NCBI GenBank assembly: GCA_031409655.1
Contig: JANNXQ010000169.1
Coordinates: 1 to 32,770, forward strand
Length of the DNA: 32,770 bases
Source: Chthoniobacteraceae bacterium
GTDB lineage: Bacteria > Verrucomicrobiota > Verrucomicrobiia > Chthoniobacterales > Chthoniobacteraceae
Reading direction: 5' to 3'
Shown in pieces: positions 1 through 32,770 of this stretch; positions within the stretch are counted from its first letter, which is position 1; each line of letters starts with the position of its first letter. The notes under the pieces are model-generated. The model was not told the origin of the DNA, did not search any database, and saw only the letters and a program-made list of their open reading frames with translations. Made by a program: the position numbers and the translations under genes.

Positions 1-2
1 GC

Positions 3-1256
<1,254 letters not shown>

Positions 1257-1266
1257 GATGCCGAGC

Positions 1267-1294
1267 AGGATAGGACCGCGCGCTGCGAGGTCAA
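1267..1294 (-). promoter_or_regulatory. Putative sigma70 promoter for the riboswitch-thiC transcript
   Basis: TTGACC-N16-TATCCT on the minus strand, ending about 10 nt before the aptamer. Confidence 0.55.
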
Positions 1295-2523
1295 GGCTGC
1301 GAAGCGACCTTTGGCGGCGCGGGCGGCGCGGAGGCGAGTTCGAGCAGTGTCCAGCCGGCGGTGCTCAGCTCGCGATCGTGCGGATGCTGGGCGGAAAAGC
1401 GGCGGAGTGCCGCTTCCAGGAAACGCCCTAGGCCAATGGCGCGCACTTCGGCGACGGACTTCGTGCGTGCCGCTTCGTCGGGGGAACGGAAGTGCTCCAC
1501 CGCGATGGCGAGCGCGCGCTCCATCGGCGGGGTGATAACTTCCGCGCGGCCAACCATCACGCGCACCGTCTCGCGTGGTGCAGGCGTAAGTGTGAGCGGG
1601 AGGATCGCGTCCGTCCACGCGCGCGGCAGCACGTAAAGCACGCGCACACCGGACTCGCCGAGCCACGAATCGTCCCACGTCTTCACCATCGCGGCCGCCT
1701 CGGCGGGATACAGTCCCGCGCGCACCAGCGCCGCGCGGAGCTGCGCGGCGAGCGTCTCTCGCGAGCCGGTGGCAGGCAGTTTCGCGCGTAGCGAGTCACC
1801 GGCGGCGAGCGTCTCGATATGTTGAAAGGAGACCGCGCCATTTCGCACTTCGGTCACGAACAAATCCCGCAACTCCGCCGTGCCCGTGTTCTGCACACTC
1901 AGTTCGTTCGCCTCCGGTCCGGACACCGTCACCTTCAGCGGCGCGTTGAAATTCCCGACGCCGCGGTAGAACAGAAACTTCTCCGTCTCCCGCTCCGCGC
2001 CGTCGCCTACGCGCACGAAATCGGCCTCCGTCTCCCGCGCCGCGTAGTAGTGGCTCCCCGATTTCTCCACCGGCATCTTCGTCGCGAGCGCTTCCGTGCG
2101 CGGCACGATCTCCACATTCGCCCAGCGCAGCGCCGGCGCCGTACGGTCGCCCTTCACCGCGGGCGTCTCGCGCGGATACCATTCCGTCACCGTGCCCGAC
2201 GGGAAGCGCACCGCCACATCCACCGTGCGCGGCTCGGCGCTGTAAAAGTAAATCACCGGCGTCTCCATGCGTTGCGTGCAGACGAGCCCGGTTTTCGCCC
2301 CGAAGATCGTCGGTCCCGGCGCGCGCCCCGGAAGCCGGTTGCGATCATAGACGAACTTCGGTAGGTCCGAGACCTTGAGGGGATTCCACGCCATCTGCAC
2401 GCCATCCGCGCCCTGCACGGAGGTGAAGGTGCCCCATTCATGGGCGACATAGCCGAGGTCCGTTGCCGCTGCGAAGTGCAGCGCGAGCAGGCCCGCCCCG
2501 AGAGTGAGCAGCGTTGTTTTCAT
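1291..2523 (-). CDS. Secreted conserved hypothetical protein
   Basis: Signal peptide MKTTLLTLGAGLLALHFAAA. Motif-like blocks HEWGTFT, METPVIYFYS, TEWYP, EKFLFYRG, GLYxxEAxAMxxTW. Start placed at ATG 2523. Confidence 0.85.
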   Translation of the reverse strand: MKTTLLTLGAGLLALHFAAATDLGYVAHEWGTFTSVQGADGVQMAWNPLKVSDLPKFVYDRNRLPGRAPGPTIFGAKTGLVCTQRMETPVIYFYSAEPRTVDVAVRFPSGTVTEWYPRETPAVKGDRTAPALRWANVEIVPRTEALATKMPVEKSGSHYYAARETEADFVRVGDGAERETEKFLFYRGVGNFNAPLKVTVSGPEANELSVQNTGTAELRDLFVTEVRNGAVSFQHIETLAAGDSLRAKLPATGSRETLAAQLRAALVRAGLYPAEAAAMVKTWDDSWLGESGVRVLYVLPRAWTDAILPLTLTPAPRETVRVMVGRAEVITPPMERALAIAVEHFRSPDEAARTKSVAEVRAIGLGRFLEAALRRFSAQHPHDRELSTAGWTLLELASAPPAPPKVASQP

Positions 2524-2592
2524 AGGCGACCAGCATCGCACGTCCGGGGCCGCGAGTTGTCAGCGGCGCGTGCGGGTTCTGTCAGGAAATTG

Positions 2593-4197
2593 TCAGGCGT
2601 CGTGTGCGAGGCAGGCGTTGACGAAGCCGCGGAAGAGCGGGTGTGGGTTGTTCGGCTTGCTCTGGAATTCCGGATGATACTGGCAGGCCATGAACCACGG
2701 GTGATCCTTGAGTTCGATGAGTTCGACGAGTTTCCCATCGGGCGAGGTGCCGGCGATGACAAACCCTTTCGCCTCCATCTGCTCGCGATAGGCGTTGTTG
2801 AATTCGTAGCGGTGGCGGTGCCGCTCGCGGATCTCGGCACGGCCGTACACGGCGCGCGCCTTGGTGCCGTCCTGCAGATGGCAGTCCCAGGTGCCGAGCC
2901 GCATGTTCGCGCCTTTGCCTTTCACTTTCTTCTGCTCGGGCAGGAGATCGATGATGGGATGCACGGCCTTGGCGTTGAATTCGGTGCTGGTGGCTTCGGC
3001 GAGGCCGCAGACGTGGCGGGCGAATTCGATCGTGGCGATCTGCATCCCGAGGCAGAGCCCGAGGTAGGGCACTTTGTTTTCGCGCGCAAATTGGGCGGCG
3101 ACGATCTTGCCTTCGATCCCGCGTTCTCCAAAGCCGCCGGGCACGAGGATGCCGGAGACGCCGTCGAGTTTCGCGCCCGGATTTTTTCCGTCTTCGAGCT
3201 CCGAGGCATCCACCACCTGGATTTCCACGCGGCAATCGGCCGCCGCCGCAGCGTGCGTCATTGATTCGATGATGGATTTGTAGGCGTCCTGATGGTCGGT
3301 GTATTTGCCGACCAGCGCGACCTTCACGTGCTTTTTCGGCTTGATGATCCGGTTCACGAAACGCTTCCACTGCGTCATGTCCGGAGCGGGCACATCGAGG
3401 GCGAGCAGGCGGCAGACGATGTCGTCGAGCTTCTCCGCCTGCAACTGCAGCGGCACCTCGTAGATGGTGTGCTGGACGTCGCGGCACTCGATCACCGCGT
3501 CCAGCGGCACGGAGCAAAACTGCGAGAGCTTTTCGCGGGTCTCGTCGCCGAGGGGGTGTTCGGTGCGGGCGACAAGGATCTGCGGTTGCAGACCGATCTC
3601 GCGGAGCTTGGCGATGGATTGCTGAGAAGGCTTCGTCTTCAGCTCGCCCGCCGCTTTGATGAAAGGCACGAGGGTGACGTGCATGACGATGGCGTTTTGC
3701 GGGCCGGCTTCGTGGATGAATTGCCGGATCGCTTCGAGAAAGGGCAGCCCCTCGATGTCGCCCGTGGTGCCGCCGATTTCCGTGATGACGATGTCGCAAT
3801 CCTTGTCCGCACCGCCGCGAAGGATGCGCGCCTTGATCTCATTTGTGACGTGCGGGATGACCTGCACGGTCTTGCCGAGGTAGTCGCCGCGCCGCTCCGC
3901 TTCGAGCACGGCTTGATAGACTTGGCCGCTGGAAGTGGAGTTGGCGCGCGTGAGCAGGGAGTTGGTGAAGCGCTCGTAATGCCCGAGGTCGAGATCGGTC
4001 TCCGCGCCGTCGTCGAGCACGTACACTTCGCCGTGCTCGAAGGGGTTCATCGTGCCCGGATCGACATTGAGATAAGGGTCAAATTTTTGCAGCACGACCT
4101 TCAGCCCGCGATGCTCGAGCAGCGTGCCGAGCGAAGCCGCCGCGAGCCCTTTGCCGAGTGAGCTGACGACGCCGCCGGTGACGAAAATGTACTTCAT
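2593..4197 (-). CDS. pyrG: CTP synthase
   Basis: [50 protein letters not shown]. Confidence 0.99.
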
Positions 4198-4203
4198 GGG
4201 GAA

Positions 4204-4224
4204 AGTTGAGAGTTGAGGATTGAG
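4204..4224. repeat. Heptamer tandem repeat AGTTGAG x2 plus GATTGAG
   Basis: Read directly; sits in the kdsB-pyrG spacer. Confidence 0.55.
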
Positions 4225-4231
4225 TGGCGCA

Positions 4232-4972
4232 TTAAGACGCCAGAAGTTTTTCGGCCGCGCGTGCGTCGGCGGGAGTATCCACGCCGATCGAGCCGGCTTT
4301 GGTCAGCACGACGCGAATCTTCGCACCGTTTTCGAGGGCGCGCAGTTGTTCGAGTTGCTCGACTTGTTCGAGGATACCCGGCTTCCACGTCACGAATTCG
4401 AGGAGGAAGCGCGTGCTGTAACCGTAGATGCCGAGGTGTCGTACGTAGCCGCGGCGTCCCGCCGCGGTCCCATCGCGACCAAAGGGAATGAGCGAGCGCG
4501 AAAAGTAGAGTGCATCCGAGTTCCGATCGAGCACCACCTTCACGAGATTCGGGTTCGTGACGTCGTCGCCCTTCGCAAAGGGATGCGCCGCCGTGATCAT
4601 CGCGATCTTCCGATCCGCCCTCATCACTTCCGCGAGCCGGCTCACGAGCTTTGGATCGATGAGCGGTTCGTCGCCCTGCACATTGATGATGTGCGTGAAA
4701 CCGCGCAGCCGTTTCGCCACTTCCGCACAGCGATCCGTGCCGCTGCGATGCTTCGGTGATGTGAGCGACACCTCTGCCCCAAATGCAAACGCTGCCTCGG
4801 CAATCCGCATTTCATCCGTGGCCACGATGACCTCCGCGATCCCCTTCGCCCGCCGACAGCGTTCCCACACGTGCTGAATCAGCGGTTTGCCCGCGAGGAG
4901 GTGGAGCGGTTTGCCAGGGAACCGCGTCGAAGCCCAGCGGGCGGGGATGACGACGGCGGCGAGTGCTGGCAT
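4232..4972 (-). CDS. kdsB: 3-deoxy-manno-octulosonate cytidylyltransferase
   Basis: [52 protein letters not shown]. Confidence 0.97.
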
Positions 4973-5022
4973 CTGAAGTTCTTAGGGCCGCGCAATTGTC
5001 GGCGACAACTCAATTCACGAGC

Positions 5023-5146
5023 TCGGTGGATGGTACGCTCCGCCGCGCCATGAGAACTCTGCGCCGAAGGCCATTTTCGAAATAGCCAAGAGAGGCGCTG
5101 GCGCGCAGAGCTTTGGCATGGCGCGGCGGAGCGCGCCATCCACCGA
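5023..5146. repeat. REPIN-like inverted repeat with GTGG-footed arms
   Basis: 5023-5052 TCGGTGGATGGTACGCTCCGCCGCGCCATG is the reverse complement of 5117-5146 at 28/30 positions. Confidence 0.8.
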
Positions 5147-5168
5147 TGGCTTTCGGAACGTGCCGCCG

Positions 5169-5717
5169 TCACCGGAAACCGCTCCGCACTTCCTGGCTCT
5201 CGCGGAGGATGAAACTCGCGGCACTGGCAAAATCTTCCGCGACAAAGACCGCGCGGCTGGCGTCCGCCGTCGCGCCTTTTCCCGTCCGCACGAGGATCGG
5301 TCGCACGCCCGCGCGCAGGCCGGTTTCGAGATCGGCCTCGCGGTCGCCAACCATCCATGAAGGCGCCAGATCGAGGCCGTGGTCGCGGGCGGCTTCCAGC
5401 AACATGCCGGGCTCGGGTTTTCGCCGATCCGTGGCGGTGTCGGGGTGATCGGCGCACATGTAGGTGGCGTCGATCAGGCCGGGGCCGAGCAACTCCAGGA
5501 AGCGTGCCTGCACCGCTTCATAGTCCGCGACGGAAAACATCCCTCGGCCGATGCCGCTTTGATTCGTCACGATCACCGTCGCAAAGCCTCGCGCCTTCAA
5601 AGCCGCGAGCGCTTCGCGGACGCCAGGAAAAACCCGCACTGCTTCCGGATCGCGCACGTAATGCGAGTCCTCCATGAGGGTGCCATCGCGATCGAGGAAG
5701 ATGGCGGGGGTGGGCAT
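5169..5717 (-). CDS. gmhB: HAD-IIIA phosphatase, D-glycero-D-manno-heptose 1,7-bisphosphate phosphatase-like
   Basis: AIFLDRDGTL, IVTNQSGIGRG, RKPEPGML, MVGDREADL. Start placed at MPTPAIF (ATG 5717). Adjacent to kdsB. Confidence 0.82.
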   Translation of the reverse strand: MPTPAIFLDRDGTLMEDSHYVRDPEAVRVFPGVREALAALKARGFATVIVTNQSGIGRGMFSVADYEAVQARFLELLGPGLIDATYMCADHPDTATDRRKPEPGMLLEAARDHGLDLAPSWMVGDREADLETGLRAGVRPILVRTGKGATADASRAVFVAEDFASAASFILRESQEVRSGFR

Positions 5718-5723
5718 GGGGGC

Positions 5724-5762
5724 GAAGGATGAAGGATGAAGGATGAAGGATGAAGGATGAAG
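5724..5762. repeat. Heptamer tandem repeat (GAAGGAT)x5.5
   Basis: Five perfect units plus GAAG, directly upstream of the gmhB start. Confidence 0.95.
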
Positions 5763-5835
5763 AGCGGATCGTCGATTTGTGCAAGTTTTCGCAAAATTCC
5801 GGTTTTGCTTTGCCAATCACCGTCGCGGTCACTAG

Positions 5836-7532
<1,697 letters not shown>

Positions 7533-7555
7533 GAGACGAGGAGCCCCGAGACTCG

Positions 7556-7580
7556 AACGCTTCCACGCGGAAGCGTTTGT
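7556..7580 (+). terminator. Possible terminator hairpin after eno-ftsB
   Basis: AACGCTTCC-ACGC-GGAAGCGTT followed by only a weak T tract. Confidence 0.35.
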
Positions 7581-7642
7581 CAGACTCGTCCGCGTCTGAT
7601 AACGGCTGAAATTTCGCCAGCCCTTCCGCCCGAACACCACTC

Positions 7643-8768
7643 ATGCCCATCGACCTAGCCTCCATCAACACCTCCGAGCTCAGAGCCCGCGTCGGCGAGC
7701 TGCGGAGGTATCTTTGACGCCCCGAAACTTCAGGCGCGTCTAGCCGAGATCGAGGGGCTCATGGCCGAGCCCGATTTCTGGAATAACAAGGAGCGGGCCC
7801 AGCAACGCATGGAGGAAGTCTCCACGCTGCGCGGCAAGGTGCATCCGCTGCTCGAACTCGAGCGCAAGGTCGAGGATCTCGACGTGCTCCTCGAACTCGC
7901 GCGCGACGAGCCCGAGGCCGGAGCCGCGGAAGTGGAAAGGGAACTCGCCGCCACGCACACCGCGCTCGCCGACTTTGAGCTGAAGATGCTGCTCTCCGGG
8001 CCGAATGACCGCTGCAACGCTTTCCTCACCATCAACTCCGGTGCGGGCGGCACCGAGTCCTGCGACTGGGCGGATATGCTCCTGCGCATGTATCAGCGCT
8101 GGATCGAGCGTCACGGTTTCAAAAGCCAGATCGTGGATATCCAGCTCGGCGACGAAGCCGGCATCAAGTCCTGCACCCTGCAAGTCATCGGGGAATTCGC
8201 CTTCGGTTACCTGGCCACCGAACGCGGCGTGCATCGCCTCGTCCGCATCTCGCCCTTCGATTCCAATAAACGCCGCCACACCTCCTTTGCCGGCGTCGAT
8301 GTCGTGCCCGAATTGCCGGAAAGCGCCCCGATCGAAATCAACGAAGCCGACATCGAAGTGGACACCTATCGGAGCGGCGGCAAAGGCGGCCAGAACGTGA
8401 ACAAAGTGGAGACCGCGGTGCGCATCCGCCACCTCCCCAGCGGCCTCGTCGCGGCGTGTCAGAACGAGCGCAGCCAGCAGAAAAACAAAGTCACCGCGAT
8501 GCGGATGTTGCAAGCGAAGCTCCAGCAAATCGAGATCGACAAAGCGGCTGCTGAGATCAACGCCGCCTACGGCGAGAAAACCGATGTCGCCTTTGGCAAC
8601 CAGATCCGCAGCTACGTCTTCCAGCCGTATCAAAAAGTCATCGACCTCCGCACTGGCGTGGAGACGAGTAACATCCAGGCCATGATGGACGGCGACATCG
8701 ACACCTTCATCCACGGCAAACTCCGCGGCCTCAAACGCGCCAAAGGCGTGGTGGACGAGGAGGAGTAG
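7643..8768 (+). CDS. prfB: Peptide chain release factor 2, with programmed +1 frameshift
   Basis: 24 codons from ATG 7643 end in GGAGG-TAT-CTT-TGA-C (TGA 7715-7717). The +1 frame continues with SPF and GGQ motifs to TAG 8768. Confidence 0.98.
7704..7718 (+). promoter_or_regulatory. RF2 autoregulatory frameshift site
   Basis: Internal SD-like GGAGG, 3 nt upstream of CTT TGA C. Confidence 0.95.
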
Positions 8769-8867
8769 CGCAGGCATCCTGCCTGTCGATGGTCAGGCAG
8801 GCATCGCTGCCTGCCCGACGCAGGCTGGAAGCTGCGCCACTGCCACAGGCAGGGATGCCGGTGCTAC
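8765..8867. repeat. REP cluster / REPIN with GTAG feet
   Basis: GTAGCGCAGGCATCCTGCCTG (8765-8785) is inverted to CAGGCAGGGATGCCGGTGCTAC (8846-8867). Two related units lie at 8794-8813 and 8821-8840. Confidence 0.8.
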
Positions 8868-9814
8868 GGGGGTGCGCTGACGAGGCGCTGGATCAAATCC
8901 TCCCAAGTAACGATGCCGAGCGGGGCGCCGTGGGTCTCGATGACGAGGGCCATGGTGGCGCGGCCGGCGCGGAGTTTGCGCAGGGCGCTGTAGGCGGGTT
9001 CGTTGGCGTTCACTTTCACGAGGCGGCGCTGGAAGACTTCGACGGGGCCGTCGCGGCGGCCTTCGATGGCGATGTCGAAGACGTTCACCAAGCCGGTGAT
9101 CGTGCCGTCGGCGGCGAGGACGGGCCAGCGGTCGAATTTCCGCTCGGCACTATGCGCGAGGAGGAATTCGACGGAGGCTTCGCCGGACATGGTCAGGACG
9201 TTTTTCATGGGGACCATGACGTCCTTGGTGAGCAGGTTGCGGAAGTCGATGACGTTGTGGATGAGCTGGCGTTCCTCTTTGCCGAGGGCACCGGTGCGTT
9301 CGCTTTCGATGGTCAGATATTTGAAGTCTTCGCGCGCGACGAAGAGTTTTTGCTGGTTTGCGGGGCGGCGGCCGAAGAACAATTTTGCAACACCCTGGCC
9401 GATGAGATGCACGGGAGTGAGGAGGGCATCGGCGAGGCGAAGGGGTTCAGAGAGTGCGGCGAGGGCGCGATACGGAAAGCGGCGAAAAAGGGACTTGGGG
9501 AGCACTTCCAGACCGAGCAGGTAGATGGGCAGGGCGAGGAGGAGCGAGAGGACGTAGCCGCGGGGACCGAAGTAACGGACGAGTTCGTGCGTGGCGACGG
9601 TGATGGCCGCGATGTTCATGAAATTCGTGACGATGAGGACGGTCACGAGCAGGCGCTCGGGGCGGGCGAGGAGGCGATTGAGCTTGATGGCGGCGCGATC
9701 GCGGAGCTTCACGCGGTGGCGGAGGCGGACGCGGCTCATGGAGAGCAGTCCGGCCTCGATGCCGGAGAAGATGAACGAGATCGCGAGGCAGAAGGCGATG
9801 GCGAGCCAGGTCAT
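8864..9814 (-). CDS. CNNM (DUF21) plus CBS-pair membrane protein
   Basis: FSGIEAGLLS, LLVTVLIVTN, EVLPKS, VMVP, GIVTWEDLI. No C-terminal CorC domain. Confidence 0.9.
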   Translation of the reverse strand: MTWLAIAFCLAISFIFSGIEAGLLSMSRVRLRHRVKLRDRAAIKLNRLLARPERLLVTVLIVTNFMNIAAITVATHELVRYFGPRGYVLSLLLALPIYLLGLEVLPKSLFRRFPYRALAALSEPLRLADALLTPVHLIGQGVAKLFFGRRPANQQKLFVAREDFKYLTIESERTGALGKEERQLIHNVIDFRNLLTKDVMVPMKNVLTMSGEASVEFLLAHSAERKFDRWPVLAADGTITGLVNVFDIAIEGRRDGPVEVFQRRLVKVNANEPAYSALRKLRAGRATMALVIETHGAPLGIVTWEDLIQRLVSAPP

Positions 9815-11073
9815 TCGTCTTCTCCTCCTTTTTCATGTGGGCGGATGATGGCGACTTCTTCGATGCGTTTCCGTGAAATGCGTCGCACCTGCAGCTTCAG
9901 GCCATCGACTTCGAGCGTGGCGCCAGCTTTGGGCAGCGCCCCGAGGCGATTGAAGATGAGGCCGCCGATGGTATCGATGCCCTCGGAGGCGAGACGCGTT
10001 TCGAGGAGTTCATTGATGTCGTCGAGGCGGGCGCTGCCATTCACGAGCAAACGACCGGGGCCGAGTTCCTCGATGTAGAGGGCGCGATCCGCACCGCCAA
10101 CGGCGTCACTGACGATCTCCTCGACGATGTCCGCGAGGGTGACGATTCCCTCCACGCCGCCGTGTTCGTCCACGACGATGGCGAGACCTTGCGGGTGCTT
10201 CAGGAAGCTCCGGAGGAGGGCGATGGCATGCATCGTTTCTGGGACGAAAGACGGCGCGGCCATCTGCTCGGTGTAGTGCGTGGAGGGATCGAGGAGAAAG
10301 GCGCGGACATCGAGCACGCCGAGGATGTCGTCGGGCGTCTCGCCATAGACGGGCACGCGGCGGAAGCGGCGCGCGCGGAGCTTGGGGATCAGCTCTTCGT
10401 TCGTGAGATCATCGGGGATGGAGAAGGCATCGACGCGCGGGGTCATACAGTCCTTGGCGTGTTTGTCGCCGAGCTTGATGATCTCCTGGATCATCTCGCT
10501 CTCGTTTTCCTGGATCGCGCCTTCTTCGGCGCTGAGTTCCACGAGAGTCTCGAGTTCGTCTTCATTGAGCAGATGGCCGGAGCGGAGATGCGTGGGAGTG
10601 ATGGTGTCGGCGATCTTTTCACTAAGCCGCTGGAGGATGCGGGCGAGGGGATCGAGCACGGGCGTGAGCCACTCCATGACGCGGACGCCGATCTTGGCGA
10701 TGCGGTAGGGCTCGGCGAGGGCGGCGAGTTTCGGCACGAGATCGCAGACGACCACGATGAGGCCGAAGATCGCGAGCGCGGCGCCCCAGAAGGGAAGACG
10801 GACGGCTTCCCATTCATGCAGGACGAAAAGGCTGAGGACGATGAGGGGGAGATTTGCGAGGGTGTCGGCGAGGAGGATGGCGCTGAGCAGGCGCCGGGGA
10901 TTCTCCATGAGGCGGGCGAGGGCCTGGGCAAAGCTGGCGCGGCGCTTCTTCAGCCGCTCGATGTGAAAAGGCTGGAGCGAGAAGAGGGAGGTCTCGATCG
11001 CGGAGAAGAGGGCCGAGCTGAGGATCAGCAGGATGAGCGCGGGAACGATGAGGGCAAGCGCGTGGTCGGACAT
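9811..11073 (-). CDS. HlyC/CorC-family protein (CNNM, CBS pair, CorC domain); putative Mg2+/Co2+ transporter
   Basis: FSAIETSLFSL, DLVPK, MTPRVD, VVDEHGGVEGIVTLADIVEEIV, DTIGGLI. ATGA overlap with the downstream paralog. Confidence 0.92.
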   Translation of the reverse strand: MSDHALALIVPALILLILSSALFSAIETSLFSLQPFHIERLKKRRASFAQALARLMENPRRLLSAILLADTLANLPLIVLSLFVLHEWEAVRLPFWGAALAIFGLIVVVCDLVPKLAALAEPYRIAKIGVRVMEWLTPVLDPLARILQRLSEKIADTITPTHLRSGHLLNEDELETLVELSAEEGAIQENESEMIQEIIKLGDKHAKDCMTPRVDAFSIPDDLTNEELIPKLRARRFRRVPVYGETPDDILGVLDVRAFLLDPSTHYTEQMAAPSFVPETMHAIALLRSFLKHPQGLAIVVDEHGGVEGIVTLADIVEEIVSDAVGGADRALYIEELGPGRLLVNGSARLDDINELLETRLASEGIDTIGGLIFNRLGALPKAGATLEVDGLKLQVRRISRKRIEEVAIIRPHEKGGEDE

Positions 11074-11151
11074 CAGGATCAGGGTGCGTCAGGCGGCTCA
11101 GTTTTCAATCGCTGCTTGTCACGCACAGAACGCGGGGAGATTAGTTTCGCG

Positions 11152-11637
11152 CTGAGCACGCGCGCGATAAAAAAAGCTGACCGTGTATCCGCTTTCGTCG
11201 AGTCCCTCGGCGGAGACGCGGAGGGTCGGTTGGCGCCGGAGTATCTGGGCTATTTCACGTGCTTCAATGCGGGGCAGTACTACGAAGCGCATGATGTGCT
11301 CGAGCATCTGTGGTTGCGGACGAAAGGGAGTGATCATCTCTACTTCAAGGGGCTGATCCAGGTGGCCGGGGCCTTTGTGCATCTGCAAAAGCAGCACCTC
11401 CATCCAGCGCATCCGAAACACGCGACGCGGTTGCGTCCGGCGGTGCGGCTCCTGCGGCTGGGCGCGGCGAATCTCGAACCGCACGGAGATGTGCATCTGC
11501 GGCTCGATGTCGCGGCGGTGGTGCGGATGTGCCGCGACCTCGCGGCGGAGATCGTGGCGGCGGACTTTTCGCGCAACCCGTGGGAGCCCGCGCGCGCGCC
11601 GCAGCTCCATTTGGCAGAAGCCGCGCCTGCCTCGTGA
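11152..11637 (+). CDS. DUF309 family protein (start uncertain)
   Basis: FNAGQYYEAHDVLEHLW and KGLIQVAGAFVH. No in-frame ATG; candidate starts are TTG 11116, CTG 11152, ATA 11167 and TTG 11230. Confidence 0.8.
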   Translation: MSTRAIKKADRVSAFVESLGGDAEGRLAPEYLGYFTCFNAGQYYEAHDVLEHLWLRTKGSDHLYFKGLIQVAGAFVHLQKQHLHPAHPKHATRLRPAVRLLRLGAANLEPHGDVHLRLDVAAVVRMCRDLAAEIVAADFSRNPWEPARAPQLHLAEAAPAS

Positions 11638-12803
11638 GGGACGAGTGCGATGTAGTGATCATCGGCGGCGGCGGCGCGGGGCTGATGAGTGCGCTCGAAG
11701 CGGGACGGCGCGGGCGGCGGGTGATCTTGCTGGAGCACAATGATCGCGTGGGGAAAAAGATCGCGATCTCGGGCGGCGGGCGCTGCAACTTTACGAACAT
11801 CCACGCCGGGCCGGAAAATTTTCTCTCCACGAATCCGGACTTCTGCAAATCGGCGCTCGCACGCTATTCGCCGTGGGACTTCATCGCCTTGGTGGAAAAG
11901 CACGGGGTCGCTTACCATGAGAAAAAGCTGGGGCAGCAGTTCTGTGACACAAGTGCGCGGGGGATCATCGAACTGCTGCTCGCGGAGTGCGCGGCGGCGG
12001 GTGTGGAGATCCGCGTGAACTGCCGGGTGACGAAAGTGGAAAAGGCGGAGCGCTTCCGAGTGGAGACGAGCACTGGCCCGCTTGAGTCGCAATCACTGGT
12101 CATCGCGACGGGTGGGCTCTCCTTTGCCAAGCTCGGCGCGACAGACTTTGGGCATCGCATCGCGCGGCAGTTCGGACTGCGGGTGACGGAACTGCGACCG
12201 GCGCTGGTGCCGCTGACTTTCGCACGGGAGGACGCGGAGTTCGGTGCCCTGAGCGGGGTGTCGCTGCCGGTGGTGATGCGCTGCGAAGGGGTGAGCTTTG
12301 AGGAGAATATCCTTTTTACCCACCGCGGATTTAGCGGGCCGGCCGTCTTGCAGACTTCGTCCTACTGGCGCGAGGGCGAGACGATGCACTGCGACCTGCT
12401 TCCCGGGATCGATGGGGCTGCCTGGCTCGCCGAGGCGCGGCAATCGAAGGCGCAAGTGCGGACGATGCTCGCGCGGCATTGGCCCGAACGGCTGGCGGAG
12501 GCATGGTGCGCGCGTTTTGCACCCACGAAGGCGATCCCGTATTGGACGGCGCAGGAGCTCAGCGCTTTCGCCGCGCGGCTGAAGGAGTGGCCGATGGGCT
12601 TTTCCGGCACCGAGGGCTACGCGAAGGCGGAGGTGACGCTTGGCGGCGTGGATACCGGCGAGCTTTCGTCGAAGACGATGGAGGCGCGGCGCGTGCCGGG
12701 CCTGTATTTCATCGGCGAAGTCGTGGACGTGACGGGCTGGCTCGGGGGCTTCAATTTCCAATGGGCCTGGGCCTCCGGCCACGCTGCGGGCCAGAGCGTA
12801 TGA
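11634..12803 (+). CDS. HI0933/YhiN/BaiN-family NAD(P)/FAD-dependent oxidoreductase
   Basis: GGGGAGL, GKKIAISGGGRCNFTN, LFTHRGFSGP, AEVTLGGV, GEVVDVTGWLGGFNFQWAWASG. GTG start overlaps the DUF309 stop. Confidence 0.95.
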   Translation: MRDECDVVIIGGGGAGLMSALEAGRRGRRVILLEHNDRVGKKIAISGGGRCNFTNIHAGPENFLSTNPDFCKSALARYSPWDFIALVEKHGVAYHEKKLGQQFCDTSARGIIELLLAECAAAGVEIRVNCRVTKVEKAERFRVETSTGPLESQSLVIATGGLSFAKLGATDFGHRIARQFGLRVTELRPALVPLTFAREDAEFGALSGVSLPVVMRCEGVSFEENILFTHRGFSGPAVLQTSSYWREGETMHCDLLPGIDGAAWLAEARQSKAQVRTMLARHWPERLAEAWCARFAPTKAIPYWTAQELSAFAARLKEWPMGFSGTEGYAKAEVTLGGVDTGELSSKTMEARRVPGLYFIGEVVDVTGWLGGFNFQWAWASGHAAGQSV

Positions 12804-13249
12804 AGAAGCGCGGCCCGCAAAAAACCACGAACGAAGTGGTCGCCGAAGTGGGCGCGATCTATGAGGAACTCGCGGAGCGACCGATCGAGCGGGCCTGCGT
12901 GCGTCGCACGGAGTGCTGTCACTTCAAGCTCACGGGACGGACTCCGTATCTCACGAAAGGGGAGGCGCTCACCGCGGCCGCGGCGCTGCGTGCTGCGGGG
13001 CGCAAGGCTCTGCCGGCGCGCACGGACGGCGTGTGCCCGCTCCTCGCGCCGGATGGAAAGTGCCTGATCTACGCGGCACGACCCTTTGGTTGCCGTACCC
13101 ATTTCTGCGCGGCGGCGGGTGGGCCTTACGCGCGCCGCGAAGTGATCGACTTGATTCGCCGACTCGAGGATCTCGATACCGCGCTCGGCGGTTCCGGGGC
13201 GATGTCATTGCCCGCTGCCGTCAAAGCCGCGCTGCGGGAAAGTGTGTGA
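12800..13249 (+). CDS. YkgJ-family cysteine-cluster (putative Fe-S/Zn) protein
   Basis: CVRRTECC, CPLL, CLIYAARPFGCRTHFC. ATGA overlap with the upstream gene. Confidence 0.85.
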   Translation: MKKRGPQKTTNEVVAEVGAIYEELAERPIERACVRRTECCHFKLTGRTPYLTKGEALTAAAALRAAGRKALPARTDGVCPLLAPDGKCLIYAARPFGCRTHFCAAAGGPYARREVIDLIRRLEDLDTALGGSGAMSLPAAVKAALRESV

Positions 13250-13262
13250 GGAGCCGCGCTCT

Positions 13263-13324
13263 CAAGGAGTAGGGGCGCCCTCGCCCCGTGTAGTTCCTGG
13301 GGGCGAGGGCGCCCCAACTCCTTG
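13263..13324. repeat. 25-bp inverted repeat (REPIN-like, GTAG/GTTG foot) between convergent genes
   Basis: CAAGGAGTAGGGGCGCCCTCGCCCC (13263-13287) against 13300-13324, 24/25 complementary. Confidence 0.85.
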
Positions 13325-13329
13325 GTGGC

Positions 13330-13770
13330 CTAGTGCCGCGCGATCTTCTTCGAGCGATTCAACGCTTCCGCCGCCTTCTTTGCGTCGCCGTTCTTTTCGT
13401 AAAGCTCGGCCAGCGTGCGCCACACCGCGCCCTGCCCGGGATCGATCTGCACGGCCTCTTCGTAGGCGGCGATGGCTTCGGGCTCGTTGCCGGTCTGGAG
13501 CAGAAAATCGGCACGCGAGGTTGCCTCGGTCATGCGTTCGTGAAGATCGCTGATCGGGAGGAGCGGCTCAACGGCTGGCACGTAAACGTGACGACCTGGA
13601 CCGGGCCCGTAAGCGGCCGCAGTGGGCGGTGCCATGGCCTGCGGGAGACGGACGAGATCCGGGCGTTTCGCGAGTGCGACCTCCACTGAAGTGCCGGGTG
13701 GAGTATGCACGCATCCCGAGAGCGCGATTGCGCAGCTCGCGGCGGCAAGGGTGGTCAGCGTCTGGCGCAT
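13330..13770 (-). CDS. TPR-containing lipoprotein
   Basis: Lipobox LSGC after a hydrophobic signal. C-terminal EAIAAYEEAVQIDP...VWRTLAELY is TPR-like. Confidence 0.75.
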   Translation of the reverse strand: MRQTLTTLAAASCAIALSGCVHTPPGTSVEVALAKRPDLVRLPQAMAPPTAAAYGPGPGRHVYVPAVEPLLPISDLHERMTEATSRADFLLQTGNEPEAIAAYEEAVQIDPGQGAVWRTLAELYEKNGDAKKAAEALNRSKKIARH

Positions 13771-13902
13771 AATGGGGATCATAGCGATAACGCCGGTAAC
13801 AGCACAATCTTTGCCCGCGCGCATCCCGGTTTTCACGGAAAGGCCAGCGGCACCCACGCCGCATCTCGACACCCCGGCAAGTCGGGTTTCTATTGCCGGC
13901 CC

Positions 13903-14277
13903 ATGACCACCCGCAACTTCGCCAAATCTTTCAGCATCGCGGGATTCATCCTTGGCGAAGTTTACATGGTGCTGCTCTGCCTCGCGCCCTACCGGCAGGG
14001 CCCGGCGGCGCGCTTGCCCATGGGTGTGGAACTGCCGATCCCGCCGTCGCCGCTGCCGCCGGGGACCGCGATTCCGACGGATGCGCTGATCTGGAAAATG
14101 ATCGCGAGCTCGATTTTCTTCGGGCCATTCGGGGCGCTGGTCGGCATGGGCATCGGTCTGCTCATCGGCGGTCTGATGGATAAGATTTGGCCTCTGCCAG
14201 ATTCCGCACCGCCTGCTCCGCTTGGGTCGCAATCGTCCGCCAGCCATCGCGCTGATTCGGCACCGCCGCAAAGCTGA
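13903..14277 (+). CDS. Small two-TM membrane protein of unknown function
   Basis: MTTRNFAKSFSIAGFILGEVYMVLL, a Pro-rich loop, then IFFGPFGALVGMGIGLLIGG. Codon usage looks gene-like. Confidence 0.65.
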   Translation: MTTRNFAKSFSIAGFILGEVYMVLLCLAPYRQGPAARLPMGVELPIPPSPLPPGTAIPTDALIWKMIASSIFFGPFGALVGMGIGLLIGGLMDKIWPLPDSAPPAPLGSQSSASHRADSAPPQS

Positions 14278-14902
14278 GCGGGGCGCCGATGCGCAAGGTC
14301 AAACGCTTGGGGCGAGGGATGCCGCCGCTCGGCGGGCAGGCGTGAAAGGCGCCATCGAGGTAGCACGGCACCACCGGCGCCTCGGCACCTGCCACGAGCA
14401 TGCCGAGACCCGGCTTGAAGGCGCCCATCTGCCCATCCCGGCTCCGCGTGCCTTCCGGAAAGAGGACGTAGATCGCCGGATCGCCGAGCAGTCGGTCGCG
14501 CAACTCCTGCATGGCGTGCGAGCCGCACCGCTTCCGCCACATCGGGAGCGCATTCAGCATCATCGCGGAGAAAATCGAGGCCGCCGGTGTTTCAAAAAAA
14601 ACGTCGCCCGCCGCAATCGGGAACGCCGCGGAACGCAGCCGCCACGGGAGTGCGGCGGCCAGAGTGATCGCATCGAGATGGCTGGTGTGATTGCCGATGA
14701 GCACAAACGGCGGGCGCAGCGGCAGATGCTCGGAGCCGTGCACCGTCAACCGATGATAGACGCGGAGATAAACTCGGGTGAGCGCCCGCCAGCCACCTTG
14801 GACGATCCACGCTGGGAGTCCGACCTCGCGCCGCAGACTGCGAAGAGATTCAGCGGGTGCGAGGGCTTGATCGGCAGCGGGGCGGTAGCGCCAGTCGTCC
14901 AT
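14162..14902 (-). CDS. 1-acyl-sn-glycerol-3-phosphate acyltransferase (PlsC family)
   Basis: NHTSHLD (HX4D), FPEGTRS, FKPG. Confidence 0.92.
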   Translation of the reverse strand: MDDWRYRPAADQALAPAESLRSLRREVGLPAWIVQGGWRALTRVYLRVYHRLTVHGSEHLPLRPPFVLIGNHTSHLDAITLAAALPWRLRSAAFPIAAGDVFFETPAASIFSAMMLNALPMWRKRCGSHAMQELRDRLLGDPAIYVLFPEGTRSRDGQMGAFKPGLGMLVAGAEAPVVPCYLDGAFHACPPSGGIPRPKRLTLRIGAPLSFAAVPNQRDGWRTIATQAEQAVRNLAEAKSYPSDRR

Positions 14903-14964
14903 GAAGCGATTACTTTACCGGCACCCGCACCGAATGGGATGTCCAATTTCAGCCCTGCTGCCCG

Positions 14965-17049
14965 CTAAGCCGCGTAGTACTTCGGATACTTGTAGTAGTG
15001 GTAGTCCGGCATCTCGGCGTCCACCGAGTTGACGATGAGGCCGAGCACATTCACCTGGCGCTGGTAGAGCGCGTCGAGCGCATTGCGGGTCATCCGGGCG
15101 GAGGTGAATTGCGCGCGCACAACCATGAGGGCACCGTCGAAGTGCGGGGCGAGGGAAGGGGTGTCGTCGGTCGCGAGGATCGGTGCGGTGTTGAAGATCG
15201 CGAGGTCGAAGGACTCCTTGAACTCTTTCAACAAACTGACCATGGCCGGCTTCAGGAGGAGTTCGCCGGATTGGTTGGTGACCGGGCCGCGCGTGATGAT
15301 CGAGAGGGTCGGATATTTCGTTTTGATCACCGCCTCTTTCCACGGGACTTCGCCGCGGAGGATGCTGGAAAGCCCGGCCCGACCTTCGAGCCCAAAGATC
15401 TGCGCGATGTCGCCCCGCCGGAGATCCGCATCCACGAGGAGCACGCGGGCGCCGGACGCCGCCATGGTCACGGCGAGATTGCTCGCGATGGTGGACTTGC
15501 CTTCGTTCGGAATGGCGCTGGTCACGAGGATCGTGCGCAGGTCCGATTGATTCGGCATGAAGATGAGTGAGCTGCGCAGGCTGCGGAAGGCCTCGGCGTA
15601 AGAGTAACGTTCGTCATCGTCCTGAACGAGCGGCAGGCCGGAGTCGGTGCGGCTGCCGATGACGTTCGGGATTTGGGCCAGTATTGGCTCGGTGAATTGC
15701 GCGAGGACTTCGATGGACGAAGCGAGGCGGTCGTCGAGGCGATTGATCAGCAGGAGGATCAGGCTGCCGATGAGCAGACCGGAGAAGAAGCCGATCGCGA
15801 GGTGCTTGATCGTGCCTTTCGGAACCTCCCGCGGCGGGGAAGCTTTCTGCATCACCACGAGTGGATCCGGCGAGCCGGTGACGATGCTGCTCACACTGCC
15901 GAGCAGCTTCTCGGTCTGGGCCTGAGTGCGGGCGACATTTGCAGTGAGGGTTTGGTACTCGGCATCCTTGCGGCCAGCTTCGTTCACCTTGTCCTCCCAG
16001 AGTTCGACGGTGGATTCGAGGCTCTTGAGTTCCGCCTTGATGGCTACGAGCCGGTTGGCCGCGGCCTCGGTGTTCTGATTCTTGATGACCTCAAGGTTGC
16101 GCTGGATCTTCTCGACCTCGATTTTCAACGCTTGCAGGCGGGGATGCTTCGGTTTCCAAGTTTCGCTTCGTTCGTCGAGTTCCGCCTGCTTCTGCGAGAG
16201 CTCCTGTGTCTTGAGGAGGAATTGCGTGTAGAGCTCGCTGTTAAAGGAACTCTGTGGATTCGGAGCGGCGATGGAAGGGTTTGGTCCTCCTCCCACTTTG
16301 GGCATCGCCGGCATGGTGGTCGGGGCGGCGGAGAGGAGCTGATCTGGCGAGAGATTCTCAAGCCGCTGCATTTCGTTTTGGAGTGAGGCCTGTTGGTTCT
16401 TAAGGCCGGAGAGGAAGAGCGCCGCGCTCTTTCCCTGCTCGGCCCAGAAGGCCATGTTGTTCTTTTCGATGAAGTCCTGGAGCTTGGTCTTCTCGGCCTC
16501 GAGTTCCTTTTTCAAAATGCTGATCTGGTCGCCCAACTGGCCGGTGACCTCCGTCTTGATGCCGGTGCGCTGTTCGGTGCGCATGCTGATGAGTTCGGTG
16601 ACGACCGCCTCAACGTAGCGTTGCGTAAATTCAGGGTTCGAGCCGACGCCATTGACGACGATGATGCCGCTCCGAGGCGCGGCGGAAGGGTTGATTTCCA
16701 CTTCACCGAGCAGATGCGGCGACTCGAGCGCGACTCGCTTGTAGGCACGATCGAGAACCGTGGGGCTTTTAAGTTGCTCGATCGTCGTGCCGATGAAATT
16801 TCCGGTCTGGTCGCGGTATCCACCGACTTGACTGTCGGAGATCATCTCTTCCCGGATGATCATGCGGCTCTCGGATTCATAGAGCCGCGGTTCGGTGAGG
16901 AGAACGTAACCCTTATAAGCGAGCCCCAAGCCGATGGTCAGCGCGACGATCCACCAATGACGGCGAAAGAGGGTGCGGTAGCGGTAAAACTTTGCCCCGA
17001 GCGAAGCGAGGAACGGCTGCGACGGAGGTTGAGGATTGGCGGAGTCCAT
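14965..17049 (-). CDS. Wzc-like polysaccharide co-polymerase / BY tyrosine kinase
   Basis: Two TMs flanking coiled coils, AEAFRSLRS, Walker A TSAIPNEGKS, VDADLR, and a C-terminal Tyr cluster DYHYYKYPKYY. Confidence 0.93.
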   Translation of the reverse strand: MDSANPQPPSQPFLASLGAKFYRYRTLFRRHWWIVALTIGLGLAYKGYVLLTEPRLYESESRMIIREEMISDSQVGGYRDQTGNFIGTTIEQLKSPTVLDRAYKRVALESPHLLGEVEINPSAAPRSGIIVVNGVGSNPEFTQRYVEAVVTELISMRTEQRTGIKTEVTGQLGDQISILKKELEAEKTKLQDFIEKNNMAFWAEQGKSAALFLSGLKNQQASLQNEMQRLENLSPDQLLSAAPTTMPAMPKVGGGPNPSIAAPNPQSSFNSELYTQFLLKTQELSQKQAELDERSETWKPKHPRLQALKIEVEKIQRNLEVIKNQNTEAAANRLVAIKAELKSLESTVELWEDKVNEAGRKDAEYQTLTANVARTQAQTEKLLGSVSSIVTGSPDPLVVMQKASPPREVPKGTIKHLAIGFFSGLLIGSLILLLINRLDDRLASSIEVLAQFTEPILAQIPNVIGSRTDSGLPLVQDDDERYSYAEAFRSLRSSLIFMPNQSDLRTILVTSAIPNEGKSTIASNLAVTMAASGARVLLVDADLRRGDIAQIFGLEGRAGLSSILRGEVPWKEAVIKTKYPTLSIITRGPVTNQSGELLLKPAMVSLLKEFKESFDLAIFNTAPILATDDTPSLAPHFDGALMVVRAQFTSARMTRNALDALYQRQVNVLGLIVNSVDAEMPDYHYYKYPKYYAA

Positions 17050-17073
17050 GATTCGGGAGTGAGCCGCAGCGGG

Positions 17074-17754
17074 CTATTTCTTAAAGAAGGCTTGCGGGAC
17101 ATACACCCGGTCGCCGTCCTGCAGGGTGATGTCTTTCTCGACCCGTCCTTTTTGGAGGATCTCTTTTACATCGACGACCTGCGGCGCGCCCCCGGAGCGG
17201 CGGACCACCTGCACCTTGCGATCATCCGCCCAGGCCCCGAAGCCACCGGCCTTGAGGATCGCTTCACTCAGCTTGAGGGGGGTGCCGGAGATCATTTCGA
17301 CGGGCCCCACCGCGCGCACCTCGCCGGCGAGATAGACCGTGCCGGAGGTAACGATCGTGGGGCTCACCCGGTCGATGGAAAGCTTCACCGTCGCCTTGTA
17401 ATAATAATCGACCTCGAGCTTGCGCTTGATATCCGAGGAAGCCTCGTTGGTCGTCTTGCCAGCGACATGCACGCGACCTAAGGGATAGACTTCGAGTTCG
17501 CCGGTCGCCGTCACGACGCGGGGCAGACCACCATCCCGGTCCTCGACGATCTCCAGAGTCACCTGATCGCCAGGGGACAGTTTCTTGTCCGGGTCCACTG
17601 CCTCCATGCGTTCCCCGGGCGGGTAGCCAGGTTGCGCATACCCGGATCGACCCACTGGCGCCGCCCGCGGGATGACGCCTTGCGCTGCTGCCGTGACCTC
17701 AGCCGCGCAGAGCACGGCAACCCAGAGAAGGAAACGAGGACGGCAATCAGGCAT
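17074..17754 (-). CDS. Short periplasmic OPX (Wza-like: Poly_export plus SLBB)
   Basis: LSPGDQVTLEI, VYLAGEV, LSEAILKAGG, LQDGDRVYVP. 226 aa. Confidence 0.9.
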   Translation of the reverse strand: MPDCRPRFLLWVAVLCAAEVTAAAQGVIPRAAPVGRSGYAQPGYPPGERMEAVDPDKKLSPGDQVTLEIVEDRDGGLPRVVTATGELEVYPLGRVHVAGKTTNEASSDIKRKLEVDYYYKATVKLSIDRVSPTIVTSGTVYLAGEVRAVGPVEMISGTPLKLSEAILKAGGFGAWADDRKVQVVRRSGGAPQVVDVKEILQKGRVEKDITLQDGDRVYVPQAFFKK

Positions 17755-17774
17755 AGGTCATAACGCAGACAGGG

Positions 17775-19199
17775 TTAGAATTTGTAGTAGAGGCTCAGGA
17801 AGGCGAGATTCTGGTAGTAGTCGTTGCCTTGTAAATTTGAGTCCTTATAGATGTAGCGATAATCGAGCCCGACGGAGATCGAATTGGAGAAGTGGTAACG
17901 CACTCCGAAGGCGGCGCCGAAGCGATGGGCTTCCTCACCCAGATCGCCGGAAGTCTCGTAGTATTCGTAGAAGAGAGTCGGGCCCATCTGGACCTTCGCT
18001 TGCATCACCCGCCAGTCGGCCGCGTACTCGATGTGGTAGATGTCGTAGTAGTCCGAACTGAAGCCGACTTCCGTGGTCTTCGATCCGAGCAAGCGGTGCT
18101 CGAAGAATTCCGTCGGGCGGTTGTTGATCTCAAACTTCACGTAGAAGGCATCGGAGTCCTCGCTGTCGCGGAAGATTCCACGAACGGCATCCGCGTCTTC
18201 ACCGCTGAGCCCGAGGTCATCGATGAAGTCACCGCTAAAGTCGCTCGTGCCATCGAAGTTCAGCATCTGGTAGCCAGCCTCGACGTAGAGGTTCGTGTAA
18301 GGCGAGATCTGCCATTCGAGGAAGGGCCCGACCATGAGGTTCGTTCCGTCGCTCCGGTCGGAGCTGTCGAAGTTGATCCAGCTATAGGAGGTATTGAGGC
18401 CCAGCTTGACGGTCGGAGTGATCTGGAAGGCAGGCTTGATGAAGATGGTGTCGATGGCCCGATCCTGAAGATCGAAGTTATCCTCCGTGGACCACAGGTT
18501 GTAGTGATCGTAGCCGAGCGTGATCGTCGTCCACGGATTCATCCCGTAGTCGAGTTGGATGCCGGCCTGGTTTTCGAAGCGCTTGTAACGAGCGGTCTGG
18601 CTCAGGTCGGGAATGTCGTAGGTATCTTCCTGGTAACCGAAGCGATCGCGCAGGGTGATTTTCACCGGGCCCGCCATGAAGGTGAAAGCCACCTCAGAGT
18701 TTGGGGAGATGATGACGCCGTCGGAATCGAGGTCGTCATTATCGAGATACTTGGCGTAAGTGGCGCCGACCGCGATGTGCAGAGTATTGATCTCCGACAT
18801 CCGCCAAGTGGCGTCGAGATTGAGGACCGGGCGGAAGATGAGGTCGGATTCCCGGTTGTCATCGGAGAGCCGGATGTTGTCGTTATATTCAATGCCCACC
18901 CCTGCGGCGAGACTGAGGCGGAAGGGGCCGACGGCGAAGTTATACTTATCGGATTCTTCGGCCTGCTCCTCCGGGGTAAGTTCCTGGCCAGGGCGCAGCG
19001 GCGTGAGTCCGCTGGGCGAAGTTTCCTGGTAGGAATAGTCGGACGGGACGACGGGACCGAACCCGCCAGACGAGCGGGAGGTGCCGAGATCGCGGAAGAA
19101 TTCCTGAGCGGAAACCGCACAAGGATGGATGGCGGTAAGAACGCTGGCGGCAAGCAGAATCCGACGGAGGTTGGTCATCGAGGTGGTTGGGCTTGGCAT
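17775..19199 (-). CDS. Outer-membrane beta-barrel, polysaccharide-export associated
   Basis: Signal peptide, YNDNI motif, alternating aromatic beta strands, C-terminal LSLYYKF. The start may be ATG 19178. Confidence 0.85.
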   Translation of the reverse strand: MPSPTTSMTNLRRILLAASVLTAIHPCAVSAQEFFRDLGTSRSSGGFGPVVPSDYSYQETSPSGLTPLRPGQELTPEEQAEESDKYNFAVGPFRLSLAAGVGIEYNDNIRLSDDNRESDLIFRPVLNLDATWRMSEINTLHIAVGATYAKYLDNDDLDSDGVIISPNSEVAFTFMAGPVKITLRDRFGYQEDTYDIPDLSQTARYKRFENQAGIQLDYGMNPWTTITLGYDHYNLWSTEDNFDLQDRAIDTIFIKPAFQITPTVKLGLNTSYSWINFDSSDRSDGTNLMVGPFLEWQISPYTNLYVEAGYQMLNFDGTSDFSGDFIDDLGLSGEDADAVRGIFRDSEDSDAFYVKFEINNRPTEFFEHRLLGSKTTEVGFSSDYYDIYHIEYAADWRVMQAKVQMGPTLFYEYYETSGDLGEEAHRFGAAFGVRYHFSNSISVGLDYRYIYKDSNLQGNDYYQNLAFLSLYYKF

Positions 19200-19277
19200 G
19201 TCGAGGGATTTAGGAGGGGCGGGAGAGGGGAATGCAACACTTAAACTGCTCAGAATCTAAGGACGGAGTCAGGAGAC

Positions 19278-22200
19278 CTAGCGCCGGCCGGTTTTCGCGG
19301 CGTCGGCACTGCGGACGACGCGGAAGCCGTAGTTGTCGGTGCTGCTGTCGGGCGCGGCGTGAACGCGGCAGGAGGAGAGCAGGCTCAGCTTGAGCGCGCC
19401 ATTGTACCAGGAGGCTCCACGGAGGACCTTGTGCTTGGACTCCCCGTTCCAAGGATCCATGACCCACTGCCAGACATTGCCGCCCATGTCGTAGATGCCG
19501 TATTTATTGGGCGGAAAACTGCCGACGGGTGAGGTCCAGGCAAAGCCGTCATCGTAGCCTTTGATGGCCACGTCAGAGCCCGTCTCTTCGCCGGTGTAGT
19601 TGCCGGCACCGGCCGGTGGCGGCCACTGATTGCCCCAAGGATAAACATCCGGCACACCCATGTCGCGGGCTTCGGGATTCTTGCCCGATTCCTCGGCTAA
19701 ACCGACGGCGATGCTCCACTCGATGTCGGTCGGGAGACGGTAGATGGTGTTTGCGGGCAGAGCGCCGTCCTTGTGCTCTTTGTCGGAAAGCCATTTGCAG
19801 AATGCGATCGCCTCCTGCCAGGTCACATTGACCACGGGATGATTGGGCACTTGCTTGAAGCCTGGGCTTTTCCAGGCGGTGGAACGGAGATTGACGGCGG
19901 CGGTGAAGGCTTCGAAGTCCGAAACGCGGGTCTGCCAGATCGAAAACTGCACGTCGCCCACGGGCGCGAATTTCATGCCAATGCTGTTTTGGGTGAGGCC
20001 GTCGCCTTGCGCGGGCTTTTCCGGGGCGGGCTTCGTTTCGGGCTTCGTCGGATCGGTCTTCATCGCCAAGGTCGTCTCGGCGACCGGGACGGGCGTCGGC
20101 GCTGTCGCGGGAGTCGGCGGGGCGTCGGCAGGGACGAGTTTCTCGGTGGCCATTGGCTTTTCTGGAGCGGGGGCCTTTTCGGGAGTCGTCGCTTTTCCGC
20201 CAGAAGGAGCGGCAGGCTTGCTGAGGGCCTTGAGTGCGTCTTCCTCAGCCTTCTTTTGAATGGCACTGGTGTCCTTGGTTTTCGCCTCGGCATCGGAGAT
20301 CGCTTTTTGCGCGTCCTCGAGGACCCTCATTTTCTCGTCAAACATCTTCTTCATCGCGGCGATCTCGCTTTCGATCTTCTCGCGCTCTTTCGCCTTCTCG
20401 GCGCGGAGCTTCTCGCCTTCTTCCCGCGCCATCCGTCCAGCCTCGGCGGCGATTGCTTTCGCTGCCGCCAGCTTGGTCTGCTCGGCATCCTGCTCGGCTT
20501 GTTTGAAGGCGGCCTGGCTCTGCTGCCGGGCGGTGTCGCTGGCGGCGATGGCCTTCATCACCGCGGCAGCAGCTTGCTGCTTCTCGGTGAGCGTTTTCTG
20601 CAGGGTGAGAAGCTCGGTGTCGGCTTTTTCCTGAGCGGAAAGCTTCAGGTTTTTCTCGGCATCGAGGTCGGCGAGCGCTTTCCTCGCCTCCTCAGCCAGG
20701 CGGGCCTTTTCCGTGGCGACCTGTCGGGCCTTTTGCGCGTCGAGGTCCGCGCCTTTCTGCGCTTCTTCCTTCGTCTTGCGGGCCTTGGTGAGTTCGTCCG
20801 CGGCCTTGCGCAGCGGGGCTAATTCTTTGGCTTTCTGGTCGAGGGCTTTTTGAATCTCGGCGGTGGCGGCTTCAGCCTGCTGCTGTTGTTTCTGCAAATC
20901 CTGCTGCGCTTGCTCGGCAGCTTGCGCTGCTTGTTTCAGCTTCTCGACGGCAGCGAATTTTTCCGCGACCATTGCTTCGGTGGGGGCCCCGACCGGGGAG
21001 GCCACGCCGGGTGCTGGGGGCGGAGTCGTGGGCTTCTTGGCCGCGAGGAGAATTTCTTCTATCGGAGCGGTCTCGACTTTCGCGGCGGGAGTAATTGCCG
21101 CGACCGGCGGTGCGACGAGCGGAGCGGGTTCCAGTGGCGGAGGGGCAATTTTTGCGACGGGCGCGGGGGCCACGATTGGGGCAGGTTCGGCTTTCGGCGG
21201 CGGCTCTGGCTTTGCGGCAATCGCGGGCGCTGGCTCGACTGCAGGCCCAGCATTTCCTGGCTCAGCTCCGCGGGATGGATCCTCGCCCTTATTATTGACT
21301 GAGCGAATTTCGGAGGCATACGACTCTTGGGTCGTGGCGATTCCTGGACCTTGGTCGCCGGCCTCCGACTCTTCATTCGGCTCGCTCAAAAAGTAACCGG
21401 CGAGTCCCACGGCTGCGAGGGCCACGCCAGCCGCGAGTCCGAGTGCGGGCAAGCGCGAACGCTGCGGCTGCAAATTCGGATAAATCTCGGTGACGTTGCC
21501 GACTTTGGGCTTGGTGAAAGGCGGAGCTGGAGGGGGTGTTGCTTTCGATTCTTTGCGGGCTTGTTCGGCCTCGGCATTGACGGCTCCCGCGGGCAGCGTG
21601 ATGGCGGGACTGACGCTCGCGGCTTGGTTCCGCTTCAACTCGGCGGCCCGCTCGCGGAGGATATCCACGGCCTTTTTCGCCGGTGCTTCACTGCCCTCGG
21701 CAGCGTCCTTCTTGCCAGCCGCGGCGACGTGAGCAGCTTCGCCTTGAAGTTTCGGTGCTCCGACCTTTTGCGCTTCGAGATTCGCTGCTCCCAGTTCCGA
21801 GGCCTTCGCAGGCGCGGCGGCCGCTGTGACTTGGGTCGGAGTCTTGGCCAACTCCGCTCGCTTCGTCGCTTCCGGGGCTTTTTGCGCAGGCCTAGCGGCT
21901 TCGACAGAGGGAAGCGCGGTGACTGGCACTGGTTCGAGGCGCACGAGGATGTCAGAGGCGCTGATGGGGCGCTGGGAGGCATCTTTGCGGAGGGCTGCGG
22001 CGATCGTCTCGTCCCAGGAAGCCGGGATGCTGGAGACACGCCGGTTGGCCGCGAGTCGCGCGGAGACGCGTGGTGCAGCCACGCGGCGAGTTTGCGAGAC
22101 GACATCGCCGCCCGTGAAGGGCAACTCGCCGGTGAGCAATTCAAACAGCAAAATTCCCATGGAATACACGTCATCGGACGGCGCCGCTGGCTGGCCTTCG

Positions 22201-22799
22201 GCAAGTTGCGGGCTCTGGTAAGCCAGACGTGGGTTGGATCCCCGGGCGACGCGACCGAGACCGTCTTGCACGCTGCGGCTCGTGCCAAAGCCGGCGATCA
22301 AGAGCTTGCCGTCCTCCCCGAGGTACAGATTTGCCGGAGCGAGATCCCGGTGGGTCAGGTTCACCTTGTGCGCGTCCTCCAGCGTCTGGCAGAGCTGGCC
22401 GATCCAGGGCTGGATCGCGCCCGGCGCCAGATTTCCCTGCTTCTTCAAACGGATGGCCAGCGATTCGCCGTTGAATGAATCCATGGCCACCGCCGCAAAA
22501 TCAGCCTCTTCGATCAAATCATGCACCCGCAAAATATTCGGGTGAATCAACTGACGGTTCCGTTTCACTTCTTTGCGAATTTCTTCCATCGCCCGTGCAT
22601 CGGAACGAACCGCGCTGGGCAAAAAATGCAGCGAAATGTCTTTCCCCAAAACCTCGTCGTGGGCCAACCAGACGACTGGGCTGCCGATCGTTTCGACTGG
22701 GCGGTGGAGGACGTAGCAGCCGGCAAGTCTCAGGCCTTCAGAGAGAACGGACTCGGTGGTTGCGGAATTGTGGGCTGATTGGTTTTCGTTTGGAGTCAC
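19278..22799 (-). CDS. Membrane protein with degenerate Hanks-type kinase, TM, Pro/Ala-rich linker and coiled coil, and C-terminal FGE-sulfatase-like domain
   Basis: HPNILRVHD, HRDLAPAN, DVYSMG, LTGELPF; TM LGLAAGVALAAVGLAGYFL; HPVVNVTW, YRLPTDIEW, YPWG, DMGGNVWQW, GFRVV. Confidence 0.9.
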   Translation of the reverse strand: MTPNENQSAHNSATTESVLSEGLRLAGCYVLHRPVETIGSPVVWLAHDEVLGKDISLHFLPSAVRSDARAMEEIRKEVKRNRQLIHPNILRVHDLIEEADFAAVAMDSFNGESLAIRLKKQGNLAPGAIQPWIGQLCQTLEDAHKVNLTHRDLAPANLYLGEDGKLLIAGFGTSRSVQDGLGRVARGSNPRLAYQSPQLAEGQPAAPSDDVYSMGILLFELLTGELPFTGGDVVSQTRRVAAPRVSARLAANRRVSSIPASWDETIAAALRKDASQRPISASDILVRLEPVPVTALPSVEAARPAQKAPEATKRAELAKTPTQVTAAAAPAKASELGAANLEAQKVGAPKLQGEAAHVAAAGKKDAAEGSEAPAKKAVDILRERAAELKRNQAASVSPAITLPAGAVNAEAEQARKESKATPPPAPPFTKPKVGNVTEIYPNLQPQRSRLPALGLAAGVALAAVGLAGYFLSEPNEESEAGDQGPGIATTQESYASEIRSVNNKGEDPSRGAEPGNAGPAVEPAPAIAAKPEPPPKAEPAPIVAPAPVAKIAPPPLEPAPLVAPPVAAITPAAKVETAPIEEILLAAKKPTTPPPAPGVASPVGAPTEAMVAEKFAAVEKLKQAAQAAEQAQQDLQKQQQQAEAATAEIQKALDQKAKELAPLRKAADELTKARKTKEEAQKGADLDAQKARQVATEKARLAEEARKALADLDAEKNLKLSAQEKADTELLTLQKTLTEKQQAAAAVMKAIAASDTARQQSQAAFKQAEQDAEQTKLAAAKAIAAEAGRMAREEGEKLRAEKAKEREKIESEIAAMKKMFDEKMRVLEDAQKAISDAEAKTKDTSAIQKKAEEDALKALSKPAAPSGGKATTPEKAPAPEKPMATEKLVPADAPPTPATAPTPVPVAETTLAMKTDPTKPETKPAPEKPAQGDGLTQNSIGMKFAPVGDVQFSIWQTRVSDFEAFTAAVNLRSTAWKSPGFKQVPNHPVVNVTWQEAIAFCKWLSDKEHKDGALPANTIYRLPTDIEWSIAVGLAEESGKNPEARDMGVPDVYPWGNQWPPPAGAGNYTGEETGSDVAIKGYDDGFAWTSPVGSFPPNKYGIYDMGGNVWQWVMDPWNGESKHKVLRGASWYNGALKLSLLSSCRVHAAPDSSTDNYGFRVVRSADAAKTGRR

Positions 22800-23090
22800 A
22801 GCTTTGGAGGATTTTAGGTTGTCGTCAGTCGGACTGGTAGGGCACTAAGCATTGACGCGCGTTCCGTAGCAGTTCACAGACCAATTAGAATTTGGTAGCG
22901 GTTCCATCCTTCGTTGCCAACGCAAAATCGACGAGCGGACCAAAGGCGGACACGATCAGCGGCCGGATTTTTCAAAAATAGGCTTGCGCGAGAAAGAATA
23001 AAATAGATAGTGAATGTAATTTCCATATTTTCATTCCTGTCGTGCGTTCTCCGTAAAAAATTCAATTCACAAGAGCCAAACAATTCCGTA

Positions 23091-24374
23091 ATGAAACAAT
23101 ATATGAAGTCCTCCACGATCGTTTCCCTCGCTTCGATTCTCTGCTCAGGAATGGCATTCGCTGCCGATGCAGGACGCGAATCCAGGCAACTGGAACTCTA
23201 TCCGAAGAATCTGGCGCGGCAGCACGTCGGGGCAAACCTGTTCATCTTCAATTCCGGCAGCGGAACCTTCGTTCCGACCGAAGCGTCTGCGGCCTGGCTT
23301 GACGATGACGTGTCCACAGGGTGGCCGATCATGGCGGGAACTCAGCACTACCTGCTCGCCCTCAGCGAACCCGAGGTCGTGACCAATTTCAGTGTCTCCA
23401 CTCGCCCCACATCAGGGACCGTGACCATCTACGCCGGCGATGAACCCGCTCCGCCGACGGCTAAGTCTTGGACCGTGGTCGCTCGCGACATTCCTCTCGA
23501 GGCCATCAACGACAAGAAAATCGCCCGTCCCTTCAGCAAGCTGGCCAAGTATGTCTTGATCGAGACGAACATCGCGGACCCCGGGCCGATGTTCAGTCTT
23601 TATGTTTACGGTGGAAAACCCGCCGTGAGTTACGACCTGCGCCAGCGGTCACAGTCGATCGACACCCGCGCGATCTTCGGCCAGCACGTCAATAACCAGA
23701 CGATCTTCAATGTGAACGGTCTCTACTCGAAGGGGCGCGTGGAATATGCCAACTCCCCGGATACTTTCATGTCCTGGCAGCGGGCGATCGATGACAACCC
23801 TGAAACTGCTTTGAAGGTGTTGCCTTCGACCACCGAAGCCGGTGCGGTGGTCCGTCTCGATGGTAGCCCGACGCTCTCCCGGGTGGCGCTCCTGACCAAT
23901 CAAAACGCGAAGGGTAAGCTGGATGTTTACGCGCTCCCCGAAAGCGCCGTTGCGGCGACCGGAAAATCCGTCGCGGTGGATAACTTGACGCCCGTCGCCA
24001 GCTTCGTCTTCGACGGCTCCACGTCCCGCTCTAGTATGGATTTTCCGGCCGTGAGCACCGCTGCCTTGGCGGTCCGCTGGACGCCAGTGAGCCCGAGTGA
24101 CTCCGTCTCCCTGCGCGAGATCAATGCCTTTGGTACGATGACGCTCGCCGACAATGAAGTGAGTCTCAACCCTGCCGCCGTCGCTGCTTACTCAACTTCT
24201 GCCGAGCCGGACTCTTACCGGAACGAAGGAACTAACGGCAAAGAAGTGCTCGATCCGAAGGACGCCAAAGACGCTAAGGAAGTCGCCCTCGGCCCACCAT
24301 CCCCATATCTCCCGGGCGCTCTCGGTTTCCCGCCGAATCTTGATCGCCGCCGCATTCCGCCGCTCAGCGAGTAA
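23091..24374 (+). CDS. Secreted protein with two probable discoidin / galactose-binding-like domains
   Basis: Signal peptide (start ATG 23091 or 23103). Repeated motif AWLDDDVSTGW / AIDDNPETA in beta-rich sequence. Confidence 0.75.
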   Translation: MKQYMKSSTIVSLASILCSGMAFAADAGRESRQLELYPKNLARQHVGANLFIFNSGSGTFVPTEASAAWLDDDVSTGWPIMAGTQHYLLALSEPEVVTNFSVSTRPTSGTVTIYAGDEPAPPTAKSWTVVARDIPLEAINDKKIARPFSKLAKYVLIETNIADPGPMFSLYVYGGKPAVSYDLRQRSQSIDTRAIFGQHVNNQTIFNVNGLYSKGRVEYANSPDTFMSWQRAIDDNPETALKVLPSTTEAGAVVRLDGSPTLSRVALLTNQNAKGKLDVYALPESAVAATGKSVAVDNLTPVASFVFDGSTSRSSMDFPAVSTAALAVRWTPVSPSDSVSLREINAFGTMTLADNEVSLNPAAVAAYSTSAEPDSYRNEGTNGKEVLDPKDAKDAKEVALGPPSPYLPGALGFPPNLDRRRIPPLSE

Positions 24375-24395
24375 CAATTCTCTCAGGTTGGTTCC

Positions 24396-24435
24396 AAAAA
24401 GCGCGAGGAGCTGTCTCCTCGCGCTTTTTGTTTTT
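24396..24435 (+). terminator. Strong intrinsic terminator (A/T-flanked, possibly bidirectional)
   Basis: AAAAAGCGCGAGGAG-CTGT-CTCCTCGCGCTTTTT followed by GTTTTT. Confidence 0.9.
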
Positions 24436-24474
24436 CTCGCAGCCGCGACCATCTCCTCTCATCAATAGCGTCCC

Positions 24475-25392
24475 GTGCTCATCTGGAATGTTTTCAGTCA
24501 GGTCCTGCTGCCCGTCGTGGCGATGTTCGGCTTTGGCTGGGTGCTCGACCGGCGCTTCCATTTGGATTTGGGCACGCTCGTTAAGCTCAACATCTACCTT
24601 TTCGTTCCGGCGTTTATGTTCGTGCAGGTCGTCGGCTCGCATCTGGACAGCGGCCTTGCGCTCCGGGTTGTTGGCTTCACGGCGTGCGTGATCGCGAGCA
24701 TGTTTTTTCTCGGAGCGGTCATCGGGCGCATCGCGGGCTACGATCGACCGCAACTCCGGTCCCTGCAGATCGCGGCGATGTTTTATAACTCCGCTAACTA
24801 TGGCATCCCGCTGATGACGCTGGCGTTTCCAAAGGTCGGTCCCGTCTTCCAAGTCTTCATCGTGCTCGTCCAAAATGTGAGTTGCTTCACGGTCGGCCTG
24901 TTCCTGGCGAACTCGTCGAGTCGCACCGGCTGGCGGGCGCTGCTGCCGATCCTTCGTCAGGTGAGCATCTGGGCGATCCTTGCGGCCCTCCTGGTCCGCG
25001 CCTTCCACCTGCCAGTGCAGGATTGGCGCTGGCTCTGGGTGCCGCTCAACTACTTTTCCGACGGTCTCGTTGCTCTCGCGCTGGTGACCCTCGGGGTCCA
25101 GCTTTCGCAGACCGAGCATCGGCAATCCTTGAGCCGCATTTCCTGGGCGCTCGGACTCCGGTTGCTGGTTGCTCCGCTCCTCGCTTGCGCCCTCGTTCCG
25201 CTCTTTGGGTTCACGGGTGAAACGGCGCGCATCATGATCGTCAGCACCTCCTTTCCCACCGCCGTGAATACGGCCCTCCTCGCGCATGAATTTCGCGCCG
25301 ACTCGCACTTCGCGGCGGCGGCCGTTTTCTACAGCACGGTCGCCAGCATGTTCACCGTGACTCTGCTAGTCGTCCTCGTGAGGATCGTGTAA
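24475..25392 (+). CDS. AEC (auxin efflux carrier) family transporter
   Basis: About 10 TMs; YLFVPA, NSANYGIPL, LVTLGVQL, PTAVNT. Confidence 0.9.
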   Translation: MLIWNVFSQVLLPVVAMFGFGWVLDRRFHLDLGTLVKLNIYLFVPAFMFVQVVGSHLDSGLALRVVGFTACVIASMFFLGAVIGRIAGYDRPQLRSLQIAAMFYNSANYGIPLMTLAFPKVGPVFQVFIVLVQNVSCFTVGLFLANSSSRTGWRALLPILRQVSIWAILAALLVRAFHLPVQDWRWLWVPLNYFSDGLVALALVTLGVQLSQTEHRQSLSRISWALGLRLLVAPLLACALVPLFGFTGETARIMIVSTSFPTAVNTALLAHEFRADSHFAAAAVFYSTVASMFTVTLLVVLVRIV

Positions 25393-25402
25393 TATTCCCG
25401 CC

Positions 25403-26947
25403 ATGCCCCAGCCATTCCTTATCGCAAAAAACGACACCGAAGTCTTCTTCGAGCCTAAAATGGCCAATCGCCACGGCCTGATTGCAGGGGCCACTGGCAC
25501 CGGCAAGACCATCAGCCTCCAATCCCTCGCCGAGCATTTTTCATCCGCCGGCGTGCCGGTTTTCCTCTCCGACATCAAAGGCGACCTGAGTGGTCTCGCC
25601 GCGGCCGGCAGTGCCACGCCGAAAGTCTCCGAGCGCCTCAATCTGCTCGGTCTTACGGACCACCCCTTCAAAGGGTTCCCGGTGACTTTCTGGGACATCT
25701 TCGGAAAGTCGGGCCATCCCGTGCGCTCGACGATCAGCGAGATGGGCCCTCTGCTCCTTGCCCGCGTGCTCAATCTCAACGACACTCAGGAGGGGGTGTT
25801 GCAAATCCTTTTCAAGGTCGCGGATGAAGGTGGCCTGCTCCTCCTCGACCTCGAAGACTTGCGCGAGATGCTCACCTTCATCGGGCAGAATGCCGCCGAA
25901 CTCACGCTCCGCTATGGCAACGTCAGCGCCGCGAGTGTCGGGACGATCCAGCGCGCGTTGCTCAATCTCGAGCAACAAGGCGGCGACAAATTCTTCGGTG
26001 AACCCGCGCTCAATCTCGACGATTTCATCCAGACCGCGCCCGATGGCCGCGGCGTGATCAATATCCTCGCCGCCGATCAACTCATGGCGAGTCCGCGCAC
26101 CTATGCCACTGCGCTGCTCTGGATGCTCAGCGAGCTCTTCGAGCGTCTCCCGGAAGTGGGCGATCTCGATAAGCCAAAGCTCGTCTTTTTCTTCGATGAA
26201 GCGCACCTGCTCTTCACCGATCTGCCGAAGCAGCTCGAAGACAAAATCGAGCAGGTCGTCCGCCTCATCCGCTCAAAAGGTGTCGGCGTGTATTTCATCA
26301 CGCAGAACCCGCTCGACGTGCCGGAGAAAATCCTCGGCCAACTCGGCAACCGAGTGCAGCACGCCCTCCGCGCCTTTACCCCGCGCGACCAGAAAGCGGT
26401 GCAAAGTGCGGCCGAGACTTTCCGCCAAAATCCGAAGCTCGACGTCGCCTCCGTGATCACCCAACTCGCCGTCGGCGAAGCCCTCGTCTCGCTGCTCGAA
26501 CCCGGTGGCACGCCATCCATCGTGGAGCGCGCGTTCATGCTTCCGCCGCACAGCAAGATCGGGCCGATCAGCGACTCCGAGCGCCAGGCCATCATCCAGC
26601 AGAGCGTCATCTACGGGACGTATGAAAAGGTCGTCGATCGCGAGAGCGCTGCCGAAGTCCTGCAAGCCCGCGCCCAAGGGCGGGCCGCGTCTTCGCCGTC
26701 GGCACCCGCTGCGCCGGCCAGCGGCTCCGCCGCTCCGGCGGCCAGTGCGGGTGGGCCCTCGGTCGTCGGCGCTGCGGGAGGTTTCTTAAAAGATCTCATC
26801 ATGGGCAGCACCGGACCACGCGGGGGCAAGAATCAGGGCCTTGCCGATAAGATGATCTCCAGCACCGTCCGCACGATGGGCTCCACCGTCGGTCGCGAAA
26901 TCATCCGCGGCGTCCTCGGCTCCCTCTTCGGCGCGAAGCGCCGGTAG
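25403..26947 (+). CDS. DUF853/YjgR-family HerA-like P-loop ATPase
   Basis: ANRHGLIAGATGTGKT, DIKGDLSG, FFDEAHLLF, LIRSKGVGVYF, QLGNRVQHALRAFTP. Confidence 0.93.
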   Translation: MPQPFLIAKNDTEVFFEPKMANRHGLIAGATGTGKTISLQSLAEHFSSAGVPVFLSDIKGDLSGLAAAGSATPKVSERLNLLGLTDHPFKGFPVTFWDIFGKSGHPVRSTISEMGPLLLARVLNLNDTQEGVLQILFKVADEGGLLLLDLEDLREMLTFIGQNAAELTLRYGNVSAASVGTIQRALLNLEQQGGDKFFGEPALNLDDFIQTAPDGRGVINILAADQLMASPRTYATALLWMLSELFERLPEVGDLDKPKLVFFFDEAHLLFTDLPKQLEDKIEQVVRLIRSKGVGVYFITQNPLDVPEKILGQLGNRVQHALRAFTPRDQKAVQSAAETFRQNPKLDVASVITQLAVGEALVSLLEPGGTPSIVERAFMLPPHSKIGPISDSERQAIIQQSVIYGTYEKVVDRESAAEVLQARAQGRAASSPSAPAAPASGSAAPAASAGGPSVVGAAGGFLKDLIMGSTGPRGGKNQGLADKMISSTVRTMGSTVGREIIRGVLGSLFGAKRR

Positions 26948-26949
26948 CC

Positions 26950-27070
26950 TGGGAGCGCCGCCGTTTCGTGCAGCACCCGCCATCGCGCGGCGCGCCATTC
27001 TAAAACGAGCGGCAGTCGAAAGGGCGCTCGCGCACCGGAGACGTTGCCGCAGGAGACGGCGGCGCTCCCA
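26950..27070. repeat. REPIN-like inverted repeat (GGGAGCGCC type) between convergent genes
   Basis: TGGGAGCGCCGCCGTTTCGTGCAGCA (26950-26975) against 27045-27070, 23/26 complementary. Confidence 0.8.
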
Positions 27071-27079
27071 CGGGCGCAC

Positions 27080-28276
27080 TCAGAAGCGCACGCCGAAGCC
27101 AAGGCCGACCGCGTTCTCGCCTTGCACGCTGCTCCCGGCTTCGTGCGTGTGGCTGTATTGCGCTTTGAGCAAAATGTCCCGCGTGACCTTCACTCCGAGT
27201 GCCAACTCCGCGCGCCAGGTATCGCGATCCCACCCGACATTGCCGCCCGGTGCTTCGAGGTCGCTGAAAAATTGCTGCCCCCAACGCGCTCCGAGCCAGA
27301 GCAGGGGGTTCACTTTCCAGCGGCCCTCGACGTAATACGACAGCACGTCGAGATCGCCGGTCTGGGGCGTTGCAAAACGCGCGCCGATGACTTCTCCCCA
27401 CACTTGGAACTGCCGCCACGCCCAGCGCGCATCGACGCCGATCAAGGTCTCCGGGTAGTCGTCGCGCCCCGAGCCGAATGGCAATCCGGGCGCTGCTTCA
27501 TCCAGCAGATAGGAGCCGCGGCTCGCGGAAAGTCCCAGTGCCCACATCGCATTCGGGCGCCAGCCGAGGCGGCCCGTCACCGTCGGATGATCGAGGTACT
27601 CCTGCCACGGATTCCACGCGTCCGGACGCGCGGCGAGCGCCGCATTCTTGACCTCCAGCGCGTAGTCGAATTTTCCCAACGCCCCGAAGATCGCCGCACC
27701 CGTAGCGTAACTCGGTCCCCAGATCACCGGCAGCCATCCTGCCTTGTTGTCCGCCTGGTTGCGACGAGCCGCGACATTTGCGCGGCGCGCGTCCGTCCTT
27801 CGATCGTTGATCCCGAGCATCCGGTTGTAGGGCAGGGGGGCATCGAGAAAGGGATTGTCGAAAAACTCGTGACGCTCGACCCAATTGCCAAAGACCGTCG
27901 CAAACTTTCCTACCTGAATCTGCAGCCGCGGATCGCCGAGCGGGCGCCACCGGAGAAAAGCTTCATCCACCCGAAAGTCGCCGTCGTCGCGCGCCCCCGC
28001 ATCGAAGCCGCGATCCCAACGCGTCTCGACATGCGCAAACCATTGCTCGCCCGCCATGAGATCGAGCGAGAGCACGAGCCGCGGTTGGAAGTAGGTGGCT
28101 TCGTCAAAGATCACGAGACCCGGTGGCGGCGTCTCCATGTGCCAGACCTCGGCCTCGATCTGCGGCGCAAAGCTCGCTCGCCAGAAGCCATCGGCCGACG
28201 AAATTTCCCGGCCGCCAAACGCGGTCCCGCTGATTGCCGTGCAGACGGTGGCAGCGATGCGGAGAAGAGAGCGCAT
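27080..28276 (-). CDS. Putative outer-membrane beta-barrel (porin-like) protein
   Basis: Signal peptide, Trp/aromatic-rich amphipathic strands, C-terminal GLGFGVRF. Confidence 0.8.
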   Translation of the reverse strand: MRSLLRIAATVCTAISGTAFGGREISSADGFWRASFAPQIEAEVWHMETPPPGLVIFDEATYFQPRLVLSLDLMAGEQWFAHVETRWDRGFDAGARDDGDFRVDEAFLRWRPLGDPRLQIQVGKFATVFGNWVERHEFFDNPFLDAPLPYNRMLGINDRRTDARRANVAARRNQADNKAGWLPVIWGPSYATGAAIFGALGKFDYALEVKNAALAARPDAWNPWQEYLDHPTVTGRLGWRPNAMWALGLSASRGSYLLDEAAPGLPFGSGRDDYPETLIGVDARWAWRQFQVWGEVIGARFATPQTGDLDVLSYYVEGRWKVNPLLWLGARWGQQFFSDLEAPGGNVGWDRDTWRAELALGVKVTRDILLKAQYSHTHEAGSSVQGENAVGLGFGVRF

Positions 28277-28286
28277 GACGGCGTCT

Positions 28287-29999
28287 TTAATCAGCCGTCT
28301 CCGGGGAGTCGAGCGCGAGCAGTTGGAAGGCTTCGATTCCTTCGGAGAATCCTTTGAGTTTCAGCGCGCCGAGCGCCCGTGACTGCGCCGCTTTTCCGCA
28401 GCCCGCCAGCGTTGGCGCGTCGATCACGATCTCCATCGGCCCTGCCTGACTGCAGAGCCGCGCGGCGAGATTCATGCGTGCGCCGAAGACGGAGTAGTTC
28501 AGCCGATCTTTGCTCCCCATGCGCCCGGCGACCATGCGGCCCGTGGCGACGCCCACCCCCACTTCGATCTGCCGCCCGCCGCTCGCATTGAGCCGCGCCC
28601 GCTCCGCGATGAGCCCGAGCGCACAGGCCGCCGCGTGGCGTTCATTTTCCTCACTCCGCCGCGGGGCCCCGAAAAGCGCAATGATCAGATCGCCCACGAA
28701 GTGCAGCACCACGCCGTCCTGCTCATAGACCACGCGCGTGAGTGGCGTGAAATGCTCGTTCAGCATCTCGATCACTTCCTTCGGCGCCATGCCCTCGCTC
28801 AGCGTGGTGAAGCCGCGGATGTCGCAGAAGACCACGCTCACCTCGCGCTCTTCGCCGCCGAGTTCGAGCCCGCCTGCGATCAAATCTTCGGCGACGTGCG
28901 GGTCGGAAACGAGGTCGAGCATTGAGCGATACTTGTCCTTCAGCGCGAGGTCGCCGCTCATCGCGTTGAAGGCCGTCGCCAGGGTGCCGAGTTCGCCGCC
29001 GCGGGGTGTTGCGCGTGCGGAGTAGTCGCCGCGCCGGATGGACTCGGTCAGCGTCACCAGTTCGCGCACTGGCTTGGCGAGTCCATTGGCCAGCGCGAGC
29101 GCCACGAGCGCCGCCGCGGTCAAGGCCGCGCCGCCCGTGCCGAGCATGTTCTTGCGGAGTTCGCGTTGCTGGCGTTCGCGCTCCGCGAGGGAAAAGGCGC
29201 ACATCTCCACGGCAGCCGGGAAAATCCCGCTCCCGCCTGCTCCCACCTGCTGCCAGAAGACGACGAAGCGTCCGCCACCAAGCGTCACTTCTGCACGCCC
29301 GCGATCGTCCTTGGCCAGCGTTGCCAGGATTTGCTCGTCTTCCGCAGCCCACCCTCCCGTCACGAGTCGGCCTCCGAGCAGCAGGCCCGCGCGCAGGTCT
29401 CCGGTGATCTCGTCGGTCTCAGGCTTCGCAAATCGCGCGAGTAGCAACCCGCCGTGCAATGAGTCGTTTTCCACGTCCACGATGGGCGAAAAATGCGCCT
29501 CCCACCAGCCGGGCGTTTGCGTCGTCGTCAGCAGTCCGTGGAATTCGCGCCCCCCCGCAAGCGCGCTCGCGACGCTCTCCTCGGTGGGCCGCCAATCCAG
29601 CGACGGCCCACCATGATCGAGCTTCGCCGCGCCGGGGATTGGCCGCCCTTTTGGATCCACGAGGCGCAGTGCCCAGCCGACACCCGGCTTGCGTTCGTCG
29701 AGCGCGATTCCGGCGGCTTCGTACACGACTTCTCCGGGCATCGCCGTCGTATCCTCCGCGTGCGCCATGAACGTCGCCTGCAGCCGCACCGAACGCGCGA
29801 TGGCGCCCGCCAGCCCGCGTGCTTCTTCCGCTCGCAACTCCCGCTCGCGCGCGACTCGAGCGACGCGCTCCTCGAAGCGCGCGTCCAACGCCCGCGTAAA
29901 CGCCTCGCGCATGCTCCGCTCCGCGCTCCACAGCGCCGCCCAAGTCACCGCTGCGACGAGCAGCAGCATCGCGCCGAAGAGCCGGAGCCGGAAGCTCAC
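28287..29999 (-). CDS. Membrane class III nucleotide cyclase (TM, periplasmic sensor, TM, HAMP, cyclase)
   Basis: VFCDIRGFT, FVGD, GVGVATG, NLAARL; HAMP LAKPVREL...ELGTLATAFNAM. GTG 29999 overlaps the upstream stop. Confidence 0.9.
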   Translation of the reverse strand: MSFRLRLFGAMLLLVAAVTWAALWSAERSMREAFTRALDARFEERVARVARERELRAEEARGLAGAIARSVRLQATFMAHAEDTTAMPGEVVYEAAGIALDERKPGVGWALRLVDPKGRPIPGAAKLDHGGPSLDWRPTEESVASALAGGREFHGLLTTTQTPGWWEAHFSPIVDVENDSLHGGLLLARFAKPETDEITGDLRAGLLLGGRLVTGGWAAEDEQILATLAKDDRGRAEVTLGGGRFVVFWQQVGAGGSGIFPAAVEMCAFSLAERERQQRELRKNMLGTGGAALTAAALVALALANGLAKPVRELVTLTESIRRGDYSARATPRGGELGTLATAFNAMSGDLALKDKYRSMLDLVSDPHVAEDLIAGGLELGGEEREVSVVFCDIRGFTTLSEGMAPKEVIEMLNEHFTPLTRVVYEQDGVVLHFVGDLIIALFGAPRRSEENERHAAACALGLIAERARLNASGGRQIEVGVGVATGRMVAGRMGSKDRLNYSVFGARMNLAARLCSQAGPMEIVIDAPTLAGCGKAAQSRALGALKLKGFSEGIEAFQLLALDSPETAD

Positions 30000-30637
30000 T
30001 TGTCCGCGAGCGCCACCTCGACGCCGCGTCCGCCGGCCACCGTCACGGGCTGTTCCCACGAATGCTTTTCGTCGAGCCAAGCCTTCAGCGTGTAACTGCC
30101 GGGCGGTACGCCGCGCAGTTGGAAGCGGCCTTTTTCATCCGTCGTGGTGAAATACGGACTGTCCACCACGAGCACGACGCTGCGCATGTGCTGATGGATC
30201 TCGCAGAAGAGCCGCACGACGCCTGCTTTGTCGAAGACGACCGCCGCCGGCGCTTCATCTTTGCGATAGCGCCCGAGATCGAACCGCTTCGTCTTCGAGA
30301 GGGAGAAGACGTTGTGATAGTCCTCGTCGCGGTTCGGAAATTCCACCCGCGTGCCGGTCTGCACGACGAGCAGCCCGGTGCGAAATTGATAACCCTCCTG
30401 CTCCATCCGCGCGCTCCCCGCCGCCATCCCACGGATCGCTGGACTCTCGAGCCACACCCCAGCGATGCGCGATGGCGCAGGATTCACCCGGCCCGAAATG
30501 CTGCCGGAATATTTCTCCACGGCGATCGGTGCCGCCGCGACCCGTGTGATTGGCACCGAACCCAATACGCCTGCCGAATCACCGCGGGCGAAGCTCACAG
30601 CGAGGAGGAAAAGCGCGGTGGCGGTGCGCAGGTGCAT
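29996..30637 (-). CDS. Periplasmic cupredoxin-like protein with C-terminal carboxypeptidase-regulatory-like domain
   Basis: Signal peptide; FPNRDEDYHNVFS...FCEIHQHM gives the His/Cys/His/Met ligand set; TDEKGRFQLRGVPPGSYTLKAW. Confidence 0.87.
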   Translation of the reverse strand: MHLRTATALFLLAVSFARGDSAGVLGSVPITRVAAAPIAVEKYSGSISGRVNPAPSRIAGVWLESPAIRGMAAGSARMEQEGYQFRTGLLVVQTGTRVEFPNRDEDYHNVFSLSKTKRFDLGRYRKDEAPAAVVFDKAGVVRLFCEIHQHMRSVVLVVDSPYFTTTDEKGRFQLRGVPPGSYTLKAWLDEKHSWEQPVTVAGGRGVEVALADK

Positions 30638-30751
30638 GCTGAGAGCTAAGCGTCAGTGAACCGAAATGGGAACCAGGAATCCGAGGAAAACTCGAAAGGT
30701 CGGAATCTGGAAAAGGGTCGCCGACGCTGCTGCCATCGGTTTTCCCTGGCT

Positions 30752-32065
30752 TCACTCGGTTAAAACTTGTTTCGGATTTCGGATTTCGGATTTCGAGTTT
30801 TCCCCAAAGTGCCGTCCCGTGATCAGCCGCGCGCCGCGCCCGAAGGTCACGAACTGCCAGGCCCAGTTCAGCAGCACCAGCAGCTTGTCCCGGAAGCTGA
30901 CGAGGAAGAGCAGATGCACGAAAAGCCACGCCAGCCAGGCGATGAAGCCGCTGAAACGCAGAAAGCCCATATCGGCCACCGCGCGGTTGCGGCCGATCGT
31001 GGCCATCGAGCCTTTGTCCCAATACTCGAAGCGCTCGGTCCATCCGCCCGCGATGAGCTTGCGGATATTGTGCGCGGCGTGGCGGCCCTGCTGCATGGCC
31101 ACCGGAGACAGGCCCGGGAGCGGGGTGCCTCCGCCCGGGGCGAAGTGCGCCATGTCGCCGATCACAAAAACTTCCTGATGCCCCGGGATGCTCAAGTCTT
31201 CGCGGATGATCACCCGGCCTTGCGAATCGTAAGGCACGCCGAGACTCAGCCCGAGCGGCGATGCCGCATTGCCCGCTGCCCAGACCATCGTGTGCGTCGC
31301 GATCTCCTCGCCGCCTTTCAAAGTCACCACCGTTTCCGTGAGCTTCTCGACTCGGGCGAGCACTCTTACCTGCACTCCGATGTCGCCGAGCTGGCGCCTG
31401 GCTGCCTCCGAAAGATCAGGTGTGAAATTCGAAAGCACGCGATCACCCGCGTCGAGCAGGATCACGTGCGCCTGGCTCGGATCGATGTGCCGAAAATCTT
31501 TCACCAGAGTGAAACGCGCGATCTCCGCGATCGCTCCCGCCATCTCCACGCCCGTCGGTCCGCCGCCCACCACCACGAAAGTCAGCGCCGCTTTGCGCTC
31601 CGCGTCGTCCTGCGTTTTTTCCGCGACTTCAAAGGCGAGCAGCATGCGCCGCCGGATCTCCAGCGCATCGTCCAGCGACTTTAGCCCCGGCGCGAAATGC
31701 TCCCACTCCGCGCGCCCAAAGTAGCTGTGCCGCGCCCCCGCCGCGACGATCAGGTAATCGTAGCCCACCTCGCCATCGCTCGTGAGCACAGTCTGCCGCC
31801 ACGGGTCGATGCTTCGCACATCCGTCAGGATCACCTCCGCATTGGCCTGCCGCTTCAGGATCGCGCGTAGCGGCTCCGCGATGTCCGCCGGCGAAAGCGC
31901 TGCCGTGGCCACTTGATAGAGCAGCGGCTGGAAAAGGTGATGATTCTGCCGGTCGAGGAGCGTGACGCGCACCGGTACTTTGCGCAGCGCCTTGGCCGCT
32001 TCGATACCGCCGAAGCCGCCCCCAATGATGACGACGCGCGGGAGATTTTTGAGATGAACATTCAT
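30752..32065 (-). CDS. ndh: Type II NADH dehydrogenase family flavoprotein
   Basis: IIGGGFGG, HLFQPLLYQVATA, GGGPTGVEMAG, WAAG, AMQQG, DKGSMATIGR. Confidence 0.9.
   Translation of the reverse strand: MNVHLKNLPRVVIIGGGFGGIEAAKALRKVPVRVTLLDRQNHHLFQPLLYQVATAALSPADIAEPLRAILKRQANAEVILTDVRSIDPWRQTVLTSDGEVGYDYLIVAAGARHSYFGRAEWEHFAPGLKSLDDALEIRRRMLLAFEVAEKTQDDAERKAALTFVVVGGGPTGVEMAGAIAEIARFTLVKDFRHIDPSQAHVILLDAGDRVLSNFTPDLSEAARRQLGDIGVQVRVLARVEKLTETVVTLKGGEEIATHTMVWAAGNAASPLGLSLGVPYDSQGRVIIREDLSIPGHQEVFVIGDMAHFAPGGGTPLPGLSPVAMQQGRHAAHNIRKLIAGGWTERFEYWDKGSMATIGRNRAVADMGFLRFSGFIAWLAWLFVHLLFLVSFRDKLLVLLNWAWQFVTFGRGARLITGRHFGENSKSEIRNPKQVLTE
30770..30797. repeat. Heptamer tandem repeat (TTTCGGA)x3 plus TTTCGAG
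   Basis: Read directly; lies inside the 3' end of ndh and encodes SKSEIRNPK. Confidence 0.85.
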
Positions 32066-32186
32066 GAATCGTGAGAACAACGCCGATGATAGCACACCGC
32101 CCAAGCCGCCCAGCGAAGCGAAGGTCGCCCGCGGCAGAGACTATGAGATGTCTCTGCGAAACGCCATCGGGCACCCGCGCCGCGCA

Positions 32187-32355
32187 GGTGGCTGCCGCGC
32201 TCCGAACGCCATGAACCTCCCATGCGCGCCGCAGTATTTCCCACGTTCTCCGCACCCAAAAGCCTATAAACGACAAGGCGGAAATCTTGTGTGGTGAAAT
32301 CAGCGCCGCTCGCGCAGCAAATGCCGACCCCGGGAGCGCCGCCGTCCCGTGCGGC
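32187..32355. repeat. Solo REP-like copies upstream of the Y1 transposase
   Basis: 32187-32213 resembles the 5023/5117 arm (about 23/28). 32332-32355 GGGAGCGCCGCCGTCCCGTGCGGC resembles the 26950/27045 arm. Confidence 0.55.
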
Positions 32356-32413
32356 TTCCGCCCCACCCGCGCGCCGCGCCCATCTCCCACCGCCAGCAGC
32401 GGAGACGTTAGTC

Positions 32414-32439
32414 GCGTTCGGGATAGGCGTTCGGGATAG
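32414..32439. repeat. 13-bp tandem duplication GCGTTCGGGATAG x2
   Basis: Perfect direct repeat 52 nt upstream of the transposase ATG. Confidence 0.85.
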
Positions 32440-32491
32440 GGGTCAGGCGACATTTCTTGACAGCAAAGCATCAAGAGATGTGAAGCGGGGC

Positions 32492-32770
32492 ATGCCGCGC
32501 AGTATCCGCCATAAATATCCCGGTGCGTATTACCACGTGATGGCGCGGGGTAACCGGCGGGAGAACATCTATGGCGACGACGAGGACCGCCGCGCTTTCC
32601 TGAAAACCCTGGATAAGCCTGCGCAATGACGGGCTGGCAGGTCCATGCCTGGGTGCTGATGAGCAATCACTACCACCTTCAGATCGAGACCCCGGAAGCG
32701 AACCTGGTGGCCGGGATGCAGTGGCTGCAAAACACCCACACGCGGCGCTTCAATCTGCGGAACCGGCTCT
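32492..32770 (+). pseudogene. Y1 (HUH) transposase, RAYT-like; frameshifted and cut by the window edge
   Basis: MPRSIRHKYPGAYYHVMARGNRRENIYGDDEDR stops at TGA 32627-32629. The -1 frame from 32617 continues ACAMTGWQVHAWVLMSNHYHLQIETPEANL with the HUH motif. Confidence 0.85.

Follow-up and report, generated by a model that had tools for sequence, protein, structure and literature searches.

Two described systems come closest to the locus analyzed here, each with products in three envelope compartments. The YfiBNR operon of Pseudomonas aeruginosa encodes an outer-membrane protein, a periplasmic protein and an inner-membrane HAMP receptor; its outputs are exchanged between genomes and partial operons occur (sections consulted of PMC3375315). 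In Sinorhizobium meliloti, the outer-membrane beta-barrel protein NsrA is needed for signaling to the receptor adenylate cyclases CyaK, CyaD1 and CyaD2. NsrA is about 1200 amino acids (aa) long, carries its barrel at residues 600-1200 and perceives proteins, and the consulted sections mention no copper protein (PMC7529298). CyaK, CyaD1 and CyaD2 are CHASE2-type cyclases (excerpts of PMC13001267). CyaC, also from S. meliloti, is a membrane adenylate cyclase responding to redox state; its signal comes from the respiratory chain and quinones, and excerpts of its description mention neither a periplasmic copper protein nor a porin (PMC10463352). An uncharacterized proteobacterial cluster, recognized by its RefSeq annotation, combines a "methylamine utilization protein," a dCache_3-HAMP-GGDEF-EAL protein, a DUF3034 protein and a group 1 truncated hemoglobin.

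The window, the whole 32,770-nucleotide stretch analyzed, carries three co-oriented, tightly packed genes on the minus strand: a cupredoxin gene (30637-29996; 213 aa), a receptor cyclase gene with a GTG start (29999-28287; 570 aa) and a porin gene (28276-27080; 398 aa). The cupredoxin and receptor open reading frames (ORFs) share a 4-nucleotide GTGA overlap, and a 10-nucleotide gap (28277-28286) separates the receptor from the porin. No sigma-70-like promoter was found in positions 26800-32770, and terminator-like matches in this region were at chance level. An initial annotation had described this packing, a copper motif in the first gene, a HAMP class III cyclase with a periplasmic sensor in the middle gene and a barrel ending in Phe in the third, and each of these was recovered. 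It had also stated that it knew of no characterized system with this layout. YfiBNR and NsrA-CyaK are precedents for the three-compartment arrangement, but their proteins differ. YfiB is a PAL-domain lipoprotein (sections consulted of PMC3375315), whereas the barrel of the window is a predicted porin; in the window, a cupredoxin is the periplasmic partner and the sensor resembles dCache_3, and the module's outputs are cyclases or kinases. Neither the cupredoxin nor the barrel matched YfiR or a PAL-domain YfiB in Pfam or NCBIfam, and membership in YfiBNR was rejected. Switching of the periplasmic partner between outer-membrane protein and receptor, shown for Yfi, may also operate in the module of the window. 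No description of the module was found in the literature, although supplementary tables or subscription papers could still mention the cluster; the part of PMC11904497 consulted makes no mention of the operon.

The first gene (29996..30637) is predicted to encode a periplasmic two-domain cupredoxin, with a signal-peptide-like N-terminus, an amicyanin-like domain and a CarboxypepD_reg Ig-like domain (Pfam E 1e-9) that the initial annotation had overlooked. Alignment to amicyanin and homologues, a comparison of sequences, placed the type-1 copper ligands His108, Cys145, His148 and Met151 (codons within 30185..30316, minus strand) at the amicyanin positions. All 90 aligned homologues keep the four residues, and by pattern 130 of 137 distinct cupredoxins have the complete ligand set. 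The AlphaFold2 model (pLDDT 92) predicted a cupredoxin fold, with amicyanin, pseudoazurin and plastocyanin as the best Foldseek matches. The product is predicted to be a type-1 (blue) copper protein that binds copper. It resembles amicyanin and other small blue-copper proteins in fold (Foldseek E 2e-6) and in its C-x2-H-x2-M ligand loop, but differs from amicyanin in its extra Ig-like domain and in having no adjacent methylamine dehydrogenase genes. Identity with amicyanin (TIGR02657) was rejected at 15 bits against a curated cut-off of 110.2, and the neighboring genes are ndh and a herA-like gene, with no mau context. Homologues carry the annotation "methylamine utilization protein."

The second gene (28287..29999) encodes a predicted inner-membrane receptor cyclase comprised of a transmembrane helix, a periplasmic dCache_3-like sensor (residues 24-284; 29148..29930), a second transmembrane helix, a HAMP domain and a class III cyclase domain (28320..28847). 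The two hydrophobic helices lie at residues 5-23 and 285-303. The dCache_3 profile (PF14827) gave no match for the window's sensor and weak matches in two of 49 family members, whereas profile-profile comparison with dCache_3-positive relatives gave a match of 97.9% (E 4e-13). No solved structure matching the sensor profile was found. The sensor family has no invariant His, Cys or Met, and at the position where Cys is most frequent (38 of 49 members) the window has Ala. In class III cyclases, Thr is a known variant of the adenine-specifying Asp, and the CyaB sequence has it in the alignment. The metal-binding Asp pair (D393, D437) and the transition-state Asn and Arg (N510, R514), by which class III adenylate cyclases are defined (sections consulted of PMC4886424), are intact in the window. 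At the adenine-specifying Lys and Asp (or Thr), the window has His433 and Ser503, and because His433 replaces the Lys the product of this cyclase is uncertain. The product across the family is most likely cAMP, and that of the His-variant clade is uncertain. The host genome gave 13 cNMP-binding matches.

The third gene (27080..28276) encodes a predicted outer-membrane porin of 16 strands, with a long conserved loop after strand 5, a C-terminal Phe, and 15 conserved Arg/Lys against 8 conserved Asp/Glu. The AlphaFold2 model (pLDDT 93) had 16 strands as counted from the DSSP list, and by this model the protein has the barrel, signal peptide and terminal Phe of a 16-stranded porin. The best fold match was OprP; no solved structure matching the porin by sequence was found. 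OprP/OprO and general 16-stranded porins are alike in strand number, long loop, Arg-richness and terminal Phe. Identity with them is about 12%, however, and the window's porin was rejected as a member of the OprP/OprO family (PF07396, Porin_O_P) at 13.5 bits against a Pfam cut-off of 20.9. No relationship of the porin to DUF3034 or to the barrel of subfamily 3 was detected; a separate scan of the host genome for DUF3034 was run without a positive control.

The survey of module conservation covered 301 genomes from the class to which the host belongs. The window's cupredoxin subfamily occurred in 30 genomes, about a tenth of the sample; the same periplasmic-sensor family was directly downstream of the cupredoxin in all 30, and a full porin was present in 29. 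Among the 271 genomes without this subfamily, the sensor was found in three and the porin in one. These linkages bear out the proposal of a conserved three-gene unit that places one product in each envelope compartment, the folds and cell locations being predicted. The initial annotation had set in advance a neighborhood comparison of the middle gene, and this revealed exchanged outputs: a cyclase in 12 genomes, a histidine kinase in 13 and a hybrid kinase in five. The cyclase-sensor profile matched 13 of 13 kinase sensors and five of five hybrid sensors at 101-219 bits, matches that are not independent as the profile was built from these same loci. No further host ORF matched it with an E below 0.04.

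Related loci kept the same core. The cupredoxin was directly before a dCache_3-type receptor in two more verrucomicrobial subfamilies and in three of the five proteobacterial plasmid loci viewed, while the family and position of the barrel varied. A related family was sampled by 150 representatives, and receptor and porin formed a single ORF in 34 of them; a search for further fusions in the class of genome G466 returned the G466 genome alone, and a 932-aa barrel fusion in locus L088 was an artifact of overlapping frames. The conserved linkage, exchanged outputs and receptor-porin single ORFs together indicate that the module is conserved and modular. The proteobacterial cousins, with GGDEF-EAL output and an exported-type globin, likewise have a cupredoxin, homologous at about 40% identity, immediately ahead of a sensor of homologous type, but differ in their c-di-GMP output, the extra globin, a cupredoxin without the Tyr loop, and a DUF3034 protein not detectably related to the window's porin. 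The globin of these cousins was taken as redox context, as were a DUF3570/ApbE cluster (excerpts of PMC8238504) upstream in four related kinase loci that are kin, and the oxidase and cytochrome genes beside distant cupredoxin homologues. Such redox-type neighbors (globin, ApbE, respiratory genes) belong to relatives, not to the window's locus.

The three genes very probably form a real functional unit. Across many bacteria, with the cultured Verrucomicrobium sp. BvORR106 (L008) among the carriers, they remain linked although the receptor's output domain is exchanged, and so they are likely an unstudied cell-envelope sensing system. In the preferred reading, which we hold at just short of an even chance, porin and cupredoxin are the input, and the cupredoxin binds the sensor and switches the cyclase by its own copper or redox state. 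The porin would admit or dock the stimulus, and the cupredoxin would load copper in the periplasm and act on the receptor as a regulator that can be removed, as YfiR does on YfiN. It would bind the receptor's periplasmic domain, with its own copper or redox state deciding the switch, and HAMP would relay the change to the cyclase dimer. Copper binding, receptor control and redox reporting by the cupredoxin are what we infer; direct control of the receptor is somewhat favored, and a redox or copper stimulus is an evenly balanced proposition. Receptor-less loci, sensor copies that stand alone and the lack of any invariant His, Cys or Met in the sensor speak against this reading. A complex prediction of porin and sensor with the cupredoxin as partner scored 0.61 against 0.48 for a control in a single run and carries no weight either way.

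A dCache domain usually binds a small molecule directly, and the receptor could be a co-transcribed regulator with a small ligand in its own dCache pocket and no cupredoxin contact. Porin and cupredoxin would then work as an independent pair that takes up a small anion or metal complex, buffers copper or transfers electrons in the periplasm. We consider this doubtful, although several observations suit it. At 22 distinct loci, which fall into two separate regions of the tree, cupredoxin and porin occurred without a receptor between them, and the sensor was not found in any of five searched genomes with such a pair (genome completeness not given). Seven sensor copies, in turn, had no cupredoxin or porin nearby, three of them in genomes without the cupredoxin subfamily. 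The basic residues of the porin and its fold match to OprP also fit an independent pair, as do an N-terminal, Tyr-containing cupredoxin loop limited to the two subfamilies with the window's porin family, and distant cupredoxin homologues adjoining COX1, multiheme cytochromes, molybdopterin oxidoreductase and multicopper oxidase. Against this, the order cupredoxin-then-receptor survived where the barrel was replaced or missing (L039, L141, L164), and no inner-membrane transporter or oxidoreductase recurred beside the module in 71 loci.

It is improbable that an external organic ligand or surface cue is sensed through the barrel, as by NsrA for CyaK (sections consulted of PMC7529298), with the cupredoxin as a structural relay and its copper structural or incidental. 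The receptor-porin fusions tie these two parts directly, the barrel family varies between subfamilies as a specificity part would, and the cupredoxin has an Ig-like second domain. Yet the barrel is porin-sized, without the large periplasmic part implied for NsrA in those sections, and the invariance of all four type-1 ligands better fits a redox-active site than a scaffold. Least probable is a catalytically weak or dead cyclase in the window's lineage, with the module heading to a receptor-less state. His433 replaces a Lys that 59 of the 87 sensor-bearing cyclases examined retain, the sensor is just 17-28% identical to most of its family, and in a quick tree the window's cupredoxin falls inside a group (97% support) that includes 11 receptor-less loci (83 rows, which lack L140-L142, L181-L183 and the duplicate L148). 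However, the His is common to 13 of the 87 cyclases, spanning 44-100% identity, the cyclase domain (60-97%) was more conserved than the sensor (33-84%) in six of six comparisons, and the catalytic Asp, Asn and Arg residues are intact.

Small blue-copper proteins are known electron shuttles, and no published account was found in which one serves as periplasmic input to a membrane receptor. If the preferred reading is true, bacteria would have a direct means of sensing the redox or copper state of the periplasm or the exterior. The reading would also explain a large family labeled "methylamine utilization protein" or "carboxypeptidase regulatory-like," and would unite the globin-EAL cluster of proteobacteria with the cyclase-porin fusions in one testable superfamily. 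To our knowledge, little signaling has been characterized in the host's class. An extended version is tentative and, taken jointly, unlikely: a dCache receptor would have the blue-copper protein as its ligand, with the Cu(I)/Cu(II) state of that protein governed via a dedicated porin and detected by one sensor family wired to cAMP, phosphorelay and c-di-GMP across phyla; the His-for-Lys cyclase would make a cyclic nucleotide other than cAMP; and receptor and porin of the sister family would be cut from one polyprotein.

Upstream of the module lies ndh, encoding a type II NADH dehydrogenase (30752..32065, minus strand), outside the conserved unit. The suggested redox link to ndh was not supported, and its membership in the module was rejected: ndh was matched at no cupredoxin locus except the window's own, with at least 2 kb of upstream sequence in 59 of 119 loci (duplicates included). 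Repeats do flank the module as the initial annotation had noted, but they are genome-wide elements rather than module boundaries. The downstream repeat, a palindromic dispersed element (26950..27070; arms 26950-26975 and 27045-27070; fold z -4.4), lies between the converging herA-like and porin genes, and a 15-mer from it had 173 genome matches at no more than one mismatch. A heptamer repeat at the 3' end of ndh was found again on several other contigs.

The module consisted of three minus-strand genes: a cupredoxin (29996..30637), a receptor cyclase (28287..29999) and a porin (27080..28276). Reading of the sequence bore out the three ORFs of the initial annotation, with a GTGA overlap and a 10-nt gap. 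The nearest named relative was a Chthoniobacteraceae genome, whose versions of the three proteins were 77%, 69%, and 74% identical, which makes a verrucomicrobial host probable. The host assembly contained one copy of each gene, leaving aside further cyclase domains. The module is real and conserved, and is probably a variant of three-compartment envelope signalling that is uncharacterised within the literature searched; no description of the module or its parts was found in that largely open-access literature.

One set of 301 genomes from the host's class was searched with each profile in turn. With a cutoff of E 1e-60, placed at a visible score gap, the cupredoxin occurred in 30 genomes, which include kin and so are not all independent. 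The sensor (the receptor's periplasmic domain) was directly downstream in 30 of 30, with adjacency taken from coordinates and the sensor profile built from the same loci. A full porin was found in 29 of the 30 (27 on the same contig and two across contig ends); in genome G333 the porin was present only as a fragment located elsewhere. Among the remaining 271 genomes, the sensor was found in three and the porin in one. Receptor outputs in the 30 genomes were 12 cyclases (including one in frameshifted pieces and one split over contigs), 13 histidine kinases, and five hybrid kinases, and cross-profile searches revealed a single sensor family behind all three. A response regulator was present in 12 of 13 kinase loci. 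Across all fetched loci, short ones excluded, 45 distinct loci contained all three genes and 22 only the cupredoxin followed by the porin. The trio also occurred in two loci from the phylum of a Planctomycetota genome (L185, L187). Broken copies included an apparently split porin gene without partners (L024:5327-6644, genome G048) and a frameshifted receptor cyclase (L163:2470-4089, genome G386).

The cupredoxin (213 aa) was read from sequence as having a signal-peptide-like start without a lipobox, and contained amicyanin-like and CarboxypepD_reg domains. Its model was confident (pLDDT 92) and matched amicyanin and other blue-copper proteins. All 90 aligned sequences, a selection from the top 120 of 817 hits, kept H108, C145, H148, and M151. 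By pattern test, 130 of 137 distinct cupredoxins from the fetched loci carried the ligand pattern; at least one of the seven lacking it was cut by a contig end. Proteobacterial homologues were annotated ‘methylamine utilization protein’, a label linked to MauL; no mau genes were adjacent to the window's cupredoxin.

The receptor comprised a 261-aa periplasmic domain between two membrane helices, followed by HAMP and a class III cyclase. Pfam gave no match for the window's periplasmic domain by itself; the family profile aligned with dCache_3-positive relatives at 97.9%. The cyclase metal aspartates and Asn/Arg were canonical, with His433 at the adenine-specifying Lys position and Ser503 where Thr is usual. 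At the Lys position, 87 sensor-bearing cyclases had Lys (59), His (13), or Gln (2), with 13 not parsed. Within the His clade, conservation was higher in the cyclase domain than in the sensor, a pattern that speaks for a changed specificity or rate and against decay. That clade (codon at window 28701-28703) had 13 members; Gln or Asn occurred there in other branches (L165, L166, L056, P0252, P0254), and the site therefore changed more than once.

The barrel was modelled with 16 strands (pLDDT 93), and its best fold matches were OprP, OprO, and general porins (about 10-13% identity). Of 71 porin columns conserved at ≥90%, 18 fell within the long loop after strand 5, and 15 were Arg/Lys against eight Asp/Glu. 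The conserved loop and this charge balance suggest a selective pore, perhaps for anions.

The initial annotation proposed a chain in which a signal crosses the barrel, is read by the cupredoxin, and controls cyclic nucleotide synthesis, and took the upstream ndh as fitting a redox link. Several results count against so simple a chain: ndh was not syntenic with the module, seven receptors had no cupredoxin or porin beside them, and receptor-less cupredoxin-porin pairs arose at two separate places in a quick tree of the cupredoxins. The window's own cupredoxin grouped among these pairs in that tree, and the sensor was not found in any of the five searched genomes carrying them. The main rival reading, rather unlikely in our estimate, is that porin and cupredoxin form an independent pair and the receptor is a co-transcribed ligand sensor. 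Across 71 loci, no transporter or enzyme family recurred beside the module, except the regulator and lineage-specific neighbours.

The most constant feature was a dCache-type receptor directly after the cupredoxin, whatever the output or barrel. Because this order held through output and barrel changes, the cupredoxin is favoured as a regulator that would bind the receptor; the porin would serve for entry or docking, and the signal would be copper or redox state, with copper loading predicted. This reading is tentative, falling just short of an even chance. Three-compartment layouts of this kind are already known; the copper input that we infer for the module would be new. The module would work much as YfiBNR of Pseudomonas aeruginosa does, whose outputs are modular too (PMC3375315). 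It is not a member of that system, however, as neither accessory protein fits. It also resembles NsrA-CyaK of Sinorhizobium meliloti.

Among 150 representatives returned for one long-protein query, 34 encoded the cyclase and the porin in a single frame, and 25 of these exceeded 900 aa. Nearly all fusions had a hydrophobic stretch and signal-peptidase-like site between the two parts, and six of 38 junctions examined contained a Met. Single ORFs of about 960-1030 aa joining receptor cyclase, internal signal-peptide-like stretch, and porin were L187:6276-9308, directly downstream of a cupredoxin gene, and P0269, P0333, P0354, and P0367-P0394. Such ORFs probably encode a processed polyprotein, with putative cleavage sending its parts to different membranes.

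In a second subfamily, of which 10 receptors were scanned, a distant porin came first, followed by the cupredoxin and a dCache_3 hybrid kinase; porin homology stood at 99.5%. In a third, an unrelated barrel-like gene preceded the cupredoxin in four of six loci, with a cyclase after. Proteobacterial plasmid loci had cupredoxin then GGDEF-EAL in three of five; two of these three also contained a truncated haemoglobin along with DUF3034, and a clear signal peptide was present on one of the two haemoglobins. More distant cupredoxins were located in respiratory clusters. In L191, L192, L197, L198, L200, L201, and L204, distant two-domain cupredoxins followed a 1149-aa molybdopterin oxidoreductase or stood next to COX1-like genes, often with a large multihaem cytochrome preceding. 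At L028:7616-10446 the genes after the porin encoded a multihaem cytochrome and a barrel-like protein of 680 aa; a similar pair stood ahead of a distant cupredoxin and multicopper oxidase at L199:4717-9500. In four kinase-type loci (L025:57-2645, L026, L027, L161), DUF3570, ApbE, and a thioredoxin-like gene lay upstream of the regulator; downstream, several had genes for secreted proteins with Ig domains as well as type II secretion-like genes.

The repeats flanking the module were dispersed elements present genome-wide. A strong palindromic repeat (window 26950-27070) had a 15-mer core with 173 near-matches in the genome, as would fit a REP-type element or a small mobile element. A heptamer tandem repeat (window 30768-30800) lay within the ndh 3' end, and several other contigs carried the heptamer. 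For a 454-aa ORF (window 23010-24374), Pfam and NCBIfam gave no convincing match. A HerA_C helicase-like gene (window 25403-26947) converged on the porin gene, a neighbour shared only with locus L001. Window 19278-22799 encoded a 1173-aa protein combining a Ser/Thr kinase-like domain with a long coiled region of low complexity and, at the C-terminus, an FGE-sulfatase domain.
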